DNA of 54,039 bases from Thermodesulfobacteriota bacterium (GCA_041572575.1 JBFFSH010000005.1:1-54039), one strand, 5' to 3'. Shown: positions 1 to 54,039, counted from the first letter of the stretch. Notes: generated by a model not told the origin, from the sequence alone. Program-made: numbers and translations.

Positions 1-1
1 T

Positions 2-1363
2 AGAAGAGAAGTAAAGTCTTACAAGCAGTTGCCTGTAAACCTGTATCAGATTCAGACCAAGTTTCGTGACGAGATACGTCCACGTTTTGGAGTCATGCGC
101 GCAAGAGAGTTCATCATGAAAGACGCATACAGCTTTGATGCCACGGATGAAGGCGCAGATAAATCATACTGGGCGATGTACGAGGCGTATAGCAGAATAT
201 TCGAGAGATGCGGACTCGAGTTCAGGGCAGTACTTGCAGACACTGGAAACATAGGCGGTAGTTTTTCACATGAATTTATGGTGCTTGCAGAAACCGGTGA
301 GGATGTGGTGATGAGCTGTGATAAATGCGATTACGCTGCCAACCTGGAGCTTGCTGAAATTAAGCAGACAGATGAAAACAATGGTACTGAGTCAGAAGAA
401 CAAAAAGATATAGAAGAAGTACACACACCGGATTTAAAGACAGTAGAAGAGGTTGCCGAGTTTTTAAAAGTACAGACTGGTGATCTTATTAAGACCATGA
501 TCATCGAGGCAGACGAGCAGCCGCTTGTAGCGCTTGTCTCCGGGGATAATGAGCTTAGCATTACTAAACTTAGAAGACATCTGGGTGCAGATCAGGTAGA
601 GCTTGCAACTCCTGATGTAATTGAAAAGGTAACCGGTGGAGCTCTTGGGTTTAGCGGGCCAGTTGGTCTAAAAGTTAACATCGTTGCAGACCATTCAATA
701 AAACAAATTCAAAACGGAGTTACCGGAGCAAATAAAAAGGACTATCATCTTGTAAACGTGAACCTGGATAAGGATTATAAAGTAAGCGAGTTTGCAGACA
801 TAAGAGTGGCAGCAGACGGAGACGGGTGTCCAAACTGTGATGGCGGAAAACTTAAATCCACAAGAGGAATAGAAGTTGGCCACGTTTTCAAACTCGGCAC
901 AAAATACAGCGAGGCCATGAGTGCCAATTTTGTAGCAGAGGACGGAAAGGAAAAACCATTTATCATGGGATGTTATGGGATCGGAATTGGCAGGACAGTT
1001 GCAGCAGCCATTGAACAGAATTTTGATGACAGCGGTATGATACTTCCAAGGGCGCTTGCACCATTTGAGATAATAGTGATGCCACTAAACATGAAAGATG
1101 AAGATGTGGTTAAGCTATCCGATGATATATACAACAGTTTGGTAGAGAAAGGCTATGACGTTTTAATTGATGACAGAAAAGAGAGCGCAGGTTATAAATT
1201 TAAGGATGCCGATCTTATTGGAATACCTGTACATGTTCGCATCGGCCCAAAAACACTTAAAGATAATTCAGTTGAAATTAGGCTTAGGAGCACCGGCGAG
1301 AACAAGCTTGTTAAAATTGAAGATGCAGTATCAGAAGTAGATAAGATAATGAGAGAAATTTAA
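2..1363 (+). CDS. proS: Proline--tRNA ligase, 5'-truncated by the window edge
   Basis: Frame is open from base 2 (RREVKSYKQLPVNLYQIQTKFRDEIRPRFG); motif 2 FRDE, INS editing domain, GIEVGHVFKLG, MGCYGIGIGR, anticodon-binding domain DADLIGIP. Confidence 0.97.
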   Translation, partial: RREVKSYKQLPVNLYQIQTKFRDEIRPRFGVMRAREFIMKDAYSFDATDEGADKSYWAMYEAYSRIFERCGLEFRAVLADTGNIGGSFSHEFMVLAETGEDVVMSCDKCDYAANLELAEIKQTDENNGTESEEQKDIEEVHTPDLKTVEEVAEFLKVQTGDLIKTMIIEADEQPLVALVSGDNELSITKLRRHLGADQVELATPDVIEKVTGGALGFSGPVGLKVNIVADHSIKQIQNGVTGANKKDYHLVNVNLDKDYKVSEFADIRVAADGDGCPNCDGGKLKSTRGIEVGHVFKLGTKYSEAMSANFVAEDGKEKPFIMGCYGIGIGRTVAAAIEQNFDDSGMILPRALAPFEIIVMPLNMKDEDVVKLSDDIYNSLVEKGYDVLIDDRKESAGYKFKDADLIGIPVHVRIGPKTLKDNSVEIRLRSTGENKLVKIEDAVSEVDKIMREI

Positions 1364-1411
1364 TATTTATTTTCCTACTTCACATTCATTCCAAATAGCT
1401 TAAAATAGGGC

Positions 1412-2134
1412 ATGTCTTCTGAACAACTAAATCCCTATGAGAGAATAATATTAGCCCTGGACTTCGCTGATTTTAATGAGTCAGAGAAGTGGGTCAAACG
1501 GTTTAGTAGTAAGATAAAAACCTATAAAGTCGGCCCGATACTATACGTTAAGAACGGAACCGACGTACTAAAAAGGTTTTCCGAGCTTGGTGCTGATATT
1601 TTTCTAGATCTCAAATTCCACGACATTCCATCGACTGTAGAAAAAACCGTAAGGCAGCTTGCTGATCTGAATATCAATATGTTTACCCTCCATGCTCTTG
1701 GCGGTTTTGATATGATGAAAAGAGTATCCGAATCGGTTGCAGAAGAAGCAGATAAACTCTCAAAGCAAAAACCAATTACTCTGGCAGTTACTGTGCTTAC
1801 AAGTCATGACGAGAGTACATTAAGCGAGATAGGGATAAATAACTCTACAAAAGATGAAGTGTTGAAGCTTGCAGGTGTCGCCGATAAAGCCGGTATAGAC
1901 GGGCTTGTATGTTCAGGGCAGGAGCTTGAATTTATTAAACAGGAGTTTGGTGATAGGTTTAAACTTGTAATCCCTGGTATAAGACCAGCTAGTAATGTAC
2001 ATGATCAAAAACGAGTAATGACTCCAGAAGCAGCCGTATCAAAAGGCGCAGATTATCTTGTGATTGGTAGAGCTATCACGGAAGCAGAAGATCCTGATGA
2101 AGTTGTGGAGCAAATTAAGAAAGATATTAGTTGA
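1412..2134 (+). CDS. pyrF: Orotidine-5'-phosphate decarboxylase
   Basis: [11 protein letters not shown] (DxKxxD), VIPGIR, DQKR, LVIGRAI motifs. Confidence 0.97.
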
Positions 2135-2453
2135 TATCCAAAGCTGCAAGAAGTGCATTGTCCAGAGATTTGATTGTTTTGGGTTCTAAACAGCCAATAT
2201 AGTTTGTAAGAATTGTTTTAGGCAAGCTCACAAGTTCATCGCAGTGAATGCTGCTTTCATGTTTAAGCCCTTCCTTTGTTCCTATTGGAATTTGCGTGGA
2301 TAGTCCATCATATTTTGAATACACAGGAGCACATATAACGGTAGAAAAACGTGAATCGATAAGAACTTGACGGCTTACTATGATAAATACCCTTTGTTTT
2401 TTAGGGTCTCTGGAAGATGGATTTTGTACCAAATACAATTCACCCCGTTTCAT
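2127..2453 (-). CDS. PemK/MazF-family toxin endoribonuclease
   Basis: [36 protein letters not shown]; 108 aa; 4-bp overlap with upstream antitoxin. Confidence 0.9.
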
Positions 2454-2680
2454 GGTATTGTCTGATATGAAAGCACATCTTCAGCTTCTTTATTTAATCG
2501 ATCAGCTTCTTTGTTTAAAATAGCAAGATCTTTTACATCCTGTTCGTCTTTTTTTAATTTCTCAATATAAGATTTGATAGCCTGTTCAATAAAATCAGAC
2601 CTGTTTTTAAAATCAGACAATCTTTTATCCATTGTTCTTAGAATATCTTCTGATAGTGTTATTGATGTCTTGACTTTCAT
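2450..2680 (-). CDS. Ribbon-helix-helix antitoxin, partner of the MazF-like toxin; start likely 2680 (MKVKTSITL)
   Basis: RHH pattern [21 protein letters not shown]; acidic C-terminus; directly upstream of toxin. Confidence 0.85.
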
Positions 2681-2686
2681 ACTACC

Positions 2687-2714
2687 ATTATACCCCATAA
2701 ATATTCCATTTCAA
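2687..2714 (-). promoter_or_regulatory. Sigma70-type promoter of the TA operon, probably leaderless
   Basis: Minus strand TTGAAA-16nt-TATAAT-ggtagt-ATG. Confidence 0.6.
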
Positions 2715-2722
2715 TTCTCAAC

Positions 2723-2756
2723 AGTGGAAGAAATTATTTCTCAAATTTCTCCCACT
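2723..2756 (-). terminator. Hairpin downstream of clpB
   Basis: 13-bp arms AGTGGGAGAAATT/AATTTCTTCCACT with one G-U pair, just after the clpB stop; no clear U-tract. Confidence 0.45.
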
Positions 2757-2764
2757 TAATAATC

Positions 2765-5368
2765 TTATGCAGCTTTTTTCTTGTTCTCTTTCTTATTAAA
2801 AGTGAAATCCTTATTCTTGTCTACATCTACAAATATCAAATCACCTTCTTTGTACTCACCTTTAAGTAGCTCTGTTGCAAGAGGATTTTGAATGAGCTTT
2901 TGTATCGTCCTTTTAAGAGGTCGCGCGCCATATATCGGGTCATAACCCTGCTCGGCAAGAGCCTCTTTTGCTTCGTCGGAAAGTTCGATATCCATTTTTT
3001 TGTCTTCCAGTCTCTTTCTTAAATGGTCCACCTGAATTTCTACAATCTCTTTTATATGATCCAATGATAAAGGTTTGTAGATCACAATCTCATCGATCCT
3101 GTTTAAAAATTCAGGTCTGAATGATGCCTTTACCACTTCCATAACGTTTTCTTCAAGTTTCTTTTCGTCTTTAATGTTTTCCTGAATATGATGGCTTCCA
3201 AGATTAGAAGTCATGATTATCACAGTGTTTCTAAAGTCTACAGTCCTACCCTGTCCGTCTGTAAGCCTTCCGTCATCGAGAATCTGCAGTAGAACGTTAA
3301 ATACATCGCTATGAGCTTTTTCAATCTCATCAAAGAGTATCACGGTATAAGGTCTTCTCCTTACGGCCTCAGAGAGTTGGCCGCCTTCTTCATAACCAAC
3401 ATATCCGGGAGGGGCGCCAATGAGCCTTGAAACCGTGTGCTTTTCCATGTATTCACTCATATCGATTCTTACCAGTGCACTCTCATCATCAAACATAAAC
3501 TCGGCAAGAGCCTTTGCAAGCTCAGTTTTCCCAACGCCTGTTGGCCCCAGAAATATAAATGAACCTATAGGCCTGTTTGGATCGGAAAGCCCAGAGCGTG
3601 AGCGCCTGAGCGCATCGGAAACTGCTTTTATTGCATCGTCCTGACCGATTACCCTTTTTACAAGCCTCTCTTCCATCTGTATCAGTTTTTCTACTTCACC
3701 TTCAAGCAGACGGGATACGGGAATGCCAGTCCATTTTGCAACTATCTGTGCAATGTCCTCAGCATCAACTTCTTCTTTTAGCATTTTTTTGCTCTTTTGT
3801 ATCTCAACCAGTTCTGTATTTAGCTTTTCTAATCTTTCATGCAGGTCTGGAAGTTTTCCATATAACAATTCAGAAGCCTGATTTAGCTCTCCGATTCTTT
3901 GAGCTCTTTCAGCCTCGACTTTTACATTATCAATTTCTTCTTTGGTTTTTCTAATTTCTGTTATTGTGTCTTTTTCTCTCTGCCAGTGTGCCTTGAGACC
4001 CGAAACCTCTTCATTCAGGTTTGCAATATCCTTTTCTATATTTTTGAGCTTATCTTTTGAAGAAGCATCCTTTTCTTTTGACAGTGCCTGTTTTTCAATC
4101 TCTAGCTGCATTATTTTTCTGTTAAGCTCATCTATCTCCGTAGGCATGGAATCTATTTCCATCTTGAGCCTTGCAGCTGCTTCATCTATCAGATCTACTG
4201 CCTTATCCGGCAGAAACCTTGCTGTGATATATCTGTTGGACAGCACACCTGCAGCAATGAGCGCATCGTCTTTTATTTTTACTCCATGATGCACTTCGTA
4301 TTTCTCTTTTAGTCCCCTAAGAATAGAAATTGCTTCTTCTACAGAAGGCTCTCCAACAAACACCTGCTGAAACCTTCTTTCAAGTGCAGCATCTTTTTCA
4401 ATATGTTTTCTGAATTCGTCAAGAGTAGTAGCACCAATACAGTGAAGCTCCCCTCTTGCTAGTGCAGGTTTTAGCATATTTGATGCATCCATCGCCCCCT
4501 CTGCTGCACCGGCACCGACAACTGTGTGAATCTCATCTATGAACAGAATTATTTCACCCTCAGAGTCCGTAACTTCTTTAAGTACAGCTTTTAATCTTTC
4601 CTCAAACTGTCCCCTAAACTTGGCTCCGGCGATAATGGAGCCAATATCCAGTGCAATGAGTTTTTTATTCTTTAGCCCTTCGGGTACGTCACCGTTTACA
4701 ATCCTCTGGGCAAGTCCCTCTACAATAGCAGTTTTTCCCACACCCGGTTCACCAATAAGTACGGGGTTGTTCTTAGTTCTTCTGGAAAGTACCTGAATCA
4801 CCCTTCTGATTTCTTCGTCCCTTCCAATTACCGGGTCAATCTTTCCCTGTCTGGCAAGTTCGGTGAAGTCTTTTCCAAACTGCTTCAAAGACTGCATTGT
4901 GTCTTCGGGGTTTTGGCTTGTAACAGGGTCTGAACCCCTTACATCTTTAAGTGCTTTTAAGATATTGTCCCTGGTTATATCAGCGCTTTTAAACGCATTT
5001 TTCAGATTTCCTATAGAATGTTGAACAATTCCTATAAGCAGGTGTTCGGTGCTTATGTATTCATCACCTAAAGACTTTGCCTCTTTTTCTGCTGTTCTTA
5101 GAGCCTGGCTAAGCTCTTTGCTTACATAAATTTGGTCTCCAGCCCCCTCTACCTTGGGTAGAGCTTTATAGTCATTTTCTGCTATAGTTTTGATTTCATT
5201 TGATGACGCTCCGAGCTTGGAAATAATCTCGCCTGGAATTCCTTGCTCAGAGAGAAGGACGAACAAAACATGTGGTATGTCGATTACCTGATTGCTTTGA
5301 TCTTGCGCTAAAGACTGTGCTTCACTAAGCGCCTCCTGTGCTTTGATTGTAAGTTTGTCAAATTTCAT
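2765..5368 (-). CDS. clpB: ATP-dependent chaperone ClpB
   Basis: Two AAA+ modules ([16 protein letters not shown]), long middle coiled-coil, [18 protein letters not shown]. Confidence 0.98.
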
Positions 5369-5566
5369 ATTTATCTCCCTAATTAATATCTATAAAGATA
5401 AAATATTAATCCTTTTTGTTATTTCAAGGTCTGAATCGGGATAAATTTTTCAACTAAGATACAATTATAAGACATCCATATTTAAAGGATATGACTTTGA
5501 CTAATGATAAATTAATTGTATATTCTCGCCTTACTTTTTTTATAAAAAGAGTAATATTTCAAAGAG

Positions 5567-5944
5567 GTGAAATTGGAAAGTTTAGGGCAGCACTATCTAA
5601 TAGAATTGTACGAATGTGATCCTCATATTCTAGATGATCTGGACGCAGTAAAAGAGATCATGCTCTCAGCTGCTAAAAAATCCGGAGCAACTATCCTTAA
5701 AGATTTCCTTCATAAATTTTCTCCACAGGGAGTAAGCGGGGTAGTAATTATTGCAGAGTCTCATCTGGCCATACACACCTGGCCTGAGAACAATTATGCA
5801 GGGGTTGATTTCTTTACTTGCGGGGCAAAAGTAGATCCTCTGGTAGCTTACGCATATATAAAGGAAAAGCTGCATTCCAGGCACAGCAATTATACTATAC
5901 TTGAGAGGGGAAAAATCGAAGAACTGGAAATCGCTGCAGGATAG
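5567..5944 (+). CDS. speD: S-adenosylmethionine decarboxylase proenzyme, short pyruvoyl class 1B
   Basis: FSPQGVSGVVIIAESHLAIHTWPE..DFFTCG; ESH self-cleavage site; GTG start. Confidence 0.9.
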   Translation: MKLESLGQHYLIELYECDPHILDDLDAVKEIMLSAAKKSGATILKDFLHKFSPQGVSGVVIIAESHLAIHTWPENNYAGVDFFTCGAKVDPLVAYAYIKEKLHSRHSNYTILERGKIEELEIAAG

Positions 5945-5961
5945 CCGGCTATCCTGCTTTT
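5936..5961. terminator. Perfect 22-bp palindrome plus T-run between convergent speD and trxA
   Basis: GCAGGATAGCC|GGCTATCCTGC followed by TTTT; overlaps the speD stop codon. Confidence 0.7.
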
Positions 5962-6292
5962 ATTCCATAACTTTTGCTACAACTCTTTCAATCTCTGTTT
6001 TTGGAACTGCACCTATAATTTGCTCGGCCACTTCTCCATCTTTAAAAACAAGCAGGGTGGGAATACTTCTAATACCAAACTTCATACTTACCTGCTGATT
6101 GTCGTCAACATTTAATTTGCCCACTTTTAGTTTTCCTGCAAGAGATTCAGATAGTTCTTCTACTACCGGAGCAATAATTCTGCATGGGCCGCACCAGGGT
6201 GCCCAAAAGTCTACTAATACCGGAAGATCGCTGTTGATTACCTCGCTTTCAAAATTATCATCGCTGAATTCGTTTACGTTACCGCTTGCCAT
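5960..6292 (-). CDS. trxA: Thioredoxin
   Basis: VDFWAPWCGPC, cis-Pro SIPT; GGAG RBS upstream. Confidence 0.97.
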   Translation of the reverse strand: MASGNVNEFSDDNFESEVINSDLPVLVDFWAPWCGPCRIIAPVVEELSESLAGKLKVGKLNVDDNQQVSMKFGIRSIPTLLVFKDGEVAEQIIGAVPKTEIERVVAKVME

Positions 6293-6428
6293 TTACTTCT
6301 CCTTTTTTTCTTAAGTTAAGCATGTAGTATGCTATCTAATATCAGATTTTCAAGATGATTTAAATTTTTGATTACTTTTATAATGCCTATAATTGTTAAG
6401 ATAGTATTAAGCAGATTTGGATTCTACA

Positions 6429-7706
6429 TTAACTGATTTTGCCTTTGTAGGTTTCTTTAATAAGAAGTGCAGCAGTTAGTGATATTACACAGCAAAATGT
6501 AAGATAAATTCCAGGTGATCCAATGTCTCCGGTTTGTTTTATCATATATGTTGCCACAAGAGGTGCGCTACCTCCAAAGATGGAAAAACCGATCACATGT
6601 CCAAGAGATAGTCCGGACATCCTAACCCTTGCGGGCAGGGATTCTACCATATAAGGCGCTGCCGCACCGGCAACTGTAGACATAGCGATACCGGCGCAAA
6701 TCTGGATCAATATTTTGTACATGAGGGCATCATTAGAAAATAGCGGGAAAAACAGATAAGAAGTAATTACAGAAGATAAACAGCCTATAATAAGTACCGG
6801 TTTTCTGCCCACTCTGTCAGATATATATCCAAATACAGGAATAAAAAGAGTTATGATAAATAGGTCTATAGTGTTTATTTTTAGTATCTGGGAAATATGC
6901 ATGCTTTCAAATGCCACCGCATGTCTTATTATATAGATAAAAATAATGTAAAAAGGAACAGCAATTGCTATTGTAATTCCAAGGATTAGAGATAGCTCTT
7001 TCCAGTTTTTCTGCAGAGCTTCATTTATGGGTGCCTTGGCAATATTCCCGGATTCTTTAAGTTTAGTGAATGTTTCTGATTCGCTGACATTTTTTTTGAG
7101 ATAATAGGCGACTATTCCATTTGCAATTCCAAGAAGGAAGGGGATTCTCCATCCCCAAGAGAGGAATTGCTCAGGGGATAATATTGAGCTGATAAAGGAA
7201 ATTACAGCTGAAGCAAGTACAATACCCATACAGGTACTAAAAAGTGAGACACTTCCAAAAACCCCTCTCAGGTTTTCCGGAGCATTTTCTACCAGAAATG
7301 AAAGAGATGCAGATCTCTCGCCGCCTATGGAAAATCCCTGAGCTATTCTAAATATTACTAGAAGAATTGTGGCTAATATACCTATTTGCTCATAAGTTGG
7401 CAGAAGCCCAATCAGAACAGTTGGAACCGTGATAAATATTATAGAAAGCAGCAGTACGTTTTTTCTTCCAACACTGTCTCCAATTCTTCCTAATATTAAA
7501 CCGCCAAGGGGTCTGAATATGAAACTCACGGCAAATACGGAGTAGGTTGCAATTATGGATAGAGTCTCATTTTCGGATGGAAAATAAAGCTTAGCTAATA
7601 CTACGGCTAAAAATCCGAATAGTGAAAAATCATACCATTCAATAATTATAGAAATAGAACTCGTTAATACTGTTTTCTTGTTTGAACCGGTTAGTTCTGT
7701 AGACAT
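6429..7706 (-). CDS. MFS transporter, MHS (ProP/ShiA-like) family
   Basis: EWYDF, RPLGGLILGRIGDSVGRK, QGFSIGGE, WGWRIPFL, SDRVGRK; about 12 hydrophobic segments. Confidence 0.9.
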   Translation of the reverse strand: MSTELTGSNKKTVLTSSISIIIEWYDFSLFGFLAVVLAKLYFPSENETLSIIATYSVFAVSFIFRPLGGLILGRIGDSVGRKNVLLLSIIFITVPTVLIGLLPTYEQIGILATILLVIFRIAQGFSIGGERSASLSFLVENAPENLRGVFGSVSLFSTCMGIVLASAVISFISSILSPEQFLSWGWRIPFLLGIANGIVAYYLKKNVSESETFTKLKESGNIAKAPINEALQKNWKELSLILGITIAIAVPFYIIFIYIIRHAVAFESMHISQILKINTIDLFIITLFIPVFGYISDRVGRKPVLIIGCLSSVITSYLFFPLFSNDALMYKILIQICAGIAMSTVAGAAAPYMVESLPARVRMSGLSLGHVIGFSIFGGSAPLVATYMIKQTGDIGSPGIYLTFCCVISLTAALLIKETYKGKIS

Positions 7707-7792
7707 TAACTTAATTTTTAAAATTCATGTGGCAATTCGATAATATTAAGTCAATATATATAAATTAAAAGGGATTAAATTTAAAAACGTTT

Positions 7793-8875
7793 ATGAATAT
7801 TGCTAAATTAACTATAATTGTGCTGGTATTAATACTTACTACAGCAAGCGCATTTTCTCAGGCGCCGCCGCCAACACCTGTAGAGGTTGCACTTGTAGAA
7901 GAAAAAGTACTCAACAGACCCGTGAGTTTTGTGGGAAATGTTGTCCCATTTAAAAGAAGTGTAATCGCAAGTGAGGTTGAGGGACTAGTGAGTAATTTTC
8001 CAGCTTATGAAGGGCTTTTTGTAAAGCAGGGCGAGGTATTGGTGGAGTTTAAGACAAGTACGCTTGAGTTAAATTTAAAAGAAGCCAAGGCCTCAAAACA
8101 GGAAGCAGCCTCAAGGTATACACTTGCAAGAAACAATCTAAAGCGTATACAAAACCTGCATGATAAGGGGGTAGCATCCATCCAGGAACTACAGGATGCG
8201 CAGTCAGAAAGAAATGCATGGTTTGCAAGGCTTACACAGCTCAAATCACAGATCGAGCAGGATGAATATGACCTTGGGGTTTCCAGAATAAAAGCGCCTT
8301 TTACGGGGTTTGTAGTGGCTAAACACACTGAGGTTGGTCAGTGGGTAGAAGAAGGTGGACAGGTGCTTGAGCTTATAGAAATAGACAAACTCAAAATTGT
8401 AATAAACATACCGGAAAACTTTGTGGGTAAGTTAAAACACGAAGACAGAGTGATTGTGAATTTTGATGCGCTTCCCGGAAATGATTTTGATGCTAAAGTA
8501 GACGCAATTGTCCCACAGGCTGACAGGGAGTCACGCACTTTCCCTATAATAATAGTTCTGCAAAATAAGGATTATTTAATAAAAAGCGGCATGGTTGCAA
8601 GGGCTTCATTTCTAATTGGCGACGAGCAGCCAGTAAAACTTGTCCCAAAAGATGCGATAATAGAATTTAATAAAAGCAAGATGGTCTATGTTGTAAATGA
8701 AGGTGCGGCACAACCTGTTCCTGTAAGTCCCGGGTTTGCATTTGAGGATATGATTCAGGTAAGCGGCGAGCTTTTAAAAGGACAGCAGGTAGTAATAAGA
8801 GGAAATGAACGCCTTAGACCAAACCAGCCTGTAAAGATAATTAACGGAAGCGACAGTCCACAAGAAGCCTCATGA
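7793..8875 (+). CDS. RND efflux periplasmic adaptor (membrane fusion protein)
   Basis: Signal peptide, lipoyl halves (SEVEG, IKAPFTG), alpha-hairpin, VPKDA; overlaps the RND start. Confidence 0.92.
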   Translation: MNIAKLTIIVLVLILTTASAFSQAPPPTPVEVALVEEKVLNRPVSFVGNVVPFKRSVIASEVEGLVSNFPAYEGLFVKQGEVLVEFKTSTLELNLKEAKASKQEAASRYTLARNNLKRIQNLHDKGVASIQELQDAQSERNAWFARLTQLKSQIEQDEYDLGVSRIKAPFTGFVVAKHTEVGQWVEEGGQVLELIEIDKLKIVINIPENFVGKLKHEDRVIVNFDALPGNDFDAKVDAIVPQADRESRTFPIIIVLQNKDYLIKSGMVARASFLIGDEQPVKLVPKDAIIEFNKSKMVYVVNEGAAQPVPVSPGFAFEDMIQVSGELLKGQQVVIRGNERLRPNQPVKIINGSDSPQEAS

Positions 8876-11800
8876 AACTAGTTGAATCTTCTATACTAAA
8901 GCCGGTAAGTGTTGTTGTGGGTGTAATCTTTGTTGTTCTTTTTGGATTAATCTCTCTATTCAAGATTCCTGTTCAGCTTACCCCCGATGTAGAAAAACCA
9001 AGGATTACAGTGGAAACAAGGTGGATAGGGGGTAGTCCTACTGAGGTAGAGACTGAAATTGTAAGGGAACAGGAAGATGAGCTTAAGACTGTTCAGGGCC
9101 TTACCGAGATGACAAGTGAAAGCTCTGACGGCAGTGGAAAAGTGATCCTGGAGTTTGCAGTTGGTACTGATATTGATGCTTCACTTGTGGATGTATCCAA
9201 TAAGTTGGAACAGGTAAGAGAATACCCTTCTGATGCAGACAGGCCTGTGATAAGCAATGTGGATGTAAGATCAAGCGCCATTGCCTGGTTTATTTTAAAA
9301 CCTCTGCCCGGAAATGAAACGGACATAAACACATATCATGATTTTACCGAGGATTTTATCAAACCCAGATTTGAAAGGGTGCCGGGAGTTGGTTCGTCCA
9401 ATGTCTTTGGCGGAAGGGAAAGGGAGATGCAGATTATCTTTAATCCCAATTCCCTTGCCGCAAGGGGAATAACTCTGTTAGACATGGCAAGGGCTATAGA
9501 TGCTGAGAATGATAACTACAGCGGCGGGGCGTTTGATGAGGGGAAGAGAAGATACATAGTTAGAACAATCGGGCAGTACAAATCGGTAAAGGATATTGAA
9601 AATGTAGTAATAACGAGAAAAGGCGGCTCACCTGTATATGTAAAAGACGTGGCAAAGGTCAAACTTGGGTACAAAGATCCGGATTTTGCAGTAAGGCAAA
9701 ATGGAGCAGCTGCTATAGCCGTAAATGCGGTAAAGGAATCCGGTGCTAACACAATAGATGTTATGGACGGTCTACTGAAAGCTGTGGATGAGCTTAATGT
9801 GGGACTGCTAAAGGATAAAGGGCTTTATATAACTAATGTTTACAGAGAGACCAGTTATATAGTAGGAGCTATAGATCTTGTTAAACAAAACCTCATTATC
9901 GGCGGTATGCTTGCCATTGCCGTACTTTTACTGTTCCTAAGAAGCTCCAGCAGTACGATAGTTGTAGCAACTGCTATTCCAATTAGTATCATCGGAACGT
10001 TTATTGTTATGGCTTTATTAGGCAGGACAATAAATGTGATTAGCCTTGCCGGAATGAGCTTTGCTGTCGGCATGGTGATAGACAACTCCATTGTTGTATT
10101 AGAAAATATCTACCGTCATATGCAGATGGGTAAGACCAGAGTTCAGGCAGCCTTTGATGGGGCAACTGAGGTTTGGGGAGCTGTGCTTGCAAGTACTCTT
10201 ACTACAGCAGCTGTTTTTCTTCCCGTGATATTCGTGCAGGAGCAGGCGGGGCAGCTTTTTAAGGACATTGCAATTGCTATAAGTGTTTCCGTTGTTCTAA
10301 GCCTTATAATCGCGATCACTGTTATACCAACGTTCTCATCTAAAATATTGAAGATTGCTAAGCAACAAGATGGAAACAATTTTTTTAATCTATGGGGCCA
10401 TGACGCATTTGCTAAAAATATAGCCGGATACATTTCCAGTACTGTTGATAAGATTTTGTCTGATAATAAATTGAGGCTGACTGTTGTAGGAGGATTTACT
10501 TTTGGAGCAATATTTCTTAGTTTTCTTATGTTTCCTAAAACTGAATATCTACCTACGGGAAATAGGAATTTGGTTATGGGAATTTTAATTCCACCACCGG
10601 GATATAACATTGGTGAATTTACAGCGATAGGCAAAAAAATTGAAAAGGATCTGAAACCATATTGGGAAGCTAAACCAGGATCAAAAGAAGCAAAAAAATT
10701 AAAAGGGCCAACAATTAAAAATTTTTTCTATGTAGCAAGGGGAAGAAGTGTATTTATGGGAGCAGTTGCAAATGATCCTGGCAGGGTTAATGAACTAAAA
10801 CCTATAATGCAGTCTGCATTAAGGAAGATTCCGGGAATGATTGCAATAGTTTTACAGCGTAGTCTTTTCCAGCGAGGGCTAGGTGAGGGAAGAAATTTAA
10901 ATATTCAGATTACGGGGCCTGATATCGAAAAGCTTGTAGGGCTTGGTCAAAAAATATTTTTCTCAGTAATGAAAAAATTTCCTGACGGACAGTGGCGTCC
11001 GATTCCCAGCCTCGATCTTGGAAACCCCGAGGTACAGGTAATTACAAACAGGGAACGTGCTGCTGATGTGGGTATTACGAATGAAGAGCTTGGTTTCAGC
11101 GTAAATGCGCTTGTGGACGGGGTGCAGGTGAGTGATTACCTGATTGGTGGGGATGAGATTGATCTTGTTATTAGAGGTGAGGATAAATATTCGAGCAGGA
11201 CTCATGAGATAGAGAACTTGTATATTAATTCCAGCACGGGAGAGCTCTTTACAATTGGTTCTGTAGCAAAAGTGCAGGTTACAAACGGCCCGGAGCAGAT
11301 AAACCATTATGAGAGGCAGAGGACTATTGCAATTCAGGTGACTCCATCAGAGCAGATGCCGCTTGAGACTGCAATAGACATAGTTAACAAGGATATTCTG
11401 GCTCCGTTAAAAGCATCGGGAGAGCTTGGCGGGGAGTATAATGTACAGCTTACGGGAACTGCCGATGACCTTACTGTAACAAGGAGGGCACTTCAGTGGA
11501 ATTTTGTTCTTGCAGCTGTAATAGCATTTCTTCTTATGGCTTCACTTTTTGAAAGCTTCGTATATCCGTTTGTGATAATGTTCAGCGTGCCGCTTGCTGC
11601 ATTTGGCGGATTTTTAGGACTCCGGATTCTAAATATATTTACAGTTCAAGCACTTGATGTACTCACGATGCTTGGGTTTGTGATCTTAATAGGAATTGTT
11701 GTAAATAACGCAATCCTTATTGTCCATCAAGCCCTAAATAACATGAAAGAGCAGGGCATGGCAAACAGGGATGCAATATCAGAATCGGTCAAAACCAGAA

Positions 11801-12042
11801 TCCGCCCAATCTTCATGAGCACCACGACAAGCGTATTCGGCATGCTTCCGCTTGTACTTTTCCCGGGTTCAGGTTCTGAGCTTTACAGAGGGCTTGGAAG
11901 TGTGGTCGTTGGAGGGCTTGTTGTCTCAACTATCTTTACCCTTTTTCTAGTCCCTTCTGTTTTTAGCATGGTCTTGGATTTTAGGGAAAGGTTGTCCATA
12001 CCATCCCTAAATAAAATTGAATCGAAAGTGGTTAGTGAGTAA
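8872..12042 (+). CDS. RND efflux permease, AcrB/AcrD/AcrF family
   Basis: 1056 aa; GMVIDNSIVVLENI, GIVVNNAIL, RIRPIFMS motifs. Confidence 0.95.
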   Translation: MKLVESSILKPVSVVVGVIFVVLFGLISLFKIPVQLTPDVEKPRITVETRWIGGSPTEVETEIVREQEDELKTVQGLTEMTSESSDGSGKVILEFAVGTDIDASLVDVSNKLEQVREYPSDADRPVISNVDVRSSAIAWFILKPLPGNETDINTYHDFTEDFIKPRFERVPGVGSSNVFGGREREMQIIFNPNSLAARGITLLDMARAIDAENDNYSGGAFDEGKRRYIVRTIGQYKSVKDIENVVITRKGGSPVYVKDVAKVKLGYKDPDFAVRQNGAAAIAVNAVKESGANTIDVMDGLLKAVDELNVGLLKDKGLYITNVYRETSYIVGAIDLVKQNLIIGGMLAIAVLLLFLRSSSSTIVVATAIPISIIGTFIVMALLGRTINVISLAGMSFAVGMVIDNSIVVLENIYRHMQMGKTRVQAAFDGATEVWGAVLASTLTTAAVFLPVIFVQEQAGQLFKDIAIAISVSVVLSLIIAITVIPTFSSKILKIAKQQDGNNFFNLWGHDAFAKNIAGYISSTVDKILSDNKLRLTVVGGFTFGAIFLSFLMFPKTEYLPTGNRNLVMGILIPPPGYNIGEFTAIGKKIEKDLKPYWEAKPGSKEAKKLKGPTIKNFFYVARGRSVFMGAVANDPGRVNELKPIMQSALRKIPGMIAIVLQRSLFQRGLGEGRNLNIQITGPDIEKLVGLGQKIFFSVMKKFPDGQWRPIPSLDLGNPEVQVITNRERAADVGITNEELGFSVNALVDGVQVSDYLIGGDEIDLVIRGEDKYSSRTHEIENLYINSSTGELFTIGSVAKVQVTNGPEQINHYERQRTIAIQVTPSEQMPLETAIDIVNKDILAPLKASGELGGEYNVQLTGTADDLTVTRRALQWNFVLAAVIAFLLMASLFESFVYPFVIMFSVPLAAFGGFLGLRILNIFTVQALDVLTMLGFVILIGIVVNNAILIVHQALNNMKEQGMANRDAISESVKTRIRPIFMSTTTSVFGMLPLVLFPGSGSELYRGLGSVVVGGLVVSTIFTLFLVPSVFSMVLDFRERLSIPSLNKIESKVVSE

Positions 12043-12102
12043 TTAGATATTTGTGTTTGACCCTCTGGAAGTTTATCTATTAATTGTTATATAATATAGT
12101 AT

Positions 12103-14271
12103 ATGAATACTAGATATAATATCTTTCCAATTATTTGCTTGTTGTTTTTTGCTTGCTCTGATGTTAATGAGAATGTTCCTTCTGAAAAGATTATCAACGA
12201 ACCAGGCTTATACCCAATAAGTATAAATCACAAATACGGTTATATAGATAAAACCGGAAAGATTGTGATTGAGCCGCAGTTTGATTTTGCACTAAGTTAT
12301 TTTGAAGACCTGGCAGTTGTGTTAAGTGGTGATAAATTTGGATTTATAGATGATAAGGGACAATTTGAAATAGAACCACAATATGATATGGCTGTTCCAT
12401 TTCAAGAGGGTGTTGCAGAAGTTCTTTCAGGAAAACAGTCCAAATTCATAAACAAGAATGGTGCAGAAATTTTCAAAGGTGAATATGAAGATGTTAACTA
12501 TATAAATGAAGGCTTGGCATCATTTAAGAAAGATGACAAATATGGGATTATCAACAAAGCAGGAAAAGTAATTATAGAACCGAAGTTCGACTGGATTTCG
12601 GATTTCAAAGAAGGACTGGCCAGAGTAACTATTGAAAAGAAAAAGGGATATATTGATAAAAGAGGCAAACTTGTTATTAGTGCCAAGTATGATTATGCAT
12701 ATATTTTTGAAGAAGGACTTACAGCTGTAAAAGTTAAAGATAAATGGGGATATATCGATAAATCAGGGGGTTATGTTATTAAACCCAGGTTTGAAGGTGC
12801 AAGTTTTTGGGGCTTTGAAGATGGACAAACTTCTGTGATGGAAAACGGTAAATGGGGATTAATTGATAAAAAGGGTAATTACATAATAAATCCTAGTTCA
12901 GATAGTATTTTAAAATTTTCTGAAAACCTCGCTCCATATGTAATAAATAACAAAAAAGGATACATAGATATAAATGGAAATATTGTTATAGAGCCAAAGT
13001 ACGATGATGCAACAATGTTTAAGTCAGGTCTTGCTGCAGTAAGGGTTAGTGGTTTGTATGGATATATAAATACTAATGGAAAATTTATATTAAAACCTCA
13101 GTTTGAAAACCCTAATTTTTTTGATGAGAATGGAATAACTTTGGCTGAGTATGGTGGTGAAAAGGGATTTATTGATAAAAATGAAAACTGGAAAATTAAA
13201 TTAAAACCTAATCTATATTGCACGCTTGCTTCAGAATTTCATGAAGAGATGTCTCTAATAGGTGTAAATGGTGTATTTGAGTTTGGATTTATAAACAGTA
13301 AAGGAGAATTAGTATATGGGCAGGAAGGAGGAGATAAAAAAATACCAAGACATTTTTCTGAAGGACTTGCTCAAATATTTAAAAATGGAAAATGGGGCTA
13401 TATAGACAAGACCGGACATATTGTAATAGAACCTAAATTTGATTTTGCCGGTCCATTCTCAGAAGGGTTAGCAAGAATAAGGACTAAGGAAGGATCGGGC
13501 TACATTGATAAGTCCGGATCAGTAGTTATAGAGCCAAAATTTAATTCAGTCAGTGAATTTTCAGAAGGTCTTGCCTGGGCTGGGGGTGGATATATAAATA
13601 AATCTGGCGAATTTGTCATAGGACCTCATATTGATGATAATAGAATTACAACCTACGGATTTGAAATACAAGAAGAACAAAAAAAATGTAATAAGAATAA
13701 AGAGAAAAAAATTTGTAAGAGAGTAGATTTTTATGATCGGGGTACAAATTTTTCAGAGGGATTAGCCTCAGTTTGTATCAGGGGGAGATGCGGATATATA
13801 GATAAAACAGGAAATAAGGTCATAGATTTCAAATTCAGCAGAGCTTTGAAATTTTCTGAGGGGTTAGCAAGGGTTACCACTGATGAAAAATGGGGATACA
13901 TAGATAAAACTGGCGAAATAGTAATTAAAGAAAAATATGATTTTGTTCGTGATTTTAATTCGGGTGCTGCTATGGTAGATACTGGTGATGAGGGTAAAAA
14001 ATATGGATTTATAAATCAAAAAGGTGAGTGGATTATAGAACCAAGCGAGCACGCAAGCCTGAATTATAGTGAGGGCTTGGTTTTTCATTCTATAGGAAAT
14101 CCTTATTTGAACCCCAGATATGGTTATATGGATCAAAATGGAGAGTATGTAATAAAGCCAAAATATAAAGATGTATCTAATTTTTCAGAAGGTCTGGCAT
14201 GTGTCACAACCTGGGGCAAAAGCGGCTACATAAACACCAAAGGGCAGTGGATTTGGAAGCCTACTCGGTAG
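12103..14271 (+). CDS. WG-repeat (KWG-type) lipoprotein
   Basis: Lipobox LFFAC; about 19 repeats of K(W/Y)G(Y/F)I(D/N)xxG..P.(F/Y)..F.EGLA. Confidence 0.9.
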   Translation: MNTRYNIFPIICLLFFACSDVNENVPSEKIINEPGLYPISINHKYGYIDKTGKIVIEPQFDFALSYFEDLAVVLSGDKFGFIDDKGQFEIEPQYDMAVPFQEGVAEVLSGKQSKFINKNGAEIFKGEYEDVNYINEGLASFKKDDKYGIINKAGKVIIEPKFDWISDFKEGLARVTIEKKKGYIDKRGKLVISAKYDYAYIFEEGLTAVKVKDKWGYIDKSGGYVIKPRFEGASFWGFEDGQTSVMENGKWGLIDKKGNYIINPSSDSILKFSENLAPYVINNKKGYIDINGNIVIEPKYDDATMFKSGLAAVRVSGLYGYINTNGKFILKPQFENPNFFDENGITLAEYGGEKGFIDKNENWKIKLKPNLYCTLASEFHEEMSLIGVNGVFEFGFINSKGELVYGQEGGDKKIPRHFSEGLAQIFKNGKWGYIDKTGHIVIEPKFDFAGPFSEGLARIRTKEGSGYIDKSGSVVIEPKFNSVSEFSEGLAWAGGGYINKSGEFVIGPHIDDNRITTYGFEIQEEQKKCNKNKEKKICKRVDFYDRGTNFSEGLASVCIRGRCGYIDKTGNKVIDFKFSRALKFSEGLARVTTDEKWGYIDKTGEIVIKEKYDFVRDFNSGAAMVDTGDEGKKYGFINQKGEWIIEPSEHASLNYSEGLVFHSIGNPYLNPRYGYMDQNGEYVIKPKYKDVSNFSEGLACVTTWGKSGYINTKGQWIWKPTR

Positions 14272-14474
14272 AATCTCTTAATTCTGCTATTAGAGACATA
14301 TAAATCGCAATACAGGACTGGATTTTCGTATTTCTTTCTGATTTTTGATCAATTGTTAAAAAAATTTTCATAAAATCCTTTATTAACAATATTTTATATG
14401 GTAAAGTTATTACCAAGCTATAGTGTACAGTAAAAAAGCAAACTATTTTTAACCCGGAGGCGGAAAAAAGTAAT

Positions 14475-14966
14475 ATGTTAAGTAAAAAAATTGAGAATGC
14501 ACTGAATGAACAGATAAAATATGAGTATTTTTCATCTTACCTATATCTTGCCATGTCTGCTTACTGCGATTCTCAAAATTTTCAGGGATTTGCAAACTGG
14601 ATGAGAACTCAGAGCACTGAAGAGATGACTCACGCTCTAAAGCTCTATGATTTTGTCTTAAACAGAGACGGAAACATTAAGCTCAAATCAATTCCGGAAC
14701 CTCCCCAAAAATATACATCTATTGAAAAGATTTTTAAACAGGTTTATGAACATGAAATTCATGTAACAGGATTAATAAATAAACTCTATGAGCTTGCGAT
14801 TAAAGAGAATGACCACGCGACAGCAGTTGAGCTGCAGTGGTTTATTCAGGAGCAGGTAGAAGAGGAAAGAAGTTCTAAAGATATTTGGGAAAAATTAAAA
14901 CTTGCCGGCTCTAATAGCTCGGCATTACTCATACTCGACCGGGAATTATCGGAAAGACAAGTCTAA
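14475..14966 (+). CDS. ftnA: Non-heme ferritin
   Basis: ALNEQIKYE, YLYLAMS, EEMTHA, YEHE, LQWFIQEQVEEE ferroxidase ligands. Confidence 0.93.
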   Translation: MLSKKIENALNEQIKYEYFSSYLYLAMSAYCDSQNFQGFANWMRTQSTEEMTHALKLYDFVLNRDGNIKLKSIPEPPQKYTSIEKIFKQVYEHEIHVTGLINKLYELAIKENDHATAVELQWFIQEQVEEERSSKDIWEKLKLAGSNSSALLILDRELSERQV

Positions 14967-15000
14967 CACAACTGTATTTACCTCCTTTAATAAATTTCAT

Positions 15001-15034
15001 AAAAAAGAGGCTTTTTTAAGCCTCTTTTTTTTTA
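15001..15034 (+). terminator. Intrinsic terminator, possibly bidirectional
   Basis: AAAAAAGAGGCTT-tttt-AAGCCTCTTTTTT plus T-run after ferritin. Confidence 0.85.
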
Positions 15035-15057
15035 ATTTATCTATCTAATAAACTTAT

Positions 15058-16599
15058 ATGACCGCAAGTACAACCCGTAATAACAGCTGTAAGAATATAG
15101 AAGACAGGTATAGGGTTTTACTAGATATAAATAACGCAATTATTTCCTATACTGATCTAGATGAGCTTCTTGCCAAGGTCGCAGCAAAGCTGGATGAAAT
15201 TTTCTTCTACGATGTTTCTACCATTACTCTATACGATCCTGAAAAAAATAAGCTTATCATGACTGCGTTTGGTAAACTTCACGGAGCGGACAGCATCGCG
15301 CCTGGTACCGAGCTTACTATGGAAGGAAGCCATGCAGGATGGGTTTATAAGAATAATAAACCTCTTATAGTAAATGACTTATCCAAGAGAAAACGATTTG
15401 AGTTTGATAAAACTCTATATAAAGAAGGTATTAGATCATATGTAGTCGTACCACTTATAGCCATGGATACAACTATAGGGACGCTTCATCTGGGCAGTTT
15501 GAGCCCTGAGAGATTTAAAGATGTCGACAGAGAGTTCCTTTTGCTAATAGCAAAACAGGTTGCGCTTGCAATTAATAATGCTAACTGCATAAAAGAAATT
15601 GAGGAGCTTAAGGAAAAGGTCGAAGGGGAAAATATATACCTTCAGGAGGAGATTAAACTTGAGCATAATTTTGAAGAGATTGTGGGACAGAGCAAGAAAC
15701 TAAAAGAAGTACTAAAACAAATAGAGCTTGTGGCAGAGACTGATAGCACGGTGCTTATAAGGGGAGAAACAGGAACCGGCAAAGAGCTGATAGCAAGAGC
15801 TATTCATAATCTGAGCAAAAGGAAAGACAGACCGCTAATTAAAGTGAACTGCCCGGCAATTCCGGCGGGGTTGATAGAGAGTGAACTATTCGGTCATGAA
15901 AAAGGTGCATTTACAACTGCAATAGCTCAGCAAATAGGTAAATTTGAGCTTGCCGACTGCGGCACAATTTTTTTGGATGAGCTTGGTGACCTGCCGCTCG
16001 ATGCTCAGGCAAAGCTTCTCAGAGTGATTCAGGAAAGGGAGTTTGAGAGGGTAGGGGGAAGTAAACATATCAATGTAGACGTACGAATAATTGCTGCAAC
16101 AAACAGGAGCCTTGAGGACGCAGTTTCGGCAGGAAATTTTAGAAGTGATTTGTTCTTTAGGTTAAATGTGTTTCCCATTAATCTTCCCCCTCTTAGAGAG
16201 AGAAAAGATGATATACTTCTTATTTCTAAATACTTTATTCAAAAGTACATGAACAAGATGGGAAAAGATCTTAAATCTGTAAGCGATTCCACTTTAAATG
16301 ATCTAAAGAACTATCACTGGCCTGGAAATATCAGAGAGCTTGAGAACATCATAGAAAGAGGTGTCATACTTTCTACAAACGATAAGCTAAGTATTCCAAA
16401 AGACATGTTTGGATCCCCAATATCTTCCGAGCATAGTTACCAAACACTGGATGATCTTGAAAGAAACCACATCATTCAGACCCTAAATGATACCGGCTGG
16501 CAAATAAGCGGTGAAAAAGGAGCTGCCAAAATACTTGGTATAAATCCTAACACCCTTAGAAGTAAAATGCAGAAACTCGGTATTGAAAAACCTAATTAA
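15058..16599 (+). CDS. Sigma54-dependent activator (GAF + AAA+ + Fis HTH), FhlA-like
   Basis: GAF domain; GETGTGKE, ESELFGHEKGAFTTA (GAFTGA variant), FLDE, WPGNIREL; C-terminal HTH. Confidence 0.93.
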   Translation: MTASTTRNNSCKNIEDRYRVLLDINNAIISYTDLDELLAKVAAKLDEIFFYDVSTITLYDPEKNKLIMTAFGKLHGADSIAPGTELTMEGSHAGWVYKNNKPLIVNDLSKRKRFEFDKTLYKEGIRSYVVVPLIAMDTTIGTLHLGSLSPERFKDVDREFLLLIAKQVALAINNANCIKEIEELKEKVEGENIYLQEEIKLEHNFEEIVGQSKKLKEVLKQIELVAETDSTVLIRGETGTGKELIARAIHNLSKRKDRPLIKVNCPAIPAGLIESELFGHEKGAFTTAIAQQIGKFELADCGTIFLDELGDLPLDAQAKLLRVIQEREFERVGGSKHINVDVRIIAATNRSLEDAVSAGNFRSDLFFRLNVFPINLPPLRERKDDILLISKYFIQKYMNKMGKDLKSVSDSTLNDLKNYHWPGNIRELENIIERGVILSTNDKLSIPKDMFGSPISSEHSYQTLDDLERNHIIQTLNDTGWQISGEKGAAKILGINPNTLRSKMQKLGIEKPN

Positions 16600-16636
16600 C
16601 GAAACCTTCACTTAACAAGCCAAACAAACCAAATTC

Positions 16637-16686
16637 ATGATATATCGTAAATGTTACGGCATATCGTATTTTCATTCTATATCGAA
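16637..16686. promoter_or_regulatory. Putative enhancer (UAS): three ATATCG-containing sites
   Basis: ATATCG at 16642, 16661 and 16679, inside imperfect palindromes ATGATATATCGT and ACGGCATATCGT; 75-120 bp upstream of the sigma54 promoter. Confidence 0.5.
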
Positions 16687-16757
16687 ATATCATTTCTTGT
16701 TGCAGAATATTTAATTATTACAGATAGTTATATCAGTAATTTCTTTTTTTCCAGCCC

Positions 16758-16773
16758 TGGCACGCTTATTGTA
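16758..16773 (+). promoter_or_regulatory. Sigma54 (-24/-12) promoter
   Basis: TGGCAC-GCTTA-TTGTA versus consensus TGGCAC-N5-TTGC; directly downstream of a sigma54 activator gene. Confidence 0.75.
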
Positions 16774-16824
16774 CTTATATGAGTAAACGTAAATTAATAC
16801 TGAAGAGTAAATTAAAGGTAAGAG

Positions 16825-17094
16825 ATGCTTAAAATTACAGAAATAAACAGTTCAGAAAGTAAGGTTGAACTTAAGCTTGAGGGCAAGATAGTCGGCACAT
16901 GCATAGACTATCTGTCAGAAGTTTGTGCGGATTTTGATAAGAGGCAAGTTGAAGAGGTATTGCTTGATTTTTCCGGTGTCAGATATGTGGAGTCTGGCGG
17001 GGTAGAAAATTTGCAAAAATTAATGAAAGACAATATCAAGATAAAAAATTGCCCTATCTTTATTGAAGAGTTGTTAAAAAAATCGAATTTATAA
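16825..17094 (+). CDS. Small STAS-like (anti-anti-sigma fold) protein
   Basis: LKLEGKI..VLLDFSGVRYVESGGV pattern; 89 aa. Confidence 0.75.
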   Translation: MLKITEINSSESKVELKLEGKIVGTCIDYLSEVCADFDKRQVEEVLLDFSGVRYVESGGVENLQKLMKDNIKIKNCPIFIEELLKKSNL

Positions 17095-17105
17095 GGAGTA
17101 ATCAA

Positions 17106-17789
17106 ATGGGAAGAATTGAGAATTATGTAAATCATGCTACAAGCAACAATGCAGCGGCGGTTATTAACAATAATATCGGTATCAGAAATAAGGATAACGA
17201 AATCAAGCTTACCGATGAGCAGCTTATAAAAGATTATGTAGAAAATAATAATGAACAGGCATTCAACCTTATTATTAAGAGGTACGAAAATATTGTTTTT
17301 GGACTGGCGTATAGAATAATAGGAAATCACTCCCTTTGTGAAGAGGTAATGCAGGAGGTCTTTTTAATTCTTACAAAGAAACTCTCCACATTTAGAGAAG
17401 AGTCGAAATTTTCAACATGGCTATACAGGGTAGTAGTTAATGTATGTTATCTGTACAAAAAAACCGAGTACAAACACACAAGCAACTTAAGGCTGGATAA
17501 GGAAATGAATGATGATGGAGATACTAAGTTTATAGATAATCTTGAGGACAAAAGAGCCTGTAGCCCTTATGAAGAAAGTAAGAGCTCTGAGATGATAGAG
17601 ATGGTTGAAAGGGAGTTGAAAAATCTGCCCGAAAAATACAGAGTGGTTTTTGTACTAAGAGACGTTGATGGGCTTACAAACCCAGAAGTTGCAAAAATAC
17701 TTGGTATCACACTTGCAGCCGTTAAGTCACGAATTTTAAGGGCAAGAAAATTTCTTAAGTCCAGACTGCAAAATAAACTCAAGATTTGA
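17106..17789 (+). CDS. ECF sigma-70 factor
   Basis: Region 2 EEVMQEVFL..KFSTWLYRV; region 4 LPEKYRVVFVLRDVDGL..VKSRILRAR; GGAG RBS. Confidence 0.93.
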   Translation: MGRIENYVNHATSNNAAAVINNNIGIRNKDNEIKLTDEQLIKDYVENNNEQAFNLIIKRYENIVFGLAYRIIGNHSLCEEVMQEVFLILTKKLSTFREESKFSTWLYRVVVNVCYLYKKTEYKHTSNLRLDKEMNDDGDTKFIDNLEDKRACSPYEESKSSEMIEMVERELKNLPEKYRVVFVLRDVDGLTNPEVAKILGITLAAVKSRILRARKFLKSRLQNKLKI

Positions 17790-17899
17790 ATCCTGTTTGA
17801 TGAAATTTAGCTCATATTATAATAATATAATGAATGTGGGTTATTGTACGCTGGGTTATGTAACTCGTTGCTAATATACTAATCATGTACGGAGAAAAT

Positions 17900-18361
17900 A
17901 TGAGTAAATTAGGCTTTTGCAGTTTTATTATTTTGTCACTTTTTCTTTCCACAAACATTTTTGCAGCAACAGACCTAAAAATTAATCCTAAACTAAGATA
18001 TAGCAGCGACACAAACGACGGGCCGCTTATAACCGGTAAGGATTTAAACAGCGCAAAACTCAGTTCGGACAAGCCCTCTTATGTGATTTTTTATCATAGA
18101 GAGTGCTATAATTCCAAACGTCAGGCTAAAAGAATTGTGGAGCTGTATGATAAGTATAAAGAAAAAGTGAATTTTGTTGTGATCGATTTGGATCAGATAA
18201 GAAACAACGATCAGGTTAAGCTCAAAAGAAAGTACTATAAAAACTATATACCGCATGTAACCATGATCAGTAAAGGTGGAAGTGTTCTGTACGATAGAGC
18301 CGGAGAAATAAGTACTCAACATCTCTTCGATATACTCGATAAAGAGATTGATAAAAAATAG
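17900..18361 (+). CDS. Exported thioredoxin-fold protein with CxxS motif
   Basis: GGAG RBS before ATG 17900; signal peptide; VIFYHRECYNS, VNFVVIDLD, cis-Pro YIPH. Confidence 0.65.
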   Translation: MSKLGFCSFIILSLFLSTNIFAATDLKINPKLRYSSDTNDGPLITGKDLNSAKLSSDKPSYVIFYHRECYNSKRQAKRIVELYDKYKEKVNFVVIDLDQIRNNDQVKLKRKYYKNYIPHVTMISKGGSVLYDRAGEISTQHLFDILDKEIDKK

Positions 18362-18443
18362 AAAGATTTGTTAACACATGGTCAATAGTTAAGTAAAATG
18401 ATTGCTGTAACTGTATTACGATAAAGAGGAAACGGAGGCTGTA

Positions 18444-20837
18444 TTGATAGGTCTGATACGAAAGTACACTAAATGGCTTCATACCCAGTGGCCGGCTGGA
18501 ATTGTAGAAAAACTGCCTCAGGTAAATGAAGATTATTCCACAAATATACCCGGGCTATATATCGTTGGTGACCTAACTGGTATTCCTCTTCTCAAATTTT
18601 CATCTGATAGTGGTGCTAAAGCTGTTGATAGTATAATTGCTGACTCTGATTTCCAGAATAAAAAGGGTAAGGATCATGAAGTTCTGGATCTTGTGATTAT
18701 TGGTGCCGGAGTCTCAGGGATGGCAGCGGCGCTTGAAGCCAAGAAAAATAATCTTAATTTCGAGATATTTGAGGCAACCGAGCCGTTTTCTACGGTAGTA
18801 AATTTCCCAAAAGGAAAGCCCATCTACACATATCCTACCGATATGGTACCGAGGGGAGACCTGCAGTTTACAGCAGAAGTAAAAGAACCTCTAGTAGAGG
18901 AGCTAAAAGCCCAGACTCTTGATAAAGGGGTTGTTCCTAAAATTAAGAGAGTGGAGAAAGTTGAAAAGAAAGGGGATACGTTTGAACTACATATTCCTAA
19001 AGAAGATAATCTAAAAGCAAGACGTGTTATCGTTGGTATAGGGCGTTCAGGAAATTTCAGGAAGCTTGGTATACCCGGGGAAAATCTTGATAAGGTATCA
19101 AACAGGCTTCATGACCCAAAGGACTATTGCAGCAAAAATGTACTTGTAGTGGGTGGGGGAGACAGTGCACTTGAAACTGCTATTTCTATTGCACAGTGTG
19201 GCGGGTACGTGACACTCTCTTATCGTAAAGAAGAATTTTCAAGGCCAAAACCTGAGAATATTGAAAAAATAAACATGCTCAGAGAAGATCCCATGGCCGA
19301 TGTTGCTATTGAGACGCCGACCTCTGAGAGAGTAACTACAAGCTCTGGTAATTTTCTGGGCGAGGATAGAAAGCCTGGAAGCATTAACCTGATAATGAAA
19401 AGTAGTGTAAGGCAAATAAGTGAAAGTGAGGTAAAACTACTAAACTCTGAGGGAAACGAAGTTGCAATTCCAAATGACGCAGTATTTTCAATGATAGGCA
19501 GAGAAGCCCCGCTCGAGTTCTTTAGAAGAAGCGGAGTTAAAATTTCTGGTGAGCTTGGAATAAAAGGCTTGGTGTCGATGATTGCGTTTTTGCTTTTCTG
19601 TGCATTTGTCTATACATGGAAGGCCGGAGGTACTGTTACAAAGTTCTTTCAGGAAAGAAATACTTTTCCTCATAATATACCGGATATATTTGTACAGCTT
19701 GGCGCAAAGATGGACGAGCTTGTCTCAATTCCTGTGACTGTCACGGGCTCACTTGCTATTACAGTTTCTGAACCAGGCTTTTATTACTCGCTTCTGTATA
19801 CAAGTCTGGTCGTTATATTTGGTTACAAAAGAATTAAAAGAAGAAAAACTCCTTATATAAAGCTACAAACAATTTCACTTGCTTGTGTTCAGGTAATTCC
19901 CCTGTTTTTGCTTCCGTATTTTGTGCTGCCGCTTATGGGTATTTATGGTGTTTTTGATTCAGGAGTTATTAAAACCATTGCCGATGAGCTATTTCCACAG
20001 GTTACATATGGTCATGGACGGGAATACTGGAGGGCGTTTGGATTCATACTTGCCTGGCCGCTATTTATCTGGAACGTCTTTAGCTATCAGCCTCTTTGGG
20101 GATGGTTAATCATTAGTCTGATCCAAACCTTTGTTATCATTCCTTTTATTATATACCGCTGGGGTAAGGGCGCTTACTGCGGCTGGCTTTGTTCATGCGG
20201 CGCTATGGCTGAAACACTGGGTGATACACACAGACACAAGATGCCTCACGGTGCAAAATGGAACAGGCTAAACATGATAGGACAGGTTATACTTCTGCTG
20301 GCATTCATACTGCTTATTACAAGAGTTGTATCATGGGCAACACCTGACAGTGAAATAGGCCAGTCTATAAGAGGTTTTTACGAAGGTTTTTTATATGGCT
20401 GGTCATTTAAGGGCATCGAGCTTAATTATAAATGGATAGTAGATCTGCTTCTTGCAGGAATAGTTGGATATGGATTTTATTTCTGGTACTCAGGCAGAGT
20501 ATGGTGCAGGTTTATGTGCCCACTGGCAGCGCTTATGCATATTTTTGCAAGGTTTAGTAAGTTCAGGATTATTGCCGATAAAAAGAAATGCATATCGTGT
20601 AATGTTTGCACATCAGTGTGCCATCAGGGAATAGATATTATGAACTTTGCAAACAAGGGTCTGCCGATGGATGACCCCGAGTGTGTCAGGTGTAGTGCGT
20701 GTGTTCAGTCCTGCCCCACAGGCGTGCTTCAGTTTGGTCAGATAGATACTAAGACAGGACAAACATTAAAAGTCGACGGTCTTGCAGCTTCACCAGTGCT
20801 AATGAAAGAAAGTGCAGTATCAATTAGTGAAAATTGA
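18444..20837 (+). CDS. FAD/NAD(P)-dependent oxidoreductase (TrxB/YpdA-like) fused to a NapH/FixG-like membrane 4Fe-4S domain
   Basis: IIGAGVSG, VVGGGDSALE; TM region with CGWLCSCG and WCRFMCP; CISCNVCTSVC and CVRCSACVQSCP. Confidence 0.85.
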   Translation: MIGLIRKYTKWLHTQWPAGIVEKLPQVNEDYSTNIPGLYIVGDLTGIPLLKFSSDSGAKAVDSIIADSDFQNKKGKDHEVLDLVIIGAGVSGMAAALEAKKNNLNFEIFEATEPFSTVVNFPKGKPIYTYPTDMVPRGDLQFTAEVKEPLVEELKAQTLDKGVVPKIKRVEKVEKKGDTFELHIPKEDNLKARRVIVGIGRSGNFRKLGIPGENLDKVSNRLHDPKDYCSKNVLVVGGGDSALETAISIAQCGGYVTLSYRKEEFSRPKPENIEKINMLREDPMADVAIETPTSERVTTSSGNFLGEDRKPGSINLIMKSSVRQISESEVKLLNSEGNEVAIPNDAVFSMIGREAPLEFFRRSGVKISGELGIKGLVSMIAFLLFCAFVYTWKAGGTVTKFFQERNTFPHNIPDIFVQLGAKMDELVSIPVTVTGSLAITVSEPGFYYSLLYTSLVVIFGYKRIKRRKTPYIKLQTISLACVQVIPLFLLPYFVLPLMGIYGVFDSGVIKTIADELFPQVTYGHGREYWRAFGFILAWPLFIWNVFSYQPLWGWLIISLIQTFVIIPFIIYRWGKGAYCGWLCSCGAMAETLGDTHRHKMPHGAKWNRLNMIGQVILLLAFILLITRVVSWATPDSEIGQSIRGFYEGFLYGWSFKGIELNYKWIVDLLLAGIVGYGFYFWYSGRVWCRFMCPLAALMHIFARFSKFRIIADKKKCISCNVCTSVCHQGIDIMNFANKGLPMDDPECVRCSACVQSCPTGVLQFGQIDTKTGQTLKVDGLAASPVLMKESAVSISEN

Positions 20838-22368
20838 TTGAGAATTTGGTACCTGCTTTGCTTGATAGCTTTATAGTGCCATGAAGCTGATCTACAAGAC
20901 TGCATACTAGCTGCATTCCAAGAGTATTGGTCTTTTTATAATCAATATCCTTTGGAAATCCAACGCCGTTATCACTAATTGTAATCTGTATATCTGAGTT
21001 TTTCAGCATGCGGGCTTTAATATCTATTATATTATTACTCTTAGAAGATTTTAATGGTTTTAGTGGAAATGCATGCTTTAGAGAGTTAGATATGAGTTCA
21101 TTAATAATAAGGCTGCATGGCACAGCTTTATCAATATCTAAGCTAAATTCATCAAGCTCCATTTTCGTTTCTATATGACCCGGATAAATCTGGAATGAAC
21201 TGTAGAGATTTTCAACTAATAGAGATATATAATCACTAAAGTTTATATGCTCAAAGTCTTCTGAACTATAAAGATGTTCATGTATAAGGGCTATGGACTG
21301 GATTCTTCTCTCACTCTCTTCAAGCATATAAAGTGAGTTGCTGTCCTCAAGACCATCCATTTGCAGTCCTATCATGCTCGAGATAAGCTGTAAATTATTT
21401 TTGACTCTATGGTGGACTTCTTTTAAGAGCACTTCTTTTTCTTTTAACGATGACTTGAGCTTTTTTTCTGCTTCTTTACGGTGATTGATTTCATTTAATA
21501 ATTTTAAATTTGTGTTAGTAAGTTCATGTGTGCGTAGTTCTACCCTTTTTTCCAAATTAATATTTAGTTTCTGTATGCCCTGTTCGGCATGTTTTCTTTG
21601 AGTGATATCCTCGAGCACTCCCATTACATCTGTTACTTTTTTGCCGGAGTCTTTTAGAGGTGATACACAGCAATAAAGCCAGGTGTCGTCCTGATCGAAT
21701 TCAGATCTGTAGTGAATGTCCTTTTGTGAGGATTTACCTTTAAATGCTTGATTGATGAGTGATATGAGTGACTTGTCAACAAGTTTTCTGATATCTGATC
21801 CTATTAAGTGTTCAAGGTTAGTAAGAAATATATCGGCAGCTCTTTTATTACTCTCTGTAATTACCAAATCTTTATTTACAATAAAAACCCCTACGGGTGA
21901 CTGGTCGAAAAGATTGTGATATTTTTGCTCGCTCTCTCTAAGAGAGTTTACCGCCTGCCTACGCTCTTCTCTAATTTGTACTTCACGAAGCTCCCTTTCA
22001 ATGGCAGGGCTAAGTCTTGCAAGATTATCTTTCATGATATAGTCATGAGCCCCTGCTTTCATTGCTTCAACCGCAATATCTTCTCCTATTGCACCTGACA
22101 CTATAATAATAGGTATATCAACGCCCAGTTGCTTTATGATATTGATAGCGGAAAGACCCGTAAAGTTGGGAAGTGAATAATCAGATATTACAAAATCCCA
22201 TTTTTCACACTCCAGAGCGCCCTTTAATTGCTTTTCAGTTTCTACCCTTGTGTATTCAAGCTCATATCCAGATTTTTCTATCTGTCTTATAAGCAGCTTG
22301 GTGTCGTCTAAAGAATCCTCTATCAGTAATAACTTTAACTTCTTTTGCATTTTTTTACTATTTATCAT
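20824..22368 (-). CDS. Hybrid sensor: REC + PAS + HisKA_2 histidine kinase
   Basis: LLIEDS..ISDYSLP receiver; PAS; EVHHRVKNNLQ, NELISNSLKHAF, DNGVG. Confidence 0.92.
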   Translation of the reverse strand: MINSKKMQKKLKLLLIEDSLDDTKLLIRQIEKSGYELEYTRVETEKQLKGALECEKWDFVISDYSLPNFTGLSAINIIKQLGVDIPIIIVSGAIGEDIAVEAMKAGAHDYIMKDNLARLSPAIERELREVQIREERRQAVNSLRESEQKYHNLFDQSPVGVFIVNKDLVITESNKRAADIFLTNLEHLIGSDIRKLVDKSLISLINQAFKGKSSQKDIHYRSEFDQDDTWLYCCVSPLKDSGKKVTDVMGVLEDITQRKHAEQGIQKLNINLEKRVELRTHELTNTNLKLLNEINHRKEAEKKLKSSLKEKEVLLKEVHHRVKNNLQLISSMIGLQMDGLEDSNSLYMLEESERRIQSIALIHEHLYSSEDFEHINFSDYISLLVENLYSSFQIYPGHIETKMELDEFSLDIDKAVPCSLIINELISNSLKHAFPLKPLKSSKSNNIIDIKARMLKNSDIQITISDNGVGFPKDIDYKKTNTLGMQLVCSLVDQLHGTIKLSSKAGTKFSINFH

Positions 22369-22807
22369 TTGGACATTCGTTTAAAACTAACCAATACAAA
22401 CCCAATTGACCCACGGCTTCAATAAATTCTTTAAAATTTACGAGTTTTCTAATATAACTGTTAGCACCATAACTGTATCCGTTTACCAGGTCCTGCTGCT
22501 CTTTGGAAAGTGTAAGAATAACTACGGGCAGAAGTTTTGTCCTATCATCTGACCTAATCTGTTTTAACACTTCTATCCCGTCAATTTTAGGGAGTTTCAG
22601 ATCGAGCAATATAAGTTGAGGTGTATCAGATGTATCTCTGCCCTCATATTTGCCTTTACCAAACAGATAGTCCAAAGCCTCGACTCCGTCTCTTGCAACC
22701 ACAATTTCATTTCTGATATTATTTTTCTTAAGAGCTCTTAGCGTAAGTTCTTCATCGTCCGGATTATCTTCAACAAGCAAAATCACTTTATCTTTCTTAT
22801 TACCCAT
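22358..22807 (-). CDS. Single-domain response regulator, Rcp1-like
   Basis: LLVEDNPDD, LLDLKLPKIDG, GANSYIRK, C-terminal YWL. Confidence 0.92.
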   Translation of the reverse strand: MGNKKDKVILLVEDNPDDEELTLRALKKNNIRNEIVVARDGVEALDYLFGKGKYEGRDTSDTPQLILLDLKLPKIDGIEVLKQIRSDDRTKLLPVVILTLSKEQQDLVNGYSYGANSYIRKLVNFKEFIEAVGQLGLYWLVLNECPNDK

Positions 22808-22814
22808 TTAATAT

Positions 22815-25334
22815 TTAAGCCTCCGTTAATGTAAAAAAGAATGTTGCTCCTTTACCTTCTTTACCCTCTGCCCAGATTTTTCCACCATGTCTTGTGATTA
22901 CTCTTTGCACTGTGGCAAGCCCTATACCGCTTCCCCTGTAGTCCTGATCAGAATGTAGTCTTTGAAACGGCCCAAACAACTTCCCTGCATATTCCATATT
23001 AAATCCAGCACCATTATCTTTTATATAATAAATAAGCTTGTCCGAATTATTACTTATTCCAAATTCTATCATTGGATTAGTGCTTTTTGAAGTAAATTTC
23101 CATGCATTACCTATTAAATTCTCTATTGCTATATTGAGAAGTCTGGGATCACCAGTCACATTTACATTGTTTTTAATATTTACTTTAATCTTACGTGTTG
23201 GCTCTATTCTTTTGAGTTCATCTATTTTGTCACTCACTAATTTTGATAGATTAACATCTGCAAATTCCATGTCACTACGGGTTAGTCTTGATAGGTTTAG
23301 CAGGTCATCTATGAGATCCGACATTCGTTGCGAGGCTTTTCTTATACGCGTCAGATAGTCTTTTCCCTTATCATCAATTTTGTCATGATAATCTTCGAGA
23401 ACTGCCTGACTAAATCCATCCAATGCCCTTAGTGGTGATCTTAGGTCATGGGATACAGAATAGCTAAATGCCTCCAGCTCATTGTTAGCAGCTCTTAGCT
23501 GAGTAGTCCTTTCAGCAACCCTTTTTTCCAAATCAATATTTAGACTTCTTATCTCATTCTCATCTTTTTTTCTCTGGGTTATATCTTCTACCACTCCCAT
23601 CACACTATCAACATTACCTGCTTCATCCTTTATAGGTACCACTGAAGCAAGTAAGTGCAATTTAGCATTGCTGGTTGATGCCTGATAAAAGCTTTCATGA
23701 TATGCTATCTTTCCTTTTATAGCATCTTCAACAATGGGAAGAAATGTTTTGTCCTTAAGCTTATGCATATTAAGACCTATAATTTTGTCACGTGATGACT
23801 GAAAAATTCTAACCATAGAATCATTGCACTCTGTAATAGTCATGTCTTTATCAAAAATACATATACCGATTGGGGATTGATCGAATAATGTTCTATATCG
23901 TTCTTCTGATTGCCTTAATTCATTGGCTTTATTTGCATTTCTTATAGCAACTTCTATCTGTTGTATAACTATTTTCAGCATATTCAATTGTTCATCGTCA
24001 AATGCATTTTTGCTGTATGAATGCGTGTTTACAGTTCCCACTGGCATCCCTTCGTAAGTAAGAGGCAAAGAAATATAGCTCTTAGTTCCAAGTCTTATTC
24101 CTGCAGGTCCAATATGTTTATCCTTACTTGCATCTTTACAGTAAATTGGTTTACTATATCTAAGGGTCTTCCAGGTAAACCCCTTGGGGTATTGTATTGT
24201 TCCTGCACTTTTTATATAATCACTGGTTAGTCCTGTATGTGCTTTTAATATGGCCTTCATATCTTCTTTAATATAAATTGCTACAGCATCAACACCATCC
24301 ATATTTGTACATATAGAATCAGAAGCGCTTTGCAGGACTTTATCTAAGTCTATTGAAGAATGCACACTTTTTGTGACAGAACTAATAATGGATTCATATT
24401 TATTTTTTCTTATTAAATTATCCTCAGCTTTTTTGCGTAAAGTTATATCGCTTACAAACGCGCTAAATACTAATTTATCTCTCATGTGAATAGGAGATAC
24501 AGAAAGTTCCACGGGGAACTCCTCACCATTTTTACGAAGTGCTGTGATCTCAATTCTCTTATCTAAAATTTTGCTTTCACCCGTCTTTAAGAAGTTTCTA
24601 AGTCCTTTTTTGTGGGCATTGCGGTGTTGAATAGGTATAATCATATCAGACATGGTGTTGCCAATGATTTCTTTTTTGGACCAGCCAAAAATTATCTCAG
24701 CCAGAGAGTTCCAATCAATTACAGTTCCTTTCTCATCAATCATTATCACAGCGTCGAGTGCATTTTCAATGATAAGTCTAATTCTTTCTTCACTTTCTCT
24801 TAGGTTTCCCTCCGCTTCTTTTGCTTCTGTAGAATTTCTAATGATAACGATTATCTGATGTTTTGTGAGCGGTATTAACCTTGCTTCATAATATTTTTTA
24901 CCATTTTTTATTTCCAGCCAGTAGTCTACAGAACTAATAGAGTTGGTTTTTAAAACTGTTTTGATAGCATTTTTAAATTTATTACCAAGGATTTTGGGTG
25001 GGACATTCTGAATTTTCTTGCCAATCAATTTGTCGAGGGGTAAGTAAAGGTCTGATTTATCGCCTCCTTTTGTATCAAAGATGACCCCATCTATATCAAT
25101 CCATAAAAAGAGATCTGGAGAAGCATTAAAAACAGCTCTCATATCGGTATTTGCCTGCAGGAGTTCTTGTGAGCTTAAGTCCAAAGAACGTTCGAGCATT
25201 GTTCTGTCAGAATCAAACTCGGTATATGCAGAATCAACTGATTCAATAAACTCTTTTAGCTCGTCGGATAATTCATCAAAGTTATTGAAGTGTTTTTTTA
25301 ACTGTCTTTTAGGAAGGCTGTGATAATTATCCAT
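22815..25334 (-). CDS. PAS-PAS-GAF-PAS sensor histidine kinase
   Basis: YSVSHDLRSPL H-box, NLIGNAWKF, DNGAGF, GIGLA; N-terminal H..KRQL..LERSLDLSSQEL helix. Confidence 0.93.
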   Translation of the reverse strand: MDNYHSLPKRQLKKHFNNFDELSDELKEFIESVDSAYTEFDSDRTMLERSLDLSSQELLQANTDMRAVFNASPDLFLWIDIDGVIFDTKGGDKSDLYLPLDKLIGKKIQNVPPKILGNKFKNAIKTVLKTNSISSVDYWLEIKNGKKYYEARLIPLTKHQIIVIIRNSTEAKEAEGNLRESEERIRLIIENALDAVIMIDEKGTVIDWNSLAEIIFGWSKKEIIGNTMSDMIIPIQHRNAHKKGLRNFLKTGESKILDKRIEITALRKNGEEFPVELSVSPIHMRDKLVFSAFVSDITLRKKAEDNLIRKNKYESIISSVTKSVHSSIDLDKVLQSASDSICTNMDGVDAVAIYIKEDMKAILKAHTGLTSDYIKSAGTIQYPKGFTWKTLRYSKPIYCKDASKDKHIGPAGIRLGTKSYISLPLTYEGMPVGTVNTHSYSKNAFDDEQLNMLKIVIQQIEVAIRNANKANELRQSEERYRTLFDQSPIGICIFDKDMTITECNDSMVRIFQSSRDKIIGLNMHKLKDKTFLPIVEDAIKGKIAYHESFYQASTSNAKLHLLASVVPIKDEAGNVDSVMGVVEDITQRKKDENEIRSLNIDLEKRVAERTTQLRAANNELEAFSYSVSHDLRSPLRALDGFSQAVLEDYHDKIDDKGKDYLTRIRKASQRMSDLIDDLLNLSRLTRSDMEFADVNLSKLVSDKIDELKRIEPTRKIKVNIKNNVNVTGDPRLLNIAIENLIGNAWKFTSKSTNPMIEFGISNNSDKLIYYIKDNGAGFNMEYAGKLFGPFQRLHSDQDYRGSGIGLATVQRVITRHGGKIWAEGKEGKGATFFFTLTEA

Positions 25335-25337
25335 TTA

Positions 25338-26477
25338 TTACTTCTCTGAAAGTGTGGTAATGGTCATAGTTTGATTATGCAGCTCACACTTGGCATCAGG
25401 AGTGAAAGGAGAAATTTCTCCATAAGAATAGAATCCGGTAAAAACAGCCTCACTTCCCAAAATGTCTCTTACGGCTTCAACCTCTTCATCAATCCGCTGT
25501 TTCAAGACCATCTTCCTGCCCACGCAACTAATTAATATTGCAAGATCGGTAGGATCTGATCCTTTGGCTTCGAGGGATGTTTTTGCAGCCCCCGAAGCGC
25601 CGTCAATAAGCCTGTTGAAATTGGCTTTCATAAGCCTTGCAAAAGAACCCTCGGGAACATCACCCGCAAATGTCATGCTTTGATCTTTTTCATCTACAGA
25701 GAGAATGGTTCTTACTACACCAATATCTTCTTCAGTTTCTCTCAGACTGAGAGGAAATAGTAAACCTGTTGCCGGAAGCCCCTCTGCATGCTCTCCAAGG
25801 TATTTTTTGTATAGTTCCAGAGCAGATTTACCATCAAGTTCATATAGTACATTTCCCCTGGATTTTGTGATAATTCTCTCCGGGCCAAAAGAATCCCATC
25901 CACCAAGTGATGCATAGCCTATTTTAAGGTTTTTACTATATAGCCCGATAGCTGCAATACAGTTATTGTAAACCTTGTTGTTCCATAATAGATGTGTTTT
26001 GTTAAACTTGTCTCCGTCTCCCGAAAGCCCCCCTGTAACGGTGACGTTGGCGGGTAAACTGCTTAGAAGGCCTTTTACAAGCTCACTTCCGTCAATATTC
26101 AGACCTTCTGATAAAACCAGAACATGTGAAAGGTCATTATTATTTAGTGATTTAGCCAGGGATTTACCTGCCTTAAAGCTCTCAGATGCATGTTTAATAT
26201 TGGTTTTAACAGATTTTATATCAGTATTTTCGAAATAAATTGCTGTAACAGTAAGTGAATCATCCACTACCATATTGTCTATTATTTCACCTGCGGTAGA
26301 GCATCCAAGAATTTGAGAATCAGGATATGCATTATTTATTTCTTTAATAAGCTTTTTGCTATTTATATTGTTTGAGCTTCCAAAGACTAATACTAACTGA
26401 GGTGGCTTGGAGAGATTTCCGGGAATATTTGGGTTCCAGCCTTTTTTCTTTGTCCAAATTGATTGTTCTATTTTCAT
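25338..26477 (-). CDS. FIST_N/FIST_C domain protein (NosP-like sensor)
   Basis: GCSTAGEI, TGGLSGDG, LYELDG, ISCVGRK, GFYSYGEI, LHNQTMT. Confidence 0.92.
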   Translation of the reverse strand: MKIEQSIWTKKKGWNPNIPGNLSKPPQLVLVFGSSNNINSKKLIKEINNAYPDSQILGCSTAGEIIDNMVVDDSLTVTAIYFENTDIKSVKTNIKHASESFKAGKSLAKSLNNNDLSHVLVLSEGLNIDGSELVKGLLSSLPANVTVTGGLSGDGDKFNKTHLLWNNKVYNNCIAAIGLYSKNLKIGYASLGGWDSFGPERIITKSRGNVLYELDGKSALELYKKYLGEHAEGLPATGLLFPLSLRETEEDIGVVRTILSVDEKDQSMTFAGDVPEGSFARLMKANFNRLIDGASGAAKTSLEAKGSDPTDLAILISCVGRKMVLKQRIDEEVEAVRDILGSEAVFTGFYSYGEISPFTPDAKCELHNQTMTITTLSEK

Positions 26478-26622
26478 CTCAAACTAAATTATATAAATTT
26501 CCTTGATATTTATCAATTTATATCTTGTTTCATTACTAAAATCAGTTAGTTCTATCTCTTATACTTTCAGATTCAGTTATGTAAATCCGGTTATATTTAA
26601 CGCTAACTTATTAAATAAAGAG

Positions 26623-27318
26623 ATGAACCAAAATATTCTGGTAATAATTCCTGCATTCAATGAGCAGAATTCCATTGGAAGTGTGTTAACTGATATTCCA
26701 AAGGATTTGGTTAGTGAAGTCGTTGTTGTAAATAACAACTCCACCGATGATACAGAAAAAGTTGCCGTGAGTCTAGGTGCTACAGTTCTTAGTGAAAATA
26801 GAAGAGGGTATGGGTACGCATGCTTAGGAGGTATTGAATACGCAAAATCTAAGCCTGCAAAAGAAAAGCCGGATGTGATTGTATTTTTGGATGGGGATTA
26901 CTCAGACTTCCCACAGGAAATGACAGAGGTTGTAAGACCCATTACTGAAGATGGTTTTGATATGGTAATAGGTTCCAGAACTATTGGTAATAGGGAAGCC
27001 GGAAGCATGCTTCCGCAGGCATTGGCTGGGAACTTTATTGCTACAAAACTTATAAAGTTATTCTATGGATATAGCTTTACAGACCTTGGACCTTTTAGAG
27101 CGATTAAGTTTGATAAACTTTTAGAATTAGATATGCGGGATACAACATACGGCTGGACTGTTGAGATGCAGATTAAAGCCGCCAAGAAAAAACTCAAGTG
27201 TACTGAAGTTCCTGTTTTTTACAGGAAGAGAATCGGTGTGTCAAAGATAACGGGAACTATAGAAGGAACTATTAAAGCAAGCTACAAAATACTCTGGACA
27301 ATATTTAAGTATTTATGA
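26623..27318 (+). CDS. Glycosyltransferase family 2 (polyprenol-phosphate glycosyltransferase-like); start likely 26623
   Basis: IIPAFNE, VNNNSTDDT, GYGYAC, FLDGD, VIGSR, TDLGPFRAI. Confidence 0.9.
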   Translation: MNQNILVIIPAFNEQNSIGSVLTDIPKDLVSEVVVVNNNSTDDTEKVAVSLGATVLSENRRGYGYACLGGIEYAKSKPAKEKPDVIVFLDGDYSDFPQEMTEVVRPITEDGFDMVIGSRTIGNREAGSMLPQALAGNFIATKLIKLFYGYSFTDLGPFRAIKFDKLLELDMRDTTYGWTVEMQIKAAKKKLKCTEVPVFYRKRIGVSKITGTIEGTIKASYKILWTIFKYL

Positions 27319-27324
27319 TATTGA

Positions 27325-27576
27325 CTACCCCTCTTTTATCCATTCAGTCATGAGCTTTTTGATCTGAGTTTGATATGGTACTCCCACAAGCTTAGACCTG
27401 GTTTTGAATGCATTTAAAAGATTTTCTGGAATTTTGATGCTTATTAGCTTGCTTTTTGATCTATCAACTGAGCCATGAAGAGTTCTAAAATCATCTAGGA
27501 ATTGAATGATTTGTTCTGGTGTCATTTTTTTGCATTGTTCTAAATATTCTTTTGATAGATACTGAACTGGTCTCAT
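27325..27576 (-). CDS. CopG/BrnA-like RHH protein, putative antitoxin
   Basis: C-terminal SKLISIKIPENLL..GVPYQTQIKKLM; 4-bp overlap with the upstream NTase. Confidence 0.75.
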   Translation of the reverse strand: MRPVQYLSKEYLEQCKKMTPEQIIQFLDDFRTLHGSVDRSKSKLISIKIPENLLNAFKTRSKLVGVPYQTQIKKLMTEWIKEG

Positions 27577-28037
27577 TGTTTTAAGCTCCGTAGAATTTTT
27601 ATATCTTCTATGTCCTGAGGTCTTCCACTTCTTTTTTTCATTTTGATAAGATCATTCATAGAAACTACTTTTAAAATATTGTTATTAGAATTGATATTTA
27701 TTGTTTTAAATTTTTTAAGGTCTTCTAATAGTAATATGTCCACAGATTCTATTGGATTATTTAAATTAATGAAATTCCAGGCGATAAGGTTTCTGTTATT
27801 AATGTATTCTTCTCTAAAATTAAATACTTCTTCAGCTTTTATTGGTAATCTCGATTGTAAACCAATTTGTTCTAAAGTTTTTTCGATTTTTAAGAAACTC
27901 TCTTTTTCTAATTTGATGATCAAATCTATATCAACTGTACCTCTAACTGCTCCGTGAAAGGCAACGGCATATCCACCTGCAATAGCATATTCAATATTGT
28001 TTTCGGCTAGTTTTTTAACTAATTTATATATAAACAT
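27573..28037 (-). CDS. Nucleotidyltransferase (DUF6036/AbiEii/MenT-like), putative toxin
   Basis: IAGGYAVAFHG..RGTVDIDL and KMKKRSGRPQDIED motifs. Confidence 0.8.
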   Translation of the reverse strand: MFIYKLVKKLAENNIEYAIAGGYAVAFHGAVRGTVDIDLIIKLEKESFLKIEKTLEQIGLQSRLPIKAEEVFNFREEYINNRNLIAWNFINLNNPIESVDILLLEDLKKFKTININSNNNILKVVSMNDLIKMKKRSGRPQDIEDIKILRSLKQ

Positions 28038-28065
28038 ATGGGTATATACCAGTATATACCCATAT
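28036..28065. promoter_or_regulatory. Perfect 14-bp inverted repeat, likely operator
   Basis: ATATGGGTATATAC-CA-GTATATACCCATAT; overlaps the NTase start codon and a minus-strand TATACT -10 element. Confidence 0.8.
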
Positions 28066-28143
28066 TTAAGTAAAATAAAGAGTACTTCAAGTTGATTAAC
28101 TTATTATAATATATAATACATAAAACAATTGGAGGGTGCTTAC

Positions 28144-28842
28144 ATGTCTAATCCCGTATGCGCAATTATTGGTATCGGCCCGGGAAACGGGCTGTCATTT
28201 GCCAAGAAGTTTTCAAAAGAGGGTTATTCTGTTGCTCTTTGTTCTAGAAATTTGAACAGGCTGCAGGAATATGCAGATCAAATCGATAATGCGCATGCTT
28301 TTGAATATGATGTGACGGATGCTGAAGCAGCGGATACAGTTTTTTCACAAATCAGAGAGAAATTAGGTCCGGTCAGCACATTAATATACAATGCCGGTGC
28401 GGGGGATTTTTCAAACTTTGATGATTCCACACTTAAAAGTTTTCAGCGTGCATGGGAAGTAAACGCCGGTGGACTGTTTACAGCAGTAAAAGCTGTACTG
28501 GCTGATATCAGAAGTTGTAAAGGGAATATAGTTGTAATTGGCGCTACGGCCTCACTGCGAGGTGGTATTAATACAGTACCGTTTGCCTCTGCCAAATCTG
28601 CGCAGAGAAGTCTTGCACAGTCACTCTCTAAGAGTTTGGGCCCTGAGGGAGTGCATGTTTCGTATGTGATTGTTGACGGGATGATAAATTTGGAATCCAC
28701 ACGCAGAAATATGCCAGGTAAACCGGCCGAGTTTTTTATGATCCCGGATGATATTGCAGACTCAGTATATTTCTTAACTGAACAAAAAGAAAGTGCCTGG
28801 ACATTTGAGCTGGACCTCAGGCCTTTTGGAGAGAAGTGGTAG
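28144..28842 (+). CDS. Short-chain dehydrogenase/reductase; start likely 28144
   Basis: GIGPGNG Rossmann motif, YNAG, GATASLRG, FASAK, WTFELDLRP; GGAGG RBS. Confidence 0.9.
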   Translation: MSNPVCAIIGIGPGNGLSFAKKFSKEGYSVALCSRNLNRLQEYADQIDNAHAFEYDVTDAEAADTVFSQIREKLGPVSTLIYNAGAGDFSNFDDSTLKSFQRAWEVNAGGLFTAVKAVLADIRSCKGNIVVIGATASLRGGINTVPFASAKSAQRSLAQSLSKSLGPEGVHVSYVIVDGMINLESTRRNMPGKPAEFFMIPDDIADSVYFLTEQKESAWTFELDLRPFGEKW

Positions 28843-29845
28843 TGGAAATGATATCCTGAACAGAGTCGATCTTATTCAATAAATCTTCATATAGACTAAT
28901 TAATGACTGAGCTTTTGTGGTATTCTGTACGTAAAGGGTAGGGAATTTCATCTCTTCAAGCTTGAAATATTTTTCCTCAATGGCATCTGTTATATACCTG
29001 GCTGCCAATTCAAGAACTATAGTTTTAATGCCTGCAGGAATATGATCTATTTCCTCATGAGTAAGAAAAGATACAGAGTTAAAGTATCCTTCCATTAGAC
29101 TTCTAAAGATTTCCAGATCAAACTTATTTTGAGTATTACAAAAACTTCTAATTGCATCGCCAAGGTCTATGACAATTTTGTTTCGTCCAAGTGTATCAAG
29201 ATCGAGTAAACAAATGGCTTTGGTTTGGTTTTCATTAAATCTTATATTGCTAAGCTTGAGGTCACCGTGGATAATGCGGTCTGGAAGATGATCCAATACA
29301 CCTCTAACACTTTTATGTTCATTATTTATATAATCAGAAAGCTGATTTAATTGTTGATATTCCTTATTACCCTGGTTTTTAGATGTAATATTTTGTAGTT
29401 TTGAAATTATGTATTCTGTATCATGAAATTGAGGGATTTCATGTTTAAAGTGATATTGAAATCCGATTAATGAACAGTGGAAATTACCTATAATTTCACC
29501 CGCACTTTTTACTAACTGCAGATCGGAAAGTTTTTCATATGATTTCCCTTCAACAAAAGTGAGCACTCTCCAAATATAGCCTTCCTTCTCAATATATAAT
29601 TCTCCGCTATTATTTCTAATCAATTTTGGGGTTAAAATATCGCTAGATTCCAATCTTTTTGTGACAGCTTCAATATCTTCTAAAACTTCTTTGCCAATTA
29701 ATTCATGCTGCTTTTGGAGGATAAATTTTTGCCCGGATGTGTTTTCTACAAGATACGTATCATTTACTATTCCGCTGCCGTACTCTGATACATCTAATAC
29801 TTTGCCGATTGCAAATTGTTCTGATATTGAGATAACTTTTTTCAT
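28817..29845 (-). CDS. APH/choline-kinase-fold phosphotransferase (N-acetylhexosamine kinase-like)
   Basis: GSGIVNDTY, ILQK, HGDLKLSN, LLDLDT. Confidence 0.8.
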   Translation of the reverse strand: MKKVISISEQFAIGKVLDVSEYGSGIVNDTYLVENTSGQKFILQKQHELIGKEVLEDIEAVTKRLESSDILTPKLIRNNSGELYIEKEGYIWRVLTFVEGKSYEKLSDLQLVKSAGEIIGNFHCSLIGFQYHFKHEIPQFHDTEYIISKLQNITSKNQGNKEYQQLNQLSDYINNEHKSVRGVLDHLPDRIIHGDLKLSNIRFNENQTKAICLLDLDTLGRNKIVIDLGDAIRSFCNTQNKFDLEIFRSLMEGYFNSVSFLTHEEIDHIPAGIKTIVLELAARYITDAIEEKYFKLEEMKFPTLYVQNTTKAQSLISLYEDLLNKIDSVQDIISTTTSLQKA

Positions 29846-29943
29846 ATAAATTAAATATTATACTAAACTAAATTGTTTTTCAGTTTAATCTGGTAGTATA
29901 AGAAACTCAATTTAAGATAGATCATTTTTAGGAAAGAAATAAA

Positions 29944-30417
29944 ATGAGAAAAGAAACCAAGAAAACAATTGAAGTGGTTCACACTGAGCTTGTACTTCCG
30001 GGGGATACTAACCACTATGGGACAATCTTTGGTGGAAAGACACTTGCTATGATGGATATGACTGGAGCCCTTGCAGCCATGCAGTTTTGCAATGAAGATG
30101 TTGTGACAGCTTCATTTGAATCAATTGACTTTAAAAGCCCTATCAAGCAGGGTGATATCACAGAGGTTAAAGCCAAAGTTATTTATACATCTAATACATC
30201 AATGGTAGTGAAAATCGATGTATATAAGCTTGGTAAATTCCATTCCAGAAAAAGCTATACTTGTGGAGGCTATGCAACTTTTGTGGCAATAGATTCCAAT
30301 GGTGAGCCACGCTCTATACCGCAGCTCAAAATTGCCACTAAAGAAGAAAAGAGATTGGTGGAAATTGGTAAACAAATCAAGCAGAAAGCTATGGAAAGGG
30401 CTAAAAGCTCAAACTAG
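29944..30417 (+). CDS. Hotdog-fold acyl-CoA thioesterase (YciA-like)
   Basis: PGDTNHYGTIFGG..MD, VTAS..IDFKSPI, TFVAID..G.P. Confidence 0.9.
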   Translation: MRKETKKTIEVVHTELVLPGDTNHYGTIFGGKTLAMMDMTGALAAMQFCNEDVVTASFESIDFKSPIKQGDITEVKAKVIYTSNTSMVVKIDVYKLGKFHSRKSYTCGGYATFVAIDSNGEPRSIPQLKIATKEEKRLVEIGKQIKQKAMERAKSSN

Positions 30418-30426
30418 AATTAATGT

Positions 30427-30927
30427 TTATGATGCCTCAGCAAGTTCTTTTAACTTAGCTAGTTTCTTTTCCCAATCTGCTACCTGTTTATCGAGACTCT
30501 CCTGACTCTGTTTTCCGGATTCAGTATAAATATCGATTAATGTGAGCTTTGTTTTCTTTCCATTTGATTCAAGCAGCCACCTCTTCTGACAAATATAAGA
30601 TGCATTGTCAGGTTCGAGTGCAAACCGCAGTTCATTGTTTACATCGGCATAAGTCAGCAAATATGTAGTATTGTCCGACCAGACCTTGATTCTGGCAGTA
30701 TCTCCGACAGCATCAACTTTTTCTTTACCGGACAGAAACTCAAATCCTATGGCAGGTGTAAAGGTTTTTAGATCAGTGAGAACGGCCCATACTTTTTCTG
30801 CCGAAGCATTGATTTCAACAGAGCCTTTGAATACCTGACCCCCGATAGCGCTGTTCTGTACTGCTGAATAGGATGTGCCGATTGTTACCAATGATAAAAT
30901 CATTCCAAAAACAAGTGACCTAAGCAT
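30427..30927 (-). CDS. Exported SRPBCC (START/polyketide cyclase-like) protein
   Basis: Signal peptide; SVEINASAEKVWAVLTD; C-terminal W..LAKLKELAE helix. Confidence 0.75.
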   Translation of the reverse strand: MLRSLVFGMILSLVTIGTSYSAVQNSAIGGQVFKGSVEINASAEKVWAVLTDLKTFTPAIGFEFLSGKEKVDAVGDTARIKVWSDNTTYLLTYADVNNELRFALEPDNASYICQKRWLLESNGKKTKLTLIDIYTESGKQSQESLDKQVADWEKKLAKLKELAEAS

Positions 30928-30997
30928 GTTGACCTAATCTCCTTAAATATAAGTATGATACTAAGAGTATAGCATCAAAAAGTGAGGATAACATAAA

Positions 30998-31462
30998 TTA
31001 ATCTTCATGCTCATTATCTTTGGAATTATCATTAGAGATATGTGGTTTTGCCCAATTGTAAAGTACTTTTTTATCGTCTGCTGATAGCTTTGCTTCAGGA
31101 TGAAGAATAATGTAGCTCCAAAGCGGCATCTCGCCCTCATCTACTTCTTCCCAAATCTCTTCTATGATTTCCGATTTTTTCTCAGCAGAGTATTTATCCC
31201 ATGTTGAAAAGTTATATTCATCTCTACCTTCGTTTATATGATTTATAACAAACCATGACGATGGGGCTACTTTGCTGTACCAGGGCCATTTGGTTTCGTT
31301 TGAATGACAGTCGTAGCATGCTCTTTTGAATATATTTTTTACATCTGCGGGTGCTTGAATGTCAGATGTTACGGGTGGATTTGTTCTGGCTACAGGTATG
31401 AATTGAATAGCTATTAATACTATAAATAGAATTAAACCTATATATCCAAGATATTTTTTCAT
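30998..31462 (-). CDS. Haem-binding domain (Haem_bd-type) monoheme cytochrome c
   Basis: N-terminal TM, ACYDCHSNET.WPWY, EMPL..Y..LH. Confidence 0.88.
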   Translation of the reverse strand: MKKYLGYIGLILFIVLIAIQFIPVARTNPPVTSDIQAPADVKNIFKRACYDCHSNETKWPWYSKVAPSSWFVINHINEGRDEYNFSTWDKYSAEKKSEIIEEIWEEVDEGEMPLWSYIILHPEAKLSADDKKVLYNWAKPHISNDNSKDNEHED

Positions 31463-31484
31463 TTTTATTACATCTATATTCTAA

Positions 31485-32042
31485 TTAAATTTTCTTTGGA
31501 AGCTTCCATGCAATCACTATAAATACTATAGCTAAAACCAGAGCAACCACAACACCGGGAAGATCTGTTAAAAGTGCCGGGAAAGATTCGTTCCCAGTAA
31601 GAGCCAGGCTCACTTTACCACCGGCAATTTTATTAAATAGTACCGAGCCTTTAATACTTCCAAAAACAAGCATATAAACCAATGCACCCAAAAGGCCCCC
31701 TATTATAAATGAAACAGCATCTTTCCTGCCGTCCCCAAGAGCGGCAACACCGGTGCCCGGGCAGTAACCTGCCGTGGCAAAACCAAGTCCTAAAATAGCG
31801 CCGCCAACAATTACACCTATATAGCTTTCCTTTATAGAAAAATGTCCGACATCAATAATACCAACAGCAGTTCCAATAAAAAGCACGGCACTGCTTATGC
31901 CCACTGCAAACATGATGGCTTTCATAAGGTGTAGGTCCGTAAGTCTCAGCATGTTTATAATATTCTCAGGATTTGAAGCACCCACTCTGTGAAGTGCAAA
32001 TCCAAAAAGTGTTCCAAAAGCTATTGCAAGAATGATTTCCAT
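31485..32042 (-). CDS. YeeE/YedE-family sulfur-compound transporter, half 2
   Basis: FGTLFGFAL, GG.ILGLGFATAGYCPGT. Confidence 0.88.
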   Translation of the reverse strand: MEIILAIAFGTLFGFALHRVGASNPENIINMLRLTDLHLMKAIMFAVGISSAVLFIGTAVGIIDVGHFSIKESYIGVIVGGAILGLGFATAGYCPGTGVAALGDGRKDAVSFIIGGLLGALVYMLVFGSIKGSVLFNKIAGGKVSLALTGNESFPALLTDLPGVVVALVLAIVFIVIAWKLPKKI

Positions 32043-32054
32043 TGTTAATACCCC

Positions 32055-32624
32055 TTATGATTTTCTTCCATATATTAAGATTGCTGCTGGAATAGCAGCT
32101 GCAAATGCAGCAACTGTAAAAAGGTAACCGCTAAGTGCTGTCTGCATCATGCCGCTCATCATGTGGCCGCTTGTACAACCGCCTGCAAGCCTTGCACCGA
32201 ATAAAACAAGAAATCCTCCTGCAAAGGCAATAACATAACGTGCAGTGGGATTGTCCGGGAATATGGTTCTAAAGACCTTTGGAGCGGTTTTGTCTTCATT
32301 GCTCGGTCTTGGACCTTTTAGCATCTTGGATAGAAAAGCGCCCAGTATTATTGCAAACACGAATATGAGACTGTAATTAAGAGGGTTTGCAACGTTCTTT
32401 GCGTACTTCCCTCCACTCTTGTTTAAATACGCATTTTTGCTGGAGTAACCTGTTTTGGCCTCGGGATCTTTTATAATAAGATCGTCTGAAAAAAGGCTTA
32501 ATATGATCCCATCAGCTATTACAAACTGAGTAGAAACACCGATTGGCTTAACTACCCAATCTGCAAGAGTAAAAACAATAGCAAGTAATATTCCTCCTGT
32601 AAACCAGTTAAGCTGTCCTTGCAT
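32055..32624 (-). CDS. YeeE/YedE-family sulfur-compound transporter, half 1; start likely 32624
   Basis: PIGVST, GGFLVLFGARLAGGCTSGH; GGAGG RBS before ATG 32624. Confidence 0.88.
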   Translation of the reverse strand: MQGQLNWFTGGILLAIVFTLADWVVKPIGVSTQFVIADGIILSLFSDDLIIKDPEAKTGYSSKNAYLNKSGGKYAKNVANPLNYSLIFVFAIILGAFLSKMLKGPRPSNEDKTAPKVFRTIFPDNPTARYVIAFAGGFLVLFGARLAGGCTSGHMMSGMMQTALSGYLFTVAAFAAAIPAAILIYGRKS

Positions 32625-32674
32625 TATAAACCTCCAGCATTTTATATTTTGCAATCTTTTTACAGCACTATAAG

Positions 32675-32690
32675 TGCAATGGTCGTACCA
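32675..32690 (-). promoter_or_regulatory. Sigma54 promoter of the yeeE/yedE-like operon
   Basis: Minus strand TGGTAC-GACCA-TTGCA, about 50 bp before the start codon. Confidence 0.82.
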
Positions 32691-32874
32691 ATTAGAACGT
32701 AATGATTAATATCTGTTTAGGTAATTTATTTTATATATTCATAGAAAGGTTCTAATATGCTGATATCATTGAAAAATAATTGGAATTAAGAGACTGCAAT
32801 CCTGGTTTGGGTTGAAAATATTACTATTATATTTCGAACATTTCGTTGTTTGCTATTATGGAAAAAGTGAAAGA

Positions 32875-32891
32875 TGTCAGAAAATCTGATA
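32875..32891. promoter_or_regulatory. Putative sigma54-activator binding site
   Basis: TGTCAGAAAATCTGATA imperfect palindrome; 14/17 identical to 50265-50281. Confidence 0.5.
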
Positions 32892-32905
32892 CAAATTATA
32901 TTTAT

Positions 32906-34006
32906 TTAGCCTTGTATGTTTAAACCCAGACCGTACGAATTGGGTTCTAAATAATCTGAGATTTGAAGAATGCCGCCTGCTCCAAATTTAATCGAAGGAG
33001 TGCATAAATCCCTTTCTAATAAGAATTCACCAAATGCTCCTTCCTGAGCTATTACATTATTGGAATATGTGCTTGCAACAGGTAATGCAGCTCGTGTCAG
33101 AATACTTGTTTCTCCTACCTGAGCGCCCAAAATAATTCCAAAACCTTTCGCGGCAGCTATTTTAGCAATACCAAGCGAGCGTAGAATTCCACCCATTTTT
33201 GATATACGTATATTTATAATGAATACATCTGTTCTGTTCTCTAATTTGTCGAAATCCCCAATTTTTTTAAAAGACTCATCCAGAATGATCTTTGCTCCCA
33301 GTTTCTTAGATAATTCCATCAAATCGGTATAAGAAAATTTCTCTAAAGGTTCTTCCACTCCAAAAAACTGACAATCCAGGCTACTAAGATAAGATAATGC
33401 TTTTTCAGAACTTTCCCAAAGTTTATTGGCATCCACTCTTAATGTAATATCTGTTCTCTTAGACTGCCTTATCACATTAATTTTTAATGAATCCTGATTC
33501 AGGTCTCCTGATAGCTTTAACTTAAAATCTTTAAAACCCATAGATAAGAATTTTTCAAAGAAAGTTTTAGTTGTATTTATATCCCAATCGCCGATTACTG
33601 CCGTATATCTAAATTCGTTTCTAAGTTCTGAAAGACCTAGCAAATCTTCTACAGACTGTTCTTCTTCTTTTCCAAGTAGATCCAGAAGTGCAATTTCCAC
33701 AGCACACCATGCCGCGGGATTTGAGTTAATTGCTTTTTTGTATCTGTCCATAAAGGATTGTAAATCCTGTAGAGTGCTGATTTCTGAAATCTGCTTTCTA
33801 TGTTCACCGATAAAGTTTAATGAAGTATCTGTGGATTCGTTTGTCACATAGGTTCGAGGACATCCTTCTCCATATCCAACATTTTTATTAGATGATGTTG
33901 CCGTTACCAATATAGTCTCTGTTTTTGTCCTATCGGCCAGGGCGTGTTTGAAATTAAACTTAAATGGAATTTCGAGCTTTTTTGCAAGAAGGTGTGTAAG
34001 CTTCAT
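32906..34006 (-). CDS. Enolase-superfamily enzyme, muconate-lactonizing subgroup
   Basis: GYGEG.P, EIALLDLLGK, FKLK, RVDAN, VEEP, LDES, NIRISKMGG, GETS. Confidence 0.85.
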   Translation of the reverse strand: MKLTHLLAKKLEIPFKFNFKHALADRTKTETILVTATSSNKNVGYGEGCPRTYVTNESTDTSLNFIGEHRKQISEISTLQDLQSFMDRYKKAINSNPAAWCAVEIALLDLLGKEEEQSVEDLLGLSELRNEFRYTAVIGDWDINTTKTFFEKFLSMGFKDFKLKLSGDLNQDSLKINVIRQSKRTDITLRVDANKLWESSEKALSYLSSLDCQFFGVEEPLEKFSYTDLMELSKKLGAKIILDESFKKIGDFDKLENRTDVFIINIRISKMGGILRSLGIAKIAAAKGFGIILGAQVGETSILTRAALPVASTYSNNVIAQEGAFGEFLLERDLCTPSIKFGAGGILQISDYLEPNSYGLGLNIQG

Positions 34007-35652
34007 TTTATTATATGATTGCTAAAATTAAAACTGCACTCCTTTTTATACATAAGATGAGTAAATTTAAATTGTGAGTCTCTTTGGCCGTTTTGTATGC
34101 AGTAGTTTTTATAGTTCTCACTGGTTCCGTTTTTAATATAATTTAATTTAATAGCCTTTAATCTACCGCTATCTCTCTTGGCTTTATACTCCAAATTTAT
34201 CATTTTTAGTGCTTCATCGATAATTGGGGATAAATCTGCCACGGGAATTTTTTCAGATTCTACAAACAGCTCATAAGATAGGTCTATAGGGTTTGCCAGC
34301 AATGTAAAGAAGTTAAACTCAATACAGGCTTTATCTTTTACATTACAAAGAGCCTTTATTACCTGTTCTTCATAGAGTTTCTCCCCTGTGATGTTTGTAA
34401 CTCCTCTTCCTTTTTGGGCAAACTTGATCGTGGGCGTGTTGTTGAATTTCCCGGTAACTTCTACTATGTCGTTTATGAAATATCTATAAAGCCCATGGGC
34501 TGTGGTGACAATAATGTAGTACTGTTTGCCGATTTCGATTTCAGAAATGGTTCTATATTCATTCTTTCCAAGATCCCAGTCGTCTCTTTCAATGAACTCA
34601 TAAAAATTCTCATCGATTATTGGTATGCCGGAGTCGCTGTTTGCATCAATAACTACAGATCCCCTAAATTCACTACAAAGATATCCTAACTCAAATATCT
34701 TTGTATTATTTGGCAGTATTTTCCTTAGCTTAGGAATTAGCAGTGAGCAATTCCCCTGAGTCCAGGTTAATACTGCTTTTAAATCCGGCCATATATCTTT
34801 GAGGTATATTGAATTGTTGCTTCTTATGATATTTCTCAGTTCATCTGCTCTTGTTTTGTTTTGATTTAGGTGATTGCTGAGTATATGATTTGCCTGTTTT
34901 GATATATTTATATTTGAATTAATTTTTCCACTTTCAATGATATCTGTTATTTCATTAAACCTTTTGTTAATGATCTCTAAAATCTTGAGTATTGTCGAAG
35001 GATTGGCGGCTGCAAGAGTGCTAATGTTTTTTTGAGCAACGCTTAGAACAGATATTAAAAAATATTTCTCATCATAGTTCTCTAAATCAAAGATTTCATA
35101 AGGAAGTACATATTTTGATCTTATAATTCTTGGAATGTTTTTATAAAGAAGACCGGACAGCGATCCGTAGGGGATATCATTTTCTAATTTACCCTCAGTC
35201 GCCGGGCTTACTATTGCAAGAATTTTCCCGGAAAACATCGAAGGTTCTTCCCTGTATTGAGAATAATTTGAAATACACTGTGTCATTTTGTAGTTTTTTA
35301 CAGTTTTTTCCAATATGGGTATGAGTTTTGGCTTGTCTGTCGTACCACTTGTCTGTGCATACATAATGGGGGAGGACTCAGTTAAGTATGGCTCCCTGGC
35401 TTGGATTTGTTTTTCAATATATTCTCTTAGCATTTCGTAGGTATGAACCGGCACTGATCTTTTAAAATCTTCATAATTGTTTATAGCAGAAAATCCGTAT
35501 TTCTTGCCAAAGACCGTATTACTATTTTTCTCTAAAAGAGATCTTAGAGCCGCATTTTGCTCAGTCTGCGGGTCGGAGGTTTTCTTTATAAAAGGTCTCC
35601 ATACAAAGAGCCTAATGATGAAGAAATATAGTTTGATTAATGTGTTAATCAT
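34003..35652 (-). CDS. GH3-family acyl-acid amido synthetase-like protein
   Basis: QTSGTT.KPKLIP, GYLCSE, FYEFI, GLYRYFINDIV, GEKLYE. Confidence 0.88.
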   Translation of the reverse strand: MINTLIKLYFFIIRLFVWRPFIKKTSDPQTEQNAALRSLLEKNSNTVFGKKYGFSAINNYEDFKRSVPVHTYEMLREYIEKQIQAREPYLTESSPIMYAQTSGTTDKPKLIPILEKTVKNYKMTQCISNYSQYREEPSMFSGKILAIVSPATEGKLENDIPYGSLSGLLYKNIPRIIRSKYVLPYEIFDLENYDEKYFLISVLSVAQKNISTLAAANPSTILKILEIINKRFNEITDIIESGKINSNINISKQANHILSNHLNQNKTRADELRNIIRSNNSIYLKDIWPDLKAVLTWTQGNCSLLIPKLRKILPNNTKIFELGYLCSEFRGSVVIDANSDSGIPIIDENFYEFIERDDWDLGKNEYRTISEIEIGKQYYIIVTTAHGLYRYFINDIVEVTGKFNNTPTIKFAQKGRGVTNITGEKLYEEQVIKALCNVKDKACIEFNFFTLLANPIDLSYELFVESEKIPVADLSPIIDEALKMINLEYKAKRDSGRLKAIKLNYIKNGTSENYKNYCIQNGQRDSQFKFTHLMYKKECSFNFSNHIIK

Positions 35653-35659
35653 TTTCGCC

Positions 35660-36526
35660 TCATTTTTTAGTAAATGGCGCTTTTATCTGGTTTATAAAAT
35701 CGGTTGGGAAGTTTTTATCTTGCAGTCCCAATTCAGATACTTCTTTGTCTTTTGGCAAAAACCATGTACCGAAGAGCAGGTCCCATATTATCAGGTTGTT
35801 GCCGTAGTTTTGGTTTGATTCTCTTATTACTACAGAGTGGTGCCAGCGGTGAAGCTCCGGGCCGCTTACGATGTAATTTAGAAATCCCAGCCGCAGTTCA
35901 ATATTGGAATGCTGAAAGAAGCCGTTTACTGCGTAAAAAATGAAGTAGAGTGAAACAACTTGCTCACCCACACCTAAGATAATAAAGGGCAGGGCATCGA
36001 GAAGAAACTGAAGCATTTTTTCAATTGGATGGAAACGGGCAACGTTTATCCAGTACAGTTTGGATGGTGAGTGGTGAACAGAATGGAGTTTCCATAGAAG
36101 GTCCCATCTGTGGCTTGCAATATGAAGCCAGTACCTAAGAAAGTCAGCTCCGAGTAGCATAATTGCAGCCTGGACGAAAATAGGCAGGTGGTCTGGCCAA
36201 AGCTCCAGTATCTGCAAGTTGGTCGACTGTAAATATGCAATAAGTGTTATAGCAAAGAAGAAAGAAAGAAACTTTGGAAGTAATACCTGCACAAGTCCCA
36301 TGTATAGAAGGTCATTCTTTATGTCTTTTGAACTTGCATTCCAGCTATCCCTATGCGGGATAAAAAATTCAAGGCCACACATAATAAGTGCGGCAATTAT
36401 GACCGGCGTGTATGTTGAGATGAAAATACTTAACCCAAGCCCTATAAAAACTATATGTATTACAAATGATATCACTATTACAGCTGGATAAGCTATGCAA
36501 GAGGTTAAATTCTTTAATCTAGGCAT
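35660..36526 (-). CDS. Sterol desaturase / fatty-acid hydroxylase family di-iron membrane enzyme
   Basis: His boxes YWLHIASH, LHSVHHS, RFHP, QHSN, HRWHH; NYG..WDLLFGT. Confidence 0.9.
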   Translation of the reverse strand: MPRLKNLTSCIAYPAVIVISFVIHIVFIGLGLSIFISTYTPVIIAALIMCGLEFFIPHRDSWNASSKDIKNDLLYMGLVQVLLPKFLSFFFAITLIAYLQSTNLQILELWPDHLPIFVQAAIMLLGADFLRYWLHIASHRWDLLWKLHSVHHSPSKLYWINVARFHPIEKMLQFLLDALPFIILGVGEQVVSLYFIFYAVNGFFQHSNIELRLGFLNYIVSGPELHRWHHSVVIRESNQNYGNNLIIWDLLFGTWFLPKDKEVSELGLQDKNFPTDFINQIKAPFTKK

Positions 36527-36977
36527 TATTTAATCCACCTCCTTTGTTTAATAAATGAAAATATCCAAACAATACTAAGAAGCATGCGAGCACCAGGTGA
36601 AAAAATGATGGGATAGGATATGCAAACCATTTTACATCTTGTAGTAGAGTTAATCCCGCAATAAGTCTAAAGAACATAATAGCAAAATAAAGAGTGCCGA
36701 GAGTAATGAATATATATCCAGTTTTTATACTTAGAACAATTTTGTCTAAAGCAATTTTGTAAATAGTTTTAGATAGAACAAAGATTGTTAATATCTGAGC
36801 TGTAAATAGAAATTTGTAAGATAGTATACCGCTGTCCCAGGATTCAAACGGAGGCAGAAATGTAAGATCTAAGAAATATTGCAGTAGTTGTGCGACAACT
36901 CTGAATATAAAGAGTCCTAGAAGTAAGATAAAGCAGAGGATTAATTTCTTTGTTTTCTTTGTCTTAATATTCAACAT
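36519..36977 (-). CDS. Four-TM membrane protein of unknown function
   Basis: Four hydrophobic segments; overlaps the desaturase start; GAGG RBS. Confidence 0.7.
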   Translation of the reverse strand: MLNIKTKKTKKLILCFILLLGLFIFRVVAQLLQYFLDLTFLPPFESWDSGILSYKFLFTAQILTIFVLSKTIYKIALDKIVLSIKTGYIFITLGTLYFAIMFFRLIAGLTLLQDVKWFAYPIPSFFHLVLACFLVLFGYFHLLNKGGGLNNA

Positions 36978-37017
36978 AACGCATTCCTCAAAAATGTCCT
37001 TTCATTACTATCGTTTG

Positions 37018-37069
37018 TATGTGAATGAACATTTATTCACATATTATAATAAAATAATTGCTGTGTCAA
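37018..37069 (-). promoter_or_regulatory. Sigma70 promoter overlapped by a palindromic operator, probably TetR-bound
   Basis: Minus strand TTGACA(37064-69)-17nt-TAATAT(37041-46); inverted repeat TATGTGAAT-gaacattt-ATTCACATA at 37018-37043. Confidence 0.72.
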
Positions 37070-37242
37070 GAGATTTTATAGGCCAGGTTTTATAGTTGCT
37101 GTATAGTTGGCTGTGCTTGATTTGAATTAAGATGGTTAGTATATGGTTGTTTTGTTTATTTGGAATAATTGAGATGAATCATTTGAGTAATTTATAAATA
37201 ATTATGTATTCACTTATTTTTCTATTATATTTACTCTAAAAC

Positions 37243-37824
37243 TTGGGAGTAAATAAGATTCCAAAACAAACTACTAAATTAGAGCCGATAGAAAACACTG
37301 CTATAAAGCTTTTTGCAAAGAAGGGGATAAAGGAAGTAACAATAAAAGACATCGCCTCTGAGGCTGGCTGCTCGGATGGTGCGCTTTACCGCCATTATAA
37401 GAGCAAAGAAGAGATGGCGTGGACTCTGTATAAAAGAGAAGTAGAAGGTTTTGGGGAGCGTATAAAAGAGATGTTGGGTGATAAAGCGCTTCCGAATGAG
37501 AAGAAAATATACAATGCTGTTGAACTGTTTTATGATTTTTATGATAAAAACCCGACTAAATTCAGCTTTATTCTGCTATCTCAATATAACTTCCCCCGGC
37601 AGTTGAAGCTTAATAAAAAACTAAACCCGTATTATATTATGCAGGAATGTTTACAAGGCATGACGAAAGGAAAGAAGATTAAAGATTTAGACCTCCTAAG
37701 CGGTATGATTTTTGGTCTTATTCTAGAACCTGCCAGAATGAAAGCTACAAATGAGCTTAAGGGTAAATTGAAAGACAGAACCGGAACAGTTTATAAGGCG
37801 TGTATGAGTATTATTAATATATAA
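37243..37824 (+). CDS. TetR/AcrR-family regulator
   Basis: AIKLFAKKG..TIKDIASEAGCSDGALYRHYKSKEE HTH. Confidence 0.93.
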   Translation: MGVNKIPKQTTKLEPIENTAIKLFAKKGIKEVTIKDIASEAGCSDGALYRHYKSKEEMAWTLYKREVEGFGERIKEMLGDKALPNEKKIYNAVELFYDFYDKNPTKFSFILLSQYNFPRQLKLNKKLNPYYIMQECLQGMTKGKKIKDLDLLSGMIFGLILEPARMKATNELKGKLKDRTGTVYKACMSIINI

Positions 37825-37838
37825 TCGTATATATATAC

Positions 37839-38798
37839 TTAGAAAACAATTTCAAACCTCTCCTCGGGGCCTATATGATCGAAAGCCGGGGCTTTGTATT
37901 TTTCCCACTCTCTGCACCAATTGTAATATATATCTTCTCCTATAAGTCTTGAGATGATAAACTCTGTTATCAGTAGTGTTGATTCGATTATAAATGAAAG
38001 GTTATTTCGTAATTCTTGTGACTGGAATTCATTTTGCGGGCCAATGGCTAGGATGCTTGATTGCTCGTAATTGGTTTTTCTCTTCAGCCTGAATAAATAA
38101 CTCATAAGAGTAGTAGGGCGAACTCTCGTAATAGTCTGCATTTTCTGTTCATCGGTAAGTTTTACGGTGGAAGTATCTTTTTTCTTTGCGAGTCTGTCTC
38201 TCCTTTTTGCAAGAGCTTCTGAAATATATTCTTCTCTGGTTGTTCTAAGCGCTTTACAAAAAAGGCTTAGTGCAGATTCATCCTCAACCTTTTTCCATGA
38301 ATGAATATGGTCATCCGGATATATTCCGGGAGCTAGGTTGTGAAACCCATTTTCATCGAAACTGATACACCAGGGGGTAATTAGCCAGGATATTTCTGAC
38401 CACATGACATAAAATATTTTCTGAACCTGGGCATGGGTTCGGGGTTTTGGATAACCCTCGGTGATTGCTAGTGCCTGAGTGGAATAATACAGCGCGTAAT
38501 ATGTTTGTACTATACACCAATTGTTAGAGAGCCTGATGAGGTCATCTTCTTTTATAAAAAGATTACCCATTTTGTATAGGGCCTCCACTCCCCAGGCATT
38601 GTTAAGAGAGTGGTGAATATCATTAGTATTAAACTCTGTCTTTTTTTCTAGTTTTAGACAGCCTGATTCAAATACCTTTTCAGCCAGCAGTTCTAAAGAT
38701 TTTTGATTATTATCTTCTATGCCGCCAGATGCGATATATCTTATAGCGTTTAAATAATTTGAGTGAGTCCTGAAAACCTGCCGTGAGTTTTGTGGCAT
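37839..38798 (-). CDS. Hypothetical protein with HEPN-like motifs
   Basis: 319-aa ORF; WCIVQTYYALYY..AL, RTH, YLFRLKRKTNY. Confidence 0.55.
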   Translation of the reverse strand: MPQNSRQVFRTHSNYLNAIRYIASGGIEDNNQKSLELLAEKVFESGCLKLEKKTEFNTNDIHHSLNNAWGVEALYKMGNLFIKEDDLIRLSNNWCIVQTYYALYYSTQALAITEGYPKPRTHAQVQKIFYVMWSEISWLITPWCISFDENGFHNLAPGIYPDDHIHSWKKVEDESALSLFCKALRTTREEYISEALAKRRDRLAKKKDTSTVKLTDEQKMQTITRVRPTTLMSYLFRLKRKTNYEQSSILAIGPQNEFQSQELRNNLSFIIESTLLITEFIISRLIGEDIYYNWCREWEKYKAPAFDHIGPEERFEIVF

Positions 38799-38886
38799 AC
38801 ATAATAAGTATAATTGATTGTGATTATGTTTATAAGGTATTTATTTGTTAAATCTGATTTTTATATATGTAAAAATAATAACAATC

Positions 38887-39189
38887 TTATGCCACCATAT
38901 TATCTTCGCTTACATGATATATGTTTAGATTCTCAGGTTCTTGAAGCAGTTCCGGGAACTTTTTTGTAAAGTTCTTGAAATAAGATTTTTCAAAATGCTC
39001 GTCAAGGTCGGGCTGGCTTCGCCACCTTTCAACAAATTTAAAGCTATCAGGCTCGTAAGGGTTTTGCATAAATTCGTAGCTTATACAGCCTTTTTCCTGA
39101 TTAGAGAGCTTTACCATGGGCTCTGAGATTTCTATCATTTTATCTCTGCAATCAGGTTTTGTTTTAAATTCTGCTATTAAAACGATCAT
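38887..39189 (-). CDS. ABM-family (putative quinol monooxygenase) protein
   Basis: EKGCISYE, FVERW..LDEH..YF. Confidence 0.88.
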   Translation of the reverse strand: MIVLIAEFKTKPDCRDKMIEISEPMVKLSNQEKGCISYEFMQNPYEPDSFKFVERWRSQPDLDEHFEKSYFKNFTKKFPELLQEPENLNIYHVSEDNMVA

Positions 39190-39273
39190 CTTTTATTCCC
39201 CCTACTTCATTTAGTTTATCTTTTTTAATTATTATATAACATATATCATAATATTTTTACAAAGGAGTAGAAA

Positions 39274-39660
39274 ATGAGTTCAGAAAAATATCAGAAAGGA
39301 TGGGACAAGCTAAATGAAATTTCACCAGGTGCGGGAGACAGAACGGTTGCAAGCCTGAGCGATATAGCGCCAGACATGGTGAACTATCTTATGGAGTTTG
39401 TGTTTGGAGAGATTTCATCAAGACCCGGGCTTGATATGAGGGCAAGGGAAATAACAGCAGTTGCTGCGCTTACAGCACTTGGCTCATATCCCACACAGCT
39501 TAAGGTTCATATCAAAGGAGCACTTAACTGCGGCTGTACAAGAGAAGAGATTACCGAAGTAATCATGCAGACCCTTGTTTATGCCGGATTTCCGGCAGCG
39601 CTTACGGGACTTAGGCTTGCCAAGGAATGTTTTGCTGAAATTGATGAAAAAAATAAGTAA
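39274..39660 (+). CDS. Carboxymuconolactone decarboxylase family protein
   Basis: FGEI.SRPGLD.R.RE, QLKVHIKGALNCG, YAGFPAA; AAGGAG RBS. Confidence 0.9.
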   Translation: MSSEKYQKGWDKLNEISPGAGDRTVASLSDIAPDMVNYLMEFVFGEISSRPGLDMRAREITAVAALTALGSYPTQLKVHIKGALNCGCTREEITEVIMQTLVYAGFPAALTGLRLAKECFAEIDEKNK

Positions 39661-39704
39661 AATTAAGTTAAATTCAGTTAATAATTTGATACAATATTAA
39701 TTAG

Positions 39705-40040
39705 ATGAAACTTAGGACTGAAGTTGAAAAAGAGTTTAATATCAAAAAAGGTGATACACACCACCCTATAGAGTTTAGGCTGGTAAACATGCACAATTTG
39801 CTACCAATCGATATAAGCAGCGCACAATCAGTTTTTATATTACTCAAAGATGGCCAGGAGGTTTTAAGGTCGGATGTAAACCTAGAGCATGGAATTGCCG
39901 GTATAGGAAGACATGACTGGAAAGAGGGTGAAACTGACCGTGAGGGAGTATATGACGGTTACTTCGAACTTACGTGTAAAGACGGCAATTATTTTAGAAT
40001 TCCCGAAGGACAAGAATTTATTAGAATAGAAATAGCTTAG
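39705..40040 (+). CDS. BppU-N-like (phage baseplate upper protein-like) Ig-fold protein
   Basis: IKKGDT..PI.F.L, PIDIS, G..HDW..GETD..G.Y.G.FE.T..DG..IP pattern. Confidence 0.6.
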   Translation: MKLRTEVEKEFNIKKGDTHHPIEFRLVNMHNLLPIDISSAQSVFILLKDGQEVLRSDVNLEHGIAGIGRHDWKEGETDREGVYDGYFELTCKDGNYFRIPEGQEFIRIEIA

Positions 40041-40085
40041 TGAAAGCAAGAAAAGATTGGGGGCATTAATTAACTTGATATAGAC

Positions 40086-40123
40086 GGACAGACACTGTAA
40101 TTGGGATATTACACTGTCTGTCC
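40086..40123. terminator. 16-bp hairpin between convergent genes
   Basis: GGACAGACACTGTAAT-tgggat-ATTACACTGTCTGTCC, one mismatch; no U-tract. Confidence 0.6.
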
Positions 40124-40160
40124 TAGGCATATATAGAAAGGTCTTATAAAAATCTAGATT

Positions 40161-40925
40161 TTAGGGTGTAGAAAAACTGCTTTCTACAAGTGTCTGATTG
40201 CCGCTTGCTTCCATGGCCACTATCTCAAATTTATATTCGGTATCCGGAAGCAAAAATTCTGATGGCACAGTAATCTCAGTTACATCCGGCGGTAGTGTGA
40301 CTACAAACTCAAGCTCAGGTTCTTCATCTTCTCTTATCACTATTACCTCATATCTTACGATCTCAAGCTCGGCGGAGTCTTTGCATTCTCCATCTGGATC
40401 AAACTCTTGTGTTACCTCTTCCCATCCAATAACCGTATCATCCGGGTCTACTTCTTCATCTTCTTCAGGCGTTTTTATTTCAGGTCCGCAGGGCAGGGTG
40501 TGAGTCAGTGTGGCGGTTCCAGCAAGCTCATCTCCTTCGGTGGTAATTCCCATGATTTTATATTCACCCTCAGGGAAGCGTGCTAAAAACTGATCTAAGG
40601 GAAGCTCGTCAAATGAAGGCTCTGCGCTTTCAAAAAATAGTTCATTTATTCCCTGTAGTCCCACACTGCTCTCTCCCTTAATGTCTACAAGGGTTGTTCC
40701 ATCCGGGGCCATAATGTCGAGCAAGTCCCAGCCTTCACCGTCGACAAATATCTGAATCCCAGAGTCGCCGTCAGTTGCATTTGTTTCTATAATGATAGAT
40801 GCTACCGATATAGGCACCTGGTTTCCCATGGCGTCATCTGCCTGTGCATTTTTATTGTTTCTGCATCCTGTACTGAGTACAGCTGTTACTAAAACCAGTA
40901 ATGAAAGTATGATAATATTTTTCAT
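40161..40925 (-). CDS. Acidic lipoprotein with a C-terminal FN3/Ig-like region
   Basis: Lipobox LSTGC; AAGGAG RBS; beta-rich C-terminus (L.PDTEYKFEIVA..SGNQT). Confidence 0.7.
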   Translation of the reverse strand: MKNIIILSLLVLVTAVLSTGCRNNKNAQADDAMGNQVPISVASIIIETNATDGDSGIQIFVDGEGWDLLDIMAPDGTTLVDIKGESSVGLQGINELFFESAEPSFDELPLDQFLARFPEGEYKIMGITTEGDELAGTATLTHTLPCGPEIKTPEEDEEVDPDDTVIGWEEVTQEFDPDGECKDSAELEIVRYEVIVIREDEEPELEFVVTLPPDVTEITVPSEFLLPDTEYKFEIVAMEASGNQTLVESSFSTP

Positions 40926-41065
40926 CCGGCTTTCTCCTTTAATAAATTTTAAATATAGGATAAACCACCCGGATTACTTAAAAATTACTGTAACATTAAA
41001 TTTTTGTAATAGTTATATGGGGGGATTCGAATAACTTTGTTATCTATATGCCTTTGTAATTAATA

Positions 41066-41108
41066 CATCCCCGACTGGATTCAAACCAGTGGCCTCAGGA
41101 TTAGGAAT
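41066..41108 (-). mobile_element. 3'-half copy of tRNA-Arg(CCT), probable att site
   Basis: Minus strand TTCCTAA anticodon loop, TCCT, GAGGCC, T-arm ACTGG-TTTGAAT-CCAGT, acceptor strand CGGGGAT-G; no D-arm or 5' acceptor strand. Confidence 0.78.
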
Positions 41109-41185
41109 ACTAAAAGAGTAAATCATGTAAGTATCTGAAATCATTAGATAATCTCGCAACTCACTGGAATCACAACACTAATTTT

Positions 41186-41338
41186 CTGTGCAATAAGTTG
41201 CATCCTGTGCAACCAGTGCAACAATTTTCATCTCTTGGTTAGAAGGTGGTTAGAGGATTTTTTTCTGAAAATGGGAGGAATGGTGAAAAAACTTCAGAGA
41301 AGAAATAAATTATTCTCGGAAACCGAAAACAACCGAAA
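41186..41338. repeat. Short direct repeats next to the att-like site
   Basis: C(T/A)GTGCAA at 41186, 41205, 41214; TGGTTAGA at 41236, 41247; AACCGAAA at 41321, 41331. Confidence 0.55.
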
Positions 41339-41473
41339 GAATCGCGACACCTACGCTAATACAAATTCCGAAAATGGATTTAAGGAAAAGGGACATATAG
41401 AATTATAAAAAACCAATAATTACTGAGCTAGTAAAAGCGACCGTTTTTGCTCTGCCCTTTTACTCAAGTCTGT

Positions 41474-42007
41474 TTAATTTTGTAATCCGAAGCTGTCACA
41501 AAAATCTTTTATGAAACTGTATGCTACTGTATATCCAAACTTGTTGGCATTATAAATATCCATACACCCGCTGGATTCATTTCCCAACTTGATCTTGGCA
41601 ACTCCTCTGATAAGGTACGCCTTGCCGTTTGCAGGATTATTTTCTATGGATTTGGTTGAATCTCTTATTGCTTGTCTGAGCTCTTCTTTATTCGTATAAT
41701 CAGGTAATCTCTCAGAGTACGGTTCCTTCATCTCTTGATTAAGCTCGATGGCTTTGTTCATATCAACCGATGCAGCCTCGAAGTCATGTAAATGTGCTTT
41801 TGCTATACCCCTGTGATAAAATGAATCGGCATGTAGGGGGTCTAACTGTAGAGCACTGTTAAACTCATTGATAGACGACTCATATTCACCCGAATTTAGT
41901 AGATTTACACCCTTTAAATAATAATCCCTGGCCGTTTGGGATAAAACAGGATGGCTGTACTGTAAGAAAAGTATTAATAATATAAAATACTTAAATATGA
42001 TCCCCAT
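41474..42007 (-). CDS. Exported TPR-repeat protein
   Basis: Signal peptide; YYLKG..ALQLDP, FYHRGIAK..KAIELN, AYLIRGVAK repeats. Confidence 0.85.
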   Translation of the reverse strand: MGIIFKYFILLILFLQYSHPVLSQTARDYYLKGVNLLNSGEYESSINEFNSALQLDPLHADSFYHRGIAKAHLHDFEAASVDMNKAIELNQEMKEPYSERLPDYTNKEELRQAIRDSTKSIENNPANGKAYLIRGVAKIKLGNESSGCMDIYNANKFGYTVAYSFIKDFCDSFGLQN

Positions 42008-42365
42008 AACCTATTATAACTTTTTTAGGAATTTTTATATAGATATAATATCACATTTTCTGTGATAATTTTATAAATTTCTGCCTTTAATGAGCATAAG
42101 TTCGTTGGAAGTTCTGGTAATATATATAAATAAACACTGCAATGACAGTAGGTTACACGTGATAGATTATAGTTTGCATTACAAAACACGGATAATATAT
42201 GAGACATGTGCAAAGCATGCTGATTGTATTTGAGACTACAAATTTAAAGTTGTAGTATGATTATAATTAAGTAGTCTAATTATTCATCTATTAATTGAAT
42301 TATTCAATAAACAACACAAAGTGACCGCTATGTTATCCATAAATATTCAGATTAAACGCTGCATA

Positions 42366-43937
42366 TTATTTCGACGTTTCTACTATTTCTAGAAGCTTTT
42401 TCTTTTTCTCGTCCCGCAGTTTTTGATATTCCTGCTGCCCTATATCGTTTGCCTCAAACATGTCATCAAGCCTAGCTATATCTCTTATAAGCGAATCTTT
42501 TAAACTCTCCAGGCTTTCATCATCACTACTGGTCTGAGTTTGCGTTTTATTTTTTCTGAGAAATGAATATCCGATACTGCCTGCAATTAGTAAAACTACG
42601 ATAATCAGCACAATCCATTTTGCATAGTCAGTCACTACTATTGGCTTGCTAATACTAATCTTGATGTCATGGCCTTTTTGCAGATTATTCCCACTCCACT
42701 TTATAAACTTCTTGTTATGCATATCGACCTGCTCACCGCGCTGCAGCCCCTGTATATCCATCTCGTATCCATTGTCCGAAACCATTATGAGCTGAGAATT
42801 GATAAGATAGTTTGATTTTCTGTTAATTTCTGTATGTCTGTCAATCGGTATTTGGTATGAAAATATAATTCTTGTAAGCCCGGGTTGAACAGCTTGGGTG
42901 CTTATTAACTTTCCATCTTTTAAAATAGATGTTTCTTCGGACATGCCGTGATGAAACTGCAAAGTGTTTGCACCAGCGGGAATATCAAAACTTAGGGTTT
43001 CTTTTTGCTCTGAGTCTATGTCTTTGCCAACGAACACAGAATTTGAACCATTGTTGAAAACAAACATCTCTGCAAAAGATGCAGTTTCCCCTTGTATTTC
43101 TATGATAACATGGGAGGAATCCAGCGATATTAGACTGCCGTCTGTAGATACATCAAAAACCGGCAGATCTAATGTTTTAACACTTTCTTCGGGAGTGAAT
43201 ACAAGCTTGCCTGTCGCATATTCAACCCCATTAAACATTAGTGAAACTACATACGATCTATCCCATCCGAGGTTTTCGAATAGGTACTGACCCTTGGAAT
43301 CAGATTTGACAGAATATTGCTCCCTCGATTTATCACCAACATATGAGGTTAGTTTAATATCCTGTCCAGCAATGTTTTGATTCAAAGTCTTGTTGACAAT
43401 TACTCCTTTAATTGAACCTTCTTCTTGCCTGTCATTGAAAATTTGAAATTTAACTAAATAATCATATATTTTTTCTGCCTGATCGGCCGGGACATTCATT
43501 GGAGGCATAGGAGGGTAACCTTCATTTAATGGTGCTTTTCCCTTTTGTTGGTAAATCTGCTGTGAGTTAACCATCCAGTTGATTATTTCTTGTTTTGTGT
43601 AACGCTGATCTATCTTATAAAGATCGGGTCCCACGTACCTGCCGCGCCCTAATGTGTGACAGTTGACGCATCTGTTGCCCACAAATAACTCCTTTCCGGT
43701 CAGTTGCTGTGAACTTGCCGTTGCCGAAAATATAAATGTAATTAAAAGAACAGGTACTATGAATCCAGATATCCGGCAGTGTGTCGGATTTCTATAAAAA
43801 ATGTTCGAAGGTGAGGTTAATTTCTTTATGTTATTAACAAGCCAGCCAATTAGAACCATTACAACTCCTGTCCTCTTTGATGTTTTCTCAATACCCGTTA
43901 AAAAAGTCCATAGATGTTGTTGTAAGGTATTTATCAA
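42366..43937 (-). CDS. Membrane-anchored monoheme cytochrome c fused to beta-sandwich domains; true start uncertain
   Basis: GKELF..CVNCH..GPDL..MP; G.IKG..D.KG.Y.FENL domain; C-terminal TM and IARLDD..Y..R tail. Confidence 0.78.
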   Translation of the reverse strand: MINTLQQHLWTFLTGIEKTSKRTGVVMVLIGWLVNNIKKLTSPSNIFYRNPTHCRISGFIVPVLLITFIFSATASSQQLTGKELFVGNRCVNCHTLGRGRYVGPDLYKIDQRYTKQEIINWMVNSQQIYQQKGKAPLNEGYPPMPPMNVPADQAEKIYDYLVKFQIFNDRQEEGSIKGVIVNKTLNQNIAGQDIKLTSYVGDKSREQYSVKSDSKGQYLFENLGWDRSYVVSLMFNGVEYATGKLVFTPEESVKTLDLPVFDVSTDGSLISLDSSHVIIEIQGETASFAEMFVFNNGSNSVFVGKDIDSEQKETLSFDIPAGANTLQFHHGMSEETSILKDGKLISTQAVQPGLTRIIFSYQIPIDRHTEINRKSNYLINSQLIMVSDNGYEMDIQGLQRGEQVDMHNKKFIKWSGNNLQKGHDIKISISKPIVVTDYAKWIVLIIVVLLIAGSIGYSFLRKNKTQTQTSSDDESLESLKDSLIRDIARLDDMFEANDIGQQEYQKLRDEKKKKLLEIVETSK

Positions 43938-44362
43938 GTTAAATCTTTTTTCTCCCTCTTCTTTTTAATCTCAATCTCTATTTCATCTTCTGCAGTTCTG
44001 ATTTCGTGCTTAGCCCTCATGATCTCTTCTTCAAGCCTGTCTTTTGCCTCCTCTGTGCCCTGAACTGAGTGCTTTTCTATCTCCTTCAATATTAAAGAAG
44101 CCTTATGAAGATATTCATTCCTAAGCTCCTTATAGTCTTGCTCCGAAAGTTTTCCCATCCCGTAGTCAAAGTCTATTTCTTTAATAGCGCTGTAAAGCTC
44201 CAGCTTATCGTCTTCCAGTATTTCTAGTTTGCTTTTCTTGGCTTCTGTATAGCCTTTTATATTTTCATTAAAAAAAACAGTGTTGGTATTGCCGATAATA
44301 AACGGATAGCAAATATATGCGGTTACGCACAAAACAATTATTAATACAAATATATATTCCAT
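43934..44362 (-). CDS. CcmI/CycH N-terminal-like membrane protein
   Basis: N-terminal TM ending YP, then IKEIDFDYGMGKLSEQDY..LR. Confidence 0.7.
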   Translation of the reverse strand: MEYIFVLIIVLCVTAYICYPFIIGNTNTVFFNENIKGYTEAKKSKLEILEDDKLELYSAIKEIDFDYGMGKLSEQDYKELRNEYLHKASLILKEIEKHSVQGTEEAKDRLEEEIMRAKHEIRTAEDEIEIEIKKKREKKDLT

Positions 44363-44581
44363 AGTTTATTGTTTGGAACAGATGAATTTAGTTGTGGGAT
44401 TTTACCTTTATATTCTGAAATTGCTACTGCAATAAATATTTACTCATCATTACAAAATCGATTGATTTAATATTTATGACTTAGCCGTAATTGCTCTTAA
44501 CACTGATTGAAACAAATTACAATTCGTCTAAGTAGTTGAATTATAATTTGTTATATAATGCAAAATTCTGAAATATTATCA

Positions 44582-45253
44582 TTAACTTTCTTCAATTACA
44601 TACTGATAGAGTAGTATTCCTGCTGAGAGAAAAATGATATCGAAGACTATTAACAACTGCAATGAAGACGCATTATCTGTAAGCATTTTCCCGTCCAGAA
44701 GAGAGCCCGTAATATTTACCGACGCCAGTAAAACCGGAATAATTATTGGAAAATATAGTATTGGGAGCAGCACTTCTCTCAGCCTCGTATTAATGGACAT
44801 GGCCGCAAAAACTGTGCCTACAGATCCAAAACCTACCGTGCCCAGAAAGATAACCAAAATGATTCCCATGAAATTTATGTTAAGGCCATAGTTAAACACA
44901 ACTATGAATATAGGTATGGTAAAAAGTTCGATAATCAGCAAAAATGTGAAATTACTAAGAAATTTTCCGACATAGATAAGACTCCTGTCAACCGGAGCCA
45001 ATAAAAGGCCTTTGATAGCTTCTGATTCTTTTTCCATGGCAAATGATCTGCCAAGACCAATTGACCCAGAAAATAGAAAAGTGATCCATAATACCGCAGG
45101 ACTTACGACATTCTTAATATCAGCAGATAAATTGAGCACAATGCTGAAAATAAAAATTATTATGAGCGAAAAAGTAAACATGGAAATAAACAAATCCTTA
45201 GAACGAATCTCGGATAACATGTCTTTCCACAGAATAGAAAATATAATTCTCAT
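44582..45253 (-). CDS. ccmB: Heme exporter permease CcmB
   Basis: ILWKD..E.RS, RSFAMEKE..GLLLAP, LLPILYFPIIIP. Confidence 0.93.
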   Translation of the reverse strand: MRIIFSILWKDMLSEIRSKDLFISMFTFSLIIIFIFSIVLNLSADIKNVVSPAVLWITFLFSGSIGLGRSFAMEKESEAIKGLLLAPVDRSLIYVGKFLSNFTFLLIIELFTIPIFIVVFNYGLNINFMGIILVIFLGTVGFGSVGTVFAAMSINTRLREVLLPILYFPIIIPVLLASVNITGSLLDGKMLTDNASSLQLLIVFDIIFLSAGILLYQYVIEES

Positions 45254-45255
45254 TA

Positions 45256-45975
45256 TTAGTTCGTGTCCACCAATCCACTGTAAATCTCTAAAAATTGTTC
45301 CTTATTTAAAGCTTGGGTGTTCTGATATTTAATTTCCCCTCGAACTATAACCAGTATAATATCTGCTATACCTATACACTCATCAAAGTTATGTGTAGAC
45401 ATCAATATGGTTTTTCCTTCGGCTTTAAGAGTTTTTAATATTTGATTGACAATTGAGATCCCCAGAATATCCAAGCCGTTAAATGGTTCGTCAAGAAGCA
45501 ATATATCGGGGTCATGAATTAGAGCGCGTGCCAATGAAACCCTTTGCTTCATGCCTCTGGAATAGTTCCCAATAAGGTCCTGCCCTCTGTTGTCGAGCTG
45601 CATCGTCTGTAAAAGCTCTTTTGCCCTTTCCTCAGAGCTTTCAAGACCATATAAATCTCCAAAAAACTTTAAATTCTCAAGCGCGCTAAGATTATCGTAT
45701 AAATAAGATTCATGAGAAACAAGACCGATTAGATTTCTTACCTTGTCAGGACCCTTTATAACATCATTATCACCTATTAATACTGTTCCCGATGTTGGCT
45801 TGAGTATTGTAGAAAGTATTTTCAAAAGAGTGGATTTCCCGGCTCCATTAGGTCCGAAAATTACTATAAATTCACCGCTGTTTACTTCAAAACTCAAACC
45901 CCTCAGTGCATTTAATACTCCATAGGATTTTTCCAAATTGCTTGCACTAATTATGGGCTGACTAGGATCTTTCAT
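45256..45975 (-). CDS. ccmA: Heme ABC exporter ATPase CcmA
   Basis: GPNGAGKST, YSRGMKQR, LLLDEP, H-loop; adjacent to ccmB. Confidence 0.9.
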   Translation of the reverse strand: MKDPSQPIISASNLEKSYGVLNALRGLSFEVNSGEFIVIFGPNGAGKSTLLKILSTILKPTSGTVLIGDNDVIKGPDKVRNLIGLVSHESYLYDNLSALENLKFFGDLYGLESSEERAKELLQTMQLDNRGQDLIGNYSRGMKQRVSLARALIHDPDILLLDEPFNGLDILGISIVNQILKTLKAEGKTILMSTHNFDECIGIADIILVIVRGEIKYQNTQALNKEQFLEIYSGLVDTN

Positions 45976-46323
45976 TTGACAATTAATTTATAATACTAAA
46001 TCTGAAACTTTTTTGGAATTCGAAAAACTTTTAAAATTTTTACCAGTTATCAAACATTTAACTATTAAAAGAATTAATTACAATATCTATAACTGTTTAA
46101 TTATACAAACCAAATAGACTGTCAAACATAAATTCTTATATTTCAAATCACGGTTATTGTAAGTTTTCCCGCAAATATCTTGGGATCTAAATTTGCCAAA
46201 AGATCATTATAAAGTAATTTCCTATCGATAATTTTTAGTCAATATAATAAAGATTTATTAAGTATTAAATACATAATATACAGACTTGATTCTAAAGTCT
46301 GTTTTTTACATCAAATATCAGCT

Positions 46324-48153
46324 ATGTCTAAACATATGGGTTCCTTAATGATTAATTCTTTGCTAGTTCTATATATTTTACTGTTCACAACTACCGGTGT
46401 ATCAGCTCAAAGTTCAGATATATCGGCCAAGGAGATAATTTCTCACATCCGGTTCCTTGCCTCAGACGAGCTTGCAGGCAGAAAATCGGGGCAAGAGGGC
46501 TGCGAAAAAGCTGCAGATTATATAGCTTCTCATTTCAAAAAAGCCGGACTAAAGCCCCTTGGAGACAGCGATACGTATTTTCAGCATTTTACTTTTCCTG
46601 CCGGGGTTGAACTAGGAAAAACTAATTCACTGGTGTTTAAAACAGACGTGCAGGAATTAAAACTTGAAGTATCATCGGATTTTTTACCTCTTAGTTTTTC
46701 CAATGACGGCAAAATAGCAGCAGATCTGGTCTTTGCAGGTTACGGTATAACTGCGAAGGATTTAAATTATGATGACTATGAGGGATTAGATGTAAAAGAT
46801 AAGATCGTTATTGCTCTGCGTTATGCTCCAGAAGAGTTTGGAAAAGACAAGGGATACAGTCCATATACTTCACTATACAATAAGGCAATTACAGCAAAGC
46901 AAAAAGGCGCCAAAGGTATAATTTTCACTACACCCTACAGAAAAGAGGAAGAAAAAGACCTCGGAGGTCTCAGGTTTGATTTTACATTCGCTACCTCAGA
47001 TATTCATGCAACTGTTGTTAGAAGACAGTCGGTGGAAAAATTGTTTAGTATTCTCGGGCTTGACCTAAAAGATACTGAGAACAAGATAACGGCGCACAGT
47101 CCAAACTCTTTTGCAATGTACGAAGTCAGAGTACATCAGCAAACCGAACTGCAAAGGCTCCGAAGCAATACATACAATGTCATTGGCCTTATTGAAGCAG
47201 CAGATAAAAAACCGGAGACAAAAACAATCATAATAGGCGCCCACTACGATCACCTTGGGCATGGAGGAGTAAGTTCTCTTGCTAAGACCAAAAAAGGACA
47301 GACGCAGATACACAACGGTGCGGACGATAATGCCTCCGGCACTGCGGGATTAATAGAAATTGCCGAATATTTCGCATCGAATAAAGATTCACTTAACTTT
47401 AATCTGGTATTTATCGCGTTTTCTGGAGAAGAGCTCGGTCTCTTGGGTTCATCCTACTACATTAAAAACCCAAAGGTGCCTTTGGAGCAGACTACAGCCA
47501 TGATCAACATGGATATGATCGGCAGATTGCGTCATGATAATCTCGTCATACTTGGCACGGGATCGTCTCCTCAGTGGCACGATCTGCTTAAGAGTGCAAA
47601 CGCGGATGTCGGTCTTAAACTCAAAAACAACGACACGGGATTTGCCCCAAGCGACCAGTCCGTCTTTTATGCCCGGAAAACCCCCGTGCTGCAATTCTTT
47701 ACCGGTGTGCACAGTGAATATCACACACCCGAAGACGACTGGCAGAAAATCAATGCGGACGGACAGGTAAAAATTTTAAACGTAATTACTAACCTGGTTT
47801 GGAACATTAACAACAATAACCTGCAGATATCATACTCGAGCGTCAAGGGTGATAGCGCAGACAGACCTACAAGGTTCAATGTTTATCTCGGTACGATTCC
47901 AGACTACTCCGATGAATCAGAGGGGATGAAGCTTATGGGGGTGAAAGAAAACGGTCCTGCAGAAAAAGCAGGTATAAAGGGTGGAGATATCATCATCAAG
48001 CTTGGCAGTAAAAGTATAAAAAATATATACGACTATGTATATGCACTGAGTGAAATGAAGGCAAACGTACCTACGGAGATCGTTGTTTTAAGAGGGGGTA
48101 AGAAAATAAGTCTAAATATAGTTGCAGAGCCAAGACGGAGCAAAATGAACTGA
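46324..48153 (+). CDS. M28 aminopeptidase with PA and PDZ domains
   Basis: LASDELAGR, FAGYG, GAHYDH, GADDNASG, SGEELGLLGS, NMDMIG, YH; PDZ YLGTIPD..GDII. Confidence 0.93.
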   Translation: MSKHMGSLMINSLLVLYILLFTTTGVSAQSSDISAKEIISHIRFLASDELAGRKSGQEGCEKAADYIASHFKKAGLKPLGDSDTYFQHFTFPAGVELGKTNSLVFKTDVQELKLEVSSDFLPLSFSNDGKIAADLVFAGYGITAKDLNYDDYEGLDVKDKIVIALRYAPEEFGKDKGYSPYTSLYNKAITAKQKGAKGIIFTTPYRKEEEKDLGGLRFDFTFATSDIHATVVRRQSVEKLFSILGLDLKDTENKITAHSPNSFAMYEVRVHQQTELQRLRSNTYNVIGLIEAADKKPETKTIIIGAHYDHLGHGGVSSLAKTKKGQTQIHNGADDNASGTAGLIEIAEYFASNKDSLNFNLVFIAFSGEELGLLGSSYYIKNPKVPLEQTTAMINMDMIGRLRHDNLVILGTGSSPQWHDLLKSANADVGLKLKNNDTGFAPSDQSVFYARKTPVLQFFTGVHSEYHTPEDDWQKINADGQVKILNVITNLVWNINNNNLQISYSSVKGDSADRPTRFNVYLGTIPDYSDESEGMKLMGVKENGPAEKAGIKGGDIIIKLGSKSIKNIYDYVYALSEMKANVPTEIVVLRGGKKISLNIVAEPRRSKMN

Positions 48154-48188
48154 TACTTATATCACAACCCGAACAGGAGTAAGAACCA

Positions 48189-49274
48189 ATGATCAATTCA
48201 CAATTCAATTGCAGATCAATTAAATTTATTAAAAGTTGTCTTGTTTTTTTATTGGTTGTCACAGCGGCAACTACTACACATTCGGATGAAACAGACCAGG
48301 CCGAGAAGCTCAATGAATCGGAAATACACCTAAAAAACATAACACAGCTCACTTTTGGTGGGGAAAACGCCGAAGCCTATTTTTCTGCAGACGGCAAGAA
48401 GTTAATATTCCAGTCAACCCGTGACGGCAATGCCGCAGACCAGATTTACACTATGAATACGGACGGTAGTGACGTAAGAATCGTAAGCACAGCAAAAGGA
48501 CAGTGCACGTGTTCTTATTTCATGTCTGACGGCAATAGAATACTGTATTCATCCACCCATCATTTTGACTCTCAGCCTCCAGCACCTCCAGACAGGTCTC
48601 AGGGATATGTTTGGCTTATCCATTCATCTTTCGACATATTTACATCAACAAATGATGGTAGCAATTTAAGACAACTTACAACTTCGTGGGGTTATGATGC
48701 CGAAGCTACAGTTTCTCCTAAAGGGGATAGAATCTTTTTTACGTCGATTAGAAAGGGTGACCTCGATATATATTCAATGGACACCGACGGAAGCAATGTT
48801 AAACAATTGACTGACGAGCTGGGATATGACGGCGGGGCATTCTTTTCTGCCGACGGGAAGAAAATCGTGTACAGGTCACATTATCCGTCTAGCAAAGAAG
48901 AGGAAGACGATTACAAAAGTCTGCTTGCAAAAGGGCTTATTAAATTCAGCAAGCTTGATGTCTATATAATGTATGCGGATTGTGGGAATAAATTTAAAGT
49001 GACAAACAACGATGCAACTAATTTCTGCCCGTTCTTTGCTCCTGACGGAAAGAGAATAATTTTTTCATAAAATATGGATGATTCCAAAGGGCGCAATTTT
49101 GATCTTTACATCATCAATACAGATGGGGCTGGATTGGAGCGGATCACTTGCTCAGCTGCTTTTGACAGGTTTCCTATGTTTTCGCCAGACGGCAAGAAGC
49201 TTGTCTGGGCATCTAACAGAAACGCCAAGACAAGAGGCGAGACTAACATTTTCATAGCCGACTGGATTGATTAG
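48189..49274 (+). pseudogene. TolB-like PD40 beta-propeller interrupted by an in-frame TAA at 49068-49070
   Basis: PD40 repeats (FSADGKK, FSPDGKK) continue in frame across the stop: IIFS*NMDD. Confidence 0.8.
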
Positions 49275-49364
49275 GGCATATTGTTATACCAGATAAACTT
49301 TTCTGATTATTTGTCCAATCTGCTTAGCCCTTAATATGCTACTATCCCTTCACGTACTATACTA

Positions 49365-49565
49365 TTAAATCTGTAGTTTTGACTGTTTTAATATTTGCTC
49401 ATCGAAATAACAGATTGGATACTGCCCGATGTAGTCTCCGCTCACAGCAAATGCTTTTGCCCTTGACTCTCAGCATACTGCGTTAAAAGAACATTCTCCG
49501 CATTTGCCGCGATAATCATGCGGCTTCCTTAATTCATTTAGTATAGGATGCTTGGTGTACAATAT
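49365..49565 (-). pseudogene. Remnant C-terminal SPASM domain of a radical SAM enzyme (NirJ/Ahb-like)
   Basis: Minus-strand translation ILYTKHPILNELRKPHDYRGKCGECSFNAVC*ESRAKAFAVSGDYIGQYPICYF; internal TGA at 49470-49472; no N-terminal part. Confidence 0.8.
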
Positions 49566-49620
49566 TGGAACAATGAGGGACGTAGATCAGCCTGTCCCTC
49601 CTATTATGCTTAAATTATTG

Positions 49621-50010
49621 CTATTTTGCCTGACATTTACAAAGATCAGACCTTATAAAAGCTACTACATTCCATACGTCCTGTTCTGAAAGCATCCCAC
49701 CCCAAGCAGGCATGAGTGCAGACTTGCCGACTGCTGCGCCGCCATCGTTTATTACCTTAAACAGATGTTCGTCAGAAAGAGTGGATACATACTCAGCGCT
49801 GCTCAAATTCCTTGGTTTAGGATCGAGAGCTGCTGAGGCCACTCCGTCTCCTTTGCCGGTAACGCCATGGCAAGACGCACAGGTGGCAACATATGACTCT
49901 TTGCCCTTTGCTGCATCACCTTTACCTTCGGCAGATGCAATGAGGGAGACACTGAAAACGGCTATTAAAACAAACACTCCTAGTAACTTGAAATTGTTAA
50001 ACACAATCAA
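49621..50010 (-). CDS. Periplasmic monoheme cytochrome c
   Basis: Signal peptide, CASCHG..G.GDG, PRNL, MPAW; AAGGAGG RBS (start may be GTG at 50004). Confidence 0.93.
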   Translation of the reverse strand: MIVFNNFKLLGVFVLIAVFSVSLIASAEGKGDAAKGKESYVATCASCHGVTGKGDGVASAALDPKPRNLSSAEYVSTLSDEHLFKVINDGGAAVGKSALMPAWGGMLSEQDVWNVVAFIRSDLCKCQAK

Positions 50011-50264
50011 ACACCTCCTTTAATAATTGATAATGATATAATTTTATTGTCGATCATTAAACTGATGTTATTTATATAAACAACTATATTAATATAAAGT
50101 TTCAGAATATATGAGATAAAACAAAACTCTTAATATTAATAAGAAGATTTTGTAAGATTTGTAATAATAAATAACTTTTATCTACATACTACCGACAAAT
50201 TATTTAATGGATGTCAACTTGCTATCAGCATGCAAATAAAGCATATATTGCTCTGTGGATCTGG

Positions 50265-50281
50265 TGTCAGATATGCTGATA
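50265..50281. promoter_or_regulatory. Putative sigma54-activator binding site
   Basis: TGTCAGATATGCTGATA, about 125 bp upstream of the sigma54 promoter; matches 32875-32891. Confidence 0.5.
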
Positions 50282-50404
50282 TCTTACAATATTAGATTTA
50301 TAATCTCCTTGTTTTCTATATAGTTTACAATATAATCTAATTCCTTAAATGAGTGACTACTCACTACTCTAAGCAAGTCAAATATTACACATATCCTATG
50401 CCCC

Positions 50405-50420
50405 TGGCATATATTTTGCA
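50405..50420 (+). promoter_or_regulatory. Sigma54 promoter upstream of ccmCDEF
   Basis: TGGCAT-ATATT-TTGCA. Confidence 0.75.
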
Positions 50421-50593
50421 ATCAAATTAGTTAATATAATGTCTATTGACTATTGAAATATTAAGGAATATTGAAAGAAGAAATAAATTTCTATCTTAAC
50501 AATTTATATTTGTAGTAGATACATTTTTATTGTATTTATGATACTTTTAATAAAAACAATAAATTTAATAAATAACAATAAAATTAATAGACT

Positions 50594-51250
50594 ATGAAAA
50601 TATTAATGGGATTTAGTATCTTAAGCATGATTACCACTCTATACACTTCTTTTATCTATGCACCCAATGAAAGTATCATGGGACCAATTCAGAGGATTTT
50701 TTATTTCCATATGGGAACCGTGTGGGTCGCTACAGTAGCTTTTACAGTCGTATTTATAGCCAGTATTCAGTATCTCAGAAAACAAAGCAGGTGGTGGGAT
50801 ATACTGGCTTACTGTTCGGCAGAAATTGGAGTGCTCTTCATTACGCTTACTATTATAACCGGCAGCATATGGGCAAAACCTGTATGGGGCACCTGGTGGA
50901 CCTGGGACCCACAGCTCACAACTACGTTTATATTGTGGATTCTATACATTGCATATTTAATATTAAGATCTGTTGCTGGAAATGATTCTTCAAAAGCCAA
51001 ATTTGCAGCGGTATTTGCAATAATCGCATATATAGATTTACCTTTAGTGTATATTTCTGCTAGACTTATGAGAGGCATATCTCCGGTTGTTTTTGGCTCT
51101 GGCGGAGGGGGCATAGATTCAAAGATGATGGTTGCGTTATTATTTGCGATTTTTGCATTTACTTTTATATATATAATATTACTGATACACAGAATGGAAT
51201 TTGAAAAGATTCAAGATAAATTAATACAATTTAAGTCAAAGGAGATATAG
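50594..51250 (+). CDS. ccmC: Heme exporter CcmC
   Basis: IFYFH; WWD motif GSIWAKPVWGTWWTWDP. Confidence 0.93.
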   Translation: MKILMGFSILSMITTLYTSFIYAPNESIMGPIQRIFYFHMGTVWVATVAFTVVFIASIQYLRKQSRWWDILAYCSAEIGVLFITLTIITGSIWAKPVWGTWWTWDPQLTTTFILWILYIAYLILRSVAGNDSSKAKFAAVFAIIAYIDLPLVYISARLMRGISPVVFGSGGGGIDSKMMVALLFAIFAFTFIYIILLIHRMEFEKIQDKLIQFKSKEI

Positions 51251-51252
51251 CT

Positions 51253-51387
51253 ATGGTTTACCTGTTTTGGTCTCAGATGATAGTCTGGGCCTTATTGCTC
51301 GGTTATGTTTTTTTCCTGGATAGAAAGGCCTCGGGCTTAAAGAAGCAAATGGATATTATCGAAAGCTCACAAAAAAGTGAGAATTAG
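51253..51387 (+). CDS. ccmD: CcmD-like small membrane protein, 44 aa, absent from the ORF track
   Basis: AGGAG RBS; MVYLFWSQMIVWALLLGYVFFLDRKASGLKKQMDIIESSQKSEN; lies between ccmC and ccmE. Confidence 0.8.
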   Translation: MVYLFWSQMIVWALLLGYVFFLDRKASGLKKQMDIIESSQKSEN

Positions 51388-51422
51388 AATGATTATATGC
51401 TATAAATTATGGAGATTCTGAT

Positions 51423-51836
51423 ATGCTAAAAGGTAAAGGAAAATTTATTGTAACTATCGGTATTATAGCCGTTTCTATAACATATCTTGTGTTTGCGGGT
51501 GTTAAAGAAACAATGGTTTACTATTTAACACTTGATGAGCTCAAGCAAAGAACCCCGGCAGTGTATGAAGAAAAGGTAAGAGTATCTGGATCTGTGGTTG
51601 AGGGCTCTATAACAAATGATACAGACGGAAATCTGGGCTTTAAGATAACAGACGGCAATCATGTTATAAAGGTCGAATACAAAGGCATTGTGCCCGATGT
51701 TTTCAGGGGCGGCGTAGAAGCAGTAGTAGAAGGTTTATATAAACCTGATAACACATTCAAAGCAGATTTACTGCTTGCAAAATGTCCAACCAAGTATGAG
51801 TCTACGGAGTCATTAGAAAAGGGTAATAGCACATAA
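51423..51836 (+). CDS. ccmE: Heme chaperone CcmE, Cys variant
   Basis: VYYLT, VRVSG.V, Y.G.VPD.F, VVEG, LLAKCPTKY. Confidence 0.93.
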   Translation: MLKGKGKFIVTIGIIAVSITYLVFAGVKETMVYYLTLDELKQRTPAVYEEKVRVSGSVVEGSITNDTDGNLGFKITDGNHVIKVEYKGIVPDVFRGGVEAVVEGLYKPDNTFKADLLLAKCPTKYESTESLEKGNST

Positions 51837-51837
51837 G

Positions 51838-53844
51838 ATGGCAGAAACTGGCAATATCTCCATTTTTCTATCCTTTGTTATTTCAATTTATGCGATAATT
51901 GCGTCGGTTGTCGGTGTCAAAACAAGAAATAGAACCCTAATTCATAGCGCCAGCAATGGCGCTATTGCTATATTTGCTCTACTGATTATAGCAACAATAT
52001 CACTGTTGGTTTCTCTTATTAATCTTGATTTTAGTCTTAAGTTTGTCGCATTAAATACAAGTACCGACCTTTCGCCAATATACAGATTTACGGCTCTGTG
52101 GGCGGGTCAATCAGGATCACTTCTGCTTTGGTCTTTGGTTCTTGCAGGCTATACTTTTTTTGTAGTCAAACAGTACAGGAATAGAGACAATCATTTTATC
52201 CCATATGTAATAGCCATACTTTGTGCCGTATCGGCGTTTTTTCTTTTCCTCATTGCATTTATTGAAAACCCTTTCGAAAAGCTTCCATATGTACCAACCG
52301 AGGGTAGAGGGCTCAATCCAATTTTGCAAAATGCATACATGGCAATACATCCGGTAACCTTGTATTTAGGTTATGTAGGAGTAACTGTGCCGTTTGCATT
52401 TGCAATGGGAGCGCTGCTCAGCGGTAAATTAAATGATGACTGGATCAAACTTTCAAGAAAATGGGCGTTGATATCCTGGGCGTTTTTAAGCATCGGACTT
52501 TTGCTCGGTGCAAGATGGGCTTATCTGGAGCTGGGATGGGGTGGATACTGGGCATGGGATCCTGTAGAAAATGCGGCTTTCATGCCGTGGCTTACAGCGA
52601 CTGCTTTCGTGCATTCTGTAATGATTCAAGAAAAAAAGGGGATGTTAAAGAAGTGGACTATTTCACTTATAATAATAACTTTTATGCTCTCAATATTCGG
52701 TACTTTTATAACCAGAAGCGGTATTATCTCTTCAGTTCATTCTTTTGCCCAGTCCAACATAGGCCCACTGTTTTTGGTGTTTTTATCCATCACGCTTTTA
52801 TTTTCGTCGTCAGTATTCTTTTACAGGTTAAAAAGTCTGAATAGCGAAAACAAATTCGACTCGATTCTTTCTAGAGAAAGCGCCTTTATATTTAACAACC
52901 TATTGTTTTTGGGGGCCGCCTTTACCGTATTTCTAGGTACATTTTTTCCGATTTTAACAGAAGCCATAAAAGGCGAAAAAATTCTTGTGGGCTCTTCCTA
53001 TTTCAACAAGGTTAATGTGCCAATAGGTCTAGTTCTGATATTCCTTATGGGAATCGGACCGCTTATATCATGGAGAAAAGCATCTAAGAAGAACTTAATA
53101 AACAATTTTCTTTATCCATCGATCTTGGGAATTTTGACCATAGTTTTGCTTGTTATCCTTGGCATCAGGGATGTTAAGGCCATTGCTTCTTATTCACTAT
53201 GTAGCTTTGTTTTTGGCACAATACTCTTTGAGTTCATTAAAGGTACTAAGGTCAGATCTTCTAGAGGAGAAAACTATTTGTTGGCTTTTGTTAAGCTAGT
53301 ATCACGAAACAAGAGAAGGTACGGAGGATACATAGTACATCTGGGAGTTATTTTAATAGTCATAGGAATTACTTCCTCTTCAGTATTTGTAGATGTCAAA
53401 GAAGCCTCTCTTAATCCCGGTGAGAAATTCGATGTTGGGGCCTATACCATAAAATACGATGGCATAAATCAGTATACATCTGATGCCAAATACGGTACTA
53501 CTGCTAATCTTACTATATATAAAAACGATAAATATGCTGGCACATTGCATCCTGAAAAAAATATATACAAGTATGAAGGAAACAGAGAAATCAACCAGGA
53601 AACCGAGGTTGCTTTAAGATCAACTTTTACAGATGATTTATATATCATTTTATCAAATTTCGATCAGGCAGGACGTGCAAGCTTTAGGGCTCTGATAAAC
53701 CCCATGGTAAGCTGGATATGGGCAGGCAGCCTCGTTCTAATTTTAGGGGCTATTGTAACGGTATTACCCGAACATAAGCTAAGAGCACAAGAATCTTCTG
53801 TTACTTACTCATTTAAAGATAAGGGCAATTTGGCCAAGGTCTAA
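51838..53844 (+). CDS. ccmF: Heme lyase CcmF
   Basis: WAGQSGSLLLW, GLNPILQ, IHP, WAYLELGWGGYWAWDPVEN, TRSG..SVHSFA. Confidence 0.96.
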   Translation: MAETGNISIFLSFVISIYAIIASVVGVKTRNRTLIHSASNGAIAIFALLIIATISLLVSLINLDFSLKFVALNTSTDLSPIYRFTALWAGQSGSLLLWSLVLAGYTFFVVKQYRNRDNHFIPYVIAILCAVSAFFLFLIAFIENPFEKLPYVPTEGRGLNPILQNAYMAIHPVTLYLGYVGVTVPFAFAMGALLSGKLNDDWIKLSRKWALISWAFLSIGLLLGARWAYLELGWGGYWAWDPVENAAFMPWLTATAFVHSVMIQEKKGMLKKWTISLIIITFMLSIFGTFITRSGIISSVHSFAQSNIGPLFLVFLSITLLFSSSVFFYRLKSLNSENKFDSILSRESAFIFNNLLFLGAAFTVFLGTFFPILTEAIKGEKILVGSSYFNKVNVPIGLVLIFLMGIGPLISWRKASKKNLINNFLYPSILGILTIVLLVILGIRDVKAIASYSLCSFVFGTILFEFIKGTKVRSSRGENYLLAFVKLVSRNKRRYGGYIVHLGVILIVIGITSSSVFVDVKEASLNPGEKFDVGAYTIKYDGINQYTSDAKYGTTANLTIYKNDKYAGTLHPEKNIYKYEGNREINQETEVALRSTFTDDLYIILSNFDQAGRASFRALINPMVSWIWAGSLVLILGAIVTVLPEHKLRAQESSVTYSFKDKGNLAKV

Positions 53845-53927
53845 AATCTCTTGCTACCTACACAGATTCAGGAGGAGTGAACAGCTTGAGTAGTGTATAT
53901 CTGATGTACTGCATATAAGTTTAACTA

Positions 53928-53957
53928 TTGACTTGAATTAAAGAGCTTCTTTATAAT
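53928..53957 (+). promoter_or_regulatory. Possible sigma70 promoter for a gene beyond the window
   Basis: TTGACT-18nt-TATAAT in AT-rich DNA. Confidence 0.4.
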
Positions 53958-54039
53958 TTAAATAGATAAAAAAGTGTTTTAGTAATCTATAAGAATTAAA
54001 TCTTAACAATAATATTATAGAAACGATTAAGATGGTTGA

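Follow-up and report, generated by a model that had tools for sequence, protein, structure and literature searches.

The window analysed here, a stretch of 54,039 nt from Thermodesulfobacteriota bacterium GCA_041572575.1 (JBFFSH010000005.1), carries a cassette of four coupled genes called as ORFs on the minus strand, divergent from a gene of the TetR family. The features of the locus, with the basis for each, are the following:

36519..36977, minus strand: 4-helix membrane protein (4-TM protein) of an unnamed family, 152 aa, first gene of the operon (ORF call)
35660..36526, minus strand: membrane di-iron His-box hydroxylase, OlsE-like, 288 aa (ORF, PF04116 and NCBIfam)
34003..35652, minus strand: GH3-family ATP-dependent acyl-acid amido synthetase, 549 aa (ORF and GH3 N, M and C domains)
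32906..34006, minus strand: enolase-fold enzyme, 366 aa (ORF, MR_MLE_N and MR_MLE_C)
37018..37043, no strand assigned: candidate TetR operator, TATGTGAATGAA-ca-TTTATTCACATA (palindrome search and arm conservation)
37041..37069, minus strand: candidate operon promoter, TTGACA, 17 nt, TAATAT (10 of 12 matches; conservation and position)
37188..37215, no strand assigned: second conserved block of the intergenic region, close to the TetR start, with a GTGAAT half-site (invariant alignment columns 46-73)
37243..37824, plus strand: TetR-family repressor, closest to Bacillus FadR, 193 aa (ORF and TetR_N)

According to the coordinates, the 4-helix and hydroxylase genes overlap by 8 bp, the hydroxylase and GH3 genes are separated by 7 bp, and the GH3 and enolase genes overlap by 4 bp. 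The locus is as the first-pass annotation had described it, namely coupled minus-strand genes divergent from a TetR gene, with a palindrome at their promoter.

Synteny was analysed at 80 loci with related GH3 genes, the best of 486, covering about 14 phylum-level groups as judged by record title, and adjacency is counted among loci with room for the neighbour on the record. The co-occurrence of the three enzyme families across phyla, proposed earlier as a check, is evident in this sample: the hydroxylase gene adjoins the GH3 gene at 74 of 74 loci and the enolase gene is adjoining at 74 of 75, while the 4-TM gene was found at 61 of 73. No cassette partner was present at any of 30 loci with distant GH3 genes (24-34% identity). 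Natural fusions connect all four proteins, and their domain order is always collinear with the gene order. The hydroxylase and GH3 form one ORF at 18 of 79 loci (this fusion accounts for 5 among the 120 proteins listed), and the 4-TM protein is fused to the hydroxylase at 8 of 60 loci and in protein P0241. GH3::enolase fusions (P0121 and P0125) and hydroxylase::GH3::enolase triple fusions (P0122, P0123, P0132 and P0140) also exist. The four genes are kept together in many bacterial phyla, and on the basis of synteny and fusions the single operon proposed earlier can be regarded as one functional unit. A gene for an S15/CocE-NonD alpha/beta hydrolase is a recurrent fifth part, occurring at 14 of the best 80 of 486 loci; the 4-TM protein also occurs as a fusion with a CocE/NonD hydrolase, and there are Hydrolase_4::enolase fusions. 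In the cassette of the Thermodesulfobacteriota genome, ORFs and Pfam searches revealed no alpha/beta hydrolase, and one S15 hydrolase protein used as a query gave no match in this 96%-complete genome.

The product of the divergent gene contains a TetR_N domain (53.2 bits against a gathering score of 24) and is similar over residues 12-184 to PDB entries 3whb and 1vi0 (E 6e-13). Its start codon, taken as the TTG at 37243, is uncertain: the related locus L087 has no start codon at the corresponding position. The palindrome consists of two 12-nt arms (37018-37029 and 37032-37043) that are 92% complementary; the 26-mer occurs once in the window, and none of 100 shuffles gave a match. The arms are identical in this genome, L085 and L087, despite the GH3 proteins of the two relatives being only 72% identical, and the flanking spacer diverges. 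The palindrome abuts the -10 box of the candidate promoter, the TTGACA element of which is invariant across the three aligned lineages. Promoter-like sites in the region are at chance level (19 found, 21.8 expected), so the promoter call rests on conservation and position. The second conserved block may be a site of TetR autoregulation. The TetR gene is divergent from the cassette in both close relatives, L085 (79% identity) and L087 (85%), but at 0 of 80 distant cassette loci (best 80 of 486), and an XRE-type regulator occupies its position at seven other loci. The TetR gene is a lineage-specific addition to the cassette, and the control by TetR proposed in the first-pass annotation applies to this lineage but not elsewhere.

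All Pfam domains of the GH3 protein (PF03321, PF23571 and PF23572) are recognised, with 212, 71 and 50 bits against a cut-off of 23.6, and plant GH3 structures match it with E-values from 1e-26 to 6e-16. The three nucleotide motifs, identified by the definitions given in PMC12493201, are intact (TSGTTDKPK, 101-109; GYLCSE, 323-328; GLYRYFIND, 387-395), and residues T101, S102, G103, T104, K109, G323, Y324, S327, E328, R390, Y391 and D395 are invariant in 13 sequences. A genome search identified it as the single GH3 gene in the genome. The only NCBIfam match of the protein is OlsH (NF052613), with 103.8 bits against an equivalog cut-off of 620. OlsH uses free fatty acid and ATP to acylate ornithine, giving N-acyl ornithine (PMC12493201); its characterisation in 2025 makes the earlier remark that bacterial GH3 members are mostly uncharacterised out of date.

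The hydroxylase belongs to the FA_hydroxylase family (PF04116, 102 bits against a gathering score of 31) and contains all of its HxxxH, HxxHH and HxxHH boxes. The histidines of these boxes (H135/H139, H148/H151/H152 and H226/H229/H230), together with H166 and H206, are conserved in 43 of 43 orthologs. OlsE (NF052566) is the sole NCBIfam family matched by the hydroxylase orthologs (38 of 38; best E-value 1.3e-62), the cassette enzyme reaching 182.2 bits against an equivalog cut-off of 475. OlsE places a hydroxyl group on C4 of the ornithine head group of ornithine lipid (PMC12971839). Since the scores of both enzymes are far from the OlsH and OlsE cut-offs, the cassette product could depart from ornithine lipid in its amino acid, in its acyl group and in the position hydroxylated. 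In one soil lineage, the only one of its kind in the sample (GH3 75-89% identical to that of locus L099), the cassette has no FA_hydroxylase; a fusion of a PF14518 di-iron oxidase with an Arg-type enolase domain precedes GH3 and the 4-TM protein. PF14518 was found at 0 of the 80 main loci (best 80 of 486) and is also absent from the window. The substitution of an unrelated oxidase for the membrane hydroxylase indicates that an oxidase is required and that its fold is interchangeable.

For the 152-aa protein, searches of Pfam and NCBIfam gave no family match. Its AlphaFold (AF2) model consists of four long helices (pLDDT 91.9), and a structure search with this model gave no match either. Residues F23, R26, Q30, P42, Y54, Q61, Y97, R104, H127 and L130 are invariant in alignments of 38 and 46 orthologs.

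What is seen directly is the gene set with its conservation and fusions, the residues of the active sites and the footprint of the operator; all the chemical steps are inferred. The four genes may constitute a membrane-associated module by which an N-acyl amino acid (lipoamino acid) is first made and then edited, a reading to which we give an even chance; that a modified N-acyl amino acid is produced at the membrane is probable. GH3 would use ATP to adenylate a lipophilic carboxylic acid, either a free fatty acid or another one, and then acylate the alpha-amino group of an amino acid, a step modelled on OlsH, which does likewise with ornithine. The OlsE-like di-iron hydroxylase, membrane-embedded and often fused to GH3, would oxidise the conjugate with O2, and the 4-helix protein would be a membrane partner of the enzymes, anchoring them or helping to hand over lipid. 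In the present lineage the FadR-like TetR protein is predicted to sit on the palindrome abutting the -10 box and would probably be released by an acyl ligand. The N-acyl-amide-lipid reading proposed in the first-pass annotation fits the OlsH match as the only one of GH3 in NCBIfam and the OlsE match as the only real one of the hydroxylase. It survives along with the functional unit, although general TetR control and the remark on GH3 do not, and the order of steps proposed there (oxidise, amidate, then epimerise) is not borne out by the data. If the core reading is true, the lipid is a fatty-acid-amino-acid conjugate, built and chemically edited by the cassette.

The part of the enolase-fold enzyme is the most difficult to assign. 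The protein has MR_MLE_N (30 bits) and MR_MLE_C (92 bits) domains but misses all NCBIfam equivalog cut-offs, reaching 103.9 bits for NSAR/OSBS (menC, TIGR01928) against 200.65. Its AF2 model (pLDDT 96.0) matches N-succinyl-Arg/Lys racemase, chloromuconate cycloisomerase and dipeptide epimerases with Z of 40-41; the three activities, racemase, epimerase and cycloisomerase, lie too close together in this search to be told apart (Z 41.3 to 40.0). The metal ligands of the MLE subgroup on strands 3-5 (D192, E218 and D243) and the KxK motif (K162 and K164) are invariant in 66 orthologs, and these residues align with K162, E219 and D244 of 1jpm; K270, E299 and E322 are also invariant. The defining feature of the MLE subgroup is a catalytic lysine on strand 2 and another at the end of strand 6 (bioRxiv 10.1101/2022.03.03.481873). 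The strand-6 lysine is absent from the cassette enzyme: its position, aligned with K268 of 1jpm and the NIK/NLK lysine of 3jva, 2p88, 3r0k and 3q45, is R267, and 65 of the 66 orthologs have arginine here. This makes a classical two-base epimerase unlikely and the previously proposed epimerisation doubtful; one-base chemistry is expected instead of two-base racemisation. [quoted passage not shown] We tentatively favour, at slightly less than an even chance, a non-racemase, one-base reaction in which the enzyme would hold the free alpha-carboxylate via Mg2+ (D192, E218 and D243), the strand-2 lysine (K162 or K164) would take the alpha-proton and R267 would stabilise the enediolate. In the most economical version, the hydroxyl installed by the oxidase would be eliminated, leaving a dehydro-amino-acid (enamide) head group. 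This particular sequence of hydroxylation and dehydration is possible but rather doubtful; the C4 of OlsE is not beta to the carboxylate, so the scheme fails if the cassette hydroxylase acts at the same position.

In the strongest alternative, the pathway is the same but the enolase-fold enzyme is an N-acyl-amino-acid epimerase, yielding an N-acyl-D-amino acid lipid with K270 or E322 as the second base. The nearest solved relatives by sequence are indeed dipeptide epimerases and N-succinyl-Arg/Lys racemase (3jva, 7e-28; 2p88, 5e-25), which also top the fold search (Z 41.3 and 40.3); their reactions all take place at the alpha-carbon of an N-acylated amino acid. In a sister clade the pair is swapped (K267 in 114 of 114 sequences, R270 in 102 of 114), suggesting that both positive residues matter; together with the invariance of K270, this swap means that K270 might be a displaced second base that rescues epimerisation. 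However, the residue replaced by arginine is a base in every characterised MLE-subgroup racemase, and the +3 lysine of the B. subtilis dipeptide epimerase is a second-shell residue with no substrate contact (bioRxiv 10.1101/2022.03.03.481873). We consider epimerisation unlikely.

Less probable still is a small aromatic or alicyclic acid as the substrate, as for plant GH3 and muconate/OSBS-type enzymes, with a soluble signal or siderophore-like conjugate as the product. Plant GH3 enzymes conjugate auxin, jasmonate and benzoates, and muconate cycloisomerases and OSBS of the MLE subgroup tie in the fold search. However, the cassette has two integral membrane proteins among its four, and the soluble enzymes are often fused to these, the TetR protein is closest to the FadR of Bacillus, which responds to long-chain acyl-CoA, and the neighbour gene in the variant lineage encodes an MFS-PlsC-acyl-activating fusion, of a type typical of lysolipid re-acylation. 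A plain GH3-dependent ornithine-lipid pathway, with OlsH and OlsE orthologs producing a hydroxylated (lyso-)ornithine lipid and the enolase and 4-TM proteins as accessories, is more improbable again. OlsH and OlsE are the sole NCBIfam matches, and a search of the 96%-complete genome for the OlsB-type domain (PF13444) gave no match, which leaves GH3 as the only N-acylating enzyme found there; yet the two proteins score 104 of 620 and 182 of 475 bits, ORFs and Pfam showed no OlsI-like gene in the cassette, and the enolase-fold enzyme, conserved as tightly as the other two enzymes, was not found in the ornithine-lipid pathways consulted, the words 'racemase' and 'enolase' being absent from a 2026 review. 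A module for salvage or detoxification, in which free fatty acids or N-acyl amino acids are re-conjugated or broken down and no dedicated lipid is made, would suit the predicted FadR-like repressor and the accessory CocE/NonD-type hydrolases at 14 loci, but is very improbable given that GH3 is a ligase spending ATP and that no beta-oxidation or amidase genes occur in the cassette at the best 80 of 486 loci.

The first-pass annotation knew of no described pathway with these genes, and a literature search likewise turned up no paper with the set. The nearest precedents of the cassette are the OlsH/OlsI ornithine-lipid pathway (2025) and OlsE, but the equivalog cut-offs are missed by far. In the OlsH/OlsI (+ OlsG) pathway of Singulisphaera acidiphila a GH3 enzyme with the same three nucleotide motifs likewise makes the lipoamino-acid amide bond, but the di-iron hydroxylase, Arg-type enolase and 4-helix protein of the cassette are not in the OlsHGI operon as given in PMC12493201. 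The alpha/beta hydrolases recurring in cassette loci and fusions parallel OlsI. The OlsE of Rhizobium tropici resembles the cassette hydroxylase over the full length (profile positions 2-286 of 293), including all His boxes, and modifies the amino-acid moiety of an N-acyl amino acid lipid, as proposed here; unlike OlsE, the cassette enzyme is often fused to GH3 and, at 182 of 475 bits, is no equivalog. B. subtilis FadR (YsiA; 3whb, 1vi0) is the best solved relative of the TetR protein over the DNA-binding and ligand-binding domains, and the arrangement of a divergent repressor with a palindromic operator, a candidate one here, at the promoter is similar, whereas the protein described here scores 59.2 bits against the cut-off of 200 for the Bacillus-type FadR equivalog (NF053878) and is confined to one lineage. 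Dipeptide epimerases and N-succinyl-amino-acid racemases (3jva, 1jpm/1tkk, 2p88 and 1sja) have the same fold over the full length (Z 38-41) and share the strand-2 KxK, the D/E/D metal ligands and the +3 lysine with the cassette enolase, which differs in the strand-6 lysine, replaced by arginine, and in lacking the Asp321/Asp323 pair. Finally, heme-oxygenase-like di-iron oxidases of PF14518 occupy the place of the membrane hydroxylase in the variant cassette, on the same Arg-type enolase domain.

The window carries on its minus strand a 4.1 kb cassette of four genes, faced by a divergent regulatory gene, as defined by the list of open reading frames and Pfam searches:

32906-34006 (-), 366-aa enolase-fold enzyme with MR_MLE_N/C domains
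34003-35652 (-), 549-aa GH3 ligase, matched by three GH3 domains
35660-36526 (-), 288-aa OlsE-like hydroxylase of the FA_hydroxylase family
36519-36977 (-), 152-aa protein with four transmembrane helices (4-TM), without a Pfam match
37018-37043, candidate TetR operator, a 12+12-nt inverted repeat
37069-37041 (-), candidate promoter TTGACA-17 nt-TAATAT, from a promoter scan
37243-37824 (+), 193-aa TetR_N regulator

Counted from the 4-TM gene, the first two genes of the cassette overlap by 8 bp, the next junction leaves 7 bp between the genes, and the last two overlap by 4 bp; a spacer of 265 bp containing the candidate operator separates the cassette from the TetR gene. The four coupled genes, divergent TetR gene and palindrome described in the first-pass annotation are therefore borne out by the reading frames, the domains and the inverted repeat. 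No terminator-like site was found 3' of the enolase gene; the five such sites detected, against 3.1 expected, are all intragenic. Downstream of the cassette on the same strand (30998-32654), a YeeE/YedE-type sulphur transporter is split into two proteins of 199 and 185 aa, each covering half of PF04143, and this pair also follows the cassette in the related contig L087 (83% and 88% identity); a Haem_bd protein (PF14376) is encoded in this stretch as well. Convergent with TetR is a 319-aa reading frame (37839-38798, -) with no Pfam or NCBIfam match, whose Atlas neighbours are hypothetical-protein clusters only and whose structural matches are weak HEPN-like rows (TM 0.36); L087 contains an 80% identical counterpart.

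With the window GH3 as query, a protein search gave 2,648 relatives at E<=1e-10. Those most similar to it share 70-77% identity (one of them named Candidatus Dadabacteria), and many phyla contribute to a broad band beneath, at 45-50%. The window proteins were then compared by tblastn with the best 80 of 486 loci, which to judge from the record titles represent about 14 phylum-level groups. Wherever a locus of this set leaves 700 bp or more for it (74 of 74), the hydroxylase gene immediately precedes GH3 in the same orientation. The enolase-fold gene immediately follows GH3 in 74 of 75 loci with room, the sole exception (L064) having it upstream; the GH3, enolase and hydroxylase families are co-located across phyla. 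The 4-TM gene was found in 61 of 73 loci and is adjacent in 54. None of these partners occurs beside the more distant GH3 genes (24-34% identity) in 30 loci. In a Kiloniella MAG an ISL3 transposase (L015:9858-11090, -) is inserted between the GH3 and enolase genes, and an IS200-like gene follows an S15 hydrolase; this cassette may be disrupted by the insertion. Two Poribacteria loci (L005:4321-5142 and L009:5672-6502) have a second FA_hydroxylase paralog between the enolase and S15 hydrolase genes.

Natural fusions connect all four cassette proteins, invariably in gene order. They join the hydroxylase to GH3 (5 of the 120 proteins listed and 18 of 79 loci), 4-TM to the hydroxylase (8 of 60 loci, and protein P0241), 4-TM to both the hydroxylase and GH3 (L063, and the fragment P0242), GH3 to the enolase (P0121 and P0125), and the hydroxylase to both GH3 and the enolase (P0122, P0123, P0132 and P0140).

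A second architecture was identified in twelve soil-metagenome contigs of one lineage (L089-L100, GH3 75-89% identical to that of L099), in which the genes follow the order enolase, GH3, 4-TM, and FA_hydroxylase is absent. The enolase domain, which retains KVK, NIR-x-SK, GAQVGET and EGSFG, forms the C-terminal half of a 625-691-aa protein, the N-terminal half being an 'iron-containing redox enzyme' (PF14518) of the heme-oxygenase-like di-iron oxidase fold, while the 4-TM partner is 30% identical to that of the window. An exhaustive search for full-length PF14518-enolase fusions added only two 50%-identity clusters (P0244 and P0245). Since the PF14518 oxidase stands in for FA_hydroxylase, the cassette appears to require an oxidase, the fold of which is interchangeable. 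In this lineage, for example in L099 (649-9669), the variant cassette lies between an upstream gene for a 1,132-aa MFS-PlsC-AMP-binding fusion, of the lysolipid re-acylation type, and downstream radical-SAM/BATS and DUF3617 genes; the MFS-PlsC-AMP-binding fusion and the radical-SAM/BATS gene are absent, or nearly so, in the 80 main loci.

The 4-TM protein is associated with GH3 and the enolase, not with any particular oxidase. Its predicted model shows four long helices, for which Foldseek against the PDB gave no fold match (best E 2.3), nor did a wide VIA-align search, where the best Z of 7.7 is at noise level for helical bundles; in the Atlas only hypothetical-protein clusters were found. 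The idea that it is a bis-His di-heme cytochrome donating electrons to the hydroxylase was rejected, because H127 alone is invariant, a second histidine is not conserved, and in loci lacking the membrane hydroxylase the protein still accompanies GH3 and the enolase.

Each of the three nucleotide motifs known from plant GH3 enzymes and from OlsH, the GH3-family N-acyl-ornithine synthetase, is retained in the window GH3. OlsH is the sole NCBIfam match of this protein, at 104 bits against an equivalog cut-off of 620. Likewise, OlsE, the ornithine-lipid hydroxylase, is the only family matched by the hydroxylase (182 bits for the window protein, cut-off 475) and is common to 38 of 38 orthologs, and every His-box histidine is present in 43 of 43. 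Bacterial GH3 enzymes are numerous and, to our knowledge, OlsH alone has a known product; in extracts, OlsH depended on added free fatty acids. The window GH3 begins with a hydrophobic stretch, LIKLYFFIIRLFVW (residues 1-26, 35575-35652), which could be a membrane-associating helix and is equivalent to the linker region of the fused forms; W18 is near-invariant and P28 invariant in 13 sequences.

For the enolase-fold enzyme, the predicted model (pLDDT 96) gives full-length structural alignments to N-succinyl-Arg/Lys racemase, chloromuconate cycloisomerase and dipeptide epimerases, the Z scores of 41.3-40.0 being ties. K162, K164, D192, E218 and D243 are invariant. R267 is aligned with the strand-6 catalytic lysine of all five solved relatives shown, which is K268 of 1jpm, where E219 and D244 also match (counted from the printed alignment). 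Position 267 is arginine in 65 of 66 orthologs, and the full Arg-type signature occurs in 127 of the 150 best representative clusters. One preprint (bioRxiv 10.1101/2022.03.03.481873) names catalytic lysines of strand 2 and strand 6 as the defining feature of the MLE subgroup and describes the +3 lysine, K271 of the B. subtilis enzyme, as a second-shell residue. In dipeptide epimerases, according to a second preprint (bioRxiv 10.1101/2022.05.01.490185), an Asp321/Asp323 pair holds the ammonium group of the dipeptide, whereas in the window enzyme this pair is replaced by the invariant Q-E-G-A-F-G. The residues at positions 267 and 270 are swapped in a sister clade of 114 enolase-fold proteins (P0124-P0240), each with a fused C-terminal alpha/beta hydrolase: position 267 is lysine in 114 of 114, and 270 is arginine in 102 and lysine in 12. 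To find the genomic context of this Lys-type clade, 151 genomes of Burkholderiales were searched, of which 6 matched, and 119 of Thermodesulfobacteriota, of which 1 matched; every match was of the unfused cassette type.

A CocE/NonD (Peptidase_S15) alpha/beta hydrolase gene adjoins the cassette in 14 loci, and in L028, L050 and L051 the hydrolase is fused behind the 4-TM protein; Arg-type Hydrolase_4-enolase fusions also occur. The window's genome (2.6 Mb, 96% complete) contains a single GH3 gene, and neither an S15 hydrolase homolog (one query protein) nor a PF13444 (OlsB-type) domain was found in it.

The best solved relatives of the TetR protein over both domains are Bacillus FadR entries; Bacillus FadR responds to long-chain acyl-CoA. 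The operator repeat, into which the promoter runs, is unique in the window, and 0 of 100 shuffles contain one. TetR was found in none of the best 80 of the 486 loci, and an XRE-type regulator occupies the equivalent position in seven loci of other lineages. Two contigs with GH3 72% identical, L085 and L087, retain the divergent TetR (79% and 85% identity), L087 together with the whole neighbourhood. The palindrome arms TATGTGAAT...ATTCACATA and the upstream TTGACA are identical in the three aligned spacers, the remainder of which diverges, with an insertion of about 250 nt in L085. In one study, the coverage by two RNA-Seq runs is even along all 8.9 kb, intergenic DNA included, and one contig spans the divergent promoter; two runs of a second study gave patchy 150-300-nt contigs that fall in the four genes for the enolase, GH3, hydroxylase and TetR and in the spacer. 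These reads are no proof of transcription because of possible DNA carry-over.

The window GH3 gene occurs in 3 of 120 genomes of its phylum, a patchiness that would suit rampant horizontal transfer. This view is tempered by a FastTree of GH3 proteins (56 of 81 rows used), which groups them by phylum and requires 8 changes of phylum, as few as 9 groups allow; transfers between phyla were therefore few. To go by the record titles, nitrifiers (Nitrospirota, Nitrospinaceae and Nitrosomonas), Poribacteria, Acidobacteria and Gemmatimonadetes are among the carriers, and those that can be cultured include Sulfurirhabdus autotrophica, Kiloniella and Nitrosomonas. All sampled words of 32906-37824 are present in DNA runs from eight studies, with the labels soil, estuary, sediment and marine, an unusually wide environmental range for near-identical DNA.

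The cassette is best read as a biosynthetic pathway that is associated with the membrane and yields a modified N-acyl amino acid, by chemistry that we infer throughout. It would combine GH3 ligation, di-iron oxidation and one-base alpha-carbon chemistry of the Arg-type enolase. For the enolase we tentatively favour elimination of the installed hydroxyl group, which is possible rather than probable; epimerisation via K270 instead is a live rival. A more specific and rather doubtful proposal is that the product belongs to a membrane-lipid class not seen so far, N-acyl amino acids with a head group desaturated or cyclised by a two-enzyme relay: the di-iron oxidase would install an oxygen function, and the enolase, as a new Arg-type branch of its superfamily, would take the alpha-proton and then expel or capture that function, with the orphan 4-helix protein as a new kind of membrane subunit presenting the lipid to the soluble enzymes. 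Finding the product would extend the known lipids or surfactants by one class and might account for unassigned aminolipids of environmental lipidomes; it would also bring the enolase superfamily a new reaction type with a clear signature, arginine for the strand-6 lysine. Being compact and self-contained, the module is directly testable by heterologous expression.

Literature searches found no paper on this gene set, and the cassette defines a second GH3 system, widespread across phyla. The nearest described system is OlsH/OlsI/OlsG (PMC12493201) together with OlsE. The ligase logic is common to both, whereas the cassette proteins fall below both equivalog cut-offs and two components of the cassette are without precedent in that system.
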